Source of the DNA: an uncultured delta proteobacterium
GTDB taxonomy: Bacteria; Myxococcota_A; Polyangia; Polyangiales; Polyangiaceae
Assembly: GCA_963763745.1 (NCBI GenBank)
Contig: CAVXQJ010000016.1
Coordinates: forward strand, 513,029 to 577,028
Length of the DNA: 64,000 nt
Direction: 5' to 3'
Part shown: one piece after another, positions 1 through 64,000 of the stretch
Layout: the number at the start of each line of letters is the position of its first letter
How positions within the stretch are numbered: position 1 is the stretch's first letter
Position numbers and translations under genes: made by a program
Notes under the pieces: generated by a model
Databases searched by the model: none
Told to the model about the DNA's origin: nothing
Seen by the model: the letters and a program-made list of their open reading frames with translations, nothing else

Positions 1-639
1 GAAACGATCATGGACGGTCTTGCACTTGACCGAAGACTGTCACCGATGGTGCGAGGAGAGCGTGTGTCGCCTGGCATACTTGCGTACTTGCGTGGTGGCG
101 TGGGGTATGGAGGGAGTTGCCTTCCGAAAGACATTGCCGCGCTTCAGGCCTACGCACGTGGATGTGGAATTCCTACGCCCCTCCTCGACGCAGTCACCAC
201 GGTAAACATCGCGCGTCCGACGTCGATCGCGGACGTTCTAGGCCGGACGCTTTGCGGGCTTGAAGGAAAGACGATCGGCGTCCTTGGTTTGGCATTCAAA
301 CCGGAAACGGACGATCTGCGCGACTCACCAGCCCTGCCGCTCGTCGAAGAGTTGCTCAGGCGTGGTGCGCGTGTGCGCGCTTATGATCCAAAAGCGCATG
401 CTGCTGCCGCAGTGAAGCTTGGCGATCGTATCCAAATCGTTCTCGGCTCGGAAGAGCTTTTCATCGACGCACATGCCGCCGTCGTTACAACCGCATGGCC
501 GACGTTCAAGACGTGGGACTATGCAACGCTGGTTGACTCGATGAAGGAAAAAGTGATCGTTGACGGTCGCAACGCTTTACGCCACGTGGTGTGGCCCAGC
601 GGTACGCGGTACGTTCCCGTTGGTCGAGGGCTGGAATGA
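1..639 (+). CDS. Nucleotide-sugar (UDP-glucose/GDP-mannose family) dehydrogenase, C-terminal fragment (5' end outside window)
   Basis: ORF 10..639; catalytic-Cys motif GGSCLPKD and C-terminal UDP-binding domain pattern typical of the UDPG/MGDP dehydrogenase family; no start in window. Confidence 0.8.
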   Translation, partial: ETIMDGLALDRRLSPMVRGERVSPGILAYLRGGVGYGGSCLPKDIAALQAYARGCGIPTPLLDAVTTVNIARPTSIADVLGRTLCGLEGKTIGVLGLAFKPETDDLRDSPALPLVEELLRRGARVRAYDPKAHAAAAVKLGDRIQIVLGSEELFIDAHAAVVTTAWPTFKTWDYATLVDSMKEKVIVDGRNALRHVVWPSGTRYVPVGRGLE

Positions 640-1622
640 CGAGGCCGGGCGACGGCGTCTTGGCACGTTACGTAAGGGCACTGGATGTCGCATTCCGCGC
701 GCCGAACAAGCACTTGGCCCAGGAGCAAGCCCGCAACGTGCTGCTTGACATGGCGGCCGACGAGCGTGCGCTCAGAGCCACCGTTGCCCGCCATTTGTCG
801 CAAACCGAAAGTCTCAATACCAAGAATTTTCCGTCGCTCGGGTTCGAGATCTCGACGACACCCCATTATGCGCTCGTGGCGAACGCATTCTTTCCGCATC
901 CACGGGCGGACACGGACGTCACGTGCAACTCCGTGCATCACCACGGCGAGATGCTACTGACTACCGTCACGGCGTTTGGCTCCGGTTACGAGCATTGGCG
1001 GTTCACGACTCCGGAGGTGCTCGATCCCCAGCGTCATCTTTTCAGGATCGCCCTGGTTGATCGCGAGCTCCACAAACGTGGGCACGCCTCGTTCGTCGAC
1101 GCATACATGCCGCATGCTGTCATGTTCCCGCGGTCGCTCACGCTAACGTATGCACTGTGGAGCAGTCGCCGGCGCGTGAGGTGGACAGATCATGTGAAGC
1201 GTTGGAGGCTCTTTCGCGGTCGTGAGAAGGCGCTCCGCGCCGTCGCGGTTCGGCTCGGGCTCCGCCGCGCCCTCGATTTGAAGGTCGCACGCTACTTCGA
1301 CTACTATCCGGTCGACGGCGGCTTCTGCGGGATGCGCGAGCGGCAGCAGTTTGAGCGTGGCTCAAACGAAGACTATCTCCAGAATCTGTTCTTTATAATG
1401 CAACAAACGCAGTGCGACGATCTTGCCGTCGATATCGAGCGCCACCTCGGCTCGGGGCGTGTCATGAACGTGCTGGCGGTGCGGCGATTCCTCGAGAAGC
1501 TACGCCGTGGGGAGCCCATGGCGCCGCGGTTTTCGGACCGCATTCACATGGATATCCCGCACATGAACTTCAAGTCTGACGCAATCCTGCGGAACGTGAG
1601 CGCGCGCGCGCCGGCGGCATAA
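636..1622 (+). CDS. Hypothetical protein (His-rich; possibly cupin/oxygenase-like)
   Basis: Frame of ORF 591..1622 with start moved to ATG 636 (MTRPGDG) that overlaps the upstream stop as ATGA; protein-like composition; no confident family. Confidence 0.45.
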   Translation: MTRPGDGVLARYVRALDVAFRAPNKHLAQEQARNVLLDMAADERALRATVARHLSQTESLNTKNFPSLGFEISTTPHYALVANAFFPHPRADTDVTCNSVHHHGEMLLTTVTAFGSGYEHWRFTTPEVLDPQRHLFRIALVDRELHKRGHASFVDAYMPHAVMFPRSLTLTYALWSSRRRVRWTDHVKRWRLFRGREKALRAVAVRLGLRRALDLKVARYFDYYPVDGGFCGMRERQQFERGSNEDYLQNLFFIMQQTQCDDLAVDIERHLGSGRVMNVLAVRRFLEKLRRGEPMAPRFSDRIHMDIPHMNFKSDAILRNVSARAPAA

Positions 1623-1625
1623 GCA

Positions 1626-2465
1626 ATGAGCGCGAACTCTCTGCCTCGCCGAATCGTCAAGCGCGTCGCCAGGCGCGTCCTCGACGAAGATAAGTACAGC
1701 TACATCCAGTGTGGCGCCAAAGCGTGGGATATCTGGCGTGGCAGCTGGTACGAGCCCGAATTGGACATCATTCCCTTCGCCGTCAAACAGGGTGACGTCG
1801 TAATCGACGTTGGCGCGAATTTCGGGTTGTACTGCTATCACCTATCACGTGCCGTCGGTGTGACGGGCAAAGTATGGGCGTTCGAGCCCGTGCCTTTCAC
1901 GCACAAGACGCTGAAGCGTGTGGCCGGTGTCTTTAGCTTGAAAAACGTCGAAGTCGTTCCGAAGGGGTGCTCCGAGCGGAACGAACGAATCACTTTCAGT
2001 GTCCCACTCGCGCCGATGGGCACGATGAGCGCGGGCATGGCCTTCATTGGCACGCGAACGCACGACCACCCCGGCCGGGAGACGCAGGTTCGTTGGCAGG
2101 CAACGCGAGAAGTCAGCGGCGATGTCGTTCGCTTGGATGACTATATGCCCAGCGTCGCGGACATCTCGTTCTTGAAGTGTGATGTCGAGGGTGCCGAGCC
2201 GTTCGTATTTAGAGGGGCGACGCGATTGCTCGACAAGCACTTACCAACACTCGTCTGTGAGATTAACCCGTTCTATCTCGCAGGATTCGACATGCAACTC
2301 GACGATTTGCTTGGGCCCCTGTACGCGCGTGGATACGAGAGCTATCGTCTCGATGATGCGACGAAGAAGCTTGTGCGCGTGAAACCGACCGATATCGTCG
2401 AGGACAACTACGTCTTCGTGCACCCGCGGCGCCGCGCGCGCCTCTTAGCGTTACTACAATCATAG
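1626..2465 (+). CDS. FkbM-family methyltransferase
   Basis: VIDVGANFG ... FEP motifs characteristic of FkbM-type SAM methyltransferases; sits in sugar-nucleotide gene context. Confidence 0.75.
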   Translation: MSANSLPRRIVKRVARRVLDEDKYSYIQCGAKAWDIWRGSWYEPELDIIPFAVKQGDVVIDVGANFGLYCYHLSRAVGVTGKVWAFEPVPFTHKTLKRVAGVFSLKNVEVVPKGCSERNERITFSVPLAPMGTMSAGMAFIGTRTHDHPGRETQVRWQATREVSGDVVRLDDYMPSVADISFLKCDVEGAEPFVFRGATRLLDKHLPTLVCEINPFYLAGFDMQLDDLLGPLYARGYESYRLDDATKKLVRVKPTDIVEDNYVFVHPRRRARLLALLQS

Positions 2466-2469
2466 ACCA

Positions 2470-3243
2470 TCACGGCCACTTCTTCCACGCGGCGCGCCCG
2501 CTCGCCCATTCGTTTTCGAGAATGTGCTTGTCACGAAGGGTGTCGAGCGGATGCCAAAATCCGCGGTGCAAATACGAACCGAGTTGGCCGCTCGATACAA
2601 GACTCTCGAGCGGCTCGCGCTCCCAAACGGTGTCGTCGCCACCGATGTAGTCGAGCACCTTGGGCTCGAGGACGAAGAAGCCTCCATTGATGTAGCCGCC
2701 GTCGCCCATCGGCTTTTCTTGAAACCGCCGAACGCGTCCAGCGTCGAGCTCGAGCGCACCGAAGCGCCCTGCGGGTTGTACGGCGGTCAATGTCGCGAGG
2801 AGGCCATTTTTTCGGTGCGTTTCGATGAGCGCTTTGATGTCGATGTCCGCCACGCCGTCGCCGTAGGTCATACAGAACGGCTCCGCCTCGCTCAGGTGTG
2901 AGCGAACGCGCTTCACGCGCCCACCGGTTTGCGTCAACTCGCCCGTGTCGACGAGTGTCACGCGCCAGGGCTCGGCCTTTGTGTCGTGAACCTCCACGCT
3001 GTTTTTTGCGAGGTCGATCGTGACGTCCGAAGTGTGGAGGAAATAGTTCGCGAAGTATTCCTTGATGACATAGCCCTTGTAACCAAGCGCAACGACGAAG
3101 TCGCAGATGCCATGCGACGCGTAGATCTTCATGATGTGCCAGAGGATCGGCTTGCCACCAATCTCGATCATGGGCTTCGGGCGAACGGCGGTCTCTTCGC
3201 TGAGCCTCGTACCAAGACCTCCTGCGAGAATGACGGCTTTCAT
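2470..3243 (-). CDS. rfbF: Glucose-1-phosphate cytidylyltransferase
   Basis: [18 protein letters not shown]...[18 protein letters not shown]-terminus and length (257 aa) match RfbF/DdhA. Confidence 0.85.
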
Positions 3244-3270
3244 GAGACTCGACCGGGTATCATGACGCTT

Positions 3271-4092
3271 CTACCAATCCAAGCCCGTCTCCGCACCGAA
3301 CCACGCGACGCGCAACACCGAACGGGCACGGTCGAGCGGCTTGTCGGGACCGAGTCGCGTGAGGAGAGTCGCCAGAAGACCGTCGACGTCGCGATCGGAC
3401 GCTCGGCGCAATGCGCTCAAGTAGAGCTGGCGTCCGGGCTGAAGGCGATCGCGCATCATCTCCCATGCTCGACTCCCGTGTGATCGCGACATCCAATCCG
3501 CAACGACCCAACCGATGGTGGTGCACTTCGCTTCACGAAGGCGCGCGACCAATGCGTCGGCATCGAACAGGGGATGGAGGACTACGCGTTCGAGATCGCG
3601 GACGGACCACGAAAAGCTCTTGAGCAGCTTGTCCTTGAAGACGTTCACCACGAGCACAACCGCGTGATCGTGAAAGTCGGGGACCAGACAATCGAAGCCG
3701 TGCTCGCGCGAGTGCGTCGCGCGTTGGATCATGTCCGTGACCTGTAGTCTGCACATACCCGGCGGGCCGACGTGACCTTCGACGTCGATGCACACGTGGT
3801 CGATTGCGGCGACGACGTTCACGTAGCTGTGAAGCCGCTGGACGATGGGCCAACCTTTGCGACTCGCAAGGCGCGCGACCCGCGCAACGTCGCGCGGTGC
3901 GACGCGCACGTCCACGTCCGTCAACATGCGCTCCGCCGGATCGTCATACAACGTGTACGCCGATACGATCCCCTTCACCGGAAGCACCGGAATTCCCTCC
4001 GCGTCACACGCCTCGATGAACGTGCGCGCCGCGCGCAAGTACGTCATGTGGCGCGCCCACGCGGCGACCTTCGACGAAGCTTCAGCGGCCAC
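3271..4092 (-). CDS. Uncharacterised nucleotidyltransferase-family protein
   Basis: GIPVLPVKG...DVDVRV pattern resembling the NTP_transf_5-type family; 27 nt upstream of rfbF on same strand. Confidence 0.45.
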   Translation of the reverse strand: MAAEASSKVAAWARHMTYLRAARTFIEACDAEGIPVLPVKGIVSAYTLYDDPAERMLTDVDVRVAPRDVARVARLASRKGWPIVQRLHSYVNVVAAIDHVCIDVEGHVGPPGMCRLQVTDMIQRATHSREHGFDCLVPDFHDHAVVLVVNVFKDKLLKSFSWSVRDLERVVLHPLFDADALVARLREAKCTTIGWVVADWMSRSHGSRAWEMMRDRLQPGRQLYLSALRRASDRDVDGLLATLLTRLGPDKPLDRARSVLRVAWFGAETGLDW

Positions 4093-4150
4093 GTTTCGAG
4101 GTGTAGCGCGTCATGGTATGTTCGTCGCCCTTCCGCGAGGGGTCTTCGAC

Positions 4151-5605
4151 ATGAAATTCGTCTATGCGCTCGGTGGTTGTTCGCTTCTTGCTGGGTTCGC
4201 GCTGTTCGATTGCAGCAGCCCGAGCCCGTGCACCGGTGCCTCATGCGTCGATGCGTCCCAAGTGCCCGGCGTGTCGGGCGGCGGCTGCGATTCGGGCAAA
4301 CCCGCTTCGCAAGGCGGATGCGCCGTCGACGACAGCGATGGGTTCTTCGTTTCGCTCACCGGGAGCGACACGGCGACGGGCGCGAAGACGGCGCCGTTTC
4401 AGACGATCAACAAAGGGATCTTGGCGGCCGCAGCGAACGCGCAGAAACCGAACGTCTACGTGTGCGCGGGGACGTACGCCGAGAATCTCGTGATTCAAAA
4501 TGCGCCCGCGGGCGTCGCGATTCACGGCGGGTTCGACTGCGCGAGTTGGGCGCCGGGCACCGCGCCGACGACGGTCGCACCCGCGTGGCAAACGGGGAGC
4601 ACGTCGCCGCAGTTCGTTCTTCACGTGCTCGGTGTTGCGGCGGTCGTGGAGGGCATGACGCTCACCGCGCCCGACGCGACGGACCCGGGCGCGTCGAGCG
4701 TCGTGGCGTACGTCGATGGATCGCCGGGGATGACATTTCGTCGTGCGACCGTGACGGCAGGCGCGGCGAGTGATGGTGTGACCGCTACACCTCCCGCGCC
4801 GCTTGCTGCAGCGGCGAACGGGAACGCTGGTGCGTTCGAGACGGTTGCACCAGCGAAGAGCTGTCAGTGCGCGTCGGATACGACGATTGGTGGACAGGGT
4901 GGTGGGCTCAACGATGCGGGCGTGCAGATCGACGCAGCGCCCGGTGCTCCGGTGATCAACGGCGACACGACGAAAGGGCAGGCGGGGATCGGCTACGACA
5001 TCGACGCCTCGTGTTTTGGCGGCGTCGGCTCCGACGGAATCGTGGGCAAAGCAGGCACGAGCACTGGAACGTATGGCGGGCTCACGAGCACCGGTTGGAT
5101 GCCTTCACCGGGCGGCGCGGGAACGAGCGGCGGCACGGCCCAAGGTGGTGGAGGTGCGGCGTGGCCCATCTCTGGGAACACGGCATGCGGCGGAAGTGGT
5201 GCGTGTGGAGGGTGCGGAGGGATTGGCGGAATGGGCGGCAGCGGTGGTGGTGGAAGCATTGCGGTTGCGGCATCGAGCTCCGTGCTGCGCGTCCAAGCAT
5301 CGACCATTCACGCCGGCAAAGCAGGTAACGGTGGTGATGGGAGTGCGGGTCAAGCAGGTCAGCCTGGTGGCACTGGTGGAGGAGGCGTGTGCACCGGCGG
5401 CAACGGCGGAACCGGCGGCGCAGGTGGCGCAGGTGGCGGCGGCGCCGGTGGCGTCTCGATCGGCATCGCGACGTTCGCGACGACACCGGACGTCGACGCG
5501 CAAAGCACCGTGCTCTCGGGCACCGCAGGTCAAGGCGGTCACGACGCGACGGCCACACAAACGAAAGCGATCGACGGCATCGCCGGCGCCGTTCACTCCT
5601 TCTGA
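4151..5605 (+). CDS. Gly-rich right-handed beta-helix lipoprotein (DUF1565-like)
   Basis: Start moved to MKFVYALGGCSLLAGFALFDC (lipobox) within ORF 3845..5605; FFVSLTGSDTATG...PFQTI resembles DUF1565 / pectin-lyase fold; long GGxGG tracts. Confidence 0.6.
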   Translation: MKFVYALGGCSLLAGFALFDCSSPSPCTGASCVDASQVPGVSGGGCDSGKPASQGGCAVDDSDGFFVSLTGSDTATGAKTAPFQTINKGILAAAANAQKPNVYVCAGTYAENLVIQNAPAGVAIHGGFDCASWAPGTAPTTVAPAWQTGSTSPQFVLHVLGVAAVVEGMTLTAPDATDPGASSVVAYVDGSPGMTFRRATVTAGAASDGVTATPPAPLAAAANGNAGAFETVAPAKSCQCASDTTIGGQGGGLNDAGVQIDAAPGAPVINGDTTKGQAGIGYDIDASCFGGVGSDGIVGKAGTSTGTYGGLTSTGWMPSPGGAGTSGGTAQGGGGAAWPISGNTACGGSGACGGCGGIGGMGGSGGGGSIAVAASSSVLRVQASTIHAGKAGNGGDGSAGQAGQPGGTGGGGVCTGGNGGTGGAGGAGGGGAGGVSIGIATFATTPDVDAQSTVLSGTAGQGGHDATATQTKAIDGIAGAVHSF

Positions 5606-5609
5606 TCGT

Positions 5610-8075
5610 TCATCGACCGCGCGGCGGCGGAGGCTGCGCGTTCAGCGGATCCTCCGGCCACGCGTGCCGCGGATACTTCCGCATCAGCTCGCGTCGCAGC
5701 TTCGGGTAGTGACGCTCCCAGAAACCGGCGAGGTCCGTCGTGACTTGCACGGCGCGGTGGTTCGGCGCGAGCAAGTGGAGGACGAGCGCGACGCGTCCGC
5801 CGCCGATGCGCGGCGTGTCGCGCAGGCCGAAGAAATCTTGAAGGCGTGATTCGACGTAGGGATCTTTTCCGGGCTCGTACGCAACGCGCGCGACGCGGCC
5901 GCTCGGGAGCGTGACGCGCGCGGGGGCGAGGCGATCGAGCGCGGCATGATCGATCGACGCGCGCACGAGATCGGCGACGCCCGCTTCGCGAAGCTCGGCG
6001 AAGCTCGCGCGGCCGTCGCAGCACGCGCGAAGCGCATTTTCGATCGCCGCATCATCGACGAGCGCGACGGACGCATCGACGCGATGCGCGAACGCGGCGC
6101 GCTCGCGCACGGAGTCGAGATCGCTCGCGTTCGACGGCGTGAACGCCGCCGCGCCGCGCTCCTTCGCGGCAGCGAACAAAAGCGCGCTCGCTGTTTCGCC
6201 CGCTGCGGCGGCGCGCGTCTCTTCGATCGCGAGCCCGTCGAAGCGAAGACGCGTGACGCGCTCGGCGCGCTCGGCTTGCGCGTTCCACTCGTCGCGTGTC
6301 TCTTCATCGAGTCGCTCGGGCGCGATCTCGACGAGCTGCTCCGGCGTCACTTCGCTCACGATGCGCGCCAAGACCGAGCTCCCGCGCTGCTCGACGTCGA
6401 CGACCACCATGAGCGGCGCGTCGCGCACGACGCTCGTCTCGGCGAGCTCCGCCTTTCCACCCGCGAGCGCGAGCGAACGCCCAGAAAGCCGCCGCGCCAC
6501 GCGATCCGTGTATCCTGCAAGTATCGCCGCGAGCAGCGCGTCCTCCGCCGCCTTCTCCGAGAGCCGCTGCTTCTCTCGAACGAGCCGGCGCAGTTGTTTG
6601 CGCGCGAGCTCGACGCGCCTCACCGCGCCGCGATCCACGTCTGTCATGTCGTGGAGGCTGTCCATCATCGCGAGCACGTCGGAGCGATCCGTCGGGAGGT
6701 CCGCCGCGCGAACGTGCTGGCCGGGGCGCATGCGCGTTGCGAGTCGGATGTCGCGTTCGCCGAGGAGCGCGGCGGCGGTGACTGCGTCGTCCGCGACGCC
6801 GCGCGCGATGCCTTCGACGACGACGCGCGCGACGCGCGGGTGAAGTGGAAGACGGATCATCGCGCGTCCGATGTCGGTGAGGCGCGGGTCGATCGCACCG
6901 AGTCGTGCGAGCAGATCCTCCGCCGCGGCGATCGCTTTTTGTGGTGGCGCGTCGAGCCACGCAAGCTCCTTCGGGTCGATCCCGTTCGCGCGAAGCTCGA
7001 GAACGACCTCGGCGAGATCGGCGCGGAGAAGCTCGGGTGTTTCGTGCTCCGGGCGCGCTTCGAAGTCCGCGCGCGAGTACAGACGAAACGCGCGTCCTTC
7101 ACGCGTGCGACCCGCGCGGCCGGCGCGCTGCACGCACGACGCGCGCGACGCCTTCTCGACGCGAAGCGACGGAAGCCCCGTGTACGGCGAATGCTCCGCG
7201 CGCCGCACGAGCCCGCTGTCGACCACGCATGCGACGCCGTCGATCGTCACGCTCGACTCGGCCACGTTCGTCGACACGATCACTTTGCGATCGCGCGACG
7301 GGAGCACGGCGCGATCCTGTTCGTCGGGTGGCAGGTCCCCGTGGAGCGGAAGAACGATCGCGCCGTGCTTCTGCGCGGCGCTCGCGCACGCGTCCATCGC
7401 GCGGCGGATCTCCGCTGCGCCCGGCAAGAAGACGAGCACGTGACCGTCCGTCTCTTCTGCGAGCGCGCGCCTCACCGCGGATGCGACGCGAAGCTCGAGG
7501 ACGCGATCATCGGGTGCGTCTTCATACGCGACGCTGACGGAATACGGACGCCCCGCGGAGCGCACGATCGGCGCGCCCAAGAACTTCGCGATGGGCTCCG
7601 CGTCGAGCGTCGCGGACATCGCGACGATGACGAGATCGCGCCGCGTCGTCTCTCGCAGCCGCTTGATTCGCGCGAGCGCAACATCGGTGTGCACGCTTCG
7701 TTCGTGGATCTCGTCGAGCACGATCGCCGACACGTTCTTCAAATCCGGATCGCTCGACAGCATTCGACCGAGCACGCCTTCGGTCACGAAGACGAGACGC
7801 GTGCGCTCGCCGCGCGCTTCTTCGAATCGCACGACGTACCCGACGCTCTCGCCGACTCTTTCGCCGCGCTCCTCCGCGACGCGACGCGCCGCCATGCGCG
7901 CTGCGATCCGCCGCGGCTCGAGCACGATGACGTCGCGTTCGAGCGCATCGAGAAGCATCGGCGGGACGCGCGTCGTCTTCCCCGCGCCCGGCGGCGCTTC
8001 GAGCACGCACGCACCCGCGCGCGCGATCGCATCGCGCACCTCACTGAGCACGTCGTCGATCGGAAGCGGCTTCAC
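5610..8075 (-). CDS. hrpB: ATP-dependent RNA helicase HrpB (DEAH-box)
   Basis: 821 aa; Walker A PPGAGKTT, DEIH box, HA2 and HrpB C-terminal region. Confidence 0.9.
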   Translation of the reverse strand: MKPLPIDDVLSEVRDAIARAGACVLEAPPGAGKTTRVPPMLLDALERDVIVLEPRRIAARMAARRVAEERGERVGESVGYVVRFEEARGERTRLVFVTEGVLGRMLSSDPDLKNVSAIVLDEIHERSVHTDVALARIKRLRETTRRDLVIVAMSATLDAEPIAKFLGAPIVRSAGRPYSVSVAYEDAPDDRVLELRVASAVRRALAEETDGHVLVFLPGAAEIRRAMDACASAAQKHGAIVLPLHGDLPPDEQDRAVLPSRDRKVIVSTNVAESSVTIDGVACVVDSGLVRRAEHSPYTGLPSLRVEKASRASCVQRAGRAGRTREGRAFRLYSRADFEARPEHETPELLRADLAEVVLELRANGIDPKELAWLDAPPQKAIAAAEDLLARLGAIDPRLTDIGRAMIRLPLHPRVARVVVEGIARGVADDAVTAAALLGERDIRLATRMRPGQHVRAADLPTDRSDVLAMMDSLHDMTDVDRGAVRRVELARKQLRRLVREKQRLSEKAAEDALLAAILAGYTDRVARRLSGRSLALAGGKAELAETSVVRDAPLMVVVDVEQRGSSVLARIVSEVTPEQLVEIAPERLDEETRDEWNAQAERAERVTRLRFDGLAIEETRAAAAGETASALLFAAAKERGAAAFTPSNASDLDSVRERAAFAHRVDASVALVDDAAIENALRACCDGRASFAELREAGVADLVRASIDHAALDRLAPARVTLPSGRVARVAYEPGKDPYVESRLQDFFGLRDTPRIGGGRVALVLHLLAPNHRAVQVTTDLAGFWERHYPKLRRELMRKYPRHAWPEDPLNAQPPPPRGR

Positions 8076-8077
8076 AA

Positions 8078-8139
8078 AAGATCGAAGGTCAGAAGAACCA
8101 AAATTCTTCTGACCTTCTGACCTTCCTGCTTCTCTTCTG

Positions 8140-8140
<1 letters not shown>
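8078..8140 (-). terminator. Rho-independent terminator-like hairpin; repeat family 3 copy 1 (approximate coordinates)
   Basis: Perfect 14-bp inverted repeat gaaggtcagaagaa / ttcttctgaccttc with 6-nt loop, followed on minus strand by a CUUUUG tract; lies directly 3' of the Q-rich gene. Confidence 0.5.
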
Positions 8141-9039
<899 letters not shown>

Positions 9040-9181
9040 GTGGGCGATCTCCTGTTTTGCGCGGCCTGAGCCGCCGTCTTTCGCGCGGGAAAGTGTCGCA
9101 GGTTTCTCGCAGAAGTGAAAGACCGCAAAATAAGGCAAAAACAGGGCGAAAACGGCATGTTTGTGCGAAAACGTTCATCGC

Positions 9182-10195
9182 ATGGAACTCGCGACGTGCA
9201 CGACGCTCGGGCTCGGTGGCGAGGCGCGAAGGCTCATCGAGGCGCGCGACGAGCGCACATTGATCGACACGGTGCGCGAGTGTGACGCGCGCGGCGAGCC
9301 GGTGTTCGTTCTCGGCGGTGGAAGCAACGTCGTCTTCGCCGACGAAGGATTCGATGGAACGATCGTGCGCGTCGCGACGCGCGGCATCGTGATCGGCGAC
9401 GGAGTGATCGACGTCGCGGCGGGCGAGCCGTGGGACGATCTCGTTTCGTGGATGGTGACGAGTGGCCTCGCGGGCACGGAGTGCATGTCGGGCATTCCCG
9501 GTCTCGTCGGCGCGACGCCGATGCAGAACGTCGGCGCGTACGGACAAGAAGTGAAGGACACGCTCCGCGAAGTGCGCGTGTGGGATCGTCAGAGCGCGCG
9601 CATGATGGCGCTCTCGCGCGAAGCATGCCGACTCTCGTATCGCCACAGCATGCTCAAGGAGACCGCGTCGCGATGGATCGTCTTGCGCGTCGCTTTCTCC
9701 GCGTCGAAATCATTGCAGAGTGCACCCATTCGGTATGCCGAGCTCGCGCGAGCTCTCGGCGTGAAGGAAGGCGACACGGCGCCGCTCGCGCGCGTTCGCG
9801 AAACCGTGATCGCGCTGCGAAGAGCGAAGGGCATGGTCCTCGATCCGAACGACGCGGACACGAAGAGCGCGGGTTCGTTCTTCGTGAACCCGACGATGGA
9901 CGAAGCGGCGTACGAAGCGCTCTCCGCGCGCGCGAACGAAAAGGTGCCGCGGTTTCAAGACGGCGATCGCGTGAAGGTGCCGGCAGCGTGGCTCATCGAG
10001 CGCGCGGGGTTTGCGAAGGGGACGGCGCGCGGGGCTGCGGCGATTTCGACGAAGCATGCGCTCGCGATCACCAATCGTGGCGGGGCGACGACGAAGGAAG
10101 TGATGGAGCTCGCACGCGCGGTGAGGGATGGGGTGGAGGGGAAATTTGGCGTGCGGCTCGAGGTGGAGCCGGTTTTGGTGGGGTGTTCGATTTGA
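9182..10195 (+). CDS. murB: UDP-N-acetylenolpyruvoylglucosamine reductase
   Basis: FAD-binding N-terminus (FVLGGGSNVVF) and MurB C-terminal domain; start chosen at MELATCTTLG. Confidence 0.9.
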   Translation: MELATCTTLGLGGEARRLIEARDERTLIDTVRECDARGEPVFVLGGGSNVVFADEGFDGTIVRVATRGIVIGDGVIDVAAGEPWDDLVSWMVTSGLAGTECMSGIPGLVGATPMQNVGAYGQEVKDTLREVRVWDRQSARMMALSREACRLSYRHSMLKETASRWIVLRVAFSASKSLQSAPIRYAELARALGVKEGDTAPLARVRETVIALRRAKGMVLDPNDADTKSAGSFFVNPTMDEAAYEALSARANEKVPRFQDGDRVKVPAAWLIERAGFAKGTARGAAAISTKHALAITNRGGATTKEVMELARAVRDGVEGKFGVRLEVEPVLVGCSI

Positions 10196-10204
10196 CGGGG
10201 GAGA

Positions 10205-10370
10205 AGAGGGGCACCCCTCCGCCGTGCTCGCCGTCGTCCTCGCTCGTGCTCGCCGGCAATGCGTGCAATATACATGTTTCGGCTGCGCGCGAGCTTGCGG
10301 GCGACGGCTGCGCGCGGCGGGTCCCCTCAGGCGTTCGCTTCGCGAACGCGAGGGGACGGGGTCTTCAATG
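10205..10370. repeat. MITE-like palindromic repeat family 1, partial copy A (approximate)
   Basis: Shares the family-1 modules ctcgtgctcg, tgcaatatacatgtttcg, gctgcgcgcgagcttgcgggcga and cccctc..gcgttcgc-t/g-aagcgaacgc..gagggg with copies at 18.8 and 25.5 kb. Confidence 0.6.
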
Positions 10371-10403
10371 GGTCGCTCGCGGTGATGGGCTGCGAAACGG
10401 TAC

Positions 10404-10526
10404 GGGCTGTCGTGTGATTGCACGCCAAACGCGAAAGATTCCTGCCAGCGCCGAGTGAGCAGCGAGTCGTGATTGCGCTGTCATGAATCTTTCGCTGGGG
10501 ATTGGCATGCAATCACACGACAGCCC
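10404..10526. repeat. Palindromic hairpin element family 2, copy 1; overlaps start of DUF559 gene (approximate)
   Basis: Arms gggctgtcgtgtgattg...gcgaaagattcctgccagcgc and gcgctgtcatgaatctttcgc...caatcacacgacagccc are reverse complements; second copy at 11.2 kb. Confidence 0.65.
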
Positions 10527-10863
10527 TTCTCAGTTCTTTCTCATCCAACGTGCGCGCGAGATGCGGCGTGAGCCGACTCGGAGCGAAGCTTTGCTCTGGG
10601 CGCAGATTCGCGGGCGCAAGCTCGGCGCTCGCTTTCGCCGGCAGGCTCCGCTCGATCGCTACATCGTCGATTTCTACGCGCCGTGCCACCGGCTCGTCGT
10701 CGAAGTCGATGGCGCAATTCACGATTCGCGAATCGAAGCCGATGCGATTCGCCAACGCGAAATCCAAGCGCTCTTCGGCGTTCGCTTCATTCGCATTCGC
10801 GCAGAGCTCGTCGAGCGCGACGTGCGCGCCGCCGTCCAGCTCGTTCGCGCCGCGCTCATATGA
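10483..10863 (+). CDS. DUF559 (Vsr-like endonuclease fold) domain protein, paralog 1
   Basis: RSEALLW...FRRQAPLDRYIVDFYAP...VVEVDGAIH matches the DUF559 signature; N-terminal 17 codons lie in the family-2 hairpin. Confidence 0.7.
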   Translation: MNLSLGIGMQSHDSPSQFFLIQRAREMRREPTRSEALLWAQIRGRKLGARFRRQAPLDRYIVDFYAPCHRLVVEVDGAIHDSRIEADAIRQREIQALFGVRFIRIRAELVERDVRAAVQLVRAALI

Positions 10864-11242
10864 GCGCCGCGCAGATGATGTCGAGTGCGGCTTGGATGTC
10901 GCGCTCGACGAGGTCGGACGAGATTCGGAGAACGCGGACGCCGTAGAGACGAGCAAGCTCAGCGTCGCGCCGCGCATCGCGCTCGCGTTGCTCCGCGTGA
11001 ATGCCACCGTCGACTTCGATGACGAGCTTGTAAGAAGCAACGAAGAAGTCCGCGATGAACGGATGAAGCGGATGCTGCCGCCGAACGCGAACGCCGAGCT
11101 GTTTGCCGCAAACGCGGCGCCAAAGCAGCGCCTCGCTTCGTGTCGGAGCTTTGCGCATCTCGCGAGCGCGTTGCGTGATTGAGAAGAGCGAAGGGCTGTC
11201 GTGTGATTGGTCGTGCATGCCAACTACGAGCGAAAGATTCAT
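10856..11242 (-). CDS. DUF559 domain protein, paralog 2 (convergent, 3' ends overlap by 8 nt)
   Basis: MNLSLVVGMHDQSHDSPS...RSEALLW...RRQHPLHPFIADFFVASYKLVIEVDGGIH; N-terminus is nucleotide-identical to the paralog over about 50 bp, the rest diverged at DNA level but conserved as protein. Confidence 0.7.
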   Translation of the reverse strand: MNLSLVVGMHDQSHDSPSLFSITQRAREMRKAPTRSEALLWRRVCGKQLGVRVRRQHPLHPFIADFFVASYKLVIEVDGGIHAEQRERDARRDAELARLYGVRVLRISSDLVERDIQAALDIICAALI

Positions 11243-11327
11243 GACAGCGCACTCACGCCTCGCTGCTCACTCTGCGCTGGCAGGAATCTTTCGCGTTCGG
11301 CGTGCACGACCAATCACACGACAGCCC
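11193..11327. repeat. Palindromic hairpin element family 2, copy 2 (inverted relative to copy 1; approximate)
   Basis: gggctgtcgtgtgattgg...cgaaagattcatgacagcgc / gcgctggcaggaatctttcgc...caatcacacgacagccc. Confidence 0.65.
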
Positions 11328-11385
11328 GAAGTGTTCGCGCCACCAACCTGCGACGAGCCCCCATCCCCGCTACCAACCCACCTCA

Positions 11386-11473
11386 ATTTCGGCGAAGCCG
11401 AAATATGAGGGGGCGCCAACACGCGCAGGCTCGAAACTTCCGCCTCACGCGTCTCGTGCGTGAAGTTTCGAGC
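11386..11473 (-). terminator. Two tandem hairpins at the 3' end of the radical-SAM operon (approximate)
   Basis: atttcggc-gaa-gccgaaat palindrome and gctcgaaacttc...gaagtttcgagc 12-bp stem with 21-nt loop spanning the rSAM stop codon at 11445. Confidence 0.3.
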
Positions 11474-12593
11474 CGAGCATGTTGGCGGGGGGAGAGAGAA
11501 GCAGAAGCAACAAACCGCACAACGCGCGGACACTCCGGATCCCCCCATCCCCCGCACCCAAAAACCGCGAAACCGCCTTGCACCCGCCACGACACACGTC
11601 GCGCAAGGCACACGCATCACACGGCGCGCTCGTCCCGTGCGCCGCCACTTCACCCGGCTCCAAAAAACTGCACGGCGCGCTTCGCCCATCGGAGCGCACC
11701 GCGGACAGCGCCGCGCCCGCTTCGCAACCGAAGACGCCGAGCGCGCGCAAGTCGGCCGCGCGATCGTAGAGCGCGTCGGAGAGGAGCGCGACCATCGCGC
11801 AGTCGATGCGGAGGCGAAAACCCGATGCGTGCATTCTGCACACGATGTGCTCGATCGCCTCTCCCAGCGACGCGACTTGTTCGCGCGTGAGACGCTTCGC
11901 GAGGTAGTCGAGCTTCGCAGCGCGGCCAGCCGGTTTGTATCGGAGGAGCTGCGCTTCGCGCGCGCCGAGATCGCGAGCGCGCGCGATCGTGTCGCCCAGC
12001 GCGGGGAAGCTCTGGCGCGTGAGGACGACGTTGACGCCGAACGGGACGTTCGCTTCGTGGAGGAGTCGCATCGCGCGCTCGGCGACGCGCGCGCCGGGGA
12101 ACGCGCGGACGGAGCGATACACTTCGTCCTCGCCGTCGTAGCTCACGTTGACTTGCGCGAACGCGCCGAGCGCGCGTGCCTTGTCGCGCGTCATGCCGAC
12201 GCCGCTCGTCGTGACGACGGGGATGAGGCTGTGTGCGCGCGCTCTCTTTGCGAGCTCGCCGAGGTCGTCGCGAAGGAGCGGCTCGCCGCCGCCGAACGCA
12301 ACCGTGAAGACGCCGCTCTGCGCGAGCGCTTCGAGCGTACGTTCGAGCGCGTCGCGTTCGACGTGCGCGCCATCGGGGCGCGCATCGAGATAACAACCTT
12401 CGCATCCGACGTGACACTGCGACGTGACCGCGACGTGCGCCTCGAGCGGCGCGCTCTTCGTGATCGCGATGTCGCGCCACGCATCGCCGCCGTCGATTCC
12501 AATCTTGCGCGCACCTTCGCGATCGAGCGCGACGAGCGCCGCGGGCTCATCGACCCGCACCCATGCCCCCCAACTCTCGATGCGCGTCCTCAC
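11445..12593 (-). CDS. Radical SAM enzyme with C-terminal SPASM domain (peptide-modifying maturase-like)
   Basis: CHVGCEGC (CxxxCxxC) radical-SAM cluster motif and C-terminal CDACALRDVCRGGC (Cx2Cx5Cx3C) SPASM motif. Start set at GTG 12593 because it overlaps the upstream peptide stop as GTGA; the long 645-aa ORF upstream of this point is Arg-rich off-frame junk overlapping two real genes. Confidence 0.75.
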   Translation of the reverse strand: MRTRIESWGAWVRVDEPAALVALDREGARKIGIDGGDAWRDIAITKSAPLEAHVAVTSQCHVGCEGCYLDARPDGAHVERDALERTLEALAQSGVFTVAFGGGEPLLRDDLGELAKRARAHSLIPVVTTSGVGMTRDKARALGAFAQVNVSYDGEDEVYRSVRAFPGARVAERAMRLLHEANVPFGVNVVLTRQSFPALGDTIARARDLGAREAQLLRYKPAGRAAKLDYLAKRLTREQVASLGEAIEHIVCRMHASGFRLRIDCAMVALLSDALYDRAADLRALGVFGCEAGAALSAVRSDGRSAPCSFLEPGEVAAHGTSAPCDACALRDVCRGGCKAVSRFLGAGDGGIRSVRALCGLLLLLLSPPANMLGSKLHARDA

Positions 12594-12829
12594 GACTCCG
12601 TCTCCGTCCCCGACTCCGACGCCGTCCCCGTCTCCGTTCCCGACCCCGACTCCGACTCCGTCTCCGCCTTCGCCGCGACGATCGCCGCGCACGCCGCGGC
12701 CACGATCGCACCCGCCGCGATCTGCGCGATGAACAGCGTGTCGATCACGCTCCCGATGCTCGAACAGTTCGCGCCGTGCCCTTCGCGCACGACGACGACG
12801 TGGTCTTCGAGCTCTTTCGGGTCGCTCAT
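12590..12829 (-). CDS. 79-aa small protein: hydrophobic helix plus C-terminal (E/G/A)(T/S) dipeptide-repeat tail; candidate substrate/precursor of the adjacent radical-SAM enzyme
   Basis: MSDPKELEDHVVVVREGHGANCSSIGSVIDTLFIAQIAAGAIVAAACAAIVAAKAETESESGSGTETGTASESGTETES; ATG overlaps the upstream gene stop (ATGA) and its stop overlaps the rSAM GTG (GTGA); about 90% G/C at codon third positions in this frame. Confidence 0.55.
   Translation of the reverse strand: MSDPKELEDHVVVVREGHGANCSSIGSVIDTLFIAQIAAGAIVAAACAAIVAAKAETESESGSGTETGTASESGTETES
12596..12675. repeat. Imperfect hexanucleotide microsatellite (GACTCC/GTCTCC/GTCCCC)n of about 13 units (approximate)
   Basis: Read on minus strand it encodes the ET/ES/GT tail of the small peptide; the -1 frame gives GD/GV repeats; a related (GGGGAC/GGAGAC)n tract encodes the (GD)n C-terminus of HflX at about 27393-27445. 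Confidence 0.6.
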
Positions 12830-13803
12830 AGGCCGAAGCTCTCGAGGTATCGGACGTCGATGCCATAGAGGACGATGAACGCGGCAGACGCAACGGCGGC
12901 GACGGAGACGATCGCGCGACCGACGCGCGCGGCGCGGGTGTGCGCGCCCGCGAGACCCCATGCGCGTGCGACGAGGATGATGGGGAACATCGCGGCGGGG
13001 AGCGCCAAGAATGGCGTCGCGTGCCCGCGCTCGTACGCCGTCGCGAGGACCGCGGCGAATGTTGCAAGATACACGCAAATGAGGGCGGCTTTTGGCGCGA
13101 ATCGGAGCATCGATCGCGCGCTCGCGCCGCGGAGCTTTCGAGCGCTCGCGGCGATGCCGAGCACGCCAAAGACGACGAGCACCCCGATCGACGCGCGAAA
13201 CACGAAGCGACGACGCGTCCACCGCGCGACGCGAGCGACGAGATCGGGCGCGCTCTTGCCCGCGCGGGCGGCGGCGTGCTTCGCGGCGGTCGCGTCGCCG
13301 CGTTCCGTCGCGAGGTCGACGAGGCGCGACGCGGCTTGCGCGCGGAGCGGCACGTCGCTCTTCGGCTCGTCGAGGAGCGCATCGAGCTCGCGCTCCGCGT
13401 CGGCGGGTCGCGCGAGCTTCGACGCGTAGCTCTCGGCGACGAACATGCGCGCCTCGGTACGCACTTCGCCCGGCGGGAACGCTTCGAGATCGCGCGCGAG
13501 CCCGTCGACGAGCGCGGCGTTCGCTTGCGCGTTCGGATCGCGGCGTGCGCGTTCGAGCTTCACGAGCGGCGCGAAGTCGCCTTCGGATCGATCATGCAGC
13601 CAGCGCGCGCGCGCCGAGGAGCGGAGCGCCCAGCGATTCGACGGATCCGTTTGGATCGATGCTTCGTAGTGCGCGAGCGCGCTCGCGAAATCGAGATCGC
13701 GCTCTTCTTGCTCGGCCGCCGCGTAGAGACGCTCCGCCTCGGCGCGTGATGACGAGTCGCTCGATGCGACGGCGATGGCGCCAAAGAGAATGAGCGCGGT
13801 CAC
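12826..13803 (-). CDS. Membrane protein with N-terminal signal peptide, periplasmic TPR-like region and C-terminal multi-TM domain
   Basis: MTALILFGAIAVASS signal; helical TPR-like segment (ALAHYEASIQTDPSNRWAL...); 4 predicted TM helices at C-terminus; first gene of the coupled three-gene unit. Confidence 0.6.
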   Translation of the reverse strand: MTALILFGAIAVASSDSSSRAEAERLYAAAEQEERDLDFASALAHYEASIQTDPSNRWALRSSARARWLHDRSEGDFAPLVKLERARRDPNAQANAALVDGLARDLEAFPPGEVRTEARMFVAESYASKLARPADAERELDALLDEPKSDVPLRAQAASRLVDLATERGDATAAKHAAARAGKSAPDLVARVARWTRRRFVFRASIGVLVVFGVLGIAASARKLRGASARSMLRFAPKAALICVYLATFAAVLATAYERGHATPFLALPAAMFPIILVARAWGLAGAHTRAARVGRAIVSVAAVASAAFIVLYGIDVRYLESFGL

Positions 13804-13831
13804 GCAGGGAAGTTGATGCAGCGCGCGAGCG

Positions 13832-15682
13832 TTGTACAGAGCAAACGTGCTCTGCTACTCGTGTCGCGTGCGGCGTTCCGTTTTTGCGCTGTCGCTTCTG
13901 CTCTTCGCAGGTTGCAAGGGATGCAAAAACGAGCATCCGTACGTTCCGTACACGATCGCCGACGACGCGGGCGACGCAGAGGTCGCCGCAAGCGACGCGG
14001 GCGATGACGCCATCGCGCCGATTCACGAGACCTCCGCGACGCAAGCGCCCGCCGGAACGGCGCGATGGACGCTCGATGGCGTGACGCTCGTCGCGCCGAC
14101 CGGAATGGTGTTCGAGCTCGGCGTCGTTCGCGACTTCGATGGTGACGGCAACAAAGACGCCGCCGCGATCGCGCGACGCGACGGACAAGAAGGCGATCTC
14201 GGGACGCTGCTCTATTACCGCGGCGATCCGGCGGGCCTGCGATCTCCGCTGACGGTCGCGCCGTCGCCGACGTTTGCGCCGGCGGGCGCGGCGTGTACGG
14301 CGAAGCGGAGAATGTCCGCCGTCGGTCGTCACTCGCTCTTCGTCGAGCTCGGCGCGCTTTGCACGGCGCCTTCTCCGAAAGAGCCGTCGCGACAAATCTC
14401 GGTGTGGACGCTGCGAGCCGAGCCGCGCGTGCACTTGTCGGCGCAAGTGATCGATCCGCCGGGCGCGCCGAAGCTCTCGTTCGTCGTCGATGCGAGCGAC
14501 GCGGACGGCGATGGGCTCGATGACGTCCTCTTGCGCGCGTCGGTCGAAGGCGGAGACGCGCCGTTCGAGCCGCTCCCGCGCGCGGATGCGACGCTGCGAT
14601 GGTTCGATCGTCCCGCCGGCATGAGCCGCGATCCCGACGGGCCCGATGGATCGCTTCGCGCGTTCGCCGCGGGTCTCGCGATTCGCGCGGCGAAGGCGAA
14701 GGATGCGCCGCAAGTGCTCGCGCAGGCGCGCGCGGTGCGCGTGCTTTGGAGCGCGCTGTGCGGCGATGGTCGATCGCCGCGCGTCGTGAAGATGTTCGGC
14801 GGCGCACCCATCACGTGCGGCGCGAGCCGCGCGCTCGAGGAAGCGGGTCTCGCGGAGGCTCGCGCGCACGCAGCGCTCGGCGATCCGCTCGGCGCGATCG
14901 CCGCGCTCGATCGCGCGCAAGTCCCGCCGGCGACGAAGACCGCGCAGCGAAGCAAAGACGCGGAGAATTGGATCGCGCAGATCGCGCCCGTGACGCAAGC
15001 GACGCAAGTGCGCTCGATCGCCGCAGTGCCGCAGTCGTCGCGATCGACCGCGCCCGCGTGGGGCGCGCTCGCGTTCGAGCCTTCGGGCAAGCTCCTCGTG
15101 CGCACGGCCGCGGGCGTCGTGCGCGTCGATCCCGAGCAAGGCGACGAGACGGACGCGAGCGATCAGAAGACGTGGGGCGAGGCCGTCGTGTCGCCCGATG
15201 GATCGCAGCGATTCACCGAAGCGTTCGAGCCGTGCGACGGCGCCTCGCTCCACGCGACGTTCACGCCCACCGACGGAAGCGACGCGACCGATGTGCTCTT
15301 GCCGATCGCGTCGCACACGCTCTCGCGTTGCACGAACGCAAAGGGAACGCCCGCGCCCGTCGTGCCGCTCGCGAACGGTCTTGGTGGTCTCGAAGTGATC
15401 ATCGCGGGCGAGCCCATCTTGGTCACCGCGGGTCACGCGTCGCTCCTTCGCTCCGCGCTCGGTCAACCAACGCCGCACGGTTCCGCGCGCTCGCCGGACG
15501 GCAAGACCTTCGCGTTCGCGACGTCGCTCGGCGTGCTCGTCCAAGGTCCGACGAAGTCGCGCGTCCTTCGTCAGGCGACGCTCGATGGAACGTACGCCGA
15601 GCAGCGCGATTGCACCGCCTCCGACGACGGAACGCGCGTCGCATGCGTTCGCGCGGGCAAAGCGTGGGTCGCTACGTTCTGA
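13832..15682 (+). CDS. Lipoprotein with FG-GAP/VCBS-like Asp-Gly motifs
   Basis: ORF 13832..15682; lipobox LLLFAGC (alternative GTG start at 13868 gives MRRSVFALSLLLFAGC); DFDGDGNKD and DADGDGLDD calcium-binding-like motifs. Confidence 0.55.
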   Translation: MYRANVLCYSCRVRRSVFALSLLLFAGCKGCKNEHPYVPYTIADDAGDAEVAASDAGDDAIAPIHETSATQAPAGTARWTLDGVTLVAPTGMVFELGVVRDFDGDGNKDAAAIARRDGQEGDLGTLLYYRGDPAGLRSPLTVAPSPTFAPAGAACTAKRRMSAVGRHSLFVELGALCTAPSPKEPSRQISVWTLRAEPRVHLSAQVIDPPGAPKLSFVVDASDADGDGLDDVLLRASVEGGDAPFEPLPRADATLRWFDRPAGMSRDPDGPDGSLRAFAAGLAIRAAKAKDAPQVLAQARAVRVLWSALCGDGRSPRVVKMFGGAPITCGASRALEEAGLAEARAHAALGDPLGAIAALDRAQVPPATKTAQRSKDAENWIAQIAPVTQATQVRSIAAVPQSSRSTAPAWGALAFEPSGKLLVRTAAGVVRVDPEQGDETDASDQKTWGEAVVSPDGSQRFTEAFEPCDGASLHATFTPTDGSDATDVLLPIASHTLSRCTNAKGTPAPVVPLANGLGGLEVIIAGEPILVTAGHASLLRSALGQPTPHGSARSPDGKTFAFATSLGVLVQGPTKSRVLRQATLDGTYAEQRDCTASDDGTRVACVRAGKAWVATF

Positions 15683-16300
15683 TCAAGCCGAGGAGCTGAT
15701 CAGCGCAGCGCGGATGGTGCGCGCGAGGAGCTCCGTCGCAGCCGAAGGCGACAGCTGCATCGCGTAACGCATCGTGTCCCACGTGCGACCGTGCGAGAGG
15801 AGATCGAGCGTATCGAGGAGCTCGCGGCGCGACTCGCTCGCGTCGAGCTCTTCGGCGAACACTTGCTCCACCTCGCGACGACGGCGCTGCCACGCTTCGT
15901 CCGTCGCGCGTCCGATCGCGGTCGAACCGGTCTTTGGCGTCGCACCGACGACGGATGCCGCGCGCCGCACCGGCGAGCAAAACTCGAGCTCGCGCCCGCG
16001 CGCTTCGGCGAACGCATTCACGCGTTGATCGAGCGTGAGTCGCGCGTCGACGTACGCCTTCATCGGCCCGACGCGCCGCGCGTGCTCCTCGACCGCCGCG
16101 ACGAACAAGTCCTCGCGCGAAGGAAAATGCTGACGAATCGATCGCACGGCGACGCTCGCGCGCTTCGCGATCTGACCTGCCGTCGGCGCGAGGTTCCCTT
16201 CCTCGATCAAGTCGATGAGCGACGCGACGATCGCCTTGTGCGTACGCGCGGACCGCTCGCGCCGGCCGTCCCGTCTCTCGAGCGCTCGCTGCGGAAGCAT
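15683..16300 (-). CDS. TetR/AcrR-family transcriptional regulator
   Basis: N-terminal HTH (AGQIAKRASVAVRSIRQHFPSREDLF) typical of TetR family; about 200 aa. Confidence 0.8.
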   Translation of the reverse strand: MLPQRALERRDGRRERSARTHKAIVASLIDLIEEGNLAPTAGQIAKRASVAVRSIRQHFPSREDLFVAAVEEHARRVGPMKAYVDARLTLDQRVNAFAEARGRELEFCSPVRRAASVVGATPKTGSTAIGRATDEAWQRRRREVEQVFAEELDASESRRELLDTLDLLSHGRTWDTMRYAMQLSPSAATELLARTIRAALISSSA

Positions 16301-16314
16301 TCACATGAGGGGTA

Positions 16315-16734
16315 TCACGGAGTGACGGTGAGCGTTCCGTGCATCGTCATGTAGTGGCCGGGGAACGTGCAGATGTAAGGATACGTTCCGGCCGCTGGGG
16401 CGGTGAACGTCACCTCGACTTGTCCACCGGGCTGGCTGAGGCCCGTGTGCGCGAGGACGTCGGCGCTGCCCTTCGGAACGTAGCCGGCCGCTTCGCCCGC
16501 CGTCATTCCCGCCGTCGCGACCTCGGCTTCTTTGCCCGGGCTGACGAGCACCCAGTTGTGCTTCATCGCCTGGGACGTCGCGTGGTTCGTCAAGACGACG
16601 TGCACCGTCTGACCGCTCTTCACGGTGAATGCGGTCTTGTCGTACGCCATCGTCTCGCCGACCGTGCCGAGGTTGATCTCGGCGGTGCCTTTGCACGCCG
16701 TCACGAGCGCGAGACACGCGATGAGCTTTTTCAT
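16315..16734 (-). CDS. Azurin-like blue-copper protein (cupredoxin) with lipoprotein signal
   Basis: Trimmed from ORF 16315..17526 to MKKLIACLALVTAC; copper-ligand motifs HNWVL and CTFPGHYMTMHG as in azurin. Confidence 0.8.
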   Translation of the reverse strand: MKKLIACLALVTACKGTAEINLGTVGETMAYDKTAFTVKSGQTVHVVLTNHATSQAMKHNWVLVSPGKEAEVATAGMTAGEAAGYVPKGSADVLAHTGLSQPGGQVEVTFTAPAAGTYPYICTFPGHYMTMHGTLTVTP

Positions 16735-16796
16735 GCCCCGGTTGTGCCGCCGCGAAGCGCGCAGGTCAAGTCGAAATATATGGGATCCCATACATC

Positions 16797-17555
16797 TCAA
16801 CGCAGTTGAAATGCCCCGATCACGTCGGCGCGCTTCACGGGTCCGCCGTGGCCCAAGTAGAAGGTCTGAACGCCGAGATCGAGGAGCGCCTGGATGTTCT
16901 TTCGGTTCTGCGCGGGGTCGGCTTGATAGAGGTGCTCGCCGGGCGAGTGTGGAAAGAAGAGCCCGCCGAGCGCACCGCCCGCGATCATGTCGCCGACGAA
17001 CGCGGTGTGATCGGCGAGCAAGATGACGATCGATCCGGGCGTGTGGCCCGGCATCTCGATCACTTTTCCGGCGATGCCCCACGGCGCGAGATCGATCGCG
17101 TCGTTCGGACGCACGATGATGTCCGGCACGAGCTCGGGGTATTCGGTCGTGAGAAATGGCTTGAGCACGGCGCCCGTGAAGCCAGTCGGTTTGAGATCGT
17201 CGTCGTGACCTGCCGCGGCGAGCGAAAAATCGCCGAGGCCGAGCATGACCTTCGCTCCGGCGAGCCTTTGGATGTCGGCTGCGAGACCGGCGTGATCGGC
17301 GTGGCCGTGCGTCACGACGACGAGCCCGACCGAGCTCCTCGCGACGCCGCGCTCGGCGAGCGCCGCCGCGAGATCGTCCATGTCGCCGAGAGTCCCCGAA
17401 TCGACGAGCACGGGATGCCGCGTGCGAATCATGAACACGTTCGAGAGACGCAGCGGGATTTGGACGATCTCCGCGGACCCACCACTGGTGAGGGGCGCCT
17501 TCCCGACGACGGTGGGTCCGGCGCAAGCGAAGAGGAGAGGGAACAGGAAGATCAA
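16797..17555 (-). CDS. Metallo-beta-lactamase-fold hydrolase (likely exported); start uncertain
   Basis: VTHGHADHAG HxHxDH motif; trimmed from ORF 16797..18539; only in-frame ATG is at 17432 (MIRTRHP) but a conserved beta-strand plus LLFACAG lipobox precede it; possible TTG start at 17555 lies inside repeat family 3 copy 2. Confidence 0.55.
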   Translation of the reverse strand: MIFLFPLLFACAGPTVVGKAPLTSGGSAEIVQIPLRLSNVFMIRTRHPVLVDSGTLGDMDDLAAALAERGVARSSVGLVVVTHGHADHAGLAADIQRLAGAKVMLGLGDFSLAAAGHDDDLKPTGFTGAVLKPFLTTEYPELVPDIIVRPNDAIDLAPWGIAGKVIEMPGHTPGSIVILLADHTAFVGDMIAGGALGGLFFPHSPGEHLYQADPAQNRKNIQALLDLGVQTFYLGHGGPVKRADVIGAFQLR

Positions 17556-17640
17556 AAGATCAGAAGGAGAGAAGTGGGGTTTCGAACCACAAATTCTTCC
17601 TGATCTTCTGATCTTCCTGTTCACTCTTCTTCCTAGCGTA
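17540..17640. repeat. Repeat family 3 copy 2: AT-richer hairpin element (approximate)
   Basis: gaacaggaagatcaaaagatcagaagga ... ccacaaattcttcctgatcttctgatcttcctgttc; related to copies at 8.1 kb and 45.8 kb. Confidence 0.6.
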
Positions 17641-17642
17641 CG

Positions 17643-18056
17643 ATGAGTGCGGTGCGGTTTGCGATGGTTCTCGTGGTGGCGGCGTTTGCGGTCGACGCGC
17701 GTGCGGACGATGCGGCGCCGAGCGATGTCGATGTCGCATTGCGGTGTCCCGCGTCGCAAGGGACGGGGCGCGTGCGGTGCACGGTCGATGCGACGGCGCA
17801 GTCGGGGCGCGCGATTTCGTGGGCGGACGTCGTCGTCGTGTCGACGCCCGCGTTCGCGACGCCGCTCCGCGGACGCCTCGCGCCGGAGGACGCGATCGAT
17901 CAGACGCGCGATCGGTGGCGTTGGGAGTTCGCGCTCGCCGCGCGAACGCGAGGTCACGGCGACGTGACGGTGCGCGTGCGCGCGATCGTATGCGTGCAGA
18001 ATGCATGCAAACCGTGGCACCGCGACGTCACCGCGCCCCTCGTCGTCGGCGAATAG
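17643..18056 (+). CDS. Secreted hypothetical protein
   Basis: Signal peptide MSAVRFAMVLVVAAFAVDARA; 137 aa; no known domain recognised. Confidence 0.45.
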   Translation: MSAVRFAMVLVVAAFAVDARADDAAPSDVDVALRCPASQGTGRVRCTVDATAQSGRAISWADVVVVSTPAFATPLRGRLAPEDAIDQTRDRWRWEFALAARTRGHGDVTVRVRAIVCVQNACKPWHRDVTAPLVVGE

Positions 18057-18101
18057 TGCAAAAGTTGGCCCTCGTCGCTGACGGGGTTTAGCGGTGGAAG
18101 C

Positions 18102-18809
18102 ATGTTCTCGCTTCCCGGCCGACTGCGCGCGACGACGCTCGGCGATTTGCTCGGCGTGCTTCACCGCGCGGGCGCGAGCGGAACCCTCGAGCTCACCGAA
18201 GATCGCGGGCGCACGCACCGCGTCCACATCACGTCGGGGCTCGTCACGTCCGTCGAGCTCGATGGCGCGAGCCCGCCGCTCACCGATCTCCTGAAGACCG
18301 CCGGTGCGCTCGACGACATGACGATTCGTCGCGCGGTGCTCCGCGCTCTCACCTCGCAGCGCCTCGTCGGCGAAGTGCTCGCGTCCGACTTCCACGTGTC
18401 GCCCAACGTGATCGACGTCGCGCTGCGCGACCAGCTCGTCTTGCGGCTGCGCGCGCTCGAGTCGATCGAAGACGCGCGCGTCGGCTTTCGTGCGTGCGTG
18501 CGTCCGCCGCGCGAAGCTCTGCGCGATCGTCCGCTCCAAGCGAGCGAGTTTCTACGCGGCCGCCGCCGCGCGCGCGATCGCGACGCGAAGACGCAAACCC
18601 CAACCCCCGCTCCATCGCGCGACTCGAGCGCGTACACGCTGCTCGGCGTGGAGCGCGACGCGGACGCTGCGGAGATCCGCCGCGCGTTTCGGCGTCTCGC
18701 GCGGGAGCTGCATCCTGATCGACATCCGGAGGCGAGCGAGGGTGAGCGACGCGCGCTTGCGTTGAAGTTCGCGCAAGTCGCGGCGGCGTATCAGGCGCTC
18801 GTCGCCTGA
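18102..18809 (+). CDS. DUF4388-domain protein with C-terminal DnaJ (J) domain
   Basis: N-terminal TTLGDLLGVL...GTLEL (DUF4388-like) and C-terminal YTLLGVERDADAAEIRRAFRRLARELHPDRHP with HPD motif. Confidence 0.7.
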   Translation: MFSLPGRLRATTLGDLLGVLHRAGASGTLELTEDRGRTHRVHITSGLVTSVELDGASPPLTDLLKTAGALDDMTIRRAVLRALTSQRLVGEVLASDFHVSPNVIDVALRDQLVLRLRALESIEDARVGFRACVRPPREALRDRPLQASEFLRGRRRARDRDAKTQTPTPAPSRDSSAYTLLGVERDADAAEIRRAFRRLARELHPDRHPEASEGERRALALKFAQVAAAYQALVA

Positions 18810-19136
18810 ATTTCTCCCCCCGCTCGTGCTCGGGCTCGTCCTCGGTCATGCTCGGCGGCCGATGCATGCATTGTACATGTTTCCGCCTGCGCGTGACCTT
18901 GCGGGCGAGCCCTGCGCGCGAGCGTCCCCCTCTCGGTGTCGGCCCAAAGCGGCCGCCACCGAGGTGGGAAGTGTCTTCACTTTCTCATTGAAGACCATTC
19001 CCCCTCGCGTTCGCGAAGCGAACGCATGAGGGGGACGCTCGCGCGCAGGGCTCGCCCGCAAGCCGCGGTGAGGATGTGTCGTGGCTCTGGACCGCGGCGA
19101 GGACGAGCCCGAGCACGAGCGGGGGGAGAACTTCTC
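18809..19136. repeat. MITE-like palindromic repeat family 1, full-length copy B (about 328 bp, nested inverted repeats; approximate)
   Basis: Terminal inverted repeats atttctccccccgctcgtgctcgggctcgtcctcg / cgaggacgagcccgagcacgagcggggggagaa; inner IR cttgcgggcgagccctgcgcgcgagcgtccccctc / gagggggacgctcgcgcgcagggctcgcccgcaag; central gcgttcgcgaagcgaacgc palindrome. Confidence 0.7.
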
Positions 19137-19141
19137 GAACC

Positions 19142-20002
19142 TCAATGCAACGCGTTCAACTGCAACAGCTGCAACTTCGCTTCCGGCGTGAAATGCGAAT
19201 CCGGAAAACGATGGATGAGCGTGCGCCACGTGTTCTTCGCTTCGTTCCACGCTTCGATGTCCATCTGACTCAGCGCGAGCATGCGGAGCGCATCGTCCTG
19301 GATCTCTCGATCTTGTGACGCGTCCGAGAGCTGCGTGAGGATCGGGAGCGCGTCGCGCGCGCGCCCGAGGTGGCGGTACGCGTCGGCGAGCCCGAGGCGC
19401 ACGTTCGGCGCGATCGACGAGCTGTCTTTGCATTTCAACGAGTCCTCGTACGCGCTCGCCGCTTCTTGCCAGCGCTGCACGCGCGCCTTGTCGAGCCCTT
19501 GCTCGTAGCTCGCCGCGGCGAGCTCGTTCTTCGCGCGTTCCACCGCGTCCGCGAACGCGGCTTGCTCGGCCTTCGTGATCGGCTCCTTCTTGATCGCTTC
19601 GTAGCCGTCGACGATCTCGATGCGCTTGCCTTGACGAATGAGCTCGTAGAACAGCACGGCCTTCTGCTCCGCGCGCGCGCGCTCTTCGTCGCGCTTCTCG
19701 GTCTCGCGCGCTTCCTTGCGGAGGCGCTCGTTGTCGGAGGTCTTCGTGTCGGTCTCCGCGCGGATCGCATCGACGCGCGCGTCCCATGCGAACTTCAACG
19801 CGACGAACACGACGAGCACGAACACGATGTACGCCGTCGCGCTGTTCCACGAGAGCCGCCGCTCGTAGCCGCCTTGCCGCTTCGCGATCGACTTGATGTC
19901 CGCGGAGAGCGCATTCGTCAGGTTGTTCGTCTTGATGACGAGCCCGCGCGACTCGATGATCTCGCGCTTGATGTCGCGCAGCTCGTCGTCGACTTCGTGC
20001 AT
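19142..20002 (-). CDS. Membrane protein with N-terminal coiled coil, one TM helix and C-terminal TPR-like domain
   Basis: Trimmed from ORF 19142..20074 to MHEVDDELRDIKREI; TM segment TAYIVFVLVVFVALKFAW; Lys/Glu-rich coiled coil; AT-richer codon usage than neighbours. Confidence 0.5.
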   Translation of the reverse strand: MHEVDDELRDIKREIIESRGLVIKTNNLTNALSADIKSIAKRQGGYERRLSWNSATAYIVFVLVVFVALKFAWDARVDAIRAETDTKTSDNERLRKEARETEKRDEERARAEQKAVLFYELIRQGKRIEIVDGYEAIKKEPITKAEQAAFADAVERAKNELAAASYEQGLDKARVQRWQEAASAYEDSLKCKDSSSIAPNVRLGLADAYRHLGRARDALPILTQLSDASQDREIQDDALRMLALSQMDIEAWNEAKNTWRTLIHRFPDSHFTPEAKLQLLQLNALH

Positions 20003-20043
20003 GGCGAGGTGCAAATACCACGAATTTGCTGCATTCTGCACGT

Positions 20044-21521
20044 ATGCTCGCCGCGCTCTTCTTCGCCGCCGCAACGATCAACATCACGCCCGCCGACGAC
20101 TACAAGAAGATCGAAGCTGCGCAGCCGGGCGACGAGGTCGTCATCGCGCCGGGCAAGTACGCCTTCCGCGTCTACCTCACGCAGCAAGCGCCCGCGAACA
20201 ATCCGATCGTCATCCGCGCCCAGGATCCGGCGAACCCGCCCGTGTGGGATCTCTCCGCGCAGAACGTGGAGGACGCGCCCGGAAGCTACACGGCCGGCGA
20301 TCGCGGGCGCGGGTGCTGGCAACTCTCGGGCGCGACGAACATCACGATCGAGAGCATCGTCTTCACCGGTTGTCACACCGCGTCGTTCAACTCGGCGGGC
20401 ATTCGCTACTACGAGACGACGACCGGCTTGATGATTCGCGACTGCGTCTTCAAGAACAACGACGACGGCCTCACCGGCGGAACGCAAAACAGCGAAGCGA
20501 CCGTCGAGTTCTCCGAGTTCGACTCGAATGGCAACTTGAACGCATCGAACGGATCACCGACGCACAACATCTACATCTACGGCGGCACGTTCACGCTGCG
20601 TTATTCGTACCTCCACGATCCGACGCAAGCTCAGAATTTTCACATCCGCGCGACGCAAGCGCTCATCGAGTCGAACTGGATTACGCACGGCAAGAGCTAC
20701 GAAGGCGACTTGATGCCGAGCGACGACTTCTCCGGCAACGGCCCGTTCTCGCAGTCGATGATTTTCGCGGCAACGTGATCGTGCAGGGAAACCCGGCGAA
20801 TCACTCGCAGATCATTGCAGTCTACAACGATGCGGGCGTGGCGAACCTCACGATGCACGTCGAGGCGGTGAACAACACGGTCATCGCGGCCGCGCCGCAG
20901 GGCGCGCTCATCCACTTGTCGAACGCGGACGGCACGAAGATGAACGGCGTCATGTCGAACAACATCCTCGTCACGTCGACGACGGCCTACGCGATCGAGG
21001 ACACGCAAAACGGCGCGATGAGCGGCCAGAACAATTGGCTCATGACGGGCACGAGCCCGGGCGCGCTCACCGGATCGGTTCTCGGGAGCGCGCCGGGATT
21101 TCAAACGGCGCTCGCGTATCGATTGGACACGGGAAGCGCCTGCATCGGCGCGGCCGCATCCGTGCAGAATACACCCATCTCCGAGTACTACTTGGACGAC
21201 AAGACGACGCGCATGTACCGCGCGCGCGCGTCCGTGAAGGACATCGGCGCGTTCGAACAGGCGACGACGGGAAGCGGGATTGGTCCGTATGGGACGCAGC
21301 CGGAGCCGGACGGTGGGGTGAATTTCGGAGACGGAGGCGGAGTCGGGGACGGAGGCGGGGGCGGAGACGGAGGCGGGGGCGGAGACGGGGGCGGAGCCGG
21401 AGGCGGAGGCAGCGGCGGGTGCGGATGCGATGTCGTCGGGGCGAGCTCGTCTTCTTATTTCGGCGTCGTCATGCTCGCGATCGGGCTTGCTTGCCGGAGG
21501 CGCGCGCGGCGTGGTACCTGA
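20044..21521 (+). CDS. Secreted parallel beta-helix protein with Gly-rich linker and MYXO-CTERM-like C-terminal sorting tail; apparent -1 frameshift near 20760-20778
   Basis: Signal peptide MLAALFFAAAT; N-part in frame of ORF 20026..20778, C-part in frame of ORF 19893..21521; adding one T to the T4 run at about 20762-20765 joins ...PFSQSMIF to RGNVIVQGNPANH...; C-terminus GGCGCDVVGASSSSYFGVVMLAIGLACRRRARR. Confidence 0.6.
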
Positions 21522-21533
21522 CGCGCGGCAATC

Positions 21534-22097
21534 ATGGGAACGACGACCGACATCCGCAAAGGGCTGAGGCTTCAGATCGACGGCGTGCCGTATCGCGTGA
21601 TCGAGCACCAGTTCGTCAAGCCCGGCAAAGGCCAGGCGTTCACGCGCGCGAAGATTCGCAACTTGCTCACGGCGAACGTGATCGAGCGCACGTGGAAATC
21701 GGGCGAGTCGGTGGAGCTCGCGGACATCGAAGAGCGGAAGATGACGTACTCGTGGGCCGAAGGTGAAGACCTCGTCTTCATGGACTCGTCGACGGGCGAT
21801 CAGATCAACGTCGGCAAAGACAAAATCGGCGAAGACGTTCGTTGGATCTCCGAAGGGATGGACCTCGAGGTCACGCTCTTCAACGGCAACCCGATCGGCG
21901 TCGAGATCCCGTCGACGGTCGTCTTGCAGATCACGGCGAGCGAGCCGGGCATCAAGGGCGACACGGCGAGCGGCGCGACGAAGCCCGCGACGCTCTCGAC
22001 GGGCGCGGTCGTGAACGTTCCGCTCTTCATCAAAGAAGGCGAATGGATCAAAGTCGACACCGAGAGCGGGAACTATCTCGAGCGCGTGAACAAGTGA
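21534..22097 (+). CDS. efp: Elongation factor P
   Basis: 187 aa; KPGKGQAF motif and three OB/KOW domains typical of EF-P. Confidence 0.9.
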   Translation: MGTTTDIRKGLRLQIDGVPYRVIEHQFVKPGKGQAFTRAKIRNLLTANVIERTWKSGESVELADIEERKMTYSWAEGEDLVFMDSSTGDQINVGKDKIGEDVRWISEGMDLEVTLFNGNPIGVEIPSTVVLQITASEPGIKGDTASGATKPATLSTGAVVNVPLFIKEGEWIKVDTESGNYLERVNK

Positions 22098-22104
22098 GCG
22101 TGAC

Positions 22105-23019
22105 GTGAGCGCCGAGCTCGACGCGATCGCCGCGAAGATTCGCGAGAACGTCCGCAAGCGCGCCGACGGCGACATCGACGTGATGCGTTCGCGCAAAGCG
22201 TTCGAGGCGATGGGCAAGCTCGCTAAGCCGGCGGAAGGCGTGAAGCACGCCTCGTCGGAGGTCCTCGGCGTTCGTTGCGACGTCACCGTGCCCGCCGAGC
22301 ACGATCGCGATCGCAGCATCATTTATTTTCACGGCGGAGCGTTCGCGCTCGGCGCGCCGGAATTTTATCGCGCGTGGCTCTCGCATCTCGCGGTCGCATG
22401 TCGCGCGGAGGTGTGGGCCGTCGATTATCGGCTCGCGCCCGAGCATCCATTTCCTGCGGCGCCCGACGATGCGCTGCGCGCATGGCGTGGCGCGCAAACG
22501 ATCACGAAGCTGACATCGGCCCGCGTCGTGATGATGGGCGACTCGGCCGGCGCGAACCTCACGCTCGCCACGATGATCGCGGCGCGCGACGCAGGACTGC
22601 CTCTGCCCGCGGCCGCCGTGCTCATCTCGCCGTGGATCGATCTCGCGCTCGGCGGCGCGTCGGTCGCGTCGAACCGCGAGCGCGATCCGCTCATTCGCGA
22701 AGGCGACAGTCGCGCGTACGCCGCGCTCTACGCGGGTCAGGCTTCCACGAGCGACGCTCGCATCTCGCCGCTCCACGGAGCCCTCGCAAAGCTCCCGCCG
22801 ACGTACGTCCAAGTCGGCAAAGACGAAATCCTCTACGACGACGCAACGCGCTTCGAAGCGAAGGCGCGCGCGGCCGGTGTCGACGTCACGCTCGACGCGT
22901 TCGATGGCGTCTTCCACGTGTGGCACTTGCTCGCGGGCGTCGCGCCCGAAGCGAACGACGCGATCTCGCGCATCGGCGAGTTCGTTCGGCGCGTCGTGCC
23001 CTCACGCGAGCCTCACTGA
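22105..23019 (+). CDS. Alpha/beta hydrolase (HSL-family esterase/lipase)
   Basis: HGGAF oxyanion motif and GDSAG nucleophile elbow; GTG start. Confidence 0.8.
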   Translation: MSAELDAIAAKIRENVRKRADGDIDVMRSRKAFEAMGKLAKPAEGVKHASSEVLGVRCDVTVPAEHDRDRSIIYFHGGAFALGAPEFYRAWLSHLAVACRAEVWAVDYRLAPEHPFPAAPDDALRAWRGAQTITKLTSARVVMMGDSAGANLTLATMIAARDAGLPLPAAAVLISPWIDLALGGASVASNRERDPLIREGDSRAYAALYAGQASTSDARISPLHGALAKLPPTYVQVGKDEILYDDATRFEAKARAAGVDVTLDAFDGVFHVWHLLAGVAPEANDAISRIGEFVRRVVPSREPH

Positions 23020-24134
23020 ATGTCGAATTTGAAGTCCGGGCCCCACGAGTTCGTGGAGGACGGGAACACGTCCGTCGTCGTGACGGTCGACGAGCAAGCC
23101 GAGATGGTGATGTTTCCGTGCGGGCCGCTCACCGTGAACGGATAACTCGGGCCGTCCTTGCGCGGGAGCACGGTGTTCACGTTCGTCATGTAGACGCCGA
23201 TCACGTAAGCCGTGTTCGCTTGCACGGTGTACGAGATGTTCGATCGATAGAACTGCTCGGTGCTGGCGCCAGTCACGTTCGAGCCGAGCGCGAGCTGCGT
23301 TTGGCTCGTGTTCCAGATCTCCGCGTGGATCGAATCGCTCGAGGCGAGGTTCGCCTTCCATTCGACGCCGCTGATCGTCTGCGATTGCGCGAACGTCACC
23401 GTGTAGGCGCGCACGCTCCACACGCTCGAGCTTCCTGGATCGTAGAGCGTGCCCGTCGGCGGGAAGATCTCGACTGCTGTCTCCGTGACGGTGCACGTCG
23501 AGTTCGCGCATATCCCGTTGCACACGACGCCGCATCCGCCGCAGTTCGCGGTGTCCGTCGTCGTGTTCGCGCAGTACGGCGAGCCCGCGTCGGGCTCGCA
23601 GAGCGTCTGACCTTGCGGGCACGTCGAGCCGCATTTCCCGGCGTCGCACGCCGTGAGCTGTCCGCATATGACGCCGCACGCGCCGCAGTTCGAGTTGTCG
23701 CTCGACGTGTTCGCGCAGTACGGACCTGCGTCGCCGCCGTCGGGCGCGCAGATCGACGTGGGCTGCGCGCATTGGAGCGCGCATTTTCCCGCGACGCATT
23801 TCTGATTCGTCGTGCACTTGGTTCCGCACGCGCCGCAGTTCGTGTCGTCGGTCTGCGTGTCGACGCAAGTCGAGCCGCAAATCTTCGTGTTGTTCGAGCA
23901 CGTCGTGCCGCACTTGCTCGCGCTGCACACTTGGCCGGACGGACACGCGTTGCCGCACGCGCCGCAGTTCGCGTTGTCGTTCGAGACGTTCACGCAGGAC
24001 GATCCGCAGAGCGTCCCGCCGCCGTCGCACTGCGAGCTCCCGCCGTCGTCGCCGGCGATGAGCCCACCCGTGGCGCACGCCATCACGGTCGCGAGGGCGG
24101 TGATCAAACCAATGACGATGCGTCGTCGTGTCAT
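23013..24134 (-). CDS. Lipoprotein with six Cys-rich NCGACG repeats (myxobacterial disulfide-repeat type) and a C-terminal beta-rich domain
   Basis: Lipobox ALATVMAC; repeats ...NCGACGxxCxxGQxCxxGxC...; paralogous architecture at 36774..37607. Confidence 0.65.
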   Translation of the reverse strand: MTRRRIVIGLITALATVMACATGGLIAGDDGGSSQCDGGGTLCGSSCVNVSNDNANCGACGNACPSGQVCSASKCGTTCSNNTKICGSTCVDTQTDDTNCGACGTKCTTNQKCVAGKCALQCAQPTSICAPDGGDAGPYCANTSSDNSNCGACGVICGQLTACDAGKCGSTCPQGQTLCEPDAGSPYCANTTTDTANCGGCGVVCNGICANSTCTVTETAVEIFPPTGTLYDPGSSSVWSVRAYTVTFAQSQTISGVEWKANLASSDSIHAEIWNTSQTQLALGSNVTGASTEQFYRSNISYTVQANTAYVIGVYMTNVNTVLPRKDGPSYPFTVSGPHGNITISACSSTVTTTDVFPSSTNSWGPDFKFDIQ

Positions 24135-25450
24135 GGCACTTCCCGAAATCCCTTTCCCACTTTTTCGGCGATGCGGGCTTCCGCTTCGACGAGCGCCTCA
24201 CCCTCCGAGGCGAACGACTTCGTTTTGACCTCGAATGTGCCGTAGCGCACGCGATGTTTCGTGCCGACGACCTCGATCTCCCAGAACGCGTTCGTCTCGT
24301 CGTCGCGCATCTCGAAACGCCTTATTTTCGGGGCGATCCCGGTTCCGGCGGACTTCTGCGTTTTTTCGAAGAGTTGGACCGGAGCGGGTTTCTCTTTCGG
24401 GTGCGGATGGAATTCGGCGTCCGCGCGCTCGCCGACGTAGCTCGGGAAGCGCGGCACGCCTCCATCGGACAGCTCTTGGTAACGGAACGTGATGATCGTT
24501 CCGATCGCAGGCGGGTGCTCGCGCTCTTTGTCCGAGAAGCCCGTGCCGACGTTGAAGCGCGTGCCGTCTTCGAGCTCGACGACGAGCGCGCCGAGCCGGC
24601 CCTTGTGCTTTCCCATGCCGGCGACGTGCTCGACGATCTTCGCCTCGGCGTCGTGGAACGTCTTCACTTTGAGGAGCGTCGTCGAGCGGCCGGCTTCGTA
24701 TTTCGATCCGGGCTTGCGAAGCATCATGCCTTCGCCGCCGAGCGCCTCGACGCGCGCGAGCTCCTCCTTCAGATGCGCTTCGTCGCGGCAGGTCTCGTGC
24801 GGATGCATCCTTGCATATTGCAACTTCTCGCCGACGACCTCGCGGATGTGAGCGAGGCGCTCTTCGAACGTGCCGCCGTGCTTGGGCGCGTCGAAGACGA
24901 GGTACTTGAGCGTCTTCCACTCCGGCGGCTTGTCTTGCCGCTTCACGATACCGACGGTTTTCTGAAACGTCTTTCGCCCGCCCCACAGCTCCCCGTCGAG
25001 CGGCGTCTTCGGAAGATCCGCGATGAACCAATCGGGCGCGTGAAAAACATTTCCGAGGCGCGAGATGAACTGCACGCCATCCCAGTACGCGCGCACGCCG
25101 TCGAGCTTCTCGCTCATCCACCAACCCTCGAGCGCGATGTCCATCTCCCACTTGTGCGCGAGGAGAAGAGGCGGCGCTTTGTCGGGCGCGTCGACCTCTT
25201 CGCCGTCTTCGTTGACGATCTTCTTGCGAGCGGGTTTTCCGGCGAGCTCCACGTTGCCGAGCCGCGCCTTCTCGGCTTCGTCGCCGCGATACGCGCGAAT
25301 GTGTTTGCACGTGCGCTGCTCGATGCCGAGCGATTGATTGCGCCACGCAGGACACGTGCACGAGTACACGCCGCCCACGTTCTTCAGCGTGTAGATGGAG
25401 GAGCCAGAGCCTTGAACTTCGACGGATGCGCCGTCTTCGAGATCGGGCAT
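24131..25450 (-). CDS. ATP-dependent DNA ligase with N-terminal SWIM zinc finger and C-terminal WGR domain
   Basis: KLDGVRA (motif I KxDG), LDGELW (motif III), LLKVK (motif V); SWIM CTCPAWRNQSLGIEQRTCKH (CxCx14CxH); C-terminal FWEIEVVGTKHRVRYGTF WGR-like; trimmed from ORF 24131..25654 because the first 68 codons are read-through of repeat family 1 copy C. Confidence 0.8.
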   Translation of the reverse strand: MPDLEDGASVEVQGSGSSIYTLKNVGGVYSCTCPAWRNQSLGIEQRTCKHIRAYRGDEAEKARLGNVELAGKPARKKIVNEDGEEVDAPDKAPPLLLAHKWEMDIALEGWWMSEKLDGVRAYWDGVQFISRLGNVFHAPDWFIADLPKTPLDGELWGGRKTFQKTVGIVKRQDKPPEWKTLKYLVFDAPKHGGTFEERLAHIREVVGEKLQYARMHPHETCRDEAHLKEELARVEALGGEGMMLRKPGSKYEAGRSTTLLKVKTFHDAEAKIVEHVAGMGKHKGRLGALVVELEDGTRFNVGTGFSDKEREHPPAIGTIITFRYQELSDGGVPRFPSYVGERADAEFHPHPKEKPAPVQLFEKTQKSAGTGIAPKIRRFEMRDDETNAFWEIEVVGTKHRVRYGTFEVKTKSFASEGEALVEAEARIAEKVGKGFREVP

Positions 25451-25470
25451 GGTGGCGAGATATATCAGAG

Positions 25471-25695
25471 GTTTCTCCTCCGCTCGTGCTCGGGCAGGGG
25501 TCTCCCCCCGCTCGTGCTCGGGCTCGTCCTCGTCAGCGGCGGACGATGCGAGCAGCGTGAATGTTCCGCCTGCGCGTGACCTCGCGCGCAGCCCGGCGCG
25601 CGCAGAGCCGCGCGGAGGCGAAACATGTATATTGCACGCATTGTCGCCGAGCACGGCCGAGCATGCCGGCGAGCACGAGCGGGGGAGAAATCTCG
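25471..25695. repeat. MITE-like palindromic repeat family 1, copy C (approximate)
   Basis: Left arm ctccgctcgtgctcggg (duplicated) ...gcctgcgcgtgacc; right arm cgaaacatgtatattgcacgcattg...ggcgagcacgagcgggggagaaatctc; lies between divergent ligase and hflX starts. Confidence 0.65.
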
Positions 25696-27520
25696 CCTAT
25701 ACTCCGCCCCCTTGGAAATCTACGGCAACACATCCGGCCTCTCGCCGTCCGCGAAGAAGACGCTCGAGCGCATCTATCGCCGGCGCGTGCCCATCGACAC
25801 GCTCGTCACGCCCGAGCTCCAGCGTTCGCTCGTCGATGCGTCGATCGAGACGGGCCGACAAGTCGGCGTGCTCGTGCATCGCTCCGGGCAAGTCGATTAC
25901 GTGATCGCGGGCGACGCGGGGAAGCTCGAGCTTCCGAACGTCGGACGCTTGCGCGCCGCGGAGGGACGCCTTCGCGGTCTTCGATTGATCCACACGCACG
26001 TGCGCGGCGAGCCGCTCACGCAAGACGATCTCATCGACCTCGTGCGGCTTCGGCTCGATCTCGTGTGCGCGATTCAGCTCGCGCCGACGGGCGAGGTGCG
26101 CGCGCTCTCGTATGCGCACAACGTTCCGGGGCAGCCGCCGTATCGCGTCATCGGACCGCTCCTTCCGGGCCGCGCGGATCTCGACGTCGGCAGGCTCGTC
26201 TCGGATCTCGAAGCCGAGTTCGGCAAGCTCGCAAAGGGCCGCGCCGTCCGCGCGAAGGACGGCCGCGCGATCTTGATCTTCGTGAACGAGAAGCGAGACA
26301 GAGATGGCTGGCACACGCAGGTCAAGATGCACGAGCTCCGCGAGCTCGCGCGCACGGCGGGCGTCGAGGTCGTCGATTCGATCGTTCAGGCGCGCGAGAA
26401 GGTCGATCCAAAAACCATCATGGGGCAGGGCAAGCTCGACGACGTCATCTTGCGCGCCGCCGAGCTCGACGCCGACGTCCTCATCTTCGACCGCAACCTG
26501 AGCCCGTCGCAGTCGAGCGCGATCGGCAAGACGAGCGAGCTCAAGATCATCGATCGCAGCCAGCTCATCTTGGACATCTTCGCGCAGCGCGCCGAGAGCA
26601 AAGACGGCAAGCTCCAAGTCGAGCTCGCGCAGCTGAAATATTCGATGCCGCGCCTCGGGCAAAAAGACGACTCGCTCTCTCGCCTCACGGGCGGCATCGG
26701 CGGACGCGGGCCGGGCGAAACGAAGCTCGAGATCGGACGACGCCGCGCGAAGGAGCGCGTCGCGCACCTCGAAGCGCAGCTGAAGAAGCTCGGCAAGCAA
26801 CGCGAGCAGCGCCGCCGCAAGCGCTCGCGCGAAGGCGTGCCGACGGTCGCCATCGTCGGCTACACGAACGCCGGCAAGAGCACGCTGCTCAACACGTTGA
26901 CGGGCGCCGACGTCCTCGCGGAAGACAAGCTCTTCGCGACGCTCGACACGCGCTCTCGCGTGCTCAAGGTCGGTTGGGCGGGCTACGGCGATCGCGAGGT
27001 CGTCGTGACGGACACGGTCGGTTTCATCCGGGACCTGCCGAAGGATTTGTTCGCTGCGTTCCGCGCGACGTTCGAAGAAGCGGCCGACGCCGATTTGCTC
27101 TTGCACGTCGTCGACGCGAGCGATCCCGCGAAAGACGATCACATCGCGACGACCGCCTCTGTGCTCGAGCAGCTCGATCTCGCGAATGTGCCGCGCGTGC
27201 TCGTGTTCAACAAAATCGATTTGCTGGAACCGCTCGAAGAAAAATCGCTCGCACGCGCGAACCCCGACGCGGTGCTCGTGACCGCGACCAAGCGCGACAC
27301 GCTGCGGCCTCTCATCGAGCGCATCGCGGCGGAGCTCGCGACGCGGTGGGAAGACGCGGCGAAGGTTCCGAGCGGGGCCTCTGTCGGGAGCGGAGTCGGA
27401 GATGGGGACGGGGACGGAGACGGAGACGGGGACGGACGCGGGCACGGCGATGCCGAGGAGCTGACGACGCTCGACGCGATGCTCGAAGCCGCGGGGCGAA
27501 AGCGGCGGCGGAGCTCGTAA
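25625..27520 (+). CDS. hflX: GTPase HflX with about 200-aa N-terminal extension and C-terminal (GD)n tail; start uncertain
   Basis: HflX N-domain (RAILIFVNEK...ELRELARTAGVEV), G-domain GYTNAGKSTLLN / DTVGF / NKID; ORF ATG at 25625 lies within repeat copy C, alternative TTG/GTG starts downstream. Confidence 0.8.
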   Translation: MYIARIVAEHGRACRRARAGEKSRLYSAPLEIYGNTSGLSPSAKKTLERIYRRRVPIDTLVTPELQRSLVDASIETGRQVGVLVHRSGQVDYVIAGDAGKLELPNVGRLRAAEGRLRGLRLIHTHVRGEPLTQDDLIDLVRLRLDLVCAIQLAPTGEVRALSYAHNVPGQPPYRVIGPLLPGRADLDVGRLVSDLEAEFGKLAKGRAVRAKDGRAILIFVNEKRDRDGWHTQVKMHELRELARTAGVEVVDSIVQAREKVDPKTIMGQGKLDDVILRAAELDADVLIFDRNLSPSQSSAIGKTSELKIIDRSQLILDIFAQRAESKDGKLQVELAQLKYSMPRLGQKDDSLSRLTGGIGGRGPGETKLEIGRRRAKERVAHLEAQLKKLGKQREQRRRKRSREGVPTVAIVGYTNAGKSTLLNTLTGADVLAEDKLFATLDTRSRVLKVGWAGYGDREVVVTDTVGFIRDLPKDLFAAFRATFEEAADADLLLHVVDASDPAKDDHIATTASVLEQLDLANVPRVLVFNKIDLLEPLEEKSLARANPDAVLVTATKRDTLRPLIERIAAELATRWEDAAKVPSGASVGSGVGDGDGDGDGDGDGRGHGDAEELTTLDAMLEAAGRKRRRSS

Positions 27521-27590
27521 CGTTCACAATTCTTCACGCGCGGAAGAGCTTGCGGCAGCATCGAATCGGTCACACGAAGACGCCTGCAAA

Positions 27591-28733
27591 ATGAGCATCG
27601 GCCGAATCCTGATTTTTCTCGCGATCGTCCTCTCGATCACGGCGGGCATTCACTACTTCTTGTGGATTCGGCTCGCGCGCGATCCCGCGTGGTCCGCGCC
27701 GATCGTGAAGGGCATGGGATGGGCGCTCGCCGCGCTCGCCGCGTCGATTCCACTCGGGCTCATCGCGTCGCGCTCGCTGTCGCGCGAGGCGGCGTCGCCG
27801 TTTTCGTGGATCGCCTACGGGTGGATGGGCGTGATGTTCGTTTTGTTCCTCACGCTCCTGCCGATGGAGCTCGTTCGCGTGGGTGCGCGCATTGGGGGCG
27901 TCGATCCGGAGCGTCGCGTCGCGCTCGCGCGGATCCTCGCGGGCGCCGCGGGCGTCATCGGTTTGCTCGAGAGCGGCGTCGGGCTCGCGTCGGTGCTCTC
28001 GCGCGTCGCCGTGAAGCAAGTGCGCGTTCCGATCGCGAAGCTCCCGAAGGGTCTATCCGGCTACACGATCGTCCAGCTCACCGACATCCACGTCGGTCCC
28101 ACGATCGGCCGCGCGTTCATCGATCAGATCGTCCGCACGACGAACGCGCTCGCGCCGGACATGGTCGCGATCACCGGCGACCTCGTCGACGGCTCCGTCA
28201 AAGATCTCGGCGCGCTCGTCGAGCCGCTCAAAGAGCTCCGCGCGAAGGACGGCGTGTTCTTCGTGACGGGCAACCACGAGTACTATTCGGGGGTCGACGC
28301 GTGGATCGCCCATCTTCGCACGCTCGGAATACGTGTATTGCGCAACGAACGCATCGAGCTCCGAGAGGGGCTCGACTTGGCCGGCGTCGACGACACGAGC
28401 GCGCACAACTTCGGCCACGGTCACGGTCAGGACGTCCCTCGCGCGATGGCGGGCCGCGACGAATCGCGCGCGATGGTTCTGCTCGCGCATCAACCGAAGG
28501 CGATCGTCGATGCGTCCAAGCACGGCGTCGATCTCCAGCTCTCGGGTCACACGCACGGCGGACAGATCTGGCCGTGGGGATACGCGGTCAGGCTCGATCA
28601 ACCGCACGTCGCGGGTCTTCACGATCACGACGGCACCGCGATCTACGTCTCCGCGGGCACCGGTTATTGGGGACCGCCGATGCGCGTCGGCGCGCCCGCC
28701 GAAATCACGCGCATCGAGCTCGTTGCGACGTGA
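27591..28733 (+). CDS. Membrane-anchored metallophosphoesterase (calcineurin-like)
   Basis: Four N-terminal TM helices then DIHVG...GDLVD...GNHE...GHTH motifs. Confidence 0.8.
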   Translation: MSIGRILIFLAIVLSITAGIHYFLWIRLARDPAWSAPIVKGMGWALAALAASIPLGLIASRSLSREAASPFSWIAYGWMGVMFVLFLTLLPMELVRVGARIGGVDPERRVALARILAGAAGVIGLLESGVGLASVLSRVAVKQVRVPIAKLPKGLSGYTIVQLTDIHVGPTIGRAFIDQIVRTTNALAPDMVAITGDLVDGSVKDLGALVEPLKELRAKDGVFFVTGNHEYYSGVDAWIAHLRTLGIRVLRNERIELREGLDLAGVDDTSAHNFGHGHGQDVPRAMAGRDESRAMVLLAHQPKAIVDASKHGVDLQLSGHTHGGQIWPWGYAVRLDQPHVAGLHDHDGTAIYVSAGTGYWGPPMRVGAPAEITRIELVAT

Positions 28734-28764
28734 ATAACGACGCGTCGGAACGCGTCGGACGCTC

Positions 28765-29508
28765 GTGACTTCCTTGCGTGGCGCCGCCACGCTCATCTCG
28801 ATTCTCTTCGCGTGCGCGTGTCAGCCGATGGTGTTTCCACGCACCGCGGAGATCGCACAGCCGAAGAGCGTCTCGCTGCAAGGCGGTGTGCAGCTTCTGT
28901 CGCTCGAGCCACAATCCGTCGTCGAGCTCTCCGGCGCCGGAAAGAGCGCGACGGTGGGATTCTTTCCCGATTGGGATCTCGAGCTCCACGTCGGGCTCGG
29001 TCGATGCGAGACGGGTCTCGTGCTCGTCGACTTCGGCGGGATGGCGGAGCTTCGCTGCATGGCGCTTCGGCGTCCGATCAGCATCGCGTTCTCGGGCGCC
29101 GCGGGCGCTGCGGCGTCGTCGGGGATTGGCTTCGCACCCGCGGCTCGCCTCGGCATCGACGTCAGCCATCGCTTCGGAAGCTTCGAGCCGCTCATCGACG
29201 TCTACGTCACGAGCGCGGCGCAGCAGCACTTCATCCAAACCGGCATCGCGAACGATCCCGTCGTTGGTCCGGTCGGCGATACGATGGGACGCCACGAAAT
29301 CCGCCTCACGATCCCGATCGGCTTCGCGATCCTCTTTCCCGACAAAGCCCACTTGCCGCTGAATCCCACGCTGCGCTCCCTCATCTTCGGAGTCGAGCCG
29401 TGGTTCGTGCTCGCGTCGCTCAAAAACATACAGTTCGATCCAATCGTCTCGAGCTACCAGACGGATCGCTTCGGCGTCGGATTCACGATGAGCCTCGCCT
29501 TCCGCTGA
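28765..29508 (+). CDS. Hypothetical lipoprotein
   Basis: Lipobox LFACAC; 247 aa, beta-rich, no recognised domain. Confidence 0.45.
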   Translation: MTSLRGAATLISILFACACQPMVFPRTAEIAQPKSVSLQGGVQLLSLEPQSVVELSGAGKSATVGFFPDWDLELHVGLGRCETGLVLVDFGGMAELRCMALRRPISIAFSGAAGAAASSGIGFAPAARLGIDVSHRFGSFEPLIDVYVTSAAQQHFIQTGIANDPVVGPVGDTMGRHEIRLTIPIGFAILFPDKAHLPLNPTLRSLIFGVEPWFVLASLKNIQFDPIVSSYQTDRFGVGFTMSLAFR

Positions 29509-29527
29509 GCGGTGATAAGCTCTTCTG

Positions 29528-29992
29528 ATGCGCGCGATCCTTTTTGCATGTGCAGTCGTCGTCGCAGCGTGTAGCTCCTCCACGCCCAGCAACTCCGATG
29601 GTGGAACCACGGGCGACGGTACCGCGGAGCAAGCGTGCGTCGATGCGATCAACAACTATCGCGCGACGCTGAGCCTCCCGTCGTACACGCGATGGAACGC
29701 CGAAGAGTCGTGCGCGGACGGGCAAGCCAAGAGCGACTCGCAGAGCGGCAAAGCACACGGCGCGTTCGGACAATGCACCGAGAACGCGCAGAACGAGTGC
29801 CCTGGTTGGCCCGGCCCGCCGTCGTCGATGATCGGCAACTGTCTCGCCATGATGTGGGCCGAAGGACCGGGCGCCGATTTTTCGACGCACGGCCACTACA
29901 TCAACATGTCGAGCACGCAGTACACGCAAGTCGCGTGCGGCTTCTACACGCTCTCCGATGGGAGCGTGTGGGCAGTCCAAGACTTCCGATGA
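29528..29992 (+). CDS. CAP/SCP/PR-1 superfamily lipoprotein
   Basis: Lipobox VVAAC; GHYINMSSTQYTQVACG CAP signature. Confidence 0.6.
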   Translation: MRAILFACAVVVAACSSSTPSNSDGGTTGDGTAEQACVDAINNYRATLSLPSYTRWNAEESCADGQAKSDSQSGKAHGAFGQCTENAQNECPGWPGPPSSMIGNCLAMMWAEGPGADFSTHGHYINMSSTQYTQVACGFYTLSDGSVWAVQDFR

Positions 29993-30010
29993 CGTGCTAA
30001 GTCGGAGGGC

Positions 30011-31678
30011 ATGACACGTTCGGTTCGCGCGCCGCGCGGCTCGGAGATTTCTTGCAAGGGCTGGGTGCAAGAGGCGGTGCTGCGCATGCTGCACAACAAC
30101 CTCGACGCCGAGGTCGCCGAGCGCCCGGATGATCTCATCGTCTACGGCGGCACGGGCAAAGCCGCGCGCTCGTGGGAAGCGTTCGACGTGATCGTGCGCG
30201 AGCTTCGCGAGCTCGCATCGGACGAGACGCTGCTCGTGCAATCGGGGAAAGCAGTCGGCAAATTCAAGACGCACGACATGGCGCCGCGCGTGCTCATCGC
30301 GAACTCGAATTTGGTTCCGAAGTGGGCGACGTGGGACGAGTTTCGCCGGCTCGAAGCGCTCGGCCTCACGATGTTCGGGCAGATGACCGCGGGCTCGTGG
30401 ATCTACATCGGCACGCAAGGAATTCTCCAAGGCACGTTCGAGACGTTCGTCGCCGCGCGGCGCGCGTATACGAAACGCACGGGAAAGCCCGCGGATTGGG
30501 TGCTCACCGCGGGCCTCGGCGGAATGGGCGGCGCGCAACCGCTCGCCGCGACGATGAGCGGCATGTCGTGTCTCGCCGTCGAGGTCGATCCGGCGCGCAT
30601 CCAGAAACGCCTCGAGACGCGCTACGTCGACGCGCAAGTCGAGAGCCTCGACGAAGCGCTCGATCGAATCGAAGCAGCACGCAAAGCGGGCAAGCCGACG
30701 AGCCTCGGGCTTCTCGGCAACGCCGCGGAGATTTATCCCGAGCTCGCGTCGCGCGGCGTCGTCCCGCCGCTCGTCACCGAACAAACCGCCGCGCACGATC
30801 CGCTGAACGGTTACATCCCGCTCGGTTTGTCGTTGCAAGAAGCCGCCGAATTGCGCGCCGAAGATCCCGAAGGCTACATCGAGCGCGCGAAGGCGAGCAT
30901 GGCGGAAGAAGTCACGGCGATGCTCGCGATGAAAAAAGCGGGCGCCGAAGTCTTCGATTACGGAAACAACATTCGCGCGTGCGCGAAGGAAGCGGGCGAG
31001 GAGCGCGCGTTCGAGATCGAGGGCTTCGTCCCGCTCTACGTGCGTCCGCTCTTCTGCACGGGCAAAGGTCCGTTTCGTTGGGTCGCGCTCTCGGGCGATC
31101 CCGAGGACATCGCACGCACGGACGAAGCCGTCCTCGCGGCGGTCGACGATCCGGATCTCAAGCGATGGATCGAGATGGCGCGCGAGCGCGTGAAGTTCCA
31201 GGGCCTCCCCGCGCGCATCTGCTGGCTCGGCTACGGCGATCGCGCGCAGGTCGGTCTCGCGTTCAACGAGCTCGTTCGCACCGGAAAAGTGAAGGCGCCG
31301 ATCGTCATCGGTCGCGATCACCTCGATTGCGGATCGGTCGCGTCACCGAACCGCGAGACCGAGTCGATGAAAGACGGCTCCGACGCGATCGCCGATTGGG
31401 CGATCCTGAACGCGCTCGTGAACACGGCGGCCGGCGCGAGCTGGGTGAGCTTCCATCACGGCGGCGGCGTTGGCATCGGCATGTCGCTACACGCGGGGAT
31501 GGTCGTCGTCGCGGACGGAACGAAAGAAGCCGCGATGCGCCTCGAGCGCGTCCTCACGAGCGATCCCGGAATGGGCGTCATTCGTCACGCGGACGCGGGC
31601 TACGCAGAAGCGATCACCTTCGCGAACGAGCACGGCGTTCACGTGCCGCACCTCGTCAAAGACCCCACTTCGCTTTGA
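30011..31678 (+). CDS. hutU: Urocanate hydratase
   Basis: 555 aa; full-length match to HutU pattern (NAD-binding [11 protein letters not shown]-terminal catalytic region). Confidence 0.9.
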
Positions 31679-32624
31679 GATACGTCTCGATCGCCGCGCG
31701 ATCGTTGTCGTTGAGGACCTTCGCGTAGAGGATGATTTCGCCGATGAGCCCGCAGTAGCTCCGATAGCCGCTCGACCCTGCGACGTAGCCCACGAAGTTC
31801 GACGTTCGCGTGACGTTCTTCGGCGTCGTCATGAAGTTGTTCACCGCGGTGACCGCGTTGCCATCGAGGTAGAGGTACCCGCTCGTCGATGCGTTTTCCG
31901 GCGATTGCGGCAAGACTGCTTCGTAGACGTGCGTGATGCCGTTGACCCAAGTCGTGCCGCCGTCTGCGGTGACGTTGCCCGTTCCGTTCGTCACTTCGCT
32001 CGCGATCCGGAAATCGCCCGACGTCGTGTTGCCCGGCGTTGGGTTGCGACCCAACCAAACTTCGCCGTTCGTGGTCGTGTCGTCTGGCGCCATGTCGAGG
32101 AAGCCGGACGCGTTGCCGATGAACGAGCTGTTGCAATCTTGAGGCTGCGCGACGACGAAAATGGCGAGCCCGTTCGTGAAGTCGGAGAAGCCCGACGACA
32201 CGGCAAAACAATTCGCGAAGTACGGATTGAACGACCACGCGGGAAGCCCGTGGAGCGAGTTCGTGAGGAGCGAAGGCGCGCTACACGACGCGTCGTTCGA
32301 GCTCACCGTGTAGCTCTTCGGCGAGCGATCCGTCCACGTGGAGAGTCCGCCGTCGACCGCGTTCGCGCCGAAATCCGCGGAGAGCCAAAGCTCGAGACCG
32401 GCGATCGACGTTGGCGAGAACCCCGCCTCGACCGGCGCGTCCGCCGAGACGTCGCTCGGTGCGTCGGCACCTGCGTCCGTCGCGGTGTCGATCGCGACGT
32501 CGGATGCGTCGTTCCCACGCAAATCGTCGAGCGGCGTGAGTAGCGTGCACGCCGTGAATGCCGCCGCCGCTGCGATCGTGAAATACCTGCCCCGCACGAG
32601 CCAAGGTTCGCAGACTTGCATCAT
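31656..32624 (-). CDS. Secreted concanavalin-A-like lectin/glucanase (LamG-like) domain protein
   Basis: Trimmed from ORF 31656..33326 to MMQVCEPW...AAAAAFTAC signal; C-terminal LamG-like [37 protein letters not shown]; convergent 23-nt overlap with hutU. Confidence 0.55.
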
Positions 32625-32651
32625 CGACTCAACTCGGCTTTCACTGGGGCG

Positions 32652-32975
32652 ATGCCGACGCGCAAGCGTTACCTCTTCGTGTGCACGAACCGTCGCAAGG
32701 ACGACGATCCGAAAGGCTCGTGCGCGCAGAAGGGCTCGGAGAAGATCGCCGATGATCTCAAGGCCGCGATCGCGAAGCTCGGCGCGCAAAAGACGATTCG
32801 CGCGTGCAAGACGAGCTGCTTGGATCTGTGCGAATGGGGCGCGTCCATCGTCGTCGAGCCGGATCACGTCGTCTACGGTCGCGTGACGGAATCGGACGTC
32901 GAGGAGATCGCGCGCGCGACCGCCGAGGGCCGCATCGTCGAGCGCTTGCGCATCACCCCCGCGACGGAGAAATGA
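32652..32975 (+). CDS. Thioredoxin-like [2Fe-2S] ferredoxin family protein
   Basis: RYLFVCTN...GSC...C...LDLCEW four-Cys pattern; start moved to MPTRKRYLFVC. Confidence 0.55.
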   Translation: MPTRKRYLFVCTNRRKDDDPKGSCAQKGSEKIADDLKAAIAKLGAQKTIRACKTSCLDLCEWGASIVVEPDHVVYGRVTESDVEEIARATAEGRIVERLRITPATEK

Positions 32976-33413
32976 GTGGCAGCGTTTCGTTTCACCGAGC
33001 GCCTCGCGGGCAAGATGTACTTGCTGGGCGATCCGCTCGTGGAGCGCGACGTGTCGCTCGACATCGACGCGCACTTGCGCAAGCTGACGACGCGCATCGC
33101 CCAGGTGACGGGGCGCATCCGCGCTGACGGCCTCGCCGCGAACGCGCCGCTGCAAGGCACGCTCGGTCTCCACGCGCTCCACGATCGACGCGTCCCGTAC
33201 GATCTTGCGTTCACGGACGACCAAGGCCGGAGCCTCCGATTGCGCGGCGAAAAAGATCTGAGCTGGCTCGCGCCCGTCGAGACGCTCGTCGTGATGCACT
33301 TCACGATCGGCACGTCCGAAGCGCACGCGTGGCGCGAAATCGCGCGAGGCACCTTGCGCACGACCAACACCGCGAGCGCGCTCGTGCGCTCCTTACGCTT
33401 TGCGCCGATTTGA
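32976..33413 (+). CDS. Hypothetical protein
   Basis: GTG start immediately after upstream stop; 145 aa; no recognised domain. Confidence 0.4.
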   Translation: MAAFRFTERLAGKMYLLGDPLVERDVSLDIDAHLRKLTTRIAQVTGRIRADGLAANAPLQGTLGLHALHDRRVPYDLAFTDDQGRSLRLRGEKDLSWLAPVETLVVMHFTIGTSEAHAWREIARGTLRTTNTASALVRSLRFAPI

Positions 33414-33428
33414 TCTTCGGAGGTTTTC

Positions 33429-33977
33429 ATGGAGCGTCTCGTCCCGGAATCGACCGTGCTCTTGGTGGTGGACGTGCAAGAGAGGCTCGCCGCAGCGATG
33501 CCGCCGAACGCGCTGGAGCGACTCGTGCATAATACACGCATACTCCTCGACGCCGCGCGTTTGTGCGGCGTGCACGTCGTCGTGACGGAGCAGTACCCGA
33601 AGGGTCTCGGGAAGACGCTTCCCCCGCTCGCGGAAAAAATCTCGGTGCCGCCGATCGAAAAGCTCGACTTCAGCGCATGGGACTCGTCCGCAGTGCGCGA
33701 CGCGATCGCCGCGCGGCCGCACAAGAGCGTGATCGTCGCAGGCATGGAGTCGCACGTGTGCGTCTTCCAGACGGCGCGCGATCTCGTGAAGGCAGGCTAC
33801 CAGGCGCACGTCGTGTCGGACGCGGTCGCCTCGCGCACGGAAGAGAACCGCCTCGCCGGTCTCGCGCTCGCCGAACGCGCGGGCGCGATCGTGAACGTCA
33901 CGGAGACGATCGCGTTCGACTGGGTGCGCCGCGCCGAAGGCGACACGTTCAAGGCGATCTCGAAGCTCGTGCGCTAG
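33429..33977 (+). CDS. Isochorismatase-family cysteine hydrolase
   Basis: LLVVDVQ...AGMESHVCV catalytic Cys context typical of isochorismatase-like hydrolases. Confidence 0.8.
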   Translation: MERLVPESTVLLVVDVQERLAAAMPPNALERLVHNTRILLDAARLCGVHVVVTEQYPKGLGKTLPPLAEKISVPPIEKLDFSAWDSSAVRDAIAARPHKSVIVAGMESHVCVFQTARDLVKAGYQAHVVSDAVASRTEENRLAGLALAERAGAIVNVTETIAFDWVRRAEGDTFKAISKLVR

Positions 33978-34459
33978 CTCACATCCATTGCAAGGAGCGC
34001 CGCGCGGAACGCGGCGAGCTCCTCTCCTTTGATACGCCCGCCGTATCTTCGCACGAGCGCGCGCAGCTCGGGACTGGAGATGTGGCAGCGGCGGCTGATG
34101 AGGCGGTGCTTGCGGACGTAAGCGAACACCTGCCGCATGCGCGGGAGCGAGACGGCTTCGACGCTCGCCGCGAAACGAACGCGCATCGCTTCGAGCTCTT
34201 CAGAGGCGAACTGCTCGTATGGTTTTCGCGTCTCGCGCTCCGACTCCCAAGGCCCGCCACTGCTCTCGTAGTGAATGCCGTCACGCCACACGCTCTTGTC
34301 GGCGAAGTGGCTCCAATGCACTTCGCCTTTCGGCACGCTCGGATCGAGCTCGAGCCACGGCGTTTGCATGCCGGAGATCGAGGCCGCCGTCAGTCGTCCG
34401 CGCGCATCGTATCGAAGACGGAGAACGCGGTCGCCGAGACGCTCCTCGATCTGCGCCAT
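33974..34459 (-). CDS. Hypothetical protein (161 aa)
   Basis: Trimmed from ORF 33974..35020 to MAQIEERLGD...; upstream part of that ORF is Arg-rich off-frame. Confidence 0.45.
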   Translation of the reverse strand: MAQIEERLGDRVLRLRYDARGRLTAASISGMQTPWLELDPSVPKGEVHWSHFADKSVWRDGIHYESSGGPWESERETRKPYEQFASEELEAMRVRFAASVEAVSLPRMRQVFAYVRKHRLISRRCHISSPELRALVRRYGGRIKGEELAAFRAALLAMDVS

Positions 34460-34461
34460 GC

Positions 34462-35049
34462 TCAATTCGTGATGAGCGCGTAGACCTCGTCGATGGTCGT
34501 CCCGCTCTGGTCGACTTGCATCTCGAGCGCGCTGCCGACGAACGCGTAGCGCGCGTGCTGCGTTGGCGTCGCGGAAGGGCAGGTCCCCGTGATGTCGAGC
34601 TCGCCGCTCGCGGGCTCCGTTCCGATCGAGCTTGTGCGTGAAATGGTTTGCGGGTTCGTGATGGCAGCGGCTTCGATGTCCCAACCGCCGCTCGTCTTCG
34701 TGAGCTGGAGCGCTGCTTGAACGGATCCGACGGTGCCGCTCGCGCCGTTCGGACCGGTGAAGACGGTGGCCGACTTCAAGATGTAGACGCCGCCGACGAG
34801 CGGCGTGGTCTGTCCCGCGAACGGCGGCGCGGACTCTGCGAGCTCTTGAATCGTGATCGTCGGTGCGAGGCCCACGTCGACTTGGTTGCACGCTCCGCCA
34901 TCGTTCGGCGGAACGACGACGTCGACCTTGGACGAGTCTTTCACGCTCACATCGGTCGCGTCGGCTGCCGCATCGGTCGCGCTCGAGTCGTCGCTGATCT
35001 GTCCGCCGCACGCGGCACAAGCGAGAACGACGACGACGACGCGCATCAT
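34462..35049 (-). CDS. Hypothetical lipoprotein
   Basis: Trimmed from ORF 34462..35304 to MMRVVVVVLACAACGG lipobox; start overlaps upstream stop (TGATG). Confidence 0.5.
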   Translation of the reverse strand: MMRVVVVVLACAACGGQISDDSSATDAAADATDVSVKDSSKVDVVVPPNDGGACNQVDVGLAPTITIQELAESAPPFAGQTTPLVGGVYILKSATVFTGPNGASGTVGSVQAALQLTKTSGGWDIEAAAITNPQTISRTSSIGTEPASGELDITGTCPSATPTQHARYAFVGSALEMQVDQSGTTIDEVYALITN

Positions 35050-35288
35050 CACCCTTGCTTGGGCTCGCTCGACTGACCTTCGAGCCAGAGCTTCGTCACC
35101 TTGAGCTTGCCGGGAATGCGCGACGGCCCGAGCTCGACGTTGATCTTCGCGCCCGGGGTGAGATCCTTGGAAGCCGCGAGCGACACGACCGCATCGAAGG
35201 AGAGCTCTCCCGTTCCTTCGATGTTCACCTTGCCGAAGCCCGCTTCCTTCTGAAACGAAACGACCACGCCTTTTCCGGTCTGCGCCAT
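35049..35288 (-). CDS. Small OB-fold (cold-shock-like) protein
   Basis: MAQTGKGVVVSFQKEAGFGKVNIEGTGELSFDAVVSL follows the G.V..F....GFG.I cold-shock pattern; 79 aa. Confidence 0.4.
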   Translation of the reverse strand: MAQTGKGVVVSFQKEAGFGKVNIEGTGELSFDAVVSLAASKDLTPGAKINVELGPSRIPGKLKVTKLWLEGQSSEPKQG

Positions 35289-35356
35289 GACTCGAGCGTA
35301 TCACGCCAGATCGTCACCGAACTTGACATCTTGTCTGGCCATGACAGAGTGACGAC

Positions 35357-36769
<1,413 letters not shown>

Positions 36770-36773
36770 GACC

Positions 36774-37607
36774 TCATTGCTTCGTGAAGACGAGGGCTCG
36801 GCCGTCCGGCGCATAAAGCGTCACCGTCGTCGGCGTGGCTTGGTATGTCGTGTACGCGAGTGTGCCTGTGAACGGGCAGCTCTGCGTGAGCGTGATCGAT
36901 CCGGCGCTCGCGACGAACGACCCGTTCGCGCGGCCCGTGCTTCCATCGTTCCCCGCGTCGTCGATGTCGTTGTCGACGAGCGCGTACTTGCCCGCGGCGA
37001 CTTCGTTCGTGATGCAGTAGGTCGCGCCCGTGGGTCCGCTGCCGCTGTCTGCGCCCGCGTACGCGTACGCGGCCGTCACGACGTACGTGCCGTCGACGAC
37101 GAAGCCGCCGTCGACCGCCGGCATCGCACTCGCGACGAACACCTCCGCGACGCTCGCGCCGATCTGAACGACCGCGTTGCACGCCGTGGCGGCATCCGTG
37201 TGCGCGTCCTGCGATGCGTCCGGAGCCGCACACGTCCCATCTGTGCACGATGTCGCATGCGGACAGACGACGCCGCACCCTCCGCAGTTGAACGAGTCGG
37301 CTTGCAAGTTCGCGCAGAACGTTGCGCCCGTTGTGCCACATGCCGTCGGGCTGGTGGGCGGACAGTCTTCGCACGTCGAGCTCTGACACAATTGGTTCGG
37401 AGCGCACGCAAGGCCGCATCCACCACAGTTGTCTCGATCGCTCGCCGTGTCGACGCACTGCCCATTGCACAGACCCACGCCCGCGTCGCAGGCGTTATCG
37501 GTGTACTCGACGTCGTACGTTCGGCACGCGCCGAAGATCGCGATCACGACGACGATGACCGAGCGACGCGACACGCTCGCAGCGTAACGCAAACGTGAGG
37601 TTGTCAC
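36774..37607 (-). CDS. Lipoprotein with Cys-rich NCGGCG repeats (paralogous architecture to 23013..24134)
   Basis: Lipobox IAIFGAC; DNCGGCGLACAPNQLC and FNCGGCGVVCPHATSC repeats. Confidence 0.6.
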   Translation of the reverse strand: MTTSRLRYAASVSRRSVIVVVIAIFGACRTYDVEYTDNACDAGVGLCNGQCVDTASDRDNCGGCGLACAPNQLCQSSTCEDCPPTSPTACGTTGATFCANLQADSFNCGGCGVVCPHATSCTDGTCAAPDASQDAHTDAATACNAVVQIGASVAEVFVASAMPAVDGGFVVDGTYVVTAAYAYAGADSGSGPTGATYCITNEVAAGKYALVDNDIDDAGNDGSTGRANGSFVASAGSITLTQSCPFTGTLAYTTYQATPTTVTLYAPDGRALVFTKQ

Positions 37608-37696
37608 TTTGTCAGCGCACCAACCATCCTACGGGGATCGCGGACAAGCTGTCGGACTTCAGTAAGGAATACCGCGGGAAATAGCAGGTTTTGTGA

Positions 37697-37712
37697 TGGC
37701 ACGTCGCTCGCA
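37697..37712 (+). promoter_or_regulatory. Candidate sigma-54 (-24/-12) promoter upstream of gspC (approximate)
   Basis: TGGCAC-gtcgc-TCGCA: GG and GC dinucleotides separated by 10 nt as in the TGGCAC-N5-TTGCA consensus; about 20 nt upstream of the gspC ATG; a sigma-54 activator is encoded 1 kb upstream. Confidence 0.35.
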
Positions 37713-37731
37713 GAGACGGACCCTTTGAAGT

Positions 37732-38694
37732 ATGGCCACGCCGTTCGATCAACTCCTCAAACGCCACTTTTGGGCGCCCACGCTCGCGCTGACCTCGGTC
37801 GCCGCGTTCTTCGGCGCTCGTGGCGTGGGTAACCTCTTCGGCGCGAGCCTCGGCGCGGACGACAAGCAACTCTCCGCGCCGCCGATGGCGACGAAGGCCG
37901 CACCCGCCTCGTCGAATGCAACGCAAAAGGCGACGAGCGCCGATCCGATCCTCGCGCGCAACCCGTTCGATTCGGTGACGGGACCGCTCCTTCGTGGCGT
38001 CGGCGACGACAACGCGATCGCAGTCCCCGTGGACATGAGCGATCCGACGAACGCGCCCACGTGCGACGGCGTGAAGGTCTTGATCATCGCCGCCTCGTCG
38101 GATCCGGATTGGTCGTTCGTCGCGCTGCAGGCCCCGGGCGATACGAAGAGCGTGCTTCGCCGTCGTGGCGGTGACTTCGCCGGTAAAGAGGTGAAGTTCG
38201 TCGGTTGGGATCGCGTGTGGCTCTCGGGTGGCGGTCAGCTCTGCCAAGCTTCGATGTTCAATCCGCAGGGCCCGCCTCCGACGACGCCCGTCGCGAGCGT
38301 CGCGCAACCTCCCCCCGCGGGCGGCGCGGGCGCCGTTCCGGACGACATCAAAAAAGGAATCGTTCGCATCAGCGCGACGGAGTTCAACATCGACCGCGGC
38401 ATCGTCGACAAGATCCTCGAGAACCAAGCCGAGCTGATGAAGCAGGCGCGCATCGTTCCCGAGCAAGAGAACGGCAAGGTCGTTGGCATTCGCCTCTTCG
38501 GCGTCCGCAACGACACGCTCCTCGGCGCGCTCGGAATGGAAAACGGCGATCGCCTTCAATCGATCAACGGATTCGACATGACCTCGCCCGAAAAAGCGCT
38601 CGAAGCCTACGCGCGACTTCGCACCGCCGATCACATGACGGTCGCGATCAACCGCAAAGGCTCCAACACGAACCTGGATTACAACATCAAATGA
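37732..38694 (+). CDS. gspC: Type II secretion system protein C (N-terminal TM, C-terminal PDZ)
   Basis: TM helix then C-terminal PDZ-like VVGIRLFGVRNDTLLGALGMENGDRLQSINGFDM; first gene of T2SS operon. Confidence 0.7.
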   Translation: MATPFDQLLKRHFWAPTLALTSVAAFFGARGVGNLFGASLGADDKQLSAPPMATKAAPASSNATQKATSADPILARNPFDSVTGPLLRGVGDDNAIAVPVDMSDPTNAPTCDGVKVLIIAASSDPDWSFVALQAPGDTKSVLRRRGGDFAGKEVKFVGWDRVWLSGGGQLCQASMFNPQGPPPTTPVASVAQPPPAGGAGAVPDDIKKGIVRISATEFNIDRGIVDKILENQAELMKQARIVPEQENGKVVGIRLFGVRNDTLLGALGMENGDRLQSINGFDMTSPEKALEAYARLRTADHMTVAINRKGSNTNLDYNIK

Positions 38695-38942
38695 ATCCCG
38701 AGACCCCGCTCCTCAAACAGACTCTTCGCACGACGGCCCTCATGGTCGTTCCCGTCGCGGCGTTTCTCGCGATCTTGAGCGCCGTCGCGCTCTTCGCCGT
38801 TCCGTCGTCTTCTCCGAGCGGCGCGACCAAGGAAGAGCGCGTCGTCACCGCGGGCGACAAGTCCGGCGATCAAGCGACGACGCCAGTCGCCAACCCGCGC
38901 ATCCCCGGCGCTCGCGCGACCGTCAAACCGAACAAGAACTGA
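38691..38942 (+). CDS. 83-aa single-pass membrane protein inserted between gspC and gspD
   Basis: ATG overlaps gspC stop (ATGA); MNPETPLLKQTLRTTALMVVPVAAFLAILSAVALFAVPSSS...; ends 2 nt before gspD start; last 83 codons of ORF 38205..38942. Confidence 0.5.
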   Translation: MNPETPLLKQTLRTTALMVVPVAAFLAILSAVALFAVPSSSPSGATKEERVVTAGDKSGDQATTPVANPRIPGARATVKPNKN

Positions 38943-38944
38943 TC

Positions 38945-41492
38945 ATGCGCGCATCCACGCTTTCGCTCGTCGCCGTCACCGCGCTCGTGAGTGCGTATTC
39001 GACCGTGCTCTTCGCGCAGCGCACGATCCAGCGCGTGCCAACCGTCGCCACGACCACCACGGCGGCGACTGGAAATCCGGGCGCTCCTCCAACGACGACC
39101 ACGCAAGGCGGCGGTGCTGGAGGCGGCGGTGCGGGAGGAGGAACGACGGGCAACACGACGCAACCGCAACAAGGCGGCGGCGCGGGTGGTGGTCAGCGCA
39201 CGACGGGCCCCGGCGGAAAAGCGCAAGGCGACACGGCGGCGCTCCCGCAATTCGAACAAGGCGTCGAATACGAACCGCGCGATCCCAATTACAAAGTATC
39301 GCTCTCGCTCGAAGACGCGGATCTCGCCGAGCTCGTACGCGTCATTGGCCAGCTCACGGGCAAACGCTTCATTTTTGGCGGCAAAGTCCGCAACATCAAA
39401 GCATCGATTTATGCGCCTCAAAAAGTGACGGTCGGCGAGGCGTATCAAGCGTTCTTGTCGATCCTCGAGACGAACGGGCTCACCGTCGTTCCGCACGGGC
39501 GCTTCCTGAAGATCGTCGAGACGGGCGGCATCGCGACGCAAGCCACGCCGACGTACAACGCGGGACAAGCCGCGCCCGGCGAAGATCGCTACGTGACGCG
39601 CATGCTCCGTTTGCAGCACGCGCCCGCCGACGAGATCGGCAACGTGCTCGGTCACTTCAAATCGAAGGACGGCGACATCACAGTTAGCGGCCTCCGGCAA
39701 CTTGCTCATCATCACGGACACGGGCGCCAACATTCGCCGCATGATGCAGATCGTCGAGGAGATCGACGTGGGCGCGGCGGGCGACCAAATGTGGATCGAG
39801 CCGATCCACTACGCGTCTGCGGCGGAGATCGCGTCGCGCATCAACGAGCTCTTCGAGCTCAAAGGCGGCGGCGAGAAGGGCAAAGGCGGCGGCGGTGGCG
39901 TCGGCGATTTGCACGTGACGAAGGTCGTCGCCGACGAACGCTCGAACTCGGTCATCATCGTGTCGACGGAGCGCGCTTACATGCGCATCCTCGAGTTCAT
40001 CAAGCGACTCGACGTGCCGCAAACGGGCGAGGGCGAGATTCACGTTCTCCCGCTGCAGCACGCGGACGCCGTCGAGCTCACGAAGACGCTCAACGAGCTC
40101 GTGCAAGGATCGAACACGGCCGCCGGCGGCGCGGGCAGGCCAGGCGCGGGGAAGGACTCGGCGCCCGTCCTCACGCAAGTCTTCGAGGGCGGCATCAAGC
40201 TCAGCGCCGACAAGGCGACGAACTCGATCGTCATCACGTCGTCGCTGCGCGATTTCGCGTCGCTCCGCGCGGTCGTCGATCGCCTCGATCAAGCGCGCCG
40301 TCAGGTCTTCATCGAAGCCGTCATCATGGATCTCTCGGTGACGCGCTCGACGCAGCTCGGTTTGAATTTTCACGGCGGCGGTTTGAGCGATCTCGGCATC
40401 GGCGGCGGACAGTCGCTTCTCTTCGGCGGTCTCAATCCGCTCGAGACGGTGAGCCCGCTCGGATCCGATCCGTCGATCCTCCAAGGTCTCGCGCTCGGCT
40501 TGCGCGGACCTGGCATCCCCGGAACGGAGAGCGCGAACGTGACGGGACAAACGATTCCCGCGTTCGGCGTGATCCTTCAAGCGCTCACGACGGCGGGCGA
40601 CACCGACGTCCTCTCGACGCCGCACATCCTCGCGACCGACAACATCAAAGCGGAGATCAACGTCGGACAGAACATCCCGCTTCAAACGAACATCGGCGGA
40701 CTGCCTCCGACGGGCGGCGCGGGCGGCTCGACGGCGCTGCCGACGGGCTTCGGTTTCGGCTTCGGCGCTTCGCCCGCGCGCCAAGACGTCGGCACCAAGA
40801 TCACGATCACGCCGCACTTGAACGAATCGAACGAAGTGCGTTTGGAGCTCGCGGAAGAAATCAGCGAAGCAGGCGACGCGATCGGCCAGCTCGGCGTCGT
40901 CCCGATCACGAAGCGCACGGCGAACACGCAGCTCGTCGTGAAAGATCAGCAGACCGTCGTCATCGGCGGGCTGATGCGCAATCGCCTCGCGCACCAAGAG
41001 ACGAAGATCCCGATCCTCGGCGACATCCCGCTGCTCGGCATCCTCTTCCGTCAGACGACGAACACCGTTCAGAAGTCGAATCTGCTCCTCGTGCTCACGC
41101 CGTACATCATTCGCGAGCAGGCGGATTTGCGCGCGATCTTCGAGCGCAAGATGCAAGAGCGCCAGGAGTTCCTCGATCGCTACTTCGTATTCTCCGAAGA
41201 TCACGATTACAAACCAGTCAAAGACTATTCGCGCACGAACGGGCTCCTCGAGGACATCAAAGCCACGTATCGCGCAGTCGACGAGCGCGAGCGCATCGAA
41301 GAGATCATGCGCCCGCGCGACGTCATCGGACACGCGCCGGGCGAGCCTCTCGATCTTCCGTCGCAAATGCGCTCCGGCGCCGGCGGCGGGACGACATCCA
41401 CCGAAGCGAAGCCGCCGACGGAGCAAGCGGGCAAGCCGGCCAACATCACGGTGACGCCGCCCGTTCGCAACATCGAGCGCATGGAGAAGTGA
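38945..41492 (+). CDS. gspD: Type II secretion system secretin GspD, interrupted by an apparent +1 frameshift near 39684-39692
   Basis: Signal peptide, N0-N3 domains (frame of ORF 38945..) then NLLIITDTGANIRRM and secretin domain (frame of ORF 39702..41492); removing one G from agcggcc reads DITVSASGNLLIITD. Confidence 0.8.
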
Positions 41493-43341
41493 TGCGCGAA
41501 GAACGATTCCTCGGAGAGCTGCTCGTTCGCCGCGGTCTCGTCGCCGAGGATCGCCTCGAGCCGCTTTACGCAGTTCAAAAAGAGCGCGGCGTGGCGCTGA
41601 CCGATTTGCTCGTGAACCAGCAGCTCGTCGATCCCGAGGCGGTCGCGCGCGCGGTCGCCGACGAAGCACAGCTCGCGGTCGTCCTCACGATCGATCCGGA
41701 GAAAATCCCAAACGCGATCGCGACGCGCACGCCCATCACGTTCGCGAAGAACCATCGGCTCCTCGCGTTCGCCGAGGACGATCAGTTCGTCCACGTGTAT
41801 TGCGCCGATCCGTTCGATACCGCGCCGCTCGACGATTTGCGATTGCTCTTCGGCAAGCCGGTCGAGTGCATCGTCGCGCCCGCCGAGAAGATCGTCGACG
41901 CCATCAACCGCGTCTTCGAGCGCGAAGCAGGCGGCGGCGAGCTCGAGACCGAAGCCGGCGAGGTGCACGAAGAAGAGGGCGGCGGAGACATCCTCGACTC
42001 TGACGACGAAGCGCCCGTCATTCGCTGGGTGAACTCCCTCTTTTTGCACGCGATGAAAGAGCGCGCGAGCGACATTCACATCGAGCCCGAAGAGAAGAGG
42101 TCATCGTTCGATATCGCATCGACGGCGAGCTCTACGTCGCGCGTCGCGCGCCGCGAAACTTCATGAACGCGATCATCTCGCGCGTGAAGATCGAGAGCGC
42201 GCTCAACATCGCAGAGAAGCGCTTGCCGCAAGACGGACGCATCACGAAGAAGATCGCCGGCAAGGGATTCGACATCCGCGTCTCGACCATCCCGACGAGC
42301 CGCGGATACGAGCGCATCGTCATGCGTCTCTTGAACAAGTCGAGCGTGCTCCTCGACCTCAGCGATCTCGGGTTCTCGCCGCGCGACTACGCGCTGATGG
42401 ACACCCTCATCCGCAGGCCCGACGGCATCATCCTCGTCACGGGCCCCACCGGCTCCGGAAAGACGACGACGCTCTACGCGTGCATCAACCGCATCAACGA
42501 TCCGAACATCAACATCCTCACCGCGGAGGACCCGGTCGAGTACGAGATCTCGGGTATCCACCAGGTGCACGTTCAACCGAAGATCGGTTTGACGTTCGCG
42601 AGCGCGCTCCGCGCGTTCTTGCGCCAAGACCCCGACGTCGTCATGGTCGGCGAGATCCGCGACAAGGAAACCGTCGACATCGCGATCAACGCGTCGCTCA
42701 CCGGTCACCTCGTGCTCTCCACGATCCACACGAACGACGCGGCGGGCGCCATCACGCGCATGATCGACATGGGCGTCGAGCCCTTCTTGATCCGTTCGAG
42801 CGTGATCGGGATTCTCGCGCAGCGCCTCGTGCGCGTTCTTTGTCCGCATTGCAAAGAGCCTTACGAGGCTCTCGACTCGGAGCTCGAAGAGCTCGGGCTC
42901 GGGCAAGATCGCATCGCGTGGCGCGGGCGTCGCCGCACGCGCGAGGGCACGGGCTACTACCCGCGCGGCACGCCCGATCGCGACGTGCTCGATCTCGAGC
43001 GCGGCGTGCGTCCGATGTTTTTTCGCGCGCGCGGCTGCGAGAAATGCGCGAACACCGGTTTTTCCGGGCGACGCGGCATTTACGAGTTGCTCTTGATCGA
43101 CGACCAAGTCGGACCGCTCGTTCTCCGCAGCGCCGACGCGCAAGCGATCAAACGCGCCGCGCAAGACCAAGGCATGGACACGCTCCGCGACGACGGCGCG
43201 CGCAAAGTGCTCGCGGGTCTGACGACGGTCGAAGAGGTCCTCGCCGCGAAGGGCGAAGACGTCGATCCCATGACACCGTCATCCACCTCGACTCCACCCG
43301 TGTCCGCGCGTACCGTCGCGCCAGTCACTGCGCGGGAGTAA
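41492..43341 (+). CDS. gspE: Type II secretion ATPase GspE, interrupted by an apparent -1 frameshift near 42095-42102
   Basis: N1E domain, then [11 protein letters not shown] (frame 1) continues as (R/E)[12 protein letters not shown]...NAIISRVK in frame of ORF 42163..43341; Walker [12 protein letters not shown]; tetracysteine CPHC...CEKC. Confidence 0.8.
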
Positions 43342-43344
43342 GAG

Positions 43345-44775
43345 ATGGCGGTCTTCGAATACCGCGGAGTCCTCGTCGCGAGCGGGAAGCAGGTGCACGG
43401 CTTCCGCGACGCCGACAACGCACGCGTCTTGCGCTCGGCGCTGAAGCGCGAAGGCGTTCTCCTCACGAACGCGACCGAAGACACCAAAGCGCAAGGCCAG
43501 AAGGCTTCGCGCAACATCGATTTCGCTCGGGTTCTTCCGCCGCATCGGCGTCGGCGATGTCGCGATGATGACGCGCCAGCTCGCGACGCTCGTCGGCGCG
43601 GGCATCCCGCTCGTCGAAGCCGTCTCGGCGCTCGTCGATGCAAATGGAGAAGCCCGAGCTCCAGCGCGTGCTCACGCAGGTGCGCGATCGATTGAACGAA
43701 GGTCAGTCGCTCGCGAAGGCGCTCGAAGCGCACCCCAAAGTGTTTCCGGCGCTCTACGTGAACATGGTCGCCGCCGGCGAAGCATCGGGAACGCTCGAGC
43801 AAGTGCTCATGCGTCTCGCGGACTTCCAAGAGAATCAAGCGAAGCTGCGCGGCAAAGTCTCCGCTGCGCTCGCTTATCCCGTTTTGATGATCATCATCGG
43901 CACCGCGCTCATCAGCGTGATGATGGTCGCCGTCGTGCCGAAGGTGACATCCATCTTCGCGAGCCTCGGCCAAGCGCTGCCTTGGTACACGGCGACGCTC
44001 ATCTTCATCTCCGACGTGGTCAGCTCGAACGAGACCGTCGGATTCGTGCTCACGCTCGGCACGCTCACGTCGATGCGCAAAGCGATGACGAAGCCGGCGA
44101 CGAAGAGCGGCGCGGAAGACACGCAGCAAAACACGGCAAGCCTCGTGTGGGTCGTCGTGACGGCGGTGTTCGCACTCACGCTCATCCTCGCCGCGTTCGC
44201 GGTGTCGTCGCTCGTCGCTTATGCGATCGGCATCGGTCTCGGAATCTTCGGCGGCGTCTTCTTGTCGCGCTTCGTCGCGTTTCTCGGAAAGCCCGAGGGG
44301 CGTTTGTGGCGCGACACGATGATCCTCGAAATCGCCGCTCATCGGCCCGCTCGCGCGCATGCTCGCGGTCGCGCGCTTCTCTCGCACGCTCGCGACGCTC
44401 CTTCAAAGCGGCGTGCCGCTCCTCAAGGCGATGGAGATCGTGAAGAACGTCCTCGACAACGCGAAGCTCGAGAAGGTCGTCGAGACCGCGGCCGGATCGA
44501 TCCGCGAAGGCGAGTCGATCGCCGCGCCGCTCAAACGAAGCGGAGATTTCCCGCCGATCGTGACGCACATGATCGCCGTCGGCGAGAAGAGCGGCGAGCT
44601 CGAGACGATGCTCGAGAACGTCGCCAAGGCCTACGACACGCAAGTCGACACGCGCGTTCAGGCGCTGACGAGCTTGCTCGAGCCGCTCATCATCGTCTTT
44701 CTCGGCGGCGCCGTCGGCTTCATCGCGTTTTCGATTTTGATGCCGCTCATCCAGATGAACGACTTCGTGCAGTAA
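43345..44775 (+). CDS. gspF: Type II secretion inner-membrane platform protein GspF, interrupted by three apparent +1 frameshifts (about 43526-43533, 43637-43641, 44326-44332)
   Basis: Four collinear frame segments (ORFs 43345.., 43565.., 43638.., 44359..44775) each matching successive GspF regions, e.g. ITRQLATL and SPLIGPLARMLAVARFSRTLATLLQSGVPLL. Confidence 0.75.
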
Positions 44776-44779
44776 GAAG

Positions 44780-45181
44780 ATGAAGACCTCGCAAAAAGTA
44801 TTTTTCCCGTGGGAGCGCCGGCGAGGGCTGCTCGGTGCGATCGCGCGGACGCGCGGGCGGTTCATCTTGGGCGCGATCGCCGTCATCGTTCTCGTCGTGT
44901 GGATCAGCCGGCGCGAAGAGCACGCGGCCGCGGTGCGCGCGACGCGCGCGACGATCGACACCGCGTTTCACGCGATGATTCAGTATCGCGCCGACCACGC
45001 CGGGCATTGCCCGCGCGATTGGAACGAAATGGTCGCAGCGGCTTACTTGCATGACGTCCCGCTCGACGCGTGGGGACGCCCTTTGCGACTCACGTGTCCA
45101 GGCCGGCGCGACGCGGCCGGATTCGATCTGGAAAGTGACGGACCCGACGGCATCGCCGGTGGGCTCGATAGAGTTGAATGA
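44780..45181 (+). CDS. GspG-like pseudopilin paralog lacking a canonical prepilin leader/cleavage motif
   Basis: TM helix GAIAVIVLVVWI then pilin-like ...AFHAMIQYRADHAGHCP and GspG-type C-terminus LDAWGRPLRL...DGPDGIAGGLDRV; no G-F/V-T-L-x-E site. Confidence 0.5.
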   Translation: MKTSQKVFFPWERRRGLLGAIARTRGRFILGAIAVIVLVVWISRREEHAAAVRATRATIDTAFHAMIQYRADHAGHCPRDWNEMVAAAYLHDVPLDAWGRPLRLTCPGRRDAAGFDLESDGPDGIAGGLDRVE

Positions 45182-45336
45182 TGATCAAGGAGACGAATAT
45201 GCGAATCGCAAAACAGTTGATGTTCTCCCATGGGGGGGACAGGGGGGGCAAAGCCCCCCGTTGGGATCGAGCTGCAGGCGAGATCCGCAGGGAAGTGAGC
45301 GCGCAAAGCGCGCGAGAAGGGACGCAGTCCCTTCTT

Positions 45337-45750
45337 GTGACTAACAAGCATTTCTCCAAGGCGCTGCGCCGTTCACTCTCACGCGGCGTCACGCTCGTCG
45401 AGATTCTCATCGTGCTCGCGATCGTCGGGCTCATCGCGGGCGGCATTGCCGTCTACGCGGTGCCGAAGTTCCAACAAGCGCAAAAAGACAACACGAAGAA
45501 CTCGCTCAAAGCGCTTCACGCCGTCGCCGAAGCGTGGCGCGCGAATCACGGAAACGATTGCCCGACGGTCCAACGCCTCAAAGAGGAGAAGGAGCTCGCG
45601 GCCTCGAGCGACATCAACGACGCATGGGGCGATCCCTACAAGATCCAATGCGACGACGACGCAACCTCCGTGATCAGCTGGGGCCCGGACAAGAAAGAGG
45701 GCACGCAGGACGACATCAAGTTCCCGGACAACACACCGGCCAAGCAGTGA
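45337..45750 (+). CDS. gspG: Type II secretion major pseudopilin GspG
   Basis: GTG start giving 17-aa leader MTNKHFSKALRRSLSRG|VTLVEILIVLAIVGLIAG; C-terminal DAWGDPYKIQCDD...ISWGPDKKEGTQDDIKF GspG signature; 138 aa. Confidence 0.75.
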   Translation: MTNKHFSKALRRSLSRGVTLVEILIVLAIVGLIAGGIAVYAVPKFQQAQKDNTKNSLKALHAVAEAWRANHGNDCPTVQRLKEEKELAASSDINDAWGDPYKIQCDDDATSVISWGPDKKEGTQDDIKFPDNTPAKQ

Positions 45751-45751
45751 A

Positions 45752-45925
45752 GAGAGGCTTTGGGCTTTGGGCCTTGGGCTTTAGGAAGAAAGATGAACAG
45801 GAAGATCAAAAGATCAGGAAGAAGAGTTGGGGGGGAATCCTCACTCCATTCTTCTGATCTTCCCGATCTTCCTGTTTTCACTTTCTTTCGCCTAAAGCCC
45901 AAGGCCCAAAGCCCAAAGCCTCGCG
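45752..45925. repeat. Repeat family 3 copy 3: about 175-bp compound hairpin with perfect 32-bp outer inverted repeat, immediately downstream of gspG (approximate)
   Basis: Outer IR gaggctttgggctttgggccttgggctttagg / cctaaagcccaaggcccaaagcccaaagcctc; inner stem gaacaggaagatcaaaagatcaggaagaag / cttctgatcttcccgatcttcctgtt. Confidence 0.65.
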
Positions 45926-46638
45926 CGCTTCGTGCGCACCAGCGCGCTGTCACGCTCGTCGAGATTCTCATCGTGCTTCTCATCGTGACGCTGCTCTTGG
46001 CTGGCGTCGTGATGGGGTCGGGGCAGCTCGCCAGCGCGAAGTTGCACAAGAGCGCGACCGCGCTCACGGGCCTCATTCGCGTCGCGTACGTGCGCGCGAC
46101 GGTCACCGCGCGCAGCGAGCGCATCGTGTTCGACATCGACAACAGCAAGTTCTGGCTCGAAGAGTCCGAGCAGCCGATGCTCGTCCAAACGCACGACACG
46201 ACCGGCACGGGCGGCGCAGACCCCGTCACTGCCGCGGAGCAACAAGCGCTCGCCGAGACGGCACGACTCGTCCATGGCCCCGAGGCGCCGCGCGCGACGT
46301 TTCACAAGGTCAAACCAGGCTTGTACGCGGCAGGCGACAACCAAGGCGGGTCGGATCAAGGTCTCCCGTTTGGAATCAAGTTCAGGGCGGTGCAGACCGC
46401 CCACGACGAAGAAGCACGTACGAAGGGGCGCGCATATTTGTATTTCTGGCCTGGCGGGCTGACCGAGCGCGCGCACGTCGTGTTGCGAAAAGGCGATTCG
46501 CTCGCAGACGCAGACGCGGAGACGCTCGTCGTCGCGCCCCTCACCGGCTCCGCCGTCATCAAAGCGGGCAACATCTCTTTTCCCACCATCACGGACGAAA
46601 AGGATCTCTCCGAACGCGTCGATCAGGGCTCGCCATGA
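45793..46638 (+). CDS. gspH: Minor pseudopilin GspH-like; start uncertain (only in-frame ATGs lie inside the upstream hairpin repeat)
   Basis: Pilin N-terminus RA|VTLVEILIVLLIVTLLLAG; 4-nt overlap with gspI; leader would be 52 aa if ATG 45793 is used. Confidence 0.55.
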   Translation: MNRKIKRSGRRVGGESSLHSSDLPDLPVFTFFRLKPKAQSPKPRALRAHQRAVTLVEILIVLLIVTLLLAGVVMGSGQLASAKLHKSATALTGLIRVAYVRATVTARSERIVFDIDNSKFWLEESEQPMLVQTHDTTGTGGADPVTAAEQQALAETARLVHGPEAPRATFHKVKPGLYAAGDNQGGSDQGLPFGIKFRAVQTAHDEEARTKGRAYLYFWPGGLTERAHVVLRKGDSLADADAETLVVAPLTGSAVIKAGNISFPTITDEKDLSERVDQGSP

Positions 46639-47354
46639 AGTCGCGTGGCTTTTCCCTTCTCGAGGTCATGGTCGCGCTCGCGATCTTCGGGTTGATGATC
46701 TCGGGCATTTTGGCTGCGCAGGCCGGGCTTGCGGCGAGCAACAAGAAGGCCGCCAACATGGGCCAAGCCACGACGCTCGCCCGGTGCAAGATGACCGAGC
46801 TCGAAGAAAAGTTGATGAAGCTCGGTTATCCCGCGATCGACGACATCGACAATGGCGTCATCTGCTGCGAGGCAACCGACCTAACGACGTATTCTTGCGA
46901 TTACAAAGTAGAGAAAATCATCATGCCGGATCCGCCGACGAGCGCGACGGATCTCGACGCCGGCGCGGCGAGCCTCCTCGGCCTCAATGATGGCGGCTCG
47001 ACGGCGACGCTCGATTTCGACGGCGGGCTCGGCGCGATGGGCGCCATGCTCGGACCGGCGGCGGGCACTGGAGGCGCGTCGGGTCTCGTCGATATGGCGA
47101 TGGGGATCGTTTATCCGATGATGAAGCCGATGATGGAAGCTTCCATTCGGAAGATCACCGTTACGGTGCATTGGAAAGAGGGCCCGAACCCAGTCGAATT
47201 CGTTCTCGCGCAATACGTGACGAACCCGCAGACGGGTGGATTTCAGGGCGGGTTCTTCGGCGATGCAGGCGGTCCGCTTCCAACCGGATCTGGTGCGCCG
47301 CCGGTGAAGGGCGCGCCGCCGGTGCGGACCGGAACCGCAGGAGCGCCGTTCTAA
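46635..47354 (+). CDS. gspI: Minor pseudopilin GspI-like
   Basis: MKSRGFSLLEVMVALAIFGL prepilin motif (G|FSLLE); ATGA overlap with upstream gene. Confidence 0.65.
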   Translation: MKSRGFSLLEVMVALAIFGLMISGILAAQAGLAASNKKAANMGQATTLARCKMTELEEKLMKLGYPAIDDIDNGVICCEATDLTTYSCDYKVEKIIMPDPPTSATDLDAGAASLLGLNDGGSTATLDFDGGLGAMGAMLGPAAGTGGASGLVDMAMGIVYPMMKPMMEASIRKITVTVHWKEGPNPVEFVLAQYVTNPQTGGFQGGFFGDAGGPLPTGSGAPPVKGAPPVRTGTAGAPF

Positions 47355-48046
47355 TGCGCAATCGTTCTCGCTCCCGCGGCCTCACGCTCGTCGAAGTGCT
47401 CGTCGCGCTCGCCGTGCTGACCATGATCGGCGTGCTCCTCTATGGCGTGTTCGACTCGCTCGCCCATGGCAAGAAAGCCGAGAGCATCCGCGGGGAGCGA
47501 GCGCGCGAAGGCCGCTCCGCCGTTCTGCGCATCACGCGCGAGATGCAAAGCGCATTTCTCTCGATGCACAACCCGGGGAACGTCGCGCTCCAAACGCGCG
47601 TCGTCGCGTTCATCGGCCAGAACGCGCAGCCGTTCGATCGTCTGGATTTTCAGGCTTTCGCGCATCGCCGTGTCGAAGCCAAGAGCCATGAGTCGGACCA
47701 AGCCGAGATCGGTTATTTCGCTTCACCCGATCCGAACGTCGACGAAAAAATGGATCTCGTGCGACGCGAGCAAACGCCCGCTGACATGGACGCGAAGCGC
47801 GGCGGCGTCGTGAACGTGCTCTGCGAAGACATCGAGAGCTTCGACGTGCGTTATCTGGATCCGCAAACGAGTCAGTGGCTCGAGGCGTGGGACACGACCC
47901 AAGCGCTCGGCCAACAAGGACGGTTGCCGCTCGAAGTACGGCTCACGCTCACGCTCAAACACGTGCCCGCTGGTTTGCAATCGACATACACGACCAAGTT
48001 CATGATGCCGATGCAGATGCCTCTCACCTTCGGGATCCCGCAATGA
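47354..48046 (+). CDS. gspJ: Minor pseudopilin GspJ-like
   Basis: MRNRSRSRGLTLVEVLVALAVLTMIG prepilin motif; trimmed from ORF 47171..48046. Confidence 0.65.
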   Translation: MRNRSRSRGLTLVEVLVALAVLTMIGVLLYGVFDSLAHGKKAESIRGERAREGRSAVLRITREMQSAFLSMHNPGNVALQTRVVAFIGQNAQPFDRLDFQAFAHRRVEAKSHESDQAEIGYFASPDPNVDEKMDLVRREQTPADMDAKRGGVVNVLCEDIESFDVRYLDPQTSQWLEAWDTTQALGQQGRLPLEVRLTLTLKHVPAGLQSTYTTKFMMPMQMPLTFGIPQ

Positions 48047-49422
48047 GACCGCGAAAGAAGACTCGCAAGTCGCGCAAGCGCGGGATCGCTCTCATCATGG
48101 TGCTCGGCGCGCTCACGATTCTCACGATGATGCTCGCGGAGTTCCAGGCGGACACGAGCGCGACGCTCGCGAGCGCGATGGCCGATCGCGATGGCGTTCA
48201 AGCGGAATACAATGCTCGTTCGGCGGTCAATCTCTCGAGGCTTCTCATCTCGATGGAACCAACGATTCGACAGGCCATCGCGCCGCTCTTCGCGATGATG
48301 CAGCGCGCACCGCCGCAGCTTCCCGTCTGGGAGTTCTCGGACAAGTTGCTCGCGCCATTCAACGACAAAACCGCAAACGACGAGTTCGCGGCCTCCATCA
48401 AAGTGAGCTTTGGGACCGGCAAGAACCTCGGCCTGCCCGCGGGTCGCTTCGAAGTGAAGATCGTCGACGAGGACGCCAAGATAGACGTCAACCTCGGCGC
48501 GTCGAACGACATCGCTCACATCCGCCTCGCCAAAGAGCTCATGGGCTTGATGGCGCCGCCGCAATACAACCCGCTATTCGAGCAGCGCGACTCGGCAGGC
48601 AACTACCACGATCGCATGACCATCTGCGCGGCCATCATCGACTGGGCCGACGTCGACGAGCTCGCGATGAATTGCGACATGCAAACGCCAAACGCGCCAC
48701 CGAGCGCGGGCGTCGAGGACGCGTATTACCAACTACTCGCCGTCAAACCTTATCGTCGTAAGAACGCTCCATACGATTCACTCGAGGAGCTCCACATGGT
48801 GCGCGGCATCACCGACGATTTCTGGGCGACGTTCGTCGATCCCGATCCGACGAAGCCCGAAAAGCGCGTGATGACGGTGTGGGGACAAGGCGCCGTGAAC
48901 GTGAACAGCGCGAACGCGCAAACGCTCCTCGGCGTCGTGTGCTCGGGCGCGCCGACGGCCACGATCTGCACCGATCCGACGCAAGCTGGCATGTTCCTTT
49001 CGGGCATGATGATGGCGCGCGCCATGACGATGGGCGCTCCGCTCTTCGGCACCGTGAACGACTTCATCGCGATGATGAAGGGCTCGGGTCCGATGGGCGG
49101 CATCCTCAAAGGCATGGGCATGACGCCCGTGAAGTTCCTCTCGGAGGCGGAGTTCGCAAAGACGATCACGACCGAGAGCAAGGTGTTTTCGATTTATGCC
49201 GTCGGCGTCATCAAAGGATACAAACGCGAAACGCGGTTGCGCGTCGTCGAGGTCGTGGATTTTCGAAACGCGCCGAATCTGACGGGCGCGCCGACAGGCG
49301 GGGCCGGATCGCCGAGCGCATCACCAACGAGCCCGCCACCCGCATCCACCTCTGCGCTGGCGAGTGGGCCCATCACCATGCCGGCGACCGGCGGCAACGT
49401 GATTTATTTTCGGATCGACTAA
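48043..49422 (+). CDS. gspK: Minor pseudopilin GspK
   Basis: RKRGIALIMVLGALTILTMMLAEF GspK-type N-terminus; ATGA overlap with gspJ; trimmed from ORF 47875..49422. Confidence 0.7.
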   Translation: MRPRKKTRKSRKRGIALIMVLGALTILTMMLAEFQADTSATLASAMADRDGVQAEYNARSAVNLSRLLISMEPTIRQAIAPLFAMMQRAPPQLPVWEFSDKLLAPFNDKTANDEFAASIKVSFGTGKNLGLPAGRFEVKIVDEDAKIDVNLGASNDIAHIRLAKELMGLMAPPQYNPLFEQRDSAGNYHDRMTICAAIIDWADVDELAMNCDMQTPNAPPSAGVEDAYYQLLAVKPYRRKNAPYDSLEELHMVRGITDDFWATFVDPDPTKPEKRVMTVWGQGAVNVNSANAQTLLGVVCSGAPTATICTDPTQAGMFLSGMMMARAMTMGAPLFGTVNDFIAMMKGSGPMGGILKGMGMTPVKFLSEAEFAKTITTESKVFSIYAVGVIKGYKRETRLRVVEVVDFRNAPNLTGAPTGGAGSPSASPTSPPPASTSALASGPITMPATGGNVIYFRID

Positions 49423-49434
49423 AAGGAAGAGCGA

Positions 49435-50952
49435 ATGGCCAGGTATCTCGGAATCGACATCGGCACGACGAGCGTGAAGGCGGCAGTGCTCCGCGTCGCG
49501 TATCGCAAGCTCGTGCTCGAAGGTCTCGGCTCCGCGCCCATTCCTCCGGACGGAGATCGCGCAGCGGCGATTCGCGAAGCGTCGCAGGCGGCGCTCGGTC
49601 AAGGCGCGGCCGACGGCGTCGCGACGGCCATCCCCGGAACCGAGATCACGCTCCGCACGGTGCGCATCCCCGAGAGCGCGCAGCGTCAGCTCGCCGAGGT
49701 CCTTCCGTTCGAGCTCGAGTCGCAGCTCCCGTTCGATCTCGACGACGCGATCCTCGATTACCGCGTCATCGAGGGTGCGACGAACGACGAAGGCCTCGCC
49801 GTTCTCAGCGCGGTCACGCGCGTCGATGACGCGCGCAAACGCGTCGATCTCGTGAAGAGCGCGCTCGGCACGGAGCCCGAGCGGCTCGGCGTGGGGCCGT
49901 TTCCGCTCGCGAACCTCGCGCCGTATGCGGCCGAGCTCCGCGCGGAAGGGACCGTTGCGCTGCTCGATCTCGGAACGAAGACGAGCGACCTCCTCTTCAT
50001 GCAAGGCGGCGAGCCCGTCTTCGCGCGCACGCTCTCGCTCGGCACCGAAGGTCTCCCACAGACGGCGGCGAGGCTCGCGCGCGAAATCCGTCTGTCGCTC
50101 GCCGCGTTCCGCGCGCAGGGCGGCGTGCTTCCGAACGAGATTTACCTGTGCGGCGGCGGCGCGTTCGTGTCGGGCGCCGAGTCGTTCCTCGCGGCGGAGC
50201 TCGAGCGACCCGTCGTGCGCATGCCTGCGCTCTCGATGGAGCTCGGCGAGCGCGTGGGTCGCATCGCGAACGACTTCCCGCTCTACGCAGTCTCGATCGG
50301 GCTGGCACTATCGCTCTCCTCGCGCGATGGCGGGCTCGACATGCGCAAAGGCCCGCTCGCGTACGAGCGCGGATACGGATGGATGCGCGATCGCATCCCC
50401 GCGCTCGTCGGTCTCGGCGCGGTGATCGCCGTGAGCTTCGTGTTCTCGTCGTGCACGGGCGTCTACGCGGCGTCGAAGGAGCGCACCACCCTCGAAGCGG
50501 CGCTCGGCAACGTGACGAAAGAAGTCTTCGGCGAAGAGACGACGAGCGCCGAGCACGCGACCGAGCTCCTCGCCGCGCAAAACGCGACGGAAGAAGATCC
50601 CCTCGCGCACGCCGACGCGTTCGACGTGATGGTGCGCCTCAGCGAGCACATCCCGCAATCGATGACGCACGACATCGAAGAGCTCGACGTGCAGAAGGGC
50701 CACATCGTCGTTCACGGCATCGTCGGCACGATCACCGAGGCGCAATCCATCGTGACGTCGCTCGCCACCGAGAAGTGCTTCTCCGACGTGAAGAACACGC
50801 GCATCAGCCAAGTCGTCGGAGGCGAGCGACAGAAATACGTGATCGAGTTCGACCTGAAGTGTCCGGAGGACGTGAAGGCGGTGAAGAAGAAGACGGACTC
50901 ATCGGCGTCCGGAAGCGCAGCGTCGAGCGCGACCAGCGCAGCGGGGAAATGA
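49435..50952 (+). CDS. gspL: Type II secretion protein GspL (cytoplasmic actin-like domain, TM, periplasmic domain)
   Basis: YLGIDIGTTSVKAAVL actin-like fold N-terminus, TM helix IPALVGLGAVIAVSFVF, periplasmic C-domain. Confidence 0.65.
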   Translation: MARYLGIDIGTTSVKAAVLRVAYRKLVLEGLGSAPIPPDGDRAAAIREASQAALGQGAADGVATAIPGTEITLRTVRIPESAQRQLAEVLPFELESQLPFDLDDAILDYRVIEGATNDEGLAVLSAVTRVDDARKRVDLVKSALGTEPERLGVGPFPLANLAPYAAELRAEGTVALLDLGTKTSDLLFMQGGEPVFARTLSLGTEGLPQTAARLAREIRLSLAAFRAQGGVLPNEIYLCGGGAFVSGAESFLAAELERPVVRMPALSMELGERVGRIANDFPLYAVSIGLALSLSSRDGGLDMRKGPLAYERGYGWMRDRIPALVGLGAVIAVSFVFSSCTGVYAASKERTTLEAALGNVTKEVFGEETTSAEHATELLAAQNATEEDPLAHADAFDVMVRLSEHIPQSMTHDIEELDVQKGHIVVHGIVGTITEAQSIVTSLATEKCFSDVKNTRISQVVGGERQKYVIEFDLKCPEDVKAVKKKTDSSASGSAASSATSAAGK

Positions 50953-51554
50953 TCATGGCGCAACGGAAACCCTTCTTCGAACGCTTCGGCCTCAACGCGC
51001 GCGAGCAGCGGCTCGCGCAGATCTTCGCCGTCGTCGCTGCGGGCATTCTTCTTCTCGGCGTGCCCATCGGACTCGAGTCGTGGGTCGCGTCGAAGCGCTC
51101 GGGCAACACGGAGCTCCGCGAGGCCATCGATGCGGTGCAAGCGTCGCGCGCGCAGATGCGCGCCTCGCAGTCGAAGCGTGACGCCATCACGAACCGCTAC
51201 GCGCGCAAAGCCCCCGAGCTCGGCGGCTACCTCGAGCAAATGGCGCGCAAACAAAAGCTCGAAGTGACCGACTCCGTCGACCGTCCGCCGCTCCCGATCG
51301 GCAAGCACTACACGGAGCGAAGCACCACGATCCACCTGAAAAAGGCTGGTTTGCTGTCGATCTCGAAATTCATGGAGTCGCTCGAGCAAGCGGGCACGCC
51401 CATCGCCATCAACCGCCTCAACTTGCGACGGCGCACGGGCGAGCAGGATTCGTACGACGTCGAGCTCGGCATCTCCGCCTACGATCGCAACGACAAGCCC
51501 AGCGCCGACGCGAAGGACGCGGGCGCGCGCGCACCGAAGGAGAGGAACAAGTGA
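50949..51554 (+). CDS. gspM: Type II secretion protein GspM-like
   Basis: Single TM (IFAVVAAGILLLGVPIGL) plus periplasmic domain; ATGA overlap with gspL and GTGA overlap with gspN. Confidence 0.55.
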   Translation: MIMAQRKPFFERFGLNAREQRLAQIFAVVAAGILLLGVPIGLESWVASKRSGNTELREAIDAVQASRAQMRASQSKRDAITNRYARKAPELGGYLEQMARKQKLEVTDSVDRPPLPIGKHYTERSTTIHLKKAGLLSISKFMESLEQAGTPIAINRLNLRRRTGEQDSYDVELGISAYDRNDKPSADAKDAGARAPKERNK

Positions 51555-52588
51555 ATCGGTGGAAGGAGCTCCTTCGCAAATACGGCAAGTGGGTTGCGTA
51601 CCCGCTCTTCTATTTGTTCATGTTCGTCCTCTGTCTTCGGCTCGTGTTTCCTTACGAGAAGGTGCGCGAGCGCATCGTCGCGAGCTTCAACTCGCAACAG
51701 CATCCCGGCCCCGGGCAGCAGCAGCTCTCGATCGACGAAGTCGGCGGGTGGTGGCTCACGGGCGTTCGCATCAAAGGCATTCGCATCGTGAGCGCGCCGA
51801 GCGAGCCGGGCGGCGCGCCGAGCGAGATGAAGATCGACGAAGCGCGCGCGAAGATCGGCGTGCTCTCGGCGATGATCGGTCACACCGACGTGAGCTTTCA
51901 CATCGATGCATTCGGCGGCGAGATCGATGGCACGTTCGAAGACAGCGCGAAGGAGCGGAGCGTCGAAGCGGAGCTCGAGGGCGTCGACTTCACGCAGATC
52001 AACGCGCTCACCGATTTGCTCGGCTTGCCCGTCGAGGGCCACGCGAAGGGAAAGCTCCTGCTCGTGATGCCCGAGCAGAAAGCATCGAAGGGAAGCGGGA
52101 CCCTCACGCTCGACGTGGCCGACGTCGCGATCGGCGACGGCAAAGCGAAGCTGAAGAACGCGCTCGACTGGCCGAAGCTCGCCGTCGGTCCGCTCTCGCT
52201 CACCGCGGAAGCGAAAGACGGCGTGCTGAAGATCACGAAGCTCTCGGCGGGCGGAAAAGATCTCGAGCTCTCGGGCGAGGGAAAAGTCCAGATGCGCGAT
52301 CTCGCCAGCGAGAGCACCGTCGACGTGAACATGAAGTTCAAGATCAACGACAGCTACCGGAGCAAGAGCAAGCTCACCGAGGCGCTCTTCGGCGCGGCCG
52401 GCTCGACCAAGGGTGGCGACGTCGATCGATTCGTGCCGAAGATGAAGAGCGCGCACCGCGCCGATGGGTTCTACGCATTTCGCTTGCAAGGTTTGCTCGG
52501 CAAGCTCGATCCGCAACCGAATCCTTCGTACGGCGGGCCGATCGCGCCCGAGCCGCGCGGCACGGCTCCACCGGATCAAGGTCCGTGA
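51551..52588 (+). CDS. gspN: Type II secretion protein GspN-like
   Basis: N-terminal TM (YPLFYLFMFVLCL) and about 300-aa periplasmic domain in the position and with the length of GspN. Confidence 0.55.
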   Translation: MNRWKELLRKYGKWVAYPLFYLFMFVLCLRLVFPYEKVRERIVASFNSQQHPGPGQQQLSIDEVGGWWLTGVRIKGIRIVSAPSEPGGAPSEMKIDEARAKIGVLSAMIGHTDVSFHIDAFGGEIDGTFEDSAKERSVEAELEGVDFTQINALTDLLGLPVEGHAKGKLLLVMPEQKASKGSGTLTLDVADVAIGDGKAKLKNALDWPKLAVGPLSLTAEAKDGVLKITKLSAGGKDLELSGEGKVQMRDLASESTVDVNMKFKINDSYRSKSKLTEALFGAAGSTKGGDVDRFVPKMKSAHRADGFYAFRLQGLLGKLDPQPNPSYGGPIAPEPRGTAPPDQGP

Positions 52589-53355
52589 AGCTCGTCGGGG
52601 TGTGCCACTTGCCCGCGTTGCCCGGAAGTCCGCGCGCGGGACGCCATGCGATGCGCGCCGCGATCGATCGCGCGCGGAGCGACGCGCGCGCGCTCGAGCG
52701 AGCGGGCTTCGACGCGATCATCGTCGAGAATTTCGGCGACGCGCCGTTCTACAAAGACGAAGCGCCCAAGGTCGTGACCGCGGCGATGACCGCATGCGCG
52801 ATCGCCGTGCGCGAAGCGGCGCCGCGACTCTCGCTCGGGATCAACGTGCTCCGAAACGACGCGGGCTCGGCGCTCGCCGTCGCGGCGGCATCGGGCGCGT
52901 CGTTCGTTCGCGTGAACGTGCTCTCGGGCGCGCGCCTGACGGATCAAGGCGTGATCGAAGGACGCGCGGCCGAGGTGATGCGACTCCGCGCGGCGATCGC
53001 GAAGGGCGTGAGCGTGTTCGCCGACGTCGACGTGAAGCACTCCGCGCCCATCGCGGTGCGGCCTATCGAAGAAGAAGTCGCCGAGCTCGCGGACCGCGCA
53101 CACGCGGACGCGATTTTGGTGACGGGCGTCGCGACGGGCGCGCCACCGGACGAACAGGATTTGCTCCGCGTGCGCCGCGCGACTCGCGCGCCGGTGTACG
53201 TCGCGAGCGGCGCGACGGAAGAGACGGTCCGCGCGCTGCTCGATCGATGCGACGGCGTCCTCGTCGGGACGGCGATCAAGCGCGCGCGCCGCGCGGGAGG
53301 CCCCGTCGATTTCGCGCTCGCGAAGCGCTTCGTGCGCGCAGCCAAGAAACGATGA
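52585..53355 (+). CDS. BtpA/SgcQ-family TIM-barrel protein, translationally coupled to gspN
   Basis: GTG overlaps gspN stop (GTGA); VKLVGVCHLPALPGSP...IIVENFGD...LGINVLRND pattern of BtpA family. Confidence 0.65.
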   Translation: MKLVGVCHLPALPGSPRAGRHAMRAAIDRARSDARALERAGFDAIIVENFGDAPFYKDEAPKVVTAAMTACAIAVREAAPRLSLGINVLRNDAGSALAVAAASGASFVRVNVLSGARLTDQGVIEGRAAEVMRLRAAIAKGVSVFADVDVKHSAPIAVRPIEEEVAELADRAHADAILVTGVATGAPPDEQDLLRVRRATRAPVYVASGATEETVRALLDRCDGVLVGTAIKRARRAGGPVDFALAKRFVRAAKKR

Positions 53356-53804
53356 GACGCGTGCCGCGCGCGCTCGCGTTCTTTCTCGTGGTCGCGTGCG
53401 AGCCCCCGCCGACCGTGCAAGTCACGGCGCCGGTCGCGCCCGCGAGCGCGCAAACGCCCATCGCGATCGACGCGCGCCTCGAGCTCGAAGAAGGACCCGA
53501 CCCGAGCTTCGGCGAAGGCGCGACGAGCGTGCGCGCCGTCCTCGTCGTCGCGGCGCTCCAAACGCACAAGCAGCTCTTCGCCGTTCCGTTTCCATATCGA
53601 TGCGCGCGAAGACCGGGCAGCGATCTCGCGATCGAGTGCAGCGGCGACGACGGAAGCGCGTTCGCCACGCTGCGCGCCGACGAGCGCCACATCGTGGCGA
53701 CGGCGCGCGACTACGGCCGCCTCGATCGCAACATCGAAACGATCGAGCTCCCGCTCCCCGTAGGTGTGGTGGTCAACATCTACGCGCCCGCGAAGCTCCC
53801 GTAG
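53352..53804 (+). CDS. Small hypothetical lipoprotein, last gene of the T2SS transcription unit
   Basis: ATGA overlap with upstream gene; MRRVPRALAFFLVVAC lipobox. Confidence 0.45.
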   Translation: MRRVPRALAFFLVVACEPPPTVQVTAPVAPASAQTPIAIDARLELEEGPDPSFGEGATSVRAVLVVAALQTHKQLFAVPFPYRCARRPGSDLAIECSGDDGSAFATLRADERHIVATARDYGRLDRNIETIELPLPVGVVVNIYAPAKLP

Positions 53805-54781
53805 ATCAAAACGTGCCCATCACGAACATGCTCGCCGGGCCCGCGCCCACGCTCACCGTGGACGATTTTCGTCGCGCCGATCACGATGAACGTCACGCCG
53901 AGCGCCGCGAGCACGCCGCCCGCGATGAACCCGATGTCCGAAATCATCGCGAGCGTTCGCGCGTCCGAGAGCGCGTTCGTTTGGCTCGATGGGCACGCGT
54001 TGCCGTTGCACTGATTCTTGATGGTGCTCGTCTCGGAGAGCGACATCACGCCGGTGACGCTCCCGACGCCGATGCCGATGACACCCGCCGCGAGCGTCGC
54101 GATGCCGACGGTCATCCACGGGCCCGAGCGCGAAGGCCGCGCGTCGCTGCTCGTCGTCGACGTGGTCGTGGTCGTGGTGATCACCGGTGTGACGACCGCG
54201 GGCTTCACCGCGACCTCCGCGAGGTCGATGGGGACCTCCTTCGCCTCGCGCTCGAGAACTTGAACGCTCACGCGTCGCTCGATCGCGCCCGCCTTGGCGA
54301 CGATGACGTGCGTGCCGGGATCGAGCTTGCGCGGCAAGCCGACGGCGATCGCGGGGAGCACGACGTCGTCGATGGTCACGGTCGCGCTCTCGGGACCGCT
54401 CTTGAGCGTCACGCGAATCGATGGGACGCGCGACTCGAGATCGTCGGCGAGCTTCTGCGCGGCGGCGCGCGCCTCCGCGAACGGCGCGGGCTCGCCGGGT
54501 GCCTGAGGGATTCGCGCGATGCGCAGCGCTTCATCGCGCGCTTCGACGAGCATGTTCATCATCGACTCGGTCTTCGCGACCTCGAACGCCGTCGTCGGCA
54601 CGTGCATGATCGCGTCAGCGGCTTGGAACGCGCGCAGCGCGGCTTTGAAATCGCTCGCGTCGCGTTTCTGACGACCCTCGGTCATGTACGCGCGCGCCGA
54701 CTCGCGATCCGCGGGGCTCGGCTCGGTGGCGGACGCGCTCACGGCGAAGAAGAGGACGATGGCGGCTGCGGCGTGACGCAT
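53780..54781 (-). CDS. Exported protein with C-terminal TM helices; downstream partner of the Ser/Thr kinase
   Basis: Signal peptide MRHAAAAIVLFFAVSASA; Thr-rich linker; C-terminal TM; start overlaps kinase stop (TGATG). Confidence 0.5.
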   Translation of the reverse strand: MRHAAAAIVLFFAVSASATEPSPADRESARAYMTEGRQKRDASDFKAALRAFQAADAIMHVPTTAFEVAKTESMMNMLVEARDEALRIARIPQAPGEPAPFAEARAAAQKLADDLESRVPSIRVTLKSGPESATVTIDDVVLPAIAVGLPRKLDPGTHVIVAKAGAIERRVSVQVLEREAKEVPIDLAEVAVKPAVVTPVITTTTTTSTTSSDARPSRSGPWMTVGIATLAAGVIGIGVGSVTGVMSLSETSTIKNQCNGNACPSSQTNALSDARTLAMISDIGFIAGGVLAALGVTFIVIGATKIVHGERGRGPGEHVRDGHVLIYGSFAGA

Positions 54782-56340
54782 CAGAAGCCATCATCCACGT
54801 TCTTCGGGGTGGCTGTCGACTTCGACGTCGCCGTTGGCTTCGGCTTCGTCGTTGTTGTGGGCGTCGCGGCGCGCACGGTCGTCGCCGTCGCAGTCGGCGC
54901 TTGAGTCGCGGTGACCGCCGCGATCGTCGATGCCGTCGCCGGTGGCGTCGCGGTCGCGGTGGCTGTCGCGGTTGGTGGAGGCGGAGGCGGAATCCGTGTC
55001 TCGACCGCCGTCGTCACGGCGGGAGGCGGCGGCGAAGGCGAGGCCGTCGTGCGTTGCGTCGATCGCGCGAGCCCGACTCCGATCGCCATCGCAAGGGCGA
55101 GCGCGCACACGCCCATCACCGCACCGACGATGGCGAATCGCTTCCCGCGCGGCGTCACGCTGTTGCGCGGCGCGACGACCGCCGCGGATCCGAGCGTCGC
55201 CGAGCTCGGCACGTCGCTCCCAGTCACGAGAGCCTCGATGTGCACGTCCGACGGCGTCTGCGCCGTGCGCGTGCGAAACGCTTCGCCGATGCCGCTCGCC
55301 GAATCGGGGTTCGACGGCTTGAGCATCTGTTGCAGCTGTTGCCGTTGCTTCGCCGCTTCGAGCGCGAGGTCCACCGCTTTGCGCCGCGACTCCACGCGAT
55401 CGACGAGCTGCTTGTTCACGAACGCGGCGACGTCCGAGTGAAGCGTCGTGTGTCCGCTCGCCGCCATCGCTTGCTCGAGCATGCGCTGAAGCTCTTCGGC
55501 GCTCGAGATGCGCTCGGCGGCGTCTTTCGTGAGCGCGCGCATGACGACGTCCGCGACTTGGGGCGGCACGTGCGGCGGAAGCGCCGGCGGCGGTTTGTCT
55601 TGCGCGAGAAGGTTCAGCGTCGCGAGCTGGTTCTCGCCTTCGAACGGCGGGACGCCCGCGAGCATGTGATAGAGCACCGTGCCGATCGCCCAAATGTCGG
55701 CGCGGCGGTCGACGGGTTTGCCGAGCGCCTGCTCCGGCGCCATGTAGAGAATCTTTCCCTTCAAGAGTCCCGTGTTCGTGTCGCCCGCGACGCGATCGCG
55801 CGCCTTCGCGATGCCGAAGTCGATGAGCTTGGCCTGTCCCTTCGTGCTCACCAGAATATTTTGCGGCGACACGTCGCGGTGCACGACGTTCAAGAGCTCG
55901 TTCTTCTTGTCGCGGAGCTCGTGCGCTGCCTGCAGTCCCGCGCACGTGTCCGCGAGGATGCGGCACACGATGCCGACGGGGAGGCGCTGCGCCGTCTTCT
56001 CCGCCGCGCGAAAGAGCTTCGACAGCGAGTCGCCGTCGATCCACTCCATCGCGAGGTAGAGCACGTCGTGCTCTTCGCCGAGGTCGAGGATCTGCGCGAC
56101 GTTCGGGTGCTCGATGCCCGATGCGATGCGCGCCTCGTCGAGGAACATCTGCTGAAAGCGGAGATCGTTCGCGAAGAGCGGAAGGATCGTCTTCACCGCG
56201 ACGAGCTTCTCGAACCCGTGTTTTCCGTGTTGCCGCGCAAGCCACACGGACGCCATTCCGCCCTGCGCGATGGGACAGAGGAGCTCATACCGATCGAGCC
56301 GATGTCCTGGCTCGAGCCTTTGCTCCGGGCGCTCGTTCAC
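54781..56340 (-). CDS. Ser/Thr protein kinase with TM helix and Pro/Thr/Ala-rich C-terminus
   Basis: Hanks motifs: VAVK, HRDVSPQNIL, DFG, APE; TM AIVGAVMGVCALALAMAIGV. Confidence 0.9.
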   Translation of the reverse strand: MNERPEQRLEPGHRLDRYELLCPIAQGGMASVWLARQHGKHGFEKLVAVKTILPLFANDLRFQQMFLDEARIASGIEHPNVAQILDLGEEHDVLYLAMEWIDGDSLSKLFRAAEKTAQRLPVGIVCRILADTCAGLQAAHELRDKKNELLNVVHRDVSPQNILVSTKGQAKLIDFGIAKARDRVAGDTNTGLLKGKILYMAPEQALGKPVDRRADIWAIGTVLYHMLAGVPPFEGENQLATLNLLAQDKPPPALPPHVPPQVADVVMRALTKDAAERISSAEELQRMLEQAMAASGHTTLHSDVAAFVNKQLVDRVESRRKAVDLALEAAKQRQQLQQMLKPSNPDSASGIGEAFRTRTAQTPSDVHIEALVTGSDVPSSATLGSAAVVAPRNSVTPRGKRFAIVGAVMGVCALALAMAIGVGLARSTQRTTASPSPPPPAVTTAVETRIPPPPPPTATATATATPPATASTIAAVTATQAPTATATTVRAATPTTTTKPKPTATSKSTATPKNVDDGF

Positions 56341-56361
56341 GTCCTAGCAGTGTACGCTTTT

Positions 56362-57000
56362 TCAGCGGCGTCGTCGCGCGGCGCCGTCGGCGAGAATCCG
56401 CTCGATTTCAGCCGCCTCCACGCTTCGGCTGCGCAAACGCGCGAGCACCGCCTCGCGATCCGGATCGTCATCGCGTGGTCTGGCGACGGCGCGCGCGACG
56501 GTCGGCTGCGCTTGCGCGGCGATCATCGCGTCGGCGCGCTCGAGCACGGCTTGCGAGATTTGCATCTCCGCGGTCTGCGTGAGAATCGGGATGATGGCGT
56601 CGGCGGAAGAAGTAGGCGGTGGCGGAGGCGCGGGCGCGGCTTCGGCCTTGGGAGCGGACGCGGGCGGCGGCGGAATCGATCGCTTCACGTCGCGAAGCGC
56701 GCCGACGCGATCGACGAGCGACTTCGATTTCGAGTCGAGCCGCGTGAAGCGAAGCGACAGACCCGGCTCGCCGCCGAACGCGTTGGCTTTGTAACCGACG
56801 ACGCGACCCTCGCCGCGAATGAGCGGCGCGCCCGATGCGAGCGTGAGCTCGAAGCGCAGCACGACTCCATCGGGCCTTTGCTGCGCGCCGACGAGCGTCA
56901 CGCCCGTGCGCGAGATCGTCTCGAGCTCCGCTGCGAAGAATTCGTCTTCCGTCTGATACGGCCGCGTGATGCGGATGGCGACGGGCTTCTGGGCGCTCAC
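56362..57000 (-). CDS. PilZ-like domain protein upstream of the kinase
   Basis: GTG start at 57000 (MSAQKPVAIRITRPY...); RITR ... ETISRTG resembles degenerate RxxxR / DxSxxG PilZ motifs. Confidence 0.45.
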   Translation of the reverse strand: MSAQKPVAIRITRPYQTEDEFFAAELETISRTGVTLVGAQQRPDGVVLRFELTLASGAPLIRGEGRVVGYKANAFGGEPGLSLRFTRLDSKSKSLVDRVGALRDVKRSIPPPPASAPKAEAAPAPPPPPTSSADAIIPILTQTAEMQISQAVLERADAMIAAQAQPTVARAVARPRDDDPDREAVLARLRSRSVEAAEIERILADGAARRRR

Positions 57001-57029
57001 GAAATCAGAATACGCAAAGAACCGCGTTC

Positions 57030-58316
57030 GTGGAAAACTCCCTGCCAGTGAAACGCGTGCTCGTTTTGGGATCGGGATCGCGCGAGCACGCGCTCGTCTG
57101 GCGTTTGGCATCGGAGGGGTGCGAGGTGCTCGCGATGCCCGGAAACGCGGGGACGGCGTCGATCGCGCGAAATGTCGAGGGCCGCGCGGATGACGTGGCC
57201 GCGGTCGTTCTCGTCGCGAAGCGTGAACGCGTCGACCTCGTCGTCGTCGGTCCGGAGCTTCCGCTCGTGAAGGGCGTCGTCGATGCGCTCGAAGCGGAAG
57301 GGGTTCGCGTGTTCGGTCCGTCGCGCGCGGCCGCCGAGCTCGAAGGCTCGAAGGTCTTCATGAAGCGCTTCTTGAAGCGCCACGCGATCCCGACGGCAGA
57401 CTTCGAAGCGTTCGACGACGCGGACGCAGCCGAACGATATGTGCAGAATGCAAATAGGCCGCTCGTCGTGAAGACCGACGGGCTCGCCGCGGGCAAGGGC
57501 GTCGTCGTCGCGAAGGACGCGAACGAAGCGCTCGCTGCGGTGCGCGCCGCGATGCGCGACCGCGTCTTCGGCGACGCGGGGGCGCGCGTCGTGATCGAAG
57601 AGGTCTTGCCGGGCGAAGAGGCGAGCTTCCACGTGCTGACGGACGGCGAACGATTCCTCTCGCTGCCCGCCGCGCAAGATCACAAACGCGTCTTCGACGA
57701 CGATCGCGGACCCAACACGGGCGGCATGGGCGCGTACGCACCAGCGCCCATCGTGACGCCCGAGATCGCGCGCGCGGTCGAAGAGCGCGTCGTCGTTCCC
57801 ACGCTCCGCGGGATGAAGAGCGAGGGCCACCCGTTTCGTGGCGTCCTCTTCGTGGGCCTGATGATTCAGTCACCCGCGACGCCCCGGGTGCTCGAGTTCA
57901 ACGTGCGCTTCGGCGATCCGGAGGCGTGCGTGCTCGTTCCGCTCGTCGACGGGAGCTTGTTCGAATTGTTGCATTCTGCATCGATCGGCGAAATGCCCGC
58001 GAATGTCCGCACGAAGAAGGGCGCGGCGCTCGGCGTCGTGATGGCGGCGAGCGGGTACCCGCAGAAGCCGCGAACGGGCGACGCGATCACCGGGCTCGAT
58101 GCGGCGTCCTCCGCGGACGTGAACGTCTTTCACGCAGGAACGAAACGAGACGGCGATCGCGTGGTGACGAGCGGCGGGCGCGTCCTCTGCGTCACCGCGA
58201 CCGCGGACGATCTGAAGACGGCGCGCGATCGCGCGTACGGCGCGGTCTCGCGCATCCACTTCGACGGCGAGCACCACCGAACCGACATCGGCGCGCGAGG
58301 CATCCGCGGGGCGTGA
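57030..58316 (+). CDS. purD: Phosphoribosylamine--glycine ligase
   Basis: 428 aa; ATP-grasp fold with PurD N, A and C domains. Confidence 0.9.
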   Translation: MENSLPVKRVLVLGSGSREHALVWRLASEGCEVLAMPGNAGTASIARNVEGRADDVAAVVLVAKRERVDLVVVGPELPLVKGVVDALEAEGVRVFGPSRAAAELEGSKVFMKRFLKRHAIPTADFEAFDDADAAERYVQNANRPLVVKTDGLAAGKGVVVAKDANEALAAVRAAMRDRVFGDAGARVVIEEVLPGEEASFHVLTDGERFLSLPAAQDHKRVFDDDRGPNTGGMGAYAPAPIVTPEIARAVEERVVVPTLRGMKSEGHPFRGVLFVGLMIQSPATPRVLEFNVRFGDPEACVLVPLVDGSLFELLHSASIGEMPANVRTKKGAALGVVMAASGYPQKPRTGDAITGLDAASSADVNVFHAGTKRDGDRVVTSGGRVLCVTATADDLKTARDRAYGAVSRIHFDGEHHRTDIGARGIRGA

Positions 58317-58328
58317 AAACGTGCGAAG

Positions 58329-59684
58329 ATGGTCTGCGCCTTGGCCGAAATCGCACCGCTCACGCCCCTCCGCTACGATTTGGATCGCGCACCGCTCGCG
58401 AGCCTCATCGCTCCGCCGTACGACGTCATCTCCGAGACCGAGCGCCAAGAGCTCGCGGCGCGCCACCCGAACAACGTCGTTCGATTGATCCTGCCGCAAG
58501 GCGAGGGTGACGCGAAATACGCGAACGCGGCGAAGCTGCTCGACGAGTGGATCGCCAGCGGCGTCGTCGTGCGCGACAACGAGCCCGCGTTCTACAGGTA
58601 CGATCAGAGCTTTCTCCCGCCTGGCGGCGGTACCCAGACGATCACGCGGCGCGGTTTTCTCGCCGCGGTGCGCTTGCATCCGTTTTCGGATCGCGTCGTC
58701 CTCCCGCACGAGCGCACGCTCTCGGGTCCCAAAGAAGATCGCCTCAAGCTCTTTCGCGCGACGAAGACGCAGCTCTCGCCGGGCTTCATGCTCTATTCCG
58801 ATCCCCGCGGCGAGCTCGACGCGCCGCTCGAAACGGGCAGCGTCGTCACGGAGTTCGCGACGCCCGACGGCATTCACCACGTGCTCGCGAAGGTCACCGC
58901 GCGAGACGCGCTCGTCGCGATCGTCGACAACTTGAGAAAATCCACGCTCCTCATCGCGGATGGACATCACCGCTACGAAACCGCGATTCACTACCGCGAC
59001 GAGATCGGCGGGCCGGACGAAGCCGAGAATCGATACTTCATGACGTTCCTCGTCAACGGCGACGATCCGAACTTGGTCGTCTTTCCGACGCATCGATTGA
59101 TTCATTCGATCCCGAAGTTCGATCTCGACGAGCTCGTCGCGAACGCGCAGCCGCTCTTCATCATCATGCGTCGCGACGATCGACCCACGGCAGAGACGCT
59201 GCTTCAGTGGCTCGCGAAGGAAGCTCCGACGCGTCAAGGCTCATCCCCGCAAGCGGGGACCCCGGCGTTCGTCGTCGTCGCGCCCGACGGTCGCGCCGCG
59301 CTGCTCGCGATGAAGAAAGACGTCGACCTCGCCACGCACCCCACGCTCGGCCCGCTCAACCCCGCGCTACGCGTCACCGACGTCGCCGCGCTTCACGCGG
59401 GCGTGCTCGAGAATTTGCTCGGCATCTCGAAAGAAGCACAAGAGAAGAAAACGAACATTCGATATCCGCAGGACGCGCGCGCCGCGCTCGCCGATCTGCT
59501 CGCGAAGAAAGACGGCGCGCAGGCGCTCTTCTTGATGACCGCGACGCCCGTCGCCCAAGTGCGCGCGGTCGCGGAGGCCGGCGAGGTCATGCCGCAGAAG
59601 TCGACGTTCTTTCACCCGAAGGTTCCGACGGGCCTCGCGCTCCACACGCTCGATCCGGCGAGGTCCGTTCCGCGCGCGACGTGA
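58329..59684 (+). CDS. DUF1015-family protein
   Basis: 451 aa; pattern APPYDVIS...ADGHHRY characteristic of DUF1015. Confidence 0.75.
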   Translation: MVCALAEIAPLTPLRYDLDRAPLASLIAPPYDVISETERQELAARHPNNVVRLILPQGEGDAKYANAAKLLDEWIASGVVVRDNEPAFYRYDQSFLPPGGGTQTITRRGFLAAVRLHPFSDRVVLPHERTLSGPKEDRLKLFRATKTQLSPGFMLYSDPRGELDAPLETGSVVTEFATPDGIHHVLAKVTARDALVAIVDNLRKSTLLIADGHHRYETAIHYRDEIGGPDEAENRYFMTFLVNGDDPNLVVFPTHRLIHSIPKFDLDELVANAQPLFIIMRRDDRPTAETLLQWLAKEAPTRQGSSPQAGTPAFVVVAPDGRAALLAMKKDVDLATHPTLGPLNPALRVTDVAALHAGVLENLLGISKEAQEKKTNIRYPQDARAALADLLAKKDGAQALFLMTATPVAQVRAVAEAGEVMPQKSTFFHPKVPTGLALHTLDPARSVPRAT

Positions 59685-59696
59685 GCTCCCCGCAAC

Positions 59697-61235
59697 TCAC
59701 GTTCCGAGTCGGAACGTGCGCTCGTATCCCGCGTCGAGGTTGCGAATCACGACGTCGACGATCCCGCGCTCGTCGAGCGAGTAGCGCTCTTCGATGCGCG
59801 GCCCATCCGTGGTGCGCTCGACTCGGACCGCCGCCGCGTCGCGCTCCGCGAGGCTCGCGTCGAACGGGAAGCACACTTCGCCGAAGAGCGTCATGTCGCC
59901 GCCGGGCTTGCCCGATGCGTCGACCGCGCTGCACTCGAAGAAGCGATAGCGCCCGACGTTGTGCGCGGCGCGGTACGCGCGCGTGCGCGTGAGCGGACCT
60001 TGCGCGCGCGCGGGGAGCGCGGTGTCGGGCGCGAAGATCGCGTCGAACGTGATCTCGCGACCCGCGCCGCCCTCGCGAAACACGCCGAACGTACGCGCGT
60101 AGCGATCCACCAGCGAGAGCGCCGCGTTGCCATCGGCCGCGATGGCGAGCCCGATCGCGACGGCCGCGGACGGATACGGCGAGCGATGCACGCGACGACC
60201 GAAGCGATCGCGGAGCGTGCGCGCCACGATGGGGAGCTCGCTCGCGCCCCCGACGACGTAGATTCCGGCGATGCTCGCGAGATCGGGCTCGCGCGCCTCC
60301 GCTTCGAAGCGCGTCATCACGGGCGCCATCGCCGCGATGGTTCGTTCGACGAGCGGCGCGCACGCTTCGTAGAAATCAGAGGCGGGCAAGACGACCTCGG
60401 GTTTGGGCGCGAGCTTGCCGAGCGCATCTTCGAGATCGACGACGATCTTCCGCGAGCTCGGCTGGAGCCGCTCCTTCGCGTCGCGACATTGCGCGAGGAG
60501 CGAGCGCGCGCAGCGCGAGGGGAGCTCGGCGAGCTCGCGATCGACTTGAAGGAGCGCCGTGCGCGCGAGCACCTCGTCGAAGTCGTCGCCGCCGAGCCGC
60601 GCGAGCCCGCACGTCGCGAGCACCTCGTGCGCGGCGCCGCTCATGCGCACCGCGGATGCGTCGAACGTTCCGCCGCCGAGATCGTAGACGATGACGAGAT
60701 CGCGCCGCGCCGTGAGCGTGCTGCGATGGCGATGCGTGTACTCGAAGCCCGCGGCGGATGGCTCGTTGAGCATCGCGAGCGCATCGAAGCCCGCGCGCCG
60801 AAACGCGTCGAGCGTCGTGAGCCGCTGCGCGCCGAGCGCGTTCGCGGGCACGGCGACCGCCGCGCGAAGCTCGGTTGCCTTGGCGCGCCGCCGCGATGAC
60901 CGCTTCACGATTGCGTCGCGCACGTATCCGAAGAATCCGGTGAGCAATTCGCCGAACGTCACGACCGTGTCGCCGATGCGGACGACGTGCGACGGCCCGG
61001 CGTTCTCGGTCGCGAAGATTCGCTTGAACGAGCGCATCACGGTGAACGTCGGATCGTTCGTCACCGCGGCCGCGTCGAAACCGAAGCGGAGCTCGCCGTC
61101 GCGCGCGGCGACCATCGACGGGATCGCGGAGGCCGCGTCGCCTTCGTGATCGATGAAATCGACGACGGGATAATTCCCGCGATCCGCGAGCGCGACGACG
61201 GTCCGCGTCGTCCCAAAGTCGATCCCAAGCTCCAC
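59697..61235 (-). CDS. Hsp70-family ATPase lacking a canonical substrate-binding domain
   Basis: GIDFGTTRT, VYDLGGGTFD and GGASELP actin-like ATPase motifs; 512 aa, C-terminal region unrelated to DnaK SBD. Confidence 0.75.
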   Translation of the reverse strand: MELGIDFGTTRTVVALADRGNYPVVDFIDHEGDAASAIPSMVAARDGELRFGFDAAAVTNDPTFTVMRSFKRIFATENAGPSHVVRIGDTVVTFGELLTGFFGYVRDAIVKRSSRRRAKATELRAAVAVPANALGAQRLTTLDAFRRAGFDALAMLNEPSAAGFEYTHRHRSTLTARRDLVIVYDLGGGTFDASAVRMSGAAHEVLATCGLARLGGDDFDEVLARTALLQVDRELAELPSRCARSLLAQCRDAKERLQPSSRKIVVDLEDALGKLAPKPEVVLPASDFYEACAPLVERTIAAMAPVMTRFEAEAREPDLASIAGIYVVGGASELPIVARTLRDRFGRRVHRSPYPSAAVAIGLAIAADGNAALSLVDRYARTFGVFREGGAGREITFDAIFAPDTALPARAQGPLTRTRAYRAAHNVGRYRFFECSAVDASGKPGGDMTLFGEVCFPFDASLAERDAAAVRVERTTDGPRIEERYSLDERGIVDVVIRNLDAGYERTFRLGT

Positions 61236-61274
61236 GCGTCACGAATACCACCGGATGCGGTATAAGACCGACTC

Positions 61275-61844
61275 ATGCGTTCGAGCTCGCTCGCCTTCAG
61301 CGCTGCCCTTGCACTCGGCGCCGCATTCACGGCGTCTCCCGCGCGCGCGTTCGAAGACTCGACGCGCGGTCCTTTCTACGTGCAGGGCGAGCTCGCCTCG
61401 TTCGGCGTGTGGACGGACCTCCCGCTCGCGGGAACGCAAACGTATTGGCACCCTGACGTCGAGTTTGGCTACCACTTCACCGGCAGACACGACGGCTTGG
61501 TCCTCGGTCTTCGCCAAGGCTTCGACATCGGCCGCAATCACTACATGATCGGGCAAACGGTCATCCGCGCGGGCTACGACTTGGCGTTTCCGTTTCGCAA
61601 CGGCCGCTTCGAGCTCACCGTCGCGCCGTTCTCGACGATCGGCATCAACTACTTCTTCGACGGCCCGCAAGCCGGCGTGCACTTCAGCGTGGGAATCGAA
61701 GGGAAGCTCTTCTTCTTCCGCGGCGTCTATCTCCTCGTGAGGCCGATCGAGCTCTCAGCAGGGCAGTTCGTGAACCTCGGCTTCGGCGCGAAGAACGTCT
61801 ACTTCAACTTGAACGCAGGCGCCGGCGCTGGTTTCGCGTTCTAA
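61275..61844 (+). CDS. Outer-membrane beta-barrel protein (OmpW/OmpA-like small porin)
   Basis: Signal peptide ...FTASPARA; alternating hydrophobic beta-strands; C-terminal aromatic residue F. Confidence 0.5.
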   Translation: MRSSSLAFSAALALGAAFTASPARAFEDSTRGPFYVQGELASFGVWTDLPLAGTQTYWHPDVEFGYHFTGRHDGLVLGLRQGFDIGRNHYMIGQTVIRAGYDLAFPFRNGRFELTVAPFSTIGINYFFDGPQAGVHFSVGIEGKLFFFRGVYLLVRPIELSAGQFVNLGFGAKNVYFNLNAGAGAGFAF

Positions 61845-61949
61845 TGCCTGCTCCGCCGCACCCAGAAAAAAGGGTAGGTGGCTGGCGCGGACCTTGCTCG
61901 GTGTTTAGCTTCCGAGTTAGTTCATTGGATAGACGAGGAAGGTCCCACC

Positions 61950-64000
61950 ATGACTGAGAAGAAAGCTCCCCCGCCGCCCGCAGGCCGTGACGACGAACCG
62001 GTCGTGTTCGGCGATGAGCTGCCGGTGCTTCCGATTCGCAATGCCGTGCTCTTTCCGGGCGCGGTCGCCCCGTTCGACGTGGGCCGCGAGAAATCGGTCG
62101 CGCTCGTCGAAGACGTCGACAATCTGACGTCGCCCATCATCGCGATCTTCGCGCAGAAGGATCCGTCGACCGACGATCCCGGCCAAGACGATCTGCATCA
62201 GGTCGGCTGCGCGGCGCGCGTGCTGAAGGCGCTCAAGCATTCGAGCGGAAATTACTCGCTCATCTTGCAGGGCCTCACGCGCATCCAGCTCAGCGATGTG
62301 ACGCAAGGCGCGCCGTACATGAAGGCGAAGATCAAGCGGCTCGAAGAAGCCCCCGTCGGCGACGACGAGGCCGAGGCGCTCTCGATGAGCCTCCGCGACA
62401 TCGCGAAGCAAGTCATCCAGCTCATGCCCGAGCTGCCGCGCGAAGCGGGCTCGCTCATCGATTCGATCCAAGCGCCTGGCGCGCTCGCGGATCTCGTCGC
62501 GGCGAACCTCGACGCGCCGGTCGACGAGAAGGCCGCGCTGCTCGAGACGGTCGACGTGAAAGAGCGCATCCGCAAGGTGCTGCGTCTTCTCACGCGCCAG
62601 CTCGAGATCTTGAAGATGCGCGACCGCATCAACTCGCAGATCAAAGAAGAGATGGGCAAGAACCAGCGCGAGTACGTTCTCCGCCAACAGCTCAAGGCGA
62701 TCAAAGAGGAGCTCGGCGAGGACGACGGCGATCAAGGCGACCTCGACGGTCTCGAGGATCGCATCGCCAAGGCGAGCCTCCCGCAAGAGGCCGAGCAAGT
62801 CGCGAAGAAGCAACTCAAGCGCCTCCGCAACATGCAGGTCGGCTCGGCGGAGTACACCGTCGTCCGCACGTACCTCGATTGGATCATGGATCTGCCGTGG
62901 AACCAGCAGACCCCGGACAACCTCGAGATCGCGGCAGTCCGCAAAGTGCTCGACGAAGATCACTACGGCCTCGAGAAGGTGAAAAAGCGCATCCTCGAGT
63001 ACCTCGCCGTTCGCAAGCTGAAGAAGGACAAGAAGGGTCCGATCCTCTGTCTCATCGGTCCGCCCGGCGTCGGTAAGACGTCGCTCGGTCGATCGATTGC
63101 GCGCTCGCTCGGTCGCAAGTTCCACCGCATCTCGCTCGGCGGCGTTCACGACGAGGCCGCGATCCGCGGTCACCGCCGCACGTACGTCGGCGCGCTGCCC
63201 GGACAAATCATCCAAGGCATGAAGAAGGTCGGAACCATCAACCCGGTCTTCATGCTCGACGAGGTCGACAAGATCGGCCACGACTTCCGCGGCGACCCCG
63301 CGGCCGCATTGCTCGAAGTGCTCGACCCCGAGCAGAACTTCAGCTTCGCGGATCACTACCTCGAGATCCCCTACGACCTCTCGAACGTGATGTTCGTCGC
63401 GACGGCCAACATCGCCGACCCGATCCCCGCTCCGCTCCGCGACCGCATGGAGATCCTCGAGATCCCCGGCTACACGCGAAACGAGAAGCTCGCGATCGCC
63501 AAGCGCCACCTCATCCCGAAGCAGCTCGAGGAGCACGGCATCTCCAAAGAGCAGCTCGACATCACGGACAAGGCGCTCGACATCATCATCGATCAGTACA
63601 CGCGCGAAGCGGGCGTTCGTACGCTCGAGCGCCAAGTGGCGAGCGTCATCCGCGGCGTCGCGGTGAAGATCGCCGAGGGCGACCTCAGCCCACGCAAGAT
63701 CGAAACCGAAGAGCAGGTGCGCGAGTTCTTGGGCGCGCAACGCTTCTCGTCGGAAGTCGCGGAGCGCACCGAAGAGCCGGGCGTCGCGACGGGCCTCGCA
63801 TGGACGAGCGTCGGCGGAGAGATCCTCTTCATCGAAGCGACGAGCATGTACGGCTCCGGCAAGCTGCAGCTCACGGGTCAGCTCGGTGACGTCATGAAGG
63901 AGTCCGCGCAAGCGGCCCTCAGCTACGTCCGCGCCAACGCGGAGAAGTTCGGCATCGCCAAGGACTTCCTCGACAAGCGCGACATCCACATCCACATCCC
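61950..64000 (+). CDS. lon: ATP-dependent Lon protease, N-terminal about 683 aa (3' end outside window)
   Basis: Found by direct reading (not in ORF table because no stop in window): [21 protein letters not shown]..., LON N-domain, Walker [16 protein letters not shown], Walker [10 protein letters not shown]. Confidence 0.9.

Follow-up and report, generated by a model that had tools for sequence, protein, structure and literature searches.

The 5' region of IS200 carries a terminator-like hairpin plus a stem-loop that occludes the ribosome-binding site, and in IS10 and IS50 translation of the transposase is subject to "fold-back inhibition" in read-through transcripts. The module described here is like IS200 and IS10 in being compact (about 0.7 kb) and in encoding one small DNA-cleaving protein. 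It also has a terminator-like first hairpin and a second structure that pairs the translation start, by which transcripts from outside are proposed to stay untranslated. Unlike in these elements, however, the protein is, instead of an HUH or DDE transposase, a putative Vsr-like PD-(D/E)XK nuclease; the occluding helix is 50–55 bp long and reaches into the ORF, compared with about 10 bp; and no internal promoter, evident right-end structure or transposition chemistry has been identified.

The nuclease belongs to the DUF559 family, and the homing endonuclease I-Bth0305I (PDB 3r3p) falls within the Vsr/DUF559 clade (PMC3424549). Homing endonuclease genes of this clade, free-standing or carried by introns, resemble the module in being small single-gene units that are present or absent at a conserved host site. 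The module, on the other hand, is without intron or intein, occurs in several copies at unrelated sites and has conserved flanks (LE, R2 and R1, described below). E. coli Vsr and Caulobacter VsrA share the fold and family, in which an uncontrolled nuclease damages DNA: VsrA, a DUF559 nuclease, triggers the SOS response, so that a DUF559 nuclease can be genotoxic (PMC12907096). Unlike vsr, the genes considered here have no adjacent partner cytosine methyltransferase and form a multi-copy family, and no such leader hairpin has been described for vsr. DUF559 genes are also 14-fold enriched among genes overlapping inverted repeats predicted as inversion targets, an excess that the survey left without explanation (Milman et al., PMC9881135).

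REPtrons, with their RAYT gene and inverted REP hairpins, are similar insofar as a nuclease gene or gene pair lies between inverted small GC-rich hairpins and gene-less hairpin pairs occur elsewhere. However, the module contains no HUH/Y1 transposase (TnpA or RAYT), copies of its small hairpin are about as many as the DUF559 genes rather than hundreds, and R1 has no REPtron counterpart. Integron attC sites resemble R1 in being imperfect palindromes of similar size in one-gene units, with free sequence and with the structure and a few unpaired positions kept. Unlike attC, R1 lies at the 5' end of the gene, over the start codon; there is no integrase or cassette array, and the attC R/L core sites (GTTRRRY) are absent, the R1 arm ends being GGGCTGTCG.../...CGACAGCCC. 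A literature search found no described DUF559 hairpin or Vsr-like hairpin association.

Two fused modules between murB and a radical-SAM gene

In the window, the 64,000-nucleotide stretch of DNA analysed here, two DUF559 genes lie tail to tail, with an R1 hairpin of about 125–135 nt spanning the start of each. The ORFs (10483..10863 on the plus strand and 10856..11242 on the minus strand) overlap by 8 nt at the stop codons, in agreement with the original prediction of a convergent pair, and both proteins match Pfam PF04480, scoring 86.6 and 88.5 bits where the cut-off is 20.6 (E 1.3e-24 and 3.4e-25). The paralogues were also expected to have diverged as DNA while being conserved as protein, and this holds: the proteins are 57% identical, and nucleotide identity per 30-nt block is about 50–83% in the coding part versus 87–97% in the hairpin core. 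The DUF559 protein has a profile match to the solved DUF559 structure 3HRL (E 2e-17), and its AlphaFold2 model is confidently alpha/beta (mean pLDDT 87.5, pTM 0.80). Five residues of a (D)...E-x-D-G-x-x-H motif (D63, E74, D76, G77 and H80) are invariant in 24 sequences and have a putative catalytic role. By homology, the window proteins are assigned to the DUF559/Vsr-like PD-(D/E)XK nucleases. In the AlphaFold2 model of the gene 1 product, residues 1–11 have pLDDT below 50 and the first helix starts at residue 17 (numbering from the 10483 ATG); as modelled, the R1 arm codes for a disordered N-terminal tail only.

Sequence comparison delimits a module of about 0.75 kb with four parts in order: a left end (LE), a small hairpin (R2), the main hairpin (R1) and the DUF559 ORF, which is the only one in the module by Pfam and the ORF list. 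In the window, two such modules face each other (LE-U-R2-R1-DUF559 against DUF559-R1-R2-U-LE) and form a quasi-palindromic insertion of about 1.29 kb at 10196..11499, between murB (9161..10195, plus strand) on the left and a radical-SAM gene (minus strand) on the right. The LE of module 1 (10208..10254, plus strand) starts 12 nt past the murB stop codon (10195), with the mini-palindrome GGGGCACCCC followed by CCGCCGTGCTCG, CGTCCTCG and CGTGCTCG repeats. Next comes R2 (10308..10365, plus strand; R2 model match 69.2 bits), in which the flank CTGCGCGCG is followed by GTCCCCTC-AG-GCGTTCGC-TTC-GCGAACGC-GAGGGGAC, with its core at 10321-10357. R1 (10404..10526, plus strand) is recognised by inverted repeats, folding, an R1 model match of 108.6 bits and covariation. 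Its 5' arm has an outer (10404-10428) and an inner part (10431-10451), the apical loop occupies 10452-10474, and the 3' arm consists of inner (10475-10495) and outer (10502-10526) parts separated by the G-rich bulge TGGGGA (10496-10501). Two conserved mismatches, T10481.C10445 and T10484.C10442, interrupt the stem. Gene 1 runs from the conserved ATG at 10507 to 10863.

Both genes end ...L-I-stop on a perfect 16-nt palindrome, GCGCTCATATGAGCGC (10852..10867, from sequence reading and alignment), which is the symmetry centre of the entire insertion. Module 2, on the minus strand, comprises gene 2 (10856..11218 from the conserved ATG), R1 (11193..11327; inverted repeats, folding and an R1 model match of 91.7 bits; outer arms 11193-11221 and 11299-11327, inner arms 11230-11251 and 11273-11294), R2 (11369..11428; 56.8 bits, with the same fold architecture as the left copy) and an LE motif (11470..11499), which reads TCTCTCTCCCCCCGCCAACATGCTCGGCTC on the minus strand and was aligned to the ends of gene-less relics. 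Such relics, with the same ends, lie at 18.8 and 25.5 kb of the window.

The module occurs in several copies per genome in Polyangiales (Myxococcota), with at least four per MAG at unrelated sites, and the tail-to-tail block of the window recurs in soil myxobacteria. Between recent paralogues, homology extends from about 250 nt upstream of R1 through to the DUF559 stop codon, which is the right boundary of the module. The LE consensus is GGGGCWCCCC followed by GTGCTCGG-type repeats, and the motif is found upstream of R2 in most loci of other genomes. In 10 of 21 loci LE abuts the stop of a co-oriented long high-GC3 ORF, as against 0.9% of random positions, and it was also found abutting a tRNA-Gly. 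R2, a small GC-rich hairpin, precedes R1 in most loci, and its inner stem covaries across 15 copies. Could R2 simply be a general terminator of these genomes? This was rejected, since nearly all R2 matches in 0.49 Mb adjoin DUF559 modules or relics. There is no conserved partner gene, the neighbours varying from locus to locus, and no transposase or integrase was seen around the modules, whose neighbours are unrelated housekeeping genes. No target-site duplication was recognised at the junctions examined, and no right-end hairpin was found; the 3' ends of single modules show only a weak resemblance to a terminal inverted repeat, within conserved coding sequence, which was not accepted as one.

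The insertion is missing from the same site in three relatives (L163, L164 and L165; MurB 74–78% identical), in which murB and the radical-SAM gene abut or overlap, with anything from a 63-nt overlap to a 32-nt gap. At these three sites no DUF559 gene was called, and neither R1 nor R2 gave a significant match. In the window, comparison with the relatives shows an altered radical-SAM C-terminus, the ORF running into the LE motif of module 2. The overlapping host genes and this altered C-terminus suggest a gain at the murB site. The pair is not simply the old duplication with a homogenised 5' element that the original prediction proposed, but two multi-part modules joined in one insertion that the relatives lack.

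A conserved helix over the start codon

The two R1 hairpins of the window fold at -77.1 kcal/mol (module 1; z -7.7) and -93.9 kcal/mol (module 2; z -10.9), and in each case none of 200 shuffles was as stable; across all copies, folding energies lie between -77 and -104 kcal/mol. In the 64 kb there are exactly four occurrences of the 17-mer CAATCACACGACAGCCC, one at each arm end; 0.12 would be expected. As proposed, the 5' repeat is one arm of a long inverted repeat. The hairpins are about 92% identical, and the 6-nt insertions that distinguish copy 2 from copy 1 are matched in both arms, so that pairing within the hairpin is preserved.

Covariation was assessed in 33 copies (32 distinct sequences) from Polyangiales genomes and metagenomes. 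In these, 97.7% of stem cells are paired, versus 71.7% after shuffling and about 40% when the partners are slid, and both sides have changed in 30 of 36 pairs, giving 282 compensated cells. R1 is thus a conserved structure, neither a chance palindrome nor a generic repeat. The stem sequences differ wholly between copies, even within one genome, and it is the pairing that is kept, so the description of the hairpin as a sequence repeat had to be given up. Among copies that are 90–96% identical, no stem changes were seen, versus 5–13 changes in about 65 unpaired columns; judged from this comparison, the stems are under purifying selection. The apical loop (23–45 nt) is non-palindromic and not conserved. 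A C.U (C.T) mismatch in the inner stem is present in all copies, including distant variants, and the second inner-stem mismatch is C.U or C.A. Watson-Crick pairs make up 97% of 1150 cells, and G.U and A.C six cells each (0.5%), so that the RNA-type spectrum, in which G.U is tolerated above A.C, was not seen in these stems. Given this dominance of Watson-Crick pairs and the lack of any G.U excess, the stems may be constrained in part as DNA. Rfam scans gave only generic miRNA-precursor matches on both strands of the locus (46 bits versus a gathering threshold of 168) and no family match for the variant hairpins. A palindrome with 84-nt arms at another locus (L010) was set aside as a probable assembly artefact, having a poly-G/C centre at a contig end.

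In a covariance-model search of 1.58 Mb, made up of DUF559 loci and flanks rather than whole genomes, all 33 strong sense matches (above 90 bits) lie at DUF559 starts and none elsewhere, and the hairpin accompanies the gene family as had been expected. The better-scoring strand is the gene strand in 33/33, and R1 keeps its position with respect to the ORF to the exact nucleotide. Lower-scoring variant hairpins likewise lie upstream of DUF559 genes, and the same search did not find R1 at the sampled Chloroflexi, Bacteroidota and other DUF559 genes. The original prediction was right in placing the start codon in the stem, but not in the codon that it chose: the first ATG ("MNLSL", 10483; 11242 in gene 2) is not conserved and is ACG at most homologous loci, whereas the start conserved throughout is the second (10507-10509 on the plus strand, 11218-11216 on the minus strand), in the outer stem of the 3' arm beside the G-rich bulge. 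The database protein P0001 begins at the 10507 ATG. The U and G of the conserved ATG are paired in 32/32 distinct sequences, and the asymmetric bulge contains a G-rich Shine-Dalgarno-like run, 3–6 nt 5' of the ATG, in 21 of 33 copies. In the variant families L108 and L028/L121, the 3' arm covers a GGAGG directly before the ATG. An ORF through the whole hairpin would have explained why mismatches in the 5' arm remove a TGA. The loop lengths, which are not divisible by three, and the in-frame stops that about half of the loci have 30–51 nt before the ATG led to its rejection. A scan of 10150-11500 against the sigma-70 consensus yielded no sigma-70-like promoter, and inspection for sigma-54, ECF-type and minus-strand -35/-10 sequences gave nothing consistent across copies.

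Proposed silencing, possible spread and the alternatives

Why would a nuclease gene begin inside a helix? The geometry of R1 fits control of translation initiation, and a structured translational-control element, one of the two readings that the original prediction offered, is still the foremost functional interpretation, though the almost exclusively Watson-Crick pairs leave room for a constraint that may lie partly in the DNA. The block looks like an undescribed selfish gene module in which R1 probably keeps the nuclease silent. The best reading, which we hold with a confidence somewhat short of even, is that of an insertion module in which R1 blocks nuclease translation by an IS200/IS10-like logic. 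The module, with no recognisable promoter, would be transcribed by read-through from host genes; R2 would serve as a terminator or attenuator; and in R1 the upstream complementary arm would pair the start codon and the first seven or so codons in a helix of 25–30 bp. Because the start codon is paired with the 5' arm, transcripts carrying that arm would go untranslated and a potentially DNA-damaging nuclease would stay silent, a two-tier "protection from outside transcription" as in IS200 and IS10. The near-perfect complementarity of the arms would probably be kept by arm-to-arm templating at the DNA level (quasipalindrome correction), plus selection. Several observations count against occlusion: the stems exceed by far the stability and the completeness of pairing that it requires, the equal frequency of G.U and A.C is unlike typical RNA-level selection, the conserved inner-stem mismatches are not accounted for, a clear Shine-Dalgarno-like run is missing in one third of copies, and one locus (L083) has kept LE, R2 and an intact ORF but lost R1 together with about 17 codons.

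A possible but doubtful alternative is that R1 acts as DNA: a single-stranded hairpin or cruciform serving as a cis site for spread of the module, recombination or repair, recognised by the DUF559 nuclease or a host enzyme, with the mismatches setting strand or orientation specificity (compare the extrahelical bases of integron attC and the hairpins of IS608). The Watson-Crick purity of the stems with G.U no commoner than A.C, the symmetrical changes in arm length, including the matched 6-nt insertions, and the C.T mismatch kept even in distant variants would all suit such a site, as would a multi-copy, insertion-like family with a homing endonuclease in its clade (PMC3424549) and an excess at predicted inversion targets (PMC9881135). 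Passive quasipalindrome correction, however, could account for the Watson-Crick purity with no DNA-level function needed, and a DNA site does not explain why R1 keeps its register with the start codon and the G-rich bulge. The non-palindromic loop disfavours cruciform extrusion, a PD-(D/E)XK nuclease alone cannot rejoin DNA, and neither a target-site duplication nor a right-end hairpin was found. A more specific proposal, which we regard as unlikely, is that LE-R2-R1-DUF559 represents a new class of nuclease-only selfish elements in Myxococcota that recognise structured DNA and spread by homing-like, break-induced copying rather than transposition. Their nuclease would target R1, R2 or, in "empty" LE-R2/R2-LE landing pads at gene 3' ends, the palindromic centre; nicking and short-patch repair would keep the arms Watson-Crick, and the mismatches would mark the functional strand. 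Palindromic dimers would then be stages of a life cycle, as would the relics at 18.8 and 25.5 kb with their central deletions.

If, on the other hand, the DUF559 proteins were immobile host repair nucleases, R1 and R2 would be a conserved 5' leader, for example one processed by RNase III or a stress-responsive riboregulator, and the difference at the murB site would be a deletion in the relatives. Conservation of the hairpin together with the gene across species, housekeeping neighbours and the transposases or integrases not seen nearby are what such an ordinary family would give. It is nevertheless improbable in view of its copy number (at least four per MAG, at unrelated sites), a homology unit with sharp ends at LE and the stop codon, the abutment of LE on host stop codons and a tRNA, the overlap of murB and radical-SAM in the relatives with the window's radical-SAM C-terminus running into the element, and gene-less relics with the same ends. 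A programmed inversion (phase-variation) switch, in which recombination flips a segment and swaps or silences genes, might use as partners the arms of a single hairpin or the two hairpins, which are about 700 bp apart and have 93-nt arms that are 91% complementary. The gene pair is indeed flanked by long inverted repeats, the hairpins resemble each other far more closely than the genes do, which recombination or gene conversion would lead one to expect, and the enrichment of Milman et al. (PMC9881135) would fit. Yet nearly all R1 loci have single genes, R1 has one and the same internal orientation with respect to the gene in all 33 copies, flipping the pair would give the same architecture again, and a casual, non-systematic look noticed no invertase nearby, all of which makes a switch very improbable. 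Dispersed palindromic repeats do exist in the genome, and R1 could in principle be a MITE- or REP-like repeat that came by chance to lie upstream of each gene and provides an ATG fortuitously. This is scarcely credible and already contradicted by the evidence: there is no R1 away from DUF559 genes in the 1.58 Mb of DUF559 loci and flanks, the stems of one genome's copies differ completely yet pair, and the position relative to the ORF does not vary by a nucleotide.

Implications for the DUF559 family

R1 is an unusually clean natural helix of about 50 bp that has stayed Watson-Crick-perfect through complete sequence turnover, and it is useful for separating RNA-level selection from arm-to-arm templating at the DNA level. 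The R1 and R2 models could be used to annotate such elements in myxobacterial genomes. DUF559 is among the most widespread bacterial nuclease families without an assigned role, and for these genes the present analysis provides a covariation-supported structure tied to the gene, a sharp-ended module, a comparison with empty sites and relics in decay. Whether DUF559 genes are in many cases selfish rather than devoted to repair, and how a cell or an element silences a genotoxic nuclease, are questions that can now be tested directly.

A convergent gene pair with hairpin starts

Two open reading frames (ORFs) of the DUF559 family converge in the window, gene 1 at 10483..10863 (+) and gene 2 at 10856..11242 (-), with PF04480 matches at E 1.3e-24 and 3.4e-25 and an 8-nt overlap of their stop codons, much as the original prediction described them. 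Their junction is a perfect 16-nt palindrome, GCGCTCATATGAGCGC (10852-10867). The proteins are 57% identical and are ordinary members of the family (3HRL match, E 2e-17), with D63, E74, D76, G77 and H80 conserved across homologues. Each gene also begins, as had been proposed, inside its own long inverted repeat, located by inverted-repeat search at 10404-10526 (+) and 11193-11327 (-). As single strands these fold at -77.1 kcal/mol (z -7.7) and -93.9 kcal/mol (z -10.9), respectively, with 0 of 200 shuffles as low in either case. The near-identical 5' repeat is present as well: the window contains exactly four copies of the 17-mer at the arm ends, versus 0.12 expected, and DNA identity between the two copies is ~87-97% in the hairpin core versus roughly 50-83% per block in the coding sequence. 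Copy 2 carries 6-nt insertions that are matched in both arms. The paired ORFs, the hairpin folds and the 17-mer count thus confirm the observation. In MAG assemblies, palindromes may be collapsed or mis-joined, but this does not apply to the window pair, since the two genes are too diverged. An Rfam scan of both strands gave only generic miRNA-hairpin matches, far under threshold, and no Rfam family matched any RNA or DNA element of the module.

Conservation and structure of R1

For comparison, 160 DUF559 loci were fetched. The homologues stem from MAGs of Polyangiaceae and Polyangiales and from soil metagenomes. R1, the main hairpin at the DUF559 start, has a counterpart in the same register in every Polyangiales-type locus with sufficient upstream sequence. 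Stems of different loci are unrelated in sequence (window GGGCTGTCGTGTGATTGCACGCC versus, for example, GGGAGCGTCGTTGCGAAGGTGCATG or GGGAGCTTCGTGCGGTGCCACGCC), and RNAalifold reports compensatory changes in 26 of 36 pairs. Searching both strands of the window and of every locus, 1.58 Mb in total, with a covariance model of R1 gave 33 sense-strand matches above 90 bits, each of them where a DUF559 ORF begins; no such match lay away from DUF559 in the 1.58 Mb, the sole "orphans" being contig-end cuts. On hairpin-less genes and gene-less hairpins, the test attached to the original prediction, a specific association is favoured within this sample, where the background is the flanks of DUF559 loci rather than whole genomes and where sampling by DUF559 presence may have missed hairpin-only copies elsewhere. 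When the 33 sequences are aligned by structure, 97.7% of cells are paired, versus 71.7% in column shuffles and ~40% with slid partners; 30 of 36 pairs have changed on both sides, with 282 compensated cells. Copies that are 90-96% identical have 0 stem changes versus 5-13 in the ~65 unpaired columns, a sequence pattern indicating that purifying selection acts on the stems.

More distant myxobacterial DUF559 genes have weaker variant hairpins, likewise upstream, and R1 is absent at the DUF559 genes of other phyla among the fetched loci. One locus (L083, 1200-1480) lacks R1 and roughly 17 initial codons, although its DUF559 domain is intact and the remaining parts of the module are present; its protein would begin MRKKPTRSE..., and ~100-aa database homologues (P0010, P0014 and P0033) may have the same form. 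Five loci from lower-GC taxa (L091, L109, L112, L137 and L149) have long hairpins of another type, CCCTCTCCC...GGGAGAGGG, upstream of DUF559. For DUF559 genes that do not belong to the R1 clade, 19% of starts have a strong inverted repeat (score at least 18), compared to 6% for the starts of other long ORFs and 2.5% for random windows; DUF559 genes may be linked to hairpins in general. (At a contig start, L010 1-210, the DUF559 5' region forms a palindrome with 84-nt arms and a poly-G/poly-C centre, probably a fold-back assembly or sequencing artefact due to the hairpin.)

R1 consists of an outer stem of 25-30 bp, an inner stem of ~20 bp and an unconserved apical loop of 23-45 nt. The stems are separated on the 3' side by an asymmetric bulge, which in 21 of 33 copies contains a G-rich, Shine-Dalgarno-like run 3-6 nt 5' of an ATG that heads the outer 3' arm (10507-10509, +, and 11218-11216, -) and whose U and G are paired in 32 of 32 distinct sequences. 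The start codon had been predicted to be buried, and this is true of this second ATG, where most homologues start (M-[HRN]-x-x-x-D-x-P-S-L-F); the first ATG, the one originally proposed (10483), however, is ACG in most loci, and no ORF conserved through the whole hairpin was found among the loci compared. AlphaFold2 models gene 1 with a mean pLDDT of 87.5, with residues 1-11 below 50 and the first helix starting at residue 17. The outer 3' arm is thus predicted to code for a disordered tail only, which would leave it free to covary.

Of 1150 stem cells, 1117 are Watson-Crick, the rest being G.U (6), A.C (6), pyrimidine-pyrimidine (15) and A.G (6). Selection on a sense RNA is expected to tolerate G.U, but not A.C, and with folds of -77 to -104 kcal/mol a single mismatch should hardly affect stability. 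All copies, distant variants included, have a C.U mismatch in the inner stem and a second one, C.U or C.A, also in the distant variants (5'-arm C[C/G][T/C]GCC versus 3'-arm GTCA[T/C]G). The purity of the helix, together with the symmetric changes in arm length, suggests that complementarity is at least partly kept at the DNA level, via arm-to-arm templating, which is compatible with a function at the RNA level.

The larger module and its probable insertion

Between recent paralogues of a single MAG (L016a and L016b, at 95% identity, and likewise L020 and L024), homology begins ~250 nt upstream of R1 and ends at the DUF559 stop codon. R2, another covarying hairpin, is situated 40-130 nt upstream of R1 and has the form CTGCGCGCG-n-GYCCCCTC-nn-[8-bp stem]-TTC-[stem]-GAGGGGRC. 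The R2 model matches upstream of R1 in most loci, including both modules of the window (10308-10365, +, and 11369-11428, -), sometimes downstream of single genes in inverted orientation, and rarely elsewhere. (In L003, at 2225-2287 and 2390-2461, an R2 hairpin has a 24-residue piece of DUF559 beside it; this seems to be a decayed module, with an intact one ~7.5 kb away.) Upstream of R2, past a stretch U, the left end (LE) is conserved across genomes: GGGGCWCCCC, then CCGCCGTGCTCGG, then one or two repeats resembling it. In 10 of 21 loci, LE starts no more than ~20 nt from where a co-oriented ORF (at least 180 codons, GC3 at least 0.8) stops, versus 0.9% of random positions, and in L012 it starts ~5 nt past a tRNA-Gly(CCC) (5249-5323, module from 5328 onward). 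The 3' ends of tRNA genes are classic landing sites for integrative elements. The neighbouring genes are otherwise unrelated from locus to locus.

In the window, the pair lies between murB and a radical-SAM gene. Three other genomes have MurB orthologues that are 74-78% identical, and there the two genes converge directly, overlapping by 63 nt or by 4 nt or separated by 32 nt, and neither a DUF559 gene call nor a significant R1 or R2 match lies between them. The window spacing is 1.29 kb, and the interval is exactly LE-U-R2-R1-DUF559 facing DUF559-R1-R2-U-LE; a second such tail-to-tail dimer is found in L007. A gain at this site seems more likely than three losses. MurB retains its native C-terminus. 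The radical-SAM frame enters the right-hand LE (the conserved ...DPECPRVV motif, 6 codons, then LE-encoded residues). In the radical-SAM C-terminal part (11383-11613, -), the conserved motifs ...CRGGCKAVSRFL and ...DPECPRVV lie in different frames, both continuing into the inserted element; judging from the sequence, it appears frameshifted, either as a consequence of the insertion or through sequencing error. The right-hand flank also has an extra inverted repeat of ~30 bp between R2 and LE (11416-11487, GCCAACA...GCTCGAAACTTC / GAAGTTTCGAGC...TGTTGGC), with no counterpart on the left. Just upstream of murB, the ORF at 8140-9138 (-) has a repetitive, very Gln/Pro/Tyr/Gly-rich N-terminal half and a hydrophobic C-terminal part.

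Two gene-less, tail-to-tail palindromes in the window share the module ends. The larger (18813-19129, ~317 bp) is LE-U-R2 facing R2-U-LE, and carries the terminal motif of the DUF559 module (TCTCCCCCCGCTCGTGCTCGG). It is flanked by two long convergent ORFs that stop 6-15 nt from its ends, and has the look of a DUF559 dimer that has lost its centre, or of a MITE-like derivative of one. The smaller (25477-25690) is LE-U facing U-LE, without R2, and there is also a fragment at 62709-62739. Central deletion is the usual fate of long palindromes, and we infer that both derive from full dimers in this way. An AT-rich patch, GCAATATACATGTTTC, that stands out in this GC-rich genome is present in the smaller relic and at 10260-10280, and could be a promoter or binding site.

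Self-silencing or a DNA site

Why would such a gene bury its own start codon? Scanning the module region of the window revealed no recognisable sigma-70 promoter. Host transcription would read into the module at its insertion site, R2 would serve as an attenuator, being a terminator-like hairpin ahead of R1, and the R1 helix, by burying the start codon, would translationally silence the transcripts that read through. This two-tier silencing would keep a small DNA-cleaving protein in check. IS200 has two-tier self-silencing and IS10 and IS50 use fold-back inhibition; the module, as known from its sequence, resembles IS200 and IS10 in its terminator-like hairpin, start-burying helix and small DNA-cleaving protein. 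If left unchecked, a DUF559-family nuclease can induce the SOS response (PMC12907096). It is the read-in position, the lack of a recognisable sigma-70 promoter, the SOS-linked family and the IS200/IS10-like layout that favour R1 as translational silencer and R2 as attenuator, a reading we hold tentatively. The main rival, in which R1 would act as DNA, as a site for the nuclease or for recombination, draws on the pair spectrum, the conserved inner-stem mismatches and the link of the DUF559 family to homing endonucleases (PMC3424549), and seems rather unlikely.

Milman et al. (PMC9881135) report an enrichment among predicted inversion targets of 14-fold for "DUF559 domain-containing protein" and of 9.6-fold for "endonuclease domain-containing protein", a signal that R1-type hairpins over ORF 5' ends could explain. 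There is no evidence of actual inversion among the R1 copies, 33 of 33 being in one orientation, and the module falls outside the defining tests of an invertible switch.

It likewise falls outside those of IS200/IS605 elements, REPtrons, MITEs and attC sites, and a literature search found no described DUF559-associated hairpin. That it represents a new, nuclease-only class of mobile element is improbable. By analogy with the insertion sequences, the module would be a self-silenced selfish gene module, in which both the protein and the structure appear to be new to this kind.

Follow-up and report, generated by a model that had tools for sequence, protein, structure and literature searches.

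A radical-SAM/SPASM enzyme, a small membrane-anchored protein with an invariant cysteine motif and a TPR-like membrane protein are encoded in one translationally coupled, co-inherited unit, which is best read as a lineage-specific peptide- or protein-maturation system of the Polyangia and not as a cluster for a diffusible natural product. Within the small protein, the probable target of the enzyme is this motif and not the repeat tail. An earlier note on this DNA had proposed an undescribed RiPP-like system; its coupled and conserved unit, with an uncurated enzyme and peptide, stood, whereas the tail as target and the location on accessory DNA did not. New chemistry and cofactors have come more than once from pairs of a radical-SAM/SPASM enzyme and a short peptide. 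Judged from profile searches, no Pfam or NCBIfam family covers any of the four to five proteins of the system, and we found no curated family or paper covering the pairing of the small protein with a radical-SAM enzyme.

A translationally coupled unit of the Polyangia

All features claimed for the three-gene minus-strand unit are present in the window, that is, the whole 64,000-nucleotide stretch analysed (Table 1), and its products are identical to the 325-, 79- and 382-aa proteins recorded in NCBI/ENA for a 607-kb contig. The stop codon of the membrane-protein gene overlaps the small-ORF ATG by 4 nt (ATGA; the sequence at this junction ends ggcctATGAgcgac), and the small-ORF stop overlaps the GTG of the rSAM gene (GTGA; ending gagtcGTGAggacg). 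Both junctions, on which the proposed chaining of the three genes was based, are read directly in the window, and about 38 of 40 related genome loci keep both 4-nt overlaps, more than chance would give. In the cultured Labilithrix luteola, an intact homologous pair of small-protein and rSAM genes occupies positions 5753-6004 and 6001-7158 of locus L003.

More than 100 loci contain the unit. Those with a named source all belong to Polyangia (Labilithrix, Polyangiaceae MAGs), as do 45 of the 45 genome loci found with the motif; as far as seen, the pair is restricted to this class. It is abundant in soil and peat metagenomes, and in a search from the enzyme side, 64 of 68 metagenome loci with room for it had the small ORF immediately before the rSAM gene. 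Nearly all genome loci with enough flanking sequence have the order lipoprotein, membrane protein, small protein, rSAM enzyme and murB. With few exceptions, the small ORF is preceded by the membrane-protein gene. The lipoprotein gene stands divergently beside the unit in almost every genome locus and in 33 of 35 metagenome loci, and 33 of 37 metagenome loci have murB downstream in convergent orientation. The peptide–rSAM–TPR triad, for which a search in other genomes had been recommended, is therefore syntenic across divergent Polyangia, which supports the coupled, co-inherited unit and contradicts its assignment to accessory DNA. Repeats do exist beside the locus, as was pointed out, but they belong to a window-specific DUF559 insertion (GC 0.61–0.64 versus 0.68–0.72 in the operon), while the locus itself is syntenic. 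In the related locus L001 this insertion is absent and murB follows 31 nt after the rSAM gene.

Table 1. Features of the locus and its neighbours (positions in the window)
Feature	Position	Strand	Remarks
murB	9161..10195	+	conserved convergent neighbour; abuts operon 3' end in relatives
Window-specific insertion	10419..11306	.	two DUF559 genes in inverted orientation, 93-nt inverted repeats; between rSAM gene and murB
Radical-SAM/SPASM enzyme, 382 aa as annotated	11445..12593	-	GTG start; PF04055 match
G6 run (11541-11546), then out-of-frame G-D-P-E-C-P-R-V-V codons	11518..11546	-	1-nt frameshift
SPASM cysteines C265, C290, C308, C325, C328, C334, C338	11580..11801	-	invariant in 73 homologues
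C60-x3-C64-x2-C67	12393..12416	-	radical-SAM [4Fe-4S] cluster ligands (by motif); invariant in homologues
rSAM N-terminal 45-residue domain	12459..12593	-	three strands and two helices (model); conserved like catalytic core
Small protein, 79 aa	12590..12829	-	variable acidic N-end, invariant motif, one TM helix, low-complexity tail
Tail K54-S79	12593..12670	-	(E/G/A)(T/S) dipeptide repeats; low-complexity linker, predicted cytoplasmic
Hydrophobic helix F33-A53	12671..12733	-	single TM span; small-residue face A41, A44, A48 conserved
Conserved core V14-F33, VREGHGANCSSIGSVIDTLF	12731..12790	-	candidate modification site; motif invariance, third-position bias
Membrane protein, 325 aa	12826..13803	-	signal-peptide-like N-terminus, ~190-aa helical domain with at least 1 TPR repeat, 4 TM helices; GC3 0.82
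Lipoprotein, 616 aa	13832..15682	+	FG-GAP-like repeats; divergently transcribed, lipobox, many conserved cysteines, invariant ones among them

In-frame fusions of the small protein to the enzyme occur in two divergent lineages: in L008 the tail is gone and a 4-aa linker is left, and in P0357 the linker is 7 aa long. A structure model of a natural fusion reached a pLDDT of 39.9, which we counted against our best explanation. L030 is a paralogous pair of membrane protein and small protein without its own rSAM gene in a genome that has the full locus L010 as well, which fits an enzyme able to act in trans. In three metagenome loci (L072, L073 and L078, two of them distinct; L072 and L073 look like one sequence), the rSAM gene directly follows the membrane-protein gene and there is no small ORF, and L080 is an orphan rSAM copy.

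The small protein and its partners

The GC content of the small ORF at codon positions 1/2/3 is 0.61/0.55/0.91, and the frame with the best GC3 changes exactly at the borders of the ORF. Among 103 DNA variants of the motif, the entropy at the three positions is 0.29/0.16/0.98 bits. Because GC3 reaches 0.91 and the motif variants differ mainly at third codon positions, these figures indicate that the 79-aa frame is coding and that the motif is held invariant by selection at the protein level, in agreement with the translation and conservation assumed before.

The conserved part of the protein consists of V-R-x-G-H-G-A-N-C-S-S-x-G-S-x-x-D-x-L-F and one TM helix. C-S-S-x-G is found in 372 of 372 family proteins and ANCSS.GS in 360 of them, so the motif is invariant although the rSAM enzymes share just ~50% identity. 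There is one invariant cysteine, Cys22 (codon TGT, 12764-12766), and at position D30 the sole replacement of Asp (372 sequences) is Glu (9). At 50% identity the family forms 283 clusters. Profile searches matched the small protein to no Pfam or NCBIfam family, in line with the claim that it stands outside known classes.

The hydrophobic stretch has a median length of 21 aa, with A48 invariant across the family. Lysine and arginine in the 15-aa flanks of the helix average 0.08 on the N side versus 2.5 on the C side, and N-out/C-in is predicted for 94% of the members. From this charge bias and from the two natural fusions, the tail is placed in the cytoplasm and the motif outside, and this predicted topology is consistent with the membrane-displayed product suggested in the earlier note.

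The TPR label of the membrane protein held only for the family: its profile matches consensus TPR with E=1.5e-11 (one repeat at profile positions 7-45) and Pfam TPR families match 6 of 37 members, but the window protein alone has no Pfam match and a sub-threshold TPR. In most relatives a fourth coupled gene is added, coding for the 3-TM protein "ORF4", which is absent from the entire window and is also missing in L001 and L002. The conserved loops of these partner membrane proteins are predicted to be periplasmic. The lipoprotein, in which FG-GAP_3 matches 17 of 31 members, is a possible periplasmic partner. Neither the membrane protein, ORF4 and the lipoprotein nor the products of the flanking genes matched a protease or transporter family.

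The radical-SAM/SPASM enzyme

The enzyme matches PF04055 with 54.4 bits (gathering score 29.5), and both cysteine motifs reported for it, CxxxCxxC and Cx2Cx5Cx3C, were located at C60/C64/C67 and C325/C328/C334/C338. With the spacing C290-x12-G-x4-C308 and C325-x2-C328-x5-C334-x3-C338, and C265 upstream, the protein fits the SPASM subgroup pattern C-x9-15-G-x4-C ... C-x2-C-x5-C-x3-C ... C, from which binding of two auxiliary [4Fe-4S] clusters is predicted; the final Cys is present in the homologues and out of frame in the window copy. Pfam SPASM (PF13186) gives 17.0 bits in the Labilithrix homologue, under the cut-off of 21.5, and no match in the window protein or P0006; as far as models go, structural matches to SPASM enzymes compensate for this. 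The AF2 model (mean pLDDT 83.6) has as its top matches the peptide maturases SuiB and SkfB, at 15–17% identity; it also matches PqqE (good), the lipid enzyme GDGT-MAS (close) and anSME. In sequence searches of the PDB, too, SkfB was one of the best matches.

By its scores, the enzyme fits no curated family, and it lies outside anSME, QueE, NirJ/AhbD, MftC and PqqE; every NCBIfam score is far under its cut-off. The best match is MftC (TIGR03962; 81.3 bits versus 265), and PqqE (TIGR02109) gives 64.6 versus 381; neither MftA/MftB nor pqq genes lie nearby. The "heme biosynthesis" label of the source for the Labilithrix homologue is unsupported because the NirJ/AhbC/AhbD models score 57–71 bits against curated cut-offs of at least 500, and there are no tetrapyrrole genes in the neighbourhood. 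An anSME assignment fails as well: the C-S-S-I-G of the small protein is without the P/A-x-R of the (C/S)-x-(P/A)-x-R sequence, and no sulfatase is a neighbour. Membership among sactipeptide/ranthipeptide maturases is opposed by an StsB-family score of 62 bits versus 625 and by the single invariant Cys of the peptide.

In the model, the N-terminal domain is built of E2-5, E9-15, E18-24, H25-30 and H36-40 (pLDDT 85–94). R4, E6, G9, W11 and G32 are invariant in 73 sequences and D24 and R29 are kept in at least 90%. No PqqD/RRE match was obtained for it against Pfam or PDB sequences; it is a possible peptide-docking module.

The annotated window product is without the eighth conserved SPASM Cys because of a 1-nt frameshift at the G6 run. 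The other 15 members of the A2 alignment all have GPDPECPRVV at this place, and the last ~30 residues of the annotated protein are an out-of-frame read-through, the Cys motif being readable in another frame. Since L005, from another MAG, is garbled in the same rSAM stretch, the sequences point to a homopolymer assembly error as the likelier reading.

Candidate target, rival readings and known systems

All the support for modification of the motif comes from context: gene coupling, co-inheritance, natural fusions, the protein-level selection on the motif, the SPASM architecture and the structural kinship to peptide maturases. From these we infer that the small protein is the substrate, which chemistry it undergoes, that modification comes before insertion, and that a complex is formed. 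We suppose that the cytoplasmic enzyme would recognise the small protein, which is translated together with it, by its N-terminal part; the strand–helix N-domain of the enzyme may dock the V-x-V-V-R strand there. A 5'-deoxyadenosyl radical would then lead to modification of the G-A-N-C-S-S-x-G-S-x-x-D/E motif; the likeliest chemistry would be a Cys22-centred thioether or related cross-link, with Asp/Glu at i to i+8 as one candidate acceptor. Because motif and enzyme are predicted to lie on opposite sides of the membrane, the N-tail would have to be modified before its translocation. It may then be inserted N-out, with the motif on the periplasmic face beside the TM helix. Its partners in a complex would be the TPR-4TM protein, the 3-TM ORF4 protein where relatives have it, as most do, and perhaps the FG-GAP lipoprotein; the repeat tail would be a mere flexible cytoplasmic linker. 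In our estimate, there is about an even chance that the Cys motif is modified ahead of membrane insertion and that this matures an envelope-complex subunit. Counted against it are the predicted topology, the negative PqqD/RRE searches with the N-domain, the failure to recognise a protease or exporter among the conserved neighbours, and the loci that have an rSAM gene but no small ORF. A tentative and rather doubtful extension is that the matured motif, displayed periplasmically as a cross-linked loop, protein-derived cofactor or metal site, is the functional heart of a Polyangia-specific TPR-4TM/3-TM/FG-GAP-lipoprotein envelope complex.

The target favoured in the earlier note was the (E/G/A)(T/S) tail, as the multi-site core of an accessory RiPP natural product that is cross-linked by the rSAM enzyme and then exported. 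By the topology prediction, tail and enzyme share one compartment, and close relatives have S/T-E/D repeats too. However, this C-terminal end (AETESESGSGTETGTASESGTETES) is the least conserved part of the protein, even in composition, being replaced by SD, by DANA repeats (L013) or by Pro/Arg-rich sequence (Labilithrix-like clade) and wholly deleted in the L008 fusion, while the enzyme is conserved across all tail types. Its DNA, a period-6 tandem repeat of 11.8 copies (12596-12666) which also holds the GGAG ribosome-binding sequence of the rSAM gene, is a fast-evolving hexanucleotide repeat of the slippage type. With the locus syntenic across the whole lineage and no exporter or protease recognised, we consider a tail core highly improbable. 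As the tail is dispensable, specific recognition by a soluble enzyme must use the conserved N-terminal part. A decaying window copy, with a real frameshift that removes the last SPASM Cys and impairs the enzyme in this organism, is also improbable, if less so. ORF4 is missing and the DUF559 insertion separates the rSAM gene from murB, as decay would have it, but the shift lies in a homopolymer at the very place that is garbled in the L005 MAG, the remaining rSAM gene retains every invariant residue (GC3 0.80), and L001 and L002 are likewise without ORF4 yet have an intact rSAM gene.

The more serious competitor is a membrane enzyme complex acting on another substrate (a lipid, an envelope precursor or another protein), in which the rSAM enzyme would be held at the inner face of the membrane by the small protein, the TPR-4TM protein and ORF4 as structural or regulatory subunits, the small protein would be its split-off N-terminal anchor, and the motif would be a periplasmic interaction or metal site. 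Three membrane proteins in the operon are equally expected for such a complex with a non-peptide substrate, and up to three are translationally coupled to the enzyme. The N-out/C-in prediction and the fusions, which join the TM helix to the enzyme by 4–7 residues, describe an N-terminally anchored cytoplasmic enzyme; the periplasmic prediction for the partners' loops, the loci without the small gene but with an intact rSAM gene, the close structural match to GDGT-MAS and the conserved murB neighbour agree with it. Nevertheless, the unfused majority exposes just a non-conserved cytoplasmic tail, which offers nothing specific for a soluble enzyme to hold, and an invariant stretch made of the small residues G, A, N, C and S amid 40–50% identity is typical of modification or cofactor sites and not of protein interfaces. 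The best structural relatives are peptide maturases, and no gene for an alternative substrate was identified. We therefore regard this complex as unlikely, though well within consideration, and prefer modification of the motif.

The layout is unusual in its invariant membrane-anchored candidate substrate, predicted N-out and occasionally fused to the enzyme, in a conserved neighbourhood by murB. The arrangement expected of RiPPs, a short substrate gene adjoining and co-inherited with the maturase gene, is present; a leader protease or exporter was not found among the conserved neighbours scanned. Should modification of the motif prove true, a resident membrane protein would undergo RiPP-type maturation, which is rare, and the small proteins would form a new precursor family with the single site Cys22. 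If the envelope-complex reading is true, RiPP-type chemistry serves a conserved housekeeping membrane protein and not a secreted natural product. If the motif is not modified, the system would be a membrane-tethered radical enzyme that acts on some other substrate in the envelope.

Among known systems, NirJ/AhbD share the rSAM/SPASM fold. As in MftC/MftA and PqqE/PqqA, the candidate core is invariant and not hypervariable, but here there is no MftB/PqqD-type chaperone gene or downstream cofactor-processing enzyme, and the motif is N-terminal to a TM helix instead of a C-terminal Gly-Val-Tyr or E-x3-Y. Borosins (OphMA) are RiPPs whose core peptide is part of the modifying enzyme, which the rare fusions L008 and P0357 recall; OphMA is a methyltransferase, whereas here an rSAM enzyme carries the peptide at its N-terminus with a TM helix in between, and the two are as a rule separate proteins.

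SuiB/StrB (streptide) and SkfB (sporulation killing factor) resemble the system in having the enzyme gene next to a short substrate gene and an N-terminal extension before the rSAM core. The thioether that SkfB forms in SkfA runs from Cys4 to Met12, an i to i+8 link, and the Cys22–Asp30 spacing is the same. In contrast to these enzymes, with which identity is 15–17% and whose NCBIfam models were not reached, the N-domain here has 45 residues, not a full RRE of ~100, and no PqqD-like sequence signal; there is no protease or ABC exporter, and instead of a secreted peptide of variable sequence, the candidate substrate is an invariant, membrane-anchored protein whose chromosomal locus is conserved.

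The SPASM enzyme QhpD installs Cys-Asp/Glu thioethers in the small conserved QhpC, later a subunit of a periplasmic complex with a beta-propeller protein (quinohemoprotein amine dehydrogenase). The likeness is one of analogy: dehydrogenase, cytochrome and exporter genes are absent here, and the small protein differs from QhpC in its one conserved Cys and TM anchor. By this analogy, the invariant Cys with Asp/Glu, the conserved small protein and the neighbouring FG-GAP (propeller-type) lipoprotein may be counterparts of the QhpD–QhpC system.

Operon structure and conservation of the locus

The three ORFs span 11445-13803 of the window, all on the minus strand, and are chained, as the earlier note had described, by 4-nt overlaps at both junctions, which read as ggcctATGAgcgac and gagtcGTGAggacg. 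The NCBI/ENA record contains the same three products, derived from a 607-kb contig. The product of the small ORF ends in AETESESGSGTETGTASESGTETES. GC content at its codon positions 1/2/3 is 0.61/0.55/0.91 and the frame with the best GC3 changes exactly at its borders, which supports coding; together with the number of relatives and the codon-position entropy of its conserved motif, this bears out the earlier view that a real gene is present. Neither Rfam matches nor sigma-70-like promoters were found in the region. The contig index held no exact match for the window small protein and the radical-SAM/SPASM enzyme (rSAM), and both are present in the protein collection.

Features of the operon and its surroundings in the window
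Feature	Positions	Strand	Remarks
Membrane protein, 325 aa	12826-13803	-	ORF call
Small ORF, 79 aa	12590-12829	-	ORF call
Radical-SAM protein, 382 aa, GTG start	11445-12593	-	ORF call
Two DUF559 genes (Vsr-like endonuclease fold)	10419-11306	tail-to-tail, inverted orientation	between rSAM gene and murB
Period-6 tandem repeat, 11.8 copies	12596-12666		DNA of the small-protein tail
G6 run	11541-11546		1-nt frameshift in rSAM gene
Out-of-frame C-terminal stretch of rSAM	11518-11546	-	GPDPECPRVV
Lipoprotein	13832-15682	+	alignment A4
TetR-family regulator	15683-16300	-	adjoins lipoprotein gene
ORF with cupredoxin-like C-terminal sequence	16315-17526	-	next to TetR gene; ...YICTFPGHYMTMHG...
Gln/Pro/Gly/Tyr-rich repeat protein (PQQQGYPQQ...)	8140-9138	-	C-terminal multi-TM region

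A peptide-side scan, limited to one genome per species and to two exact peptide patterns, returned 45 loci, all from Polyangiaceae, Polyangiales, Labilithrix or 'Myxococcales' MAGs; Labilithrix luteola also has the system, with the small gene at L003 5753-6004 and the rSAM gene at 6001-7158. Tblastn with the window proteins revealed the order divergent 616-aa lipoprotein, membrane protein, small protein, rSAM and convergent murB in nearly all loci with enough flank, despite the proteins being 37-55% identical to those of the window, so that the triad sought by the earlier note in other Myxococcota genomes is indeed found there. The (A/G/T)TGA overlaps occur at both junctions in about 38 of 40 genome loci. 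An enzyme-side search retrieved 80 metagenome loci; the small ORF lies directly upstream of rSAM in 64 of the 68 with room, three of these 64 carrying single substitutions in the motif, and it is accompanied by the membrane protein (44/45), the lipoprotein (33/35) and murB (33/37). Since the same gene order and co-occurrence are seen across the loci, the trio is a conserved chromosomal unit of one lineage, and its interpretation as accessory DNA did not hold. The repeat hotspot noticed beside the cluster represents a DUF559 insertion specific to the window.

The two DUF559 genes are 57% identical to each other and are flanked by 93-nt inverted repeats (91% complementary), and the GC content of this stretch is lower than that of the operon. 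In the related locus L001, the gap between rSAM and murB comprises 31 nt. The pair resembles a small mobile or duplicated element. Among the other neighbours, the TetR gene is conserved in close relatives only, and the repeats of the Gln/Pro/Gly/Tyr-rich ORF are also crossed by long spurious ORFs on the opposite strand and in other frames.

Several related loci are arranged differently. At 5297-6225, L030 has a shorter (232-aa) paralogue of the membrane protein that is ATGA-coupled to a paralogue of the small protein, in which the motif is intact. This pair is not followed by an rSAM gene, and the same genome has the full locus L010. The small ORF is absent from L072/L073 (2470-5179) and L078, where rSAM stands directly behind the membrane protein, while L080 (2210-3364) represents an orphan rSAM between a lipoprotein-like and an acetolactate-synthase-like gene.

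Small protein: motif, tail and predicted topology

A word-indexed search with the small protein yielded 153 relatives, and a query across the junction (small protein plus N-domain of rSAM) yielded 626; when 1.84 billion representatives were searched with a profile, 283 clusters at 50% identity emerged, almost all 55-140 aa long. The alignments reveal a common layout composed of a variable acidic N-end, the motif (V14-F33 in the window), a helix of 21 residues that is rich in Ala/Gly/Val and has a conserved A41/A44/A48 face, and the tail. The motif consensus is V-R-x-G-H-G-A-N-C-S-S-(I/V)-G-S-V-(I/V)-D-T-L-F. Its C-S-S-x-G core is invariant in 372/372 family proteins and ANCSS.GS is present in 360/372, the other 12 deviating at one or two motif positions only; in distant members, Pro, Tyr or Arg takes the place of His18, and Asp30 is exchanged for Glu only. 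When 103 distinct DNA variants of the 20 motif codons are compared, the first, second and third codon positions have entropies of 0.29, 0.16 and 0.98 bits, and synonymous codons are freely exchanged, Ser24 alternating even between AGC and TCN. This concentration of variation at third positions, with free synonymous codon use, shows that the motif is under purifying selection at the protein level. A cleavable signal peptide was rejected because the hydrophobic stretch begins at residue 33, behind the acidic N-region, and a lipobox at Cys22 because G-A-N-C puts Asn at position -1.

The tail demonstrates no positional conservation. It consists of SE/TE/SD repeats in close relatives, of DANA repeats in L013, and of E-x-V-R-V-V-G followed by Pro/acidic sequence in the Labilithrix-like clade, and it is absent from L008. 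The GGAG ahead of the rSAM start codon sits within the last tail codons. The earlier note had regarded the repeats as the rSAM target; this proposal is not borne out, since the tail differs in type between relatives and is gone in L008, so that the segment singled out as target is the only one in the protein not maintained by selection.

In 381 family members, Lys/Arg average 0.08 in the 15 residues ahead of the hydrophobic stretch and 2.5 in the 15 residues behind it, and in 94% of the members the C side has the larger number. According to the positive-inside rule, the Lys/Arg-rich flank is cytoplasmic. This bias predicts an N-out/C-in small protein with a cytoplasmic tail and the motif on the periplasmic face. 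Natural fusions are in line with such a topology. The small ORF of L008 continues in frame into a complete rSAM (...CAAMRDEP-MRIRYEPFGAWVKL...), the tail having been removed by a real deletion, and in P0357, a homologue from a divergent branch, the TM helix is joined to the enzyme via seven residues. The read-throughs L019, L036, P0266 and P0320, whose sequences have other frame errors, were excluded from the fusion count. The search across the junction, run to list fusions, returned unfused small proteins only, plus the frameshifted P0320, and a single-sequence structure prediction of the L008 fusion was not usable (pLDDT 39.9).

The radical-SAM enzyme and its membrane partners

Both cysteine motifs that the earlier note had read in rSAM, CxxxCxxC and Cx2Cx5Cx3C, are confirmed, the former as C60-x3-C64-x2-C67 and the latter within the C-terminal pattern C290-x12-G-x4-C308 ... 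C325-x2-C328-x5-C334-x3-C338, with C265 upstream. Eight SPASM-region cysteines are conserved in the homologues. Pfam matches are restricted to Radical_SAM and Fer4_12, the SPASM model being sub-threshold, and the best NCBIfam scores (MftC 81 bits, NirJ2 71, nif11-maturase-3 67, GeoRSP 66, PqqE 65) compare with cut-offs of 265-725. Because every curated model tested, including those of the SPASM subfamilies suggested earlier for comparison, was missed by a wide margin, the enzyme belongs to no curated family. The annotation of the Labilithrix homologue as 'heme biosynthesis' was rejected for the same low scores.

The AF2 model of rSAM (73 homologues) has a mean pLDDT of 83.6 and includes a confident N-terminal domain (residues 1-40) of three strands and two helices, the conservation of which equals that of the catalytic core; searches against Pfam and PDB sequences gave no PqqD/RRE match for it. 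Foldseek ranked SuiB at the top (E 2.8e-13, TM 0.68), then SkfB, anSME, BlsE, viperin and PqqE. The two best matches are peptide maturases, with lipid and small-molecule enzymes close behind (BlsE is a non-peptide enzyme). Several distantly related copies (P0002, P0047, P0068 and P0113 in alignment A2) carry a C-terminal extension, T-(S/R)-T-G-S-G-x-S-x-T-P-N, behind the last SPASM cysteine, which most family members lack.

The family of the 325-aa protein has signal-peptide-like N-termini, one clear TPR repeat, in line with the TPR-like partner noted earlier, and four C-terminal TM helices with alternate loops rich in Lys/Arg; from these features we infer that the TPR domain is periplasmic. 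Within the TM region of this protein, conservation is highest in Y-E-x-G-x-A-x-P-F, which is part of a predicted periplasmic loop. A fourth coupled gene, ORF4, occurs in most relatives; it encodes a 3-TM protein of about 103 aa and shares a 4-nt overlap with the rSAM stop in 82/86 cases. It is present in 81 of the 105 related loci with room (e.g., L003 of Labilithrix luteola, 7155-7475, and L008, 7326-7640), does not occur anywhere in the 64-kb window or in L001/L002, and has no Pfam family; its conserved P-x-P-A-x-V-x-x-S-x-H-A-G-Y-F-W-R is likewise in a predicted periplasmic loop. The lipoprotein combines a lipobox with FG-GAP-like repeats, and many of its cysteines are invariant. Since the conserved elements of the partners fall in predicted periplasmic loops, the conserved features of all membrane partners seem to gather at the outer face, the predicted site of the small-protein motif. 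The N-terminal sequence G-C-x-G-C-K-(N/D)-x-H-P-Y-V-P-Y behind the lipobox is invariant, and the nine conserved cysteines of the lipoprotein besides the lipidated one, an odd number, leave one potentially unpaired.

Proposed function and relation to known systems

The peptide-modifying SPASM type of the enzyme, its obligate coupling to the small protein, their rare covalent fusion and the extreme constraint on the Cys-centred motif form the basis of a model in which rSAM modifies this motif, to which we give about an even chance. Since the only cytoplasmic part of the unfused small protein is its non-conserved, dispensable tail, specific recognition would have to use the conserved N-terminal segment. 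Most economically, translation-coupled modification of the motif in the cytoplasm would be followed by translocation of the N-tail, after which the mature small protein would join the membrane partners. YidC-type insertion makes the translocation of a short, net-acidic N-tail plausible. As for the chemistry, our guess is a Cys22 thioether or a related cross-link, the commonest SPASM chemistry. Asp/Glu30 may be guessed as the acceptor because this position varies between Asp and Glu only and because the Cys thioether formed by SkfB spans i to i+8.

Alternatively, the small protein could do no more than anchor a membrane complex or form one of its subunits, the radical enzyme acting on something else. 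This explanation, which we consider less likely, fits the predicted topology, the presence of three membrane proteins, those loci in which the small gene is missing and the similarity to GDGT-MAS. A RiPP with the repeat tail as its modified part is very improbable given the turnover of the tail. That the window copy is degenerating, a question orthogonal to the family's function, seems rather improbable. The window rSAM does bear a frameshift by which the eighth conserved SPASM cysteine is lost: the next frame reads GGWGDPECPRVV, and the annotated protein ends with about 30 unrelated residues. The sequence of L005 is garbled there as well, which makes an assembly error in the homopolymer more probable than decay.

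No description of this small protein–rSAM system was found in the literature searched. The system functionally resembles those in which a radical-SAM enzyme matures a peptide or protein, and it is a member of none of the compared families. SuiB and SkfB are the closest structures to its rSAM, MftC and PqqE the closest sequence models, and QhpD/QhpC, where a periplasmic complex contains a small conserved subunit that is cross-linked by a SPASM enzyme, the closest functional analogy. In contrast to all of these, the candidate substrate of the window system is membrane-anchored and invariant, its motif is predicted to be displayed N-out, enzyme and candidate substrate are occasionally fused, no protease or exporter was recognised, and the genes reside in a conserved housekeeping-like locus.

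Follow-up and report, generated by a model that had tools for sequence, protein, structure and literature searches.

Much is known from Proteobacteria about small structured repeats such as REPs/REPINs, BIMEs and MITEs. In REPINs, conserved inverted arms form a hairpin around a spacer that varies in sequence yet stays complementary (PMC3337134), and bacterial MITEs are small, non-coding elements with long stem-loops that can create extensions of open reading frames (PMC3184786). Our text searches of the literature returned no description of MITE- or REP-type repeat families for Myxococcota. In this work, we analyzed a repeat in a 64-kb stretch of DNA (the window) from an uncultured Polyangiales myxobacterium, which a sequence-only reading had flagged as a MITE-like family of three palindromic copies. 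The flagged repeat is a real family of non-coding, hairpin-forming intergenic DNA units; it is apparently undescribed and apparently an ordinary kind of selfish repeat.

The sequence-only reading had located the repeats correctly (nhmmer E 1e-19 to 1e-36), and all the motifs that it quoted are present; profile and covariance-model E-values across the units range from 1e-10 to 1e-34. The 25-mer ccgctcgtgctcgggctcgtcctcg occurs exactly at 18820-18844 and 25508-25532, as its reverse complement at 19098-19122 and in a diverged form at 10220-10243; tgcaatatacatgtttc is shared by the 10.2-kb copy and, as its reverse complement, the 25.6-kb copy, tgcattgtacatgtttcc lies in the 18.8-kb copy, and the hairpin gcgttcgcgaagcgaacgc at 19003-19021 and, inverted, at 10330-10348. 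A repeat search matched 18808-18844 with 19098-19134 (37 nt, 97%) and 18898-18932 with 19028-19062 (35 nt, 100%), and a 22-mer of the inner arm gave two matches against 0.01 expected. The count and anatomy of the copies, however, had to be revised. Instead of three copies, there are five full units and additional fragments, all inside 15.5 kb of the window (Table 1): the 10.2-kb copy, described as partial, is a complete unit, its strongly diverged partner had been missed, and what had been taken for a central palindrome is the right-hand unit's head hairpin and not the centre of the element. Likewise, the 328-bp "complete" element is a head-to-head pair whose halves differ in head hairpin and loop module, rather than the basic element. 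Three such pairs, 227-336 nt in size, with tails outward and with no transposase gene inside, account for the units of the window, and it is this arrangement that gives the look of a 330-bp MITE with terminal inverted repeats of 33-37 nt.

Table 1 Features of the repeat family in the window (a dot marks features listed without a strand)
Feature	Position	Strand	Evidence and remarks
Unit c1, complete	10189..10360	-	covariance model R1 144.7 bits, E 3e-30; nhmmer E 7e-31; tail points at murB stop (TGA 10193-10195), tail region complex
Unit c1b, diverged head-to-head partner of c1	11373..11497	+	R1 54.7 bits, E 3e-10; DNA fold z = -8.6
Pair c2, whole 336-nt insert	18808..19143	.	DNA fold -157 kcal/mol, z = -18; comparison with relatives
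Unit c2L, AT-rich loop module (tgcattgtacatg)	18809..18972	-	R1 159.6 bits, E 1e-33
Small hairpin GTCTTCA...TGAAGAC, joins the two c2 heads	18973..18995	.	
Unit c2R	18995..19133	+	R1 144.1 bits, E 4e-30; DNA fold z = -5.4
c3, whole 227-nt insert, ends GAGGTTTCTCC...GGAGAAATCTC	25468..25694	.	
Unit c3R, complete, tail toward hflX (TTG 25712)	25539..25692	+	R1 85.2 bits, E 5e-17
c3L, two tandem tail-plus-arm fragments	25472..25532	-	R1 35 bits for 25497-25644

Every copy in the window is intergenic, as had been claimed. Ahead of the tail of c1, at 10197-10206, stands an inverted tail fragment, GGGGGAGAAG, and the TGAAGAC flank of the hairpin that joins the c2 heads also adjoins the c1 head. The partner c1b has the two-hairpin fold of c1 with many compensatory changes; its tail stands at the position of the radical-SAM stop of relatives, and the radical-SAM ORF of the window reads into it, as judged by comparison of the C-termini; a possible frameshift of this gene stands at 11541-11553. 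Pair c2 lies between two convergent genes, one for a J-domain protein (stop TGA 18807-18809) and one for a TPR protein (stop 19142-19144), and c3 in the divergent spacer of the ligase gene and hflX, where the c3L fragments (25472-25495 and 25499-25532) point at the ligase start (ATG 25450) and constitute the left "terminal inverted repeat" of c3. The spurious extension that had been suspected at this gene is real: an in-frame ...DEDEPEHERGE...LATMPD stands upstream of the ligase ATG, at which the database ligase protein (439 aa) begins.

Three parts make up the basic unit of 125-170 nt (about 150 nt), namely a hairpin at the head, a second hairpin that is long and imperfect, and the tail GGGGGGAGAAATC, which is unpaired. 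The head hairpin is laid out as CCCNCCTC, a variable stem, a GAAG-type loop and GAGGGGG. In the long hairpin, of about 100 nt, the 5' arm (CGCTCGCGCGCAGGGCTCG...) pairs imperfectly with the 3' arm (...CGAGCCCGAGCACGAGCG), the unpaired bases C, GCA / A, GA and A of its internal loops and bulges are invariant (8/8 units), and the loop is freely variable. The units are moreover mosaics: the arms of c2L and c2R are 100% identical while their head hairpins and loop modules differ, c2R having a head of c1 type and a loop module of a different, GC-rich type, and c1 combining a c2R-type head with a c2L-type loop module. The single units L080, L122, L126 and c1 have no terminal inverted repeats, their heads and tails having in common only a C-run and a G-run. 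Six-frame translations of the units gave only low-complexity Arg/Ala-rich strings, and a profile of their open-frame translations (FSPRSCSGS...LRASPARERPP) matched no protein family, with one weak match at E 0.09.

Four units folded separately all took the same two-hairpin form, with an unpaired tail and with internal loops of one geometry (DNA fold z = -8.6, -5.4, -5.3 and -2.3). In an alignment of eight units (A3), 96.4% of the cells were paired and 29 of 39 pairs had changed on both sides, whereas slid controls reached 4-9 pairs and none of 500 shuffles reached this covariation, although these pair counts are inflated by the fitting of the alignment to the model; an alignment of six units made with MAFFT still gave 18 covarying pairs of 39, against 1-5 in the controls. 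The pair cells comprise 285 Watson-Crick, 6 G·T and 4 A·C (small counts), with no strand asymmetry. The structure is thus kept by Watson-Crick covariation, G·T being as rare as A·C, although covariation within a palindrome cannot tell DNA from RNA. That the fold is defined and its unpaired bases are invariant suggests a specific protein partner. The sequence-only reading had set conserved structured non-coding RNA against a mobile repeat; the part of this alternative that concerns structure stood, since the structure is strongly conserved, whereas the absence of the units at orthologous loci, their occurrence in both orientations and the lack of a G·U excess go against it. In combination, these features fit mobile DNA rather than an RNA gene.

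Outside the window, the family was found as a single unit, L080, in the Polyangiales MAG GCA_038239005.1 (one unit in 20 kb) and as single units in three soil-metagenome loci on JGI contigs, L122 (identical to L124), L126 and L134. All four are intact, fold well and lack terminal inverted repeats. In the collections searched the family is rare, with 4 real loci among 13 pattern matches in the metagenome collection. The read sets ERR11594405 and SRR18214521 contain the source organism or close relatives of it. A scan of genome contigs with the 20-mer CCGCTCGTGCTCGGGCTCGT returned at least 117 loci, nearly all of them chance matches in high-GC genomes, since the motif, taken as coding sequence, gives Leu-Val-Leu-Gly-Leu-Val; L080 was the only true relative among the matches listed. 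Viral contigs scanned for the arm and for the tail gave no match.

The proposal that the repeats had been inserted into intergenic sites in the manner of mobile DNA is borne out by empty sites in relatives. In three related contigs (L121, L139 and L140), the stops of the J-domain and TPR genes overlap as gcTTAGtg, without an insert; the J protein is 97% identical to that of the window in L121 and 80% in L139 and L140, and L139 belongs to the same MAG as L080, which places an empty c2 site within a genome that carries the family. The c2 insert (336 nt) splits the ancestral TTAG between T and A and leaves both protein C-termini unchanged: the empty site reads gcT T/AG tgc in all three contigs (slashes mark junctions), the filled site, free of any duplicated base, reads gcC T/[GA...TC]/A Atgc, and the insert ends GA...TC recreate the TGA stops of both genes. 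This is the only site reconstructed to the base, and its reconstruction presupposes two synonymous changes in DNA that is 88-90% identical; target duplications of TA, TTA or TTAG are ruled out there by the junction sequences. No direct repeat flanking c3 was evident when the window was compared with a relative; the ligase/hflX spacer measures 34-36 nt in the relative L138, and murB and the radical-SAM gene abut in L118 and L119. About 120 kb of related DNA yielded no unit; a weak covariance-model match in L119 (5392-5542, 25.7 bits) falls within plausible coding sequence and was set aside.

The tails of the units tend to lie close to stop codons. Seven of nine tails, including those of all four units from other genomes, stand 0-18 nt after the TGA of the gene that reads into them: five are at 0-7 nt, c2R is at 11 nt, and c1 is at 18 nt with the tail fragment between. 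With nine tails, this association could reflect selection in very short intergenic regions. Junctions of the form T/GA are found in c2L, L080 and L126, and different ones in c3, c2R and L122; a fixed target of 4-5 nt is not evident from the nine junctions, in which only T/GA-like junctions recur.

Among the described systems, the units resemble the REPs and REPINs (RAYT, Pseudomonas and Enterobacteria) in being non-coding and extragenic, in their two conserved inverted arms that form a hairpin with a variable yet complementary spacer (29/39 compensatory pairs, 96% of cells paired), in the lack of a target duplication, in their frequent position near the 3' ends of genes and in occurring as singlets, doublets and complex arrangements. 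They differ in length, with 125-170 nt as compared with 20-40 nt for REPs and about 90-110 nt for REPINs (a size matched only by the long hairpin, of about 100 nt, taken alone), in the extra head hairpin, in the G-rich unpaired tail and in the lack of a GTAG head; in addition, their host belongs to the Myxococcota, the window contains no RAYT gene, and the copy number appears low in the sequence seen. With the BIMEs of E. coli they share the mosaic build from palindromic units and modules in alternating orientation, here with reassortment of head types and loop modules among copies, and a location at the ends of operons or between genes that converge. There is, however, no sequence relationship to BIMEs, the modules are much longer, and no IHF- or gyrase-binding motifs were identified. 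A third likeness is to the ends of IS200/IS605 elements and their palindrome-associated derivatives, which have subterminal hairpins with conserved unpaired bases and asymmetric ends, and which enter without duplication beside a short specific sequence (here only T/GA-like, over nine junctions). The single units combine three features of the IS200/IS605 type, namely no terminal inverted repeats, no duplication (at the c2 site) and subterminal hairpins, and the distance of about 10-13 nt between the last hairpin and the end is one that we take to be found in IS608 as well. In contrast to those elements, no TnpA or TnpB gene was found for the units in the window; about 38 window ORFs were scanned without finding a transposase or recombinase of any kind, Y1/HUH enzymes and integrases included.

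The description of the repeat as a MITE deserves to be weighed in its classical form, in which the head-to-head pair (about 230-340 bp, with terminal inverted repeats of 33-37 nt) would be cut or copied by the DDE transposase of an insertion sequence elsewhere in the genome and the single units would be decayed halves. This is unlikely. The c2 pair does have terminal inverted repeats of 37 nt at 97%, c2 and c3 are each either present or missing in their entirety, all three loci of the window are pairs, and the small size, the non-coding nature and the long stem-loop fold are those described for MITEs (PMC3184786); like Correia/NEMIS, ERIC and RUP elements, the pairs fall within about 100-400 bp, lie beside genes or co-transcribed regions and produce ORF extensions. 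Against a MITE in the strict sense stand the lack of a target-site duplication at c2, the single site that can be reconstructed (none being evident at c3), and the finding that the repeating entity is the unit of about 150 nt, which lacks terminal inverted repeats and is single and intact at 4/4 loci in other genomes. Besides, neither the head hairpin nor the loop module is the same in the two c2 halves, and covariation within the unit together with invariant loop bases would be unexpected for simple transposase-binding ends. The cognate insertion sequence or transposase with matching ends that had been suggested is lacking from the 64-kb window, as is any larger, parental element with the same ends. 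Our best reading is that the family is MITE-like in appearance only.

An explanation by function in RNA would see the units as cis-acting elements of 3'-untranslated regions (mRNA-stabilising or termination hairpins, or modulators of translation termination) kept by selection at gene ends. The very stable hairpins, the strong covariation and the 7/9 tails close to the TGA of a converging gene speak for it, and in E. coli ribosomes reportedly stall where a REP lies no more than about 15 nt from a stop codon. Nevertheless, we consider it unlikely: the same genes in close relatives do without the element, their stops even overlapping, c3 has a gene start on either side, G·U pairs are no commoner than A·C, and in the pairs both strands would need to function. 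A consensus scan placed all terminator-like sites outside the elements and found no U-tract terminators within them, and such a role would explain retention but not spread. It is very improbable that the units are independent small-RNA genes driven from the loop of the long hairpin, where c1, c2L, c3R and L122 have an AT-rich, -10-like hexamer (TATATT, TACAAT or TATAGT) and L126 a weaker one: the box is absent from c2R, c1b and L080, no -35 box or terminator accompanies it, a consensus scan for sigma-70-like promoters gave no site at 10-26 kb, and the units are not syntenic in relatives. In line with the expectation that no known structured RNA family would be matched, Rfam gave no match at the gathering score in the whole 64 kb and, at E <= 1 over 10-26 kb, only hairpin noise at 17.5 kb, with nothing in the elements. 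We give as little credence to attC-like folded recombination sites, placed right after a stop codon for a tyrosine recombinase. The imperfect palindrome with its two short helices around a conserved internal loop, its extrahelical conserved bases and its variable terminal structure, in fixed orientation just past the upstream stop codon, does recall an integron attC site, but core sites of the form RYYYAAC / GTTRRRY are missing, the ends being GA...TC and reading GA(G/A)ATTTCTCC...; the window has neither an integrase nor a co-oriented cassette array, and the flanking genes are syntenic housekeeping genes instead of cassettes.

We therefore return to the reading that we favor, with a confidence about evenly balanced, according to which these are lineage-restricted, non-coding, non-autonomous mobile (or recently mobile) units of REPIN/BIME-like kind in Polyangiales-like myxobacteria, recognised as a folded strand. 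By analogy with the RAYT and IS200/IS605 transposases, which recognise REP hairpins and end hairpins, a trans-acting enzyme would recognise the folded single strand; the unit would enter without target duplication, tail first, next to a T, and often within a stop codon or a few bases past it, where TGA would be restored by the GA at its end. In this scheme, the parts that we infer are the single-strand intermediate, the kind of enzyme and the preference for a target. The effects on neighbouring genes, that is, new stop codons, long 3'-untranslated hairpins and displaced -35 regions of the ligase gene and hflX, look incidental; c3 occupies the position where those -35 regions would be, and the conserved -10-like boxes of relatives, TATACT in front of hflX and GATATA in front of the ligase gene, fall outside it. 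The suggestion that this copy may supply promoter or operator sequence receives no backing from the consensus scan, which gave 0 sigma-70-like sites in 10-26 kb. It is also conceivable, but rather improbable, that the units are a new kind of folded single-strand integration substrate, a covarying hairpin with invariant internal-loop bases, that an HUH or tyrosine enzyme directs to stop codons, after the T, with GA rebuilding TGA. If that were true, such a substrate could colonise genomes nearly free of intergenic DNA, overlapping convergent stops included, without damage to genes.

For practical purposes, the units are of consequence in that they cause false ORF extensions (at the N-terminus of the ligase and the C-terminus of the radical-SAM protein) and flag places where closely related genomes differ in gene content. 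The family offers a clean insertion polymorphism, with one case resolved to the base in which the insert lies inside two overlapping stop codons and both are restored. If the association of tails with stops holds genome-wide, the family would offer a tractable case for studying how selfish DNA locates safe sites where genes are densely packed.

The relatedness of the three intergenic places that the sequence-only reading had grouped together is confirmed, and every motif it quoted is there. In the window, a repeat search returned between-copy matches of 78-85 nt as well as two internal repeats of the middle copy (table), local BLAST linked the 18.8-, 19.1- and 25.5-kb positions by exact matches of 32-33 nt, and an inner-arm 22-mer occurs twice against 0.01 expected. 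The 328-bp palindrome at 18809-19136, which had been taken for the complete copy, is not the repeating entity: alignment of half-elements with relatives from other organisms yields a unit of about 125-170 nt. From head to tail, this unit consists of a head hairpin (CCCNCCTC, a variable stem, a GAAG-like loop and GAGGGGG); a long hairpin, formed by pairing of CGCTCGCGCGCAGGGCTCG... with ...CGAGCCCGAGCACGAGCG around a variable loop, where some units have an AT-rich box, CATGTATATTGCA, and others a GC-rich hairpin; and a tail, GGGGGGAGAAATC, that is unpaired. Searching the window with a covariance model of six units gave five full units plus tail-plus-arm fragments, and nhmmer found no further copies there. 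At all three window loci the units stand as head-to-head pairs with tails outward, which accounts for the apparent terminal inverted repeats. Modules reassort among copies: c1 combines the head type of c2R with the loop type of c2L, and c2L and c2R share 100% identical arms with different heads and loops.

Repeat units and other features: window positions, and distance from the TGA of the gene reading into the tail to TTTCTCC or its degenerate equivalent
Feature	Position	Strand	TGA to tail (nt)	Remark
c1	10189-10360	-	18	full unit; tail fragment intervening, own TTTCTCC motif degenerate
c1b	11373-11497	+		full unit, 54.7 bits
c2L	18809-18972	-	1	full unit
c2R	18995-19133	+	11	full unit
c3R	25539-25692	+		full unit
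Tail-plus-arm fragments	25472-25532			covariance model
L080			0	single unit elsewhere; TetR-like gene
L134			2	soil-metagenome unit
L126			3	soil-metagenome unit
L122			7	soil-metagenome unit
Middle-copy internal repeat	18808-18844 / 19098-19134			37 nt, 97%
Middle-copy internal repeat	18898-18932 / 19028-19062			35 nt, 100%
Radical-SAM ORF	11445-13382
DUF559 gene	10543-10863	+
DUF559 gene	10856-11182	-
DUF559 cassette	10403-11328
Second hairpin family	17527-17642
Second hairpin family	45750-45925
Cys-rich repeats (D3)	23520-24002
Cys-rich repeats (D3)	37263-37463

For a six-unit MAFFT alignment RNAalifold predicted a two-hairpin fold in which 94% of cells are paired and 18 of 39 pairs show two-sided changes; none of 500 shuffles scored as high, and slid controls gave 1-5 pairs. 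With eight units, in an alignment fitted to the model and hence biased towards structure, the values were 96.4% and 29/39 (slid controls, 4-9 pairs). All eight units, the very diverged c1b included, have the same unpaired bases in the long hairpin (C, GCA, A, GA and A) and the same G-run in the tail. Four units folded singly as DNA adopted the common architecture (z = -8.6, -5.4, -5.3 and -2.3), and the whole c2 pair folded at -157 kcal/mol (z = -18). Together, the covarying stems and invariant loop bases suggest recognition of a folded strand by a protein.

Syntenic contigs, reached through J-domain-protein and ligase homologues, provided empty sites. At c2, the convergent J-domain and TPR stops overlap as gcTTAGtg in L121 (J protein 97% identical to that of the window, DNA about 88-90%) and in L139/L140 (80%). 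Since L139 and the unit-bearing locus L080 belong to one MAG, the site is empty in a genome that carries the family. The window carries 336 additional nt (18808-19143) between the T and the A of TTAG, with junctions gcc T/GAATTTCTCC ... GAACCTC/A atgc and no base duplicated, a reconstruction that presumes two synonymous changes beside the junctions. The TGA stop on each strand is formed by T plus the element's GA, and the C-termini of both proteins (...LVA and ...NALH) are unchanged. The murB and radical-SAM genes, which touch or overlap in L118, L119 and L120, stand 1.25 kb apart in the window; the gap is filled by c1 and c1b, with a DUF559 cassette lying between their heads. In L138, 36 nt separate the divergent starts of hflX and the ligase; the window retains flanks of about 17 + 17 nt with the -10-like TATACT and GATATA, and a 227-nt insert (25468-25694) between them occupies the would-be -35 positions of both genes. 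Any promoter role of this 25.5-kb copy, as the sequence-only reading proposed, is putative. The ligase/hflX gap (window 25451-25711) contains a DUF2341-type gene in L118 (19500-20525) and in L137 (3-299), the latter from the closest relative (sample SRR18214521); this gene is absent from the window and L138. No units were found in about 120 kb of related DNA searched.

Seven of nine tails lie just past the TGA stop of the gene reading into them (table), and in c2L, L080 and L126 the stop codon itself is T plus the unit's terminal GA. The c1b tail is at the position of the relatives' radical-SAM stop, 5-6 codons past the PRVV motif; the window ORF reads into c1b in whichever of two frames. That ORF shifts frame relative to relatives at 11541-11553 (minus strand, G-run), leaving the conserved C-terminal DPECPRVV in the neighbouring frame, either by a true frameshift or by a homopolymer assembly error. 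In the single units L126 and L080 the nearest called gene is about 180-330 nt away from the head; c3 alone faces gene starts. At a sample of nine tails, the proximity to stops is suggestive, though not proof, of a target preference or selection.

In a metagenome collection the tail pattern hit 13 loci, of which four are real, each a single unit (L122, the identical L124, L126, and L134, which lies at the end of a contig). A further unit, L080, in MAG GCA_038239005.1, was among the matches listed in a scan of genome contigs. Viral contigs scanned contained none. Beside the L080 head, a direct repeat, GATCTGATC(C/G)(C/A)AGCCAAATTCCCTGCGATC, occurs in two copies (1497-1560).

The window (65% G+C) is chromosomal DNA within a 607,100-bp contig; its genes are ordinary housekeeping ones (HrpB helicase, murB, efp, hflX, urocanase, a type II secretion cluster, one tRNA-Arg), and two of its proteins have homologues that carry the labels Polyangiaceae, Myxococcales or Labilithrix. 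The J-domain 3' flank is a gene-content hot spot among relatives (window 18809; L118 10787-13179; L119 10807-15888; L136 10741-11738): L118, L119 and L135 have an IgGFc-binding-domain gene together with others there, and L136 has an Xre-like/RES toxin-antitoxin pair; L121 and L139 are empty at this point, which in the window is taken by the c2 pair. At about 15690-15720 the window is without two genes (about 180 and 567 aa, no Pfam domain) of L118 5280-7584 and L119 5254-7629. The convergent DUF559 genes (Vsr-like endonuclease fold; Pfam E 1e-24 and 2e-25), whose cassette is missing from L118-L120, are each preceded by a palindromic unit of about 123 nt bounded by GGGCTGTCGTGTGATTG / CAATCACACGACAGCCC, the two being inverted copies (93 nt, 91%). 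A second, unrelated hairpin family (AACAGGAAGATCAAAAGATCAG...) has RNA folds of -57 and -120 kcal/mol, and matched only miRNA-precursor noise in Rfam. Its 17.5-kb copy is inserted in a divergent spacer of about 40 nt that is empty in L118, L119, L135 and L139, L136 holding a right-arm fragment; the 45.8-kb copy is also enclosed by inverted GGGCTTTGGGCC repeats. Cys-rich repeats with a period of about 140-150 nt are located within two ORFs matching the Stig1 Pfam domain, and GGNGAC-type Gly/Asp-rich repeats lie at 12.6, 21.3 and 27.4 kb.

Of the original description as a MITE-like palindromic family, the repeat family stands, and the strict MITE does not, since the reconstructed c2 site shows no target duplication and single units are without terminal inverted repeats; a MITE of the DDE type, with the pair as its mobile entity, is unlikely. 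An RNA element of 3'-UTRs, to which the stop-proximal tails and covarying stems could point, appears quite unlikely: pair cells comprise 285 Watson-Crick, 6 G·T, 4 A·C and 7 other, and with G·T not in excess of A·C there is, at such small counts, nothing to indicate selection for one RNA strand. A small-RNA gene is very improbable; the AT-rich box resembles a -10 hexamer and is absent from three of eight units, the elements contain neither a consensus sigma-70 promoter nor a hairpin-plus-T-run terminator, and the units match no Rfam family. Equally remote is an attC-like site, for all its likeness as a folded strand, and an integron site was rejected, with no core sites in the units and no integrase or cassette array in the window.

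The best-supported reading, which we hold at about even confidence, sees in the family a REPIN/BIME-like mobile element, non-autonomous, which would be processed in the form of a folded single strand and inserted without target duplication. Empty sites and their junctions speak for it, as do the covarying stems, the invariant bases of the loops and the mosaic make-up of the copies; we infer an enzyme, a single-strand intermediate and a T/GA preference. The units are not REPs in the strict sense, differing in size and having no GTAG, and no transposase, integrase or HUH gene was present among about 38 window ORFs scanned. Altogether, the family is real and of a general kind already known, although apparently undescribed itself, and what is most unusual about it is the base-exact insertion into overlapping stop codons, together with the possible stop-codon proximity of its tail.
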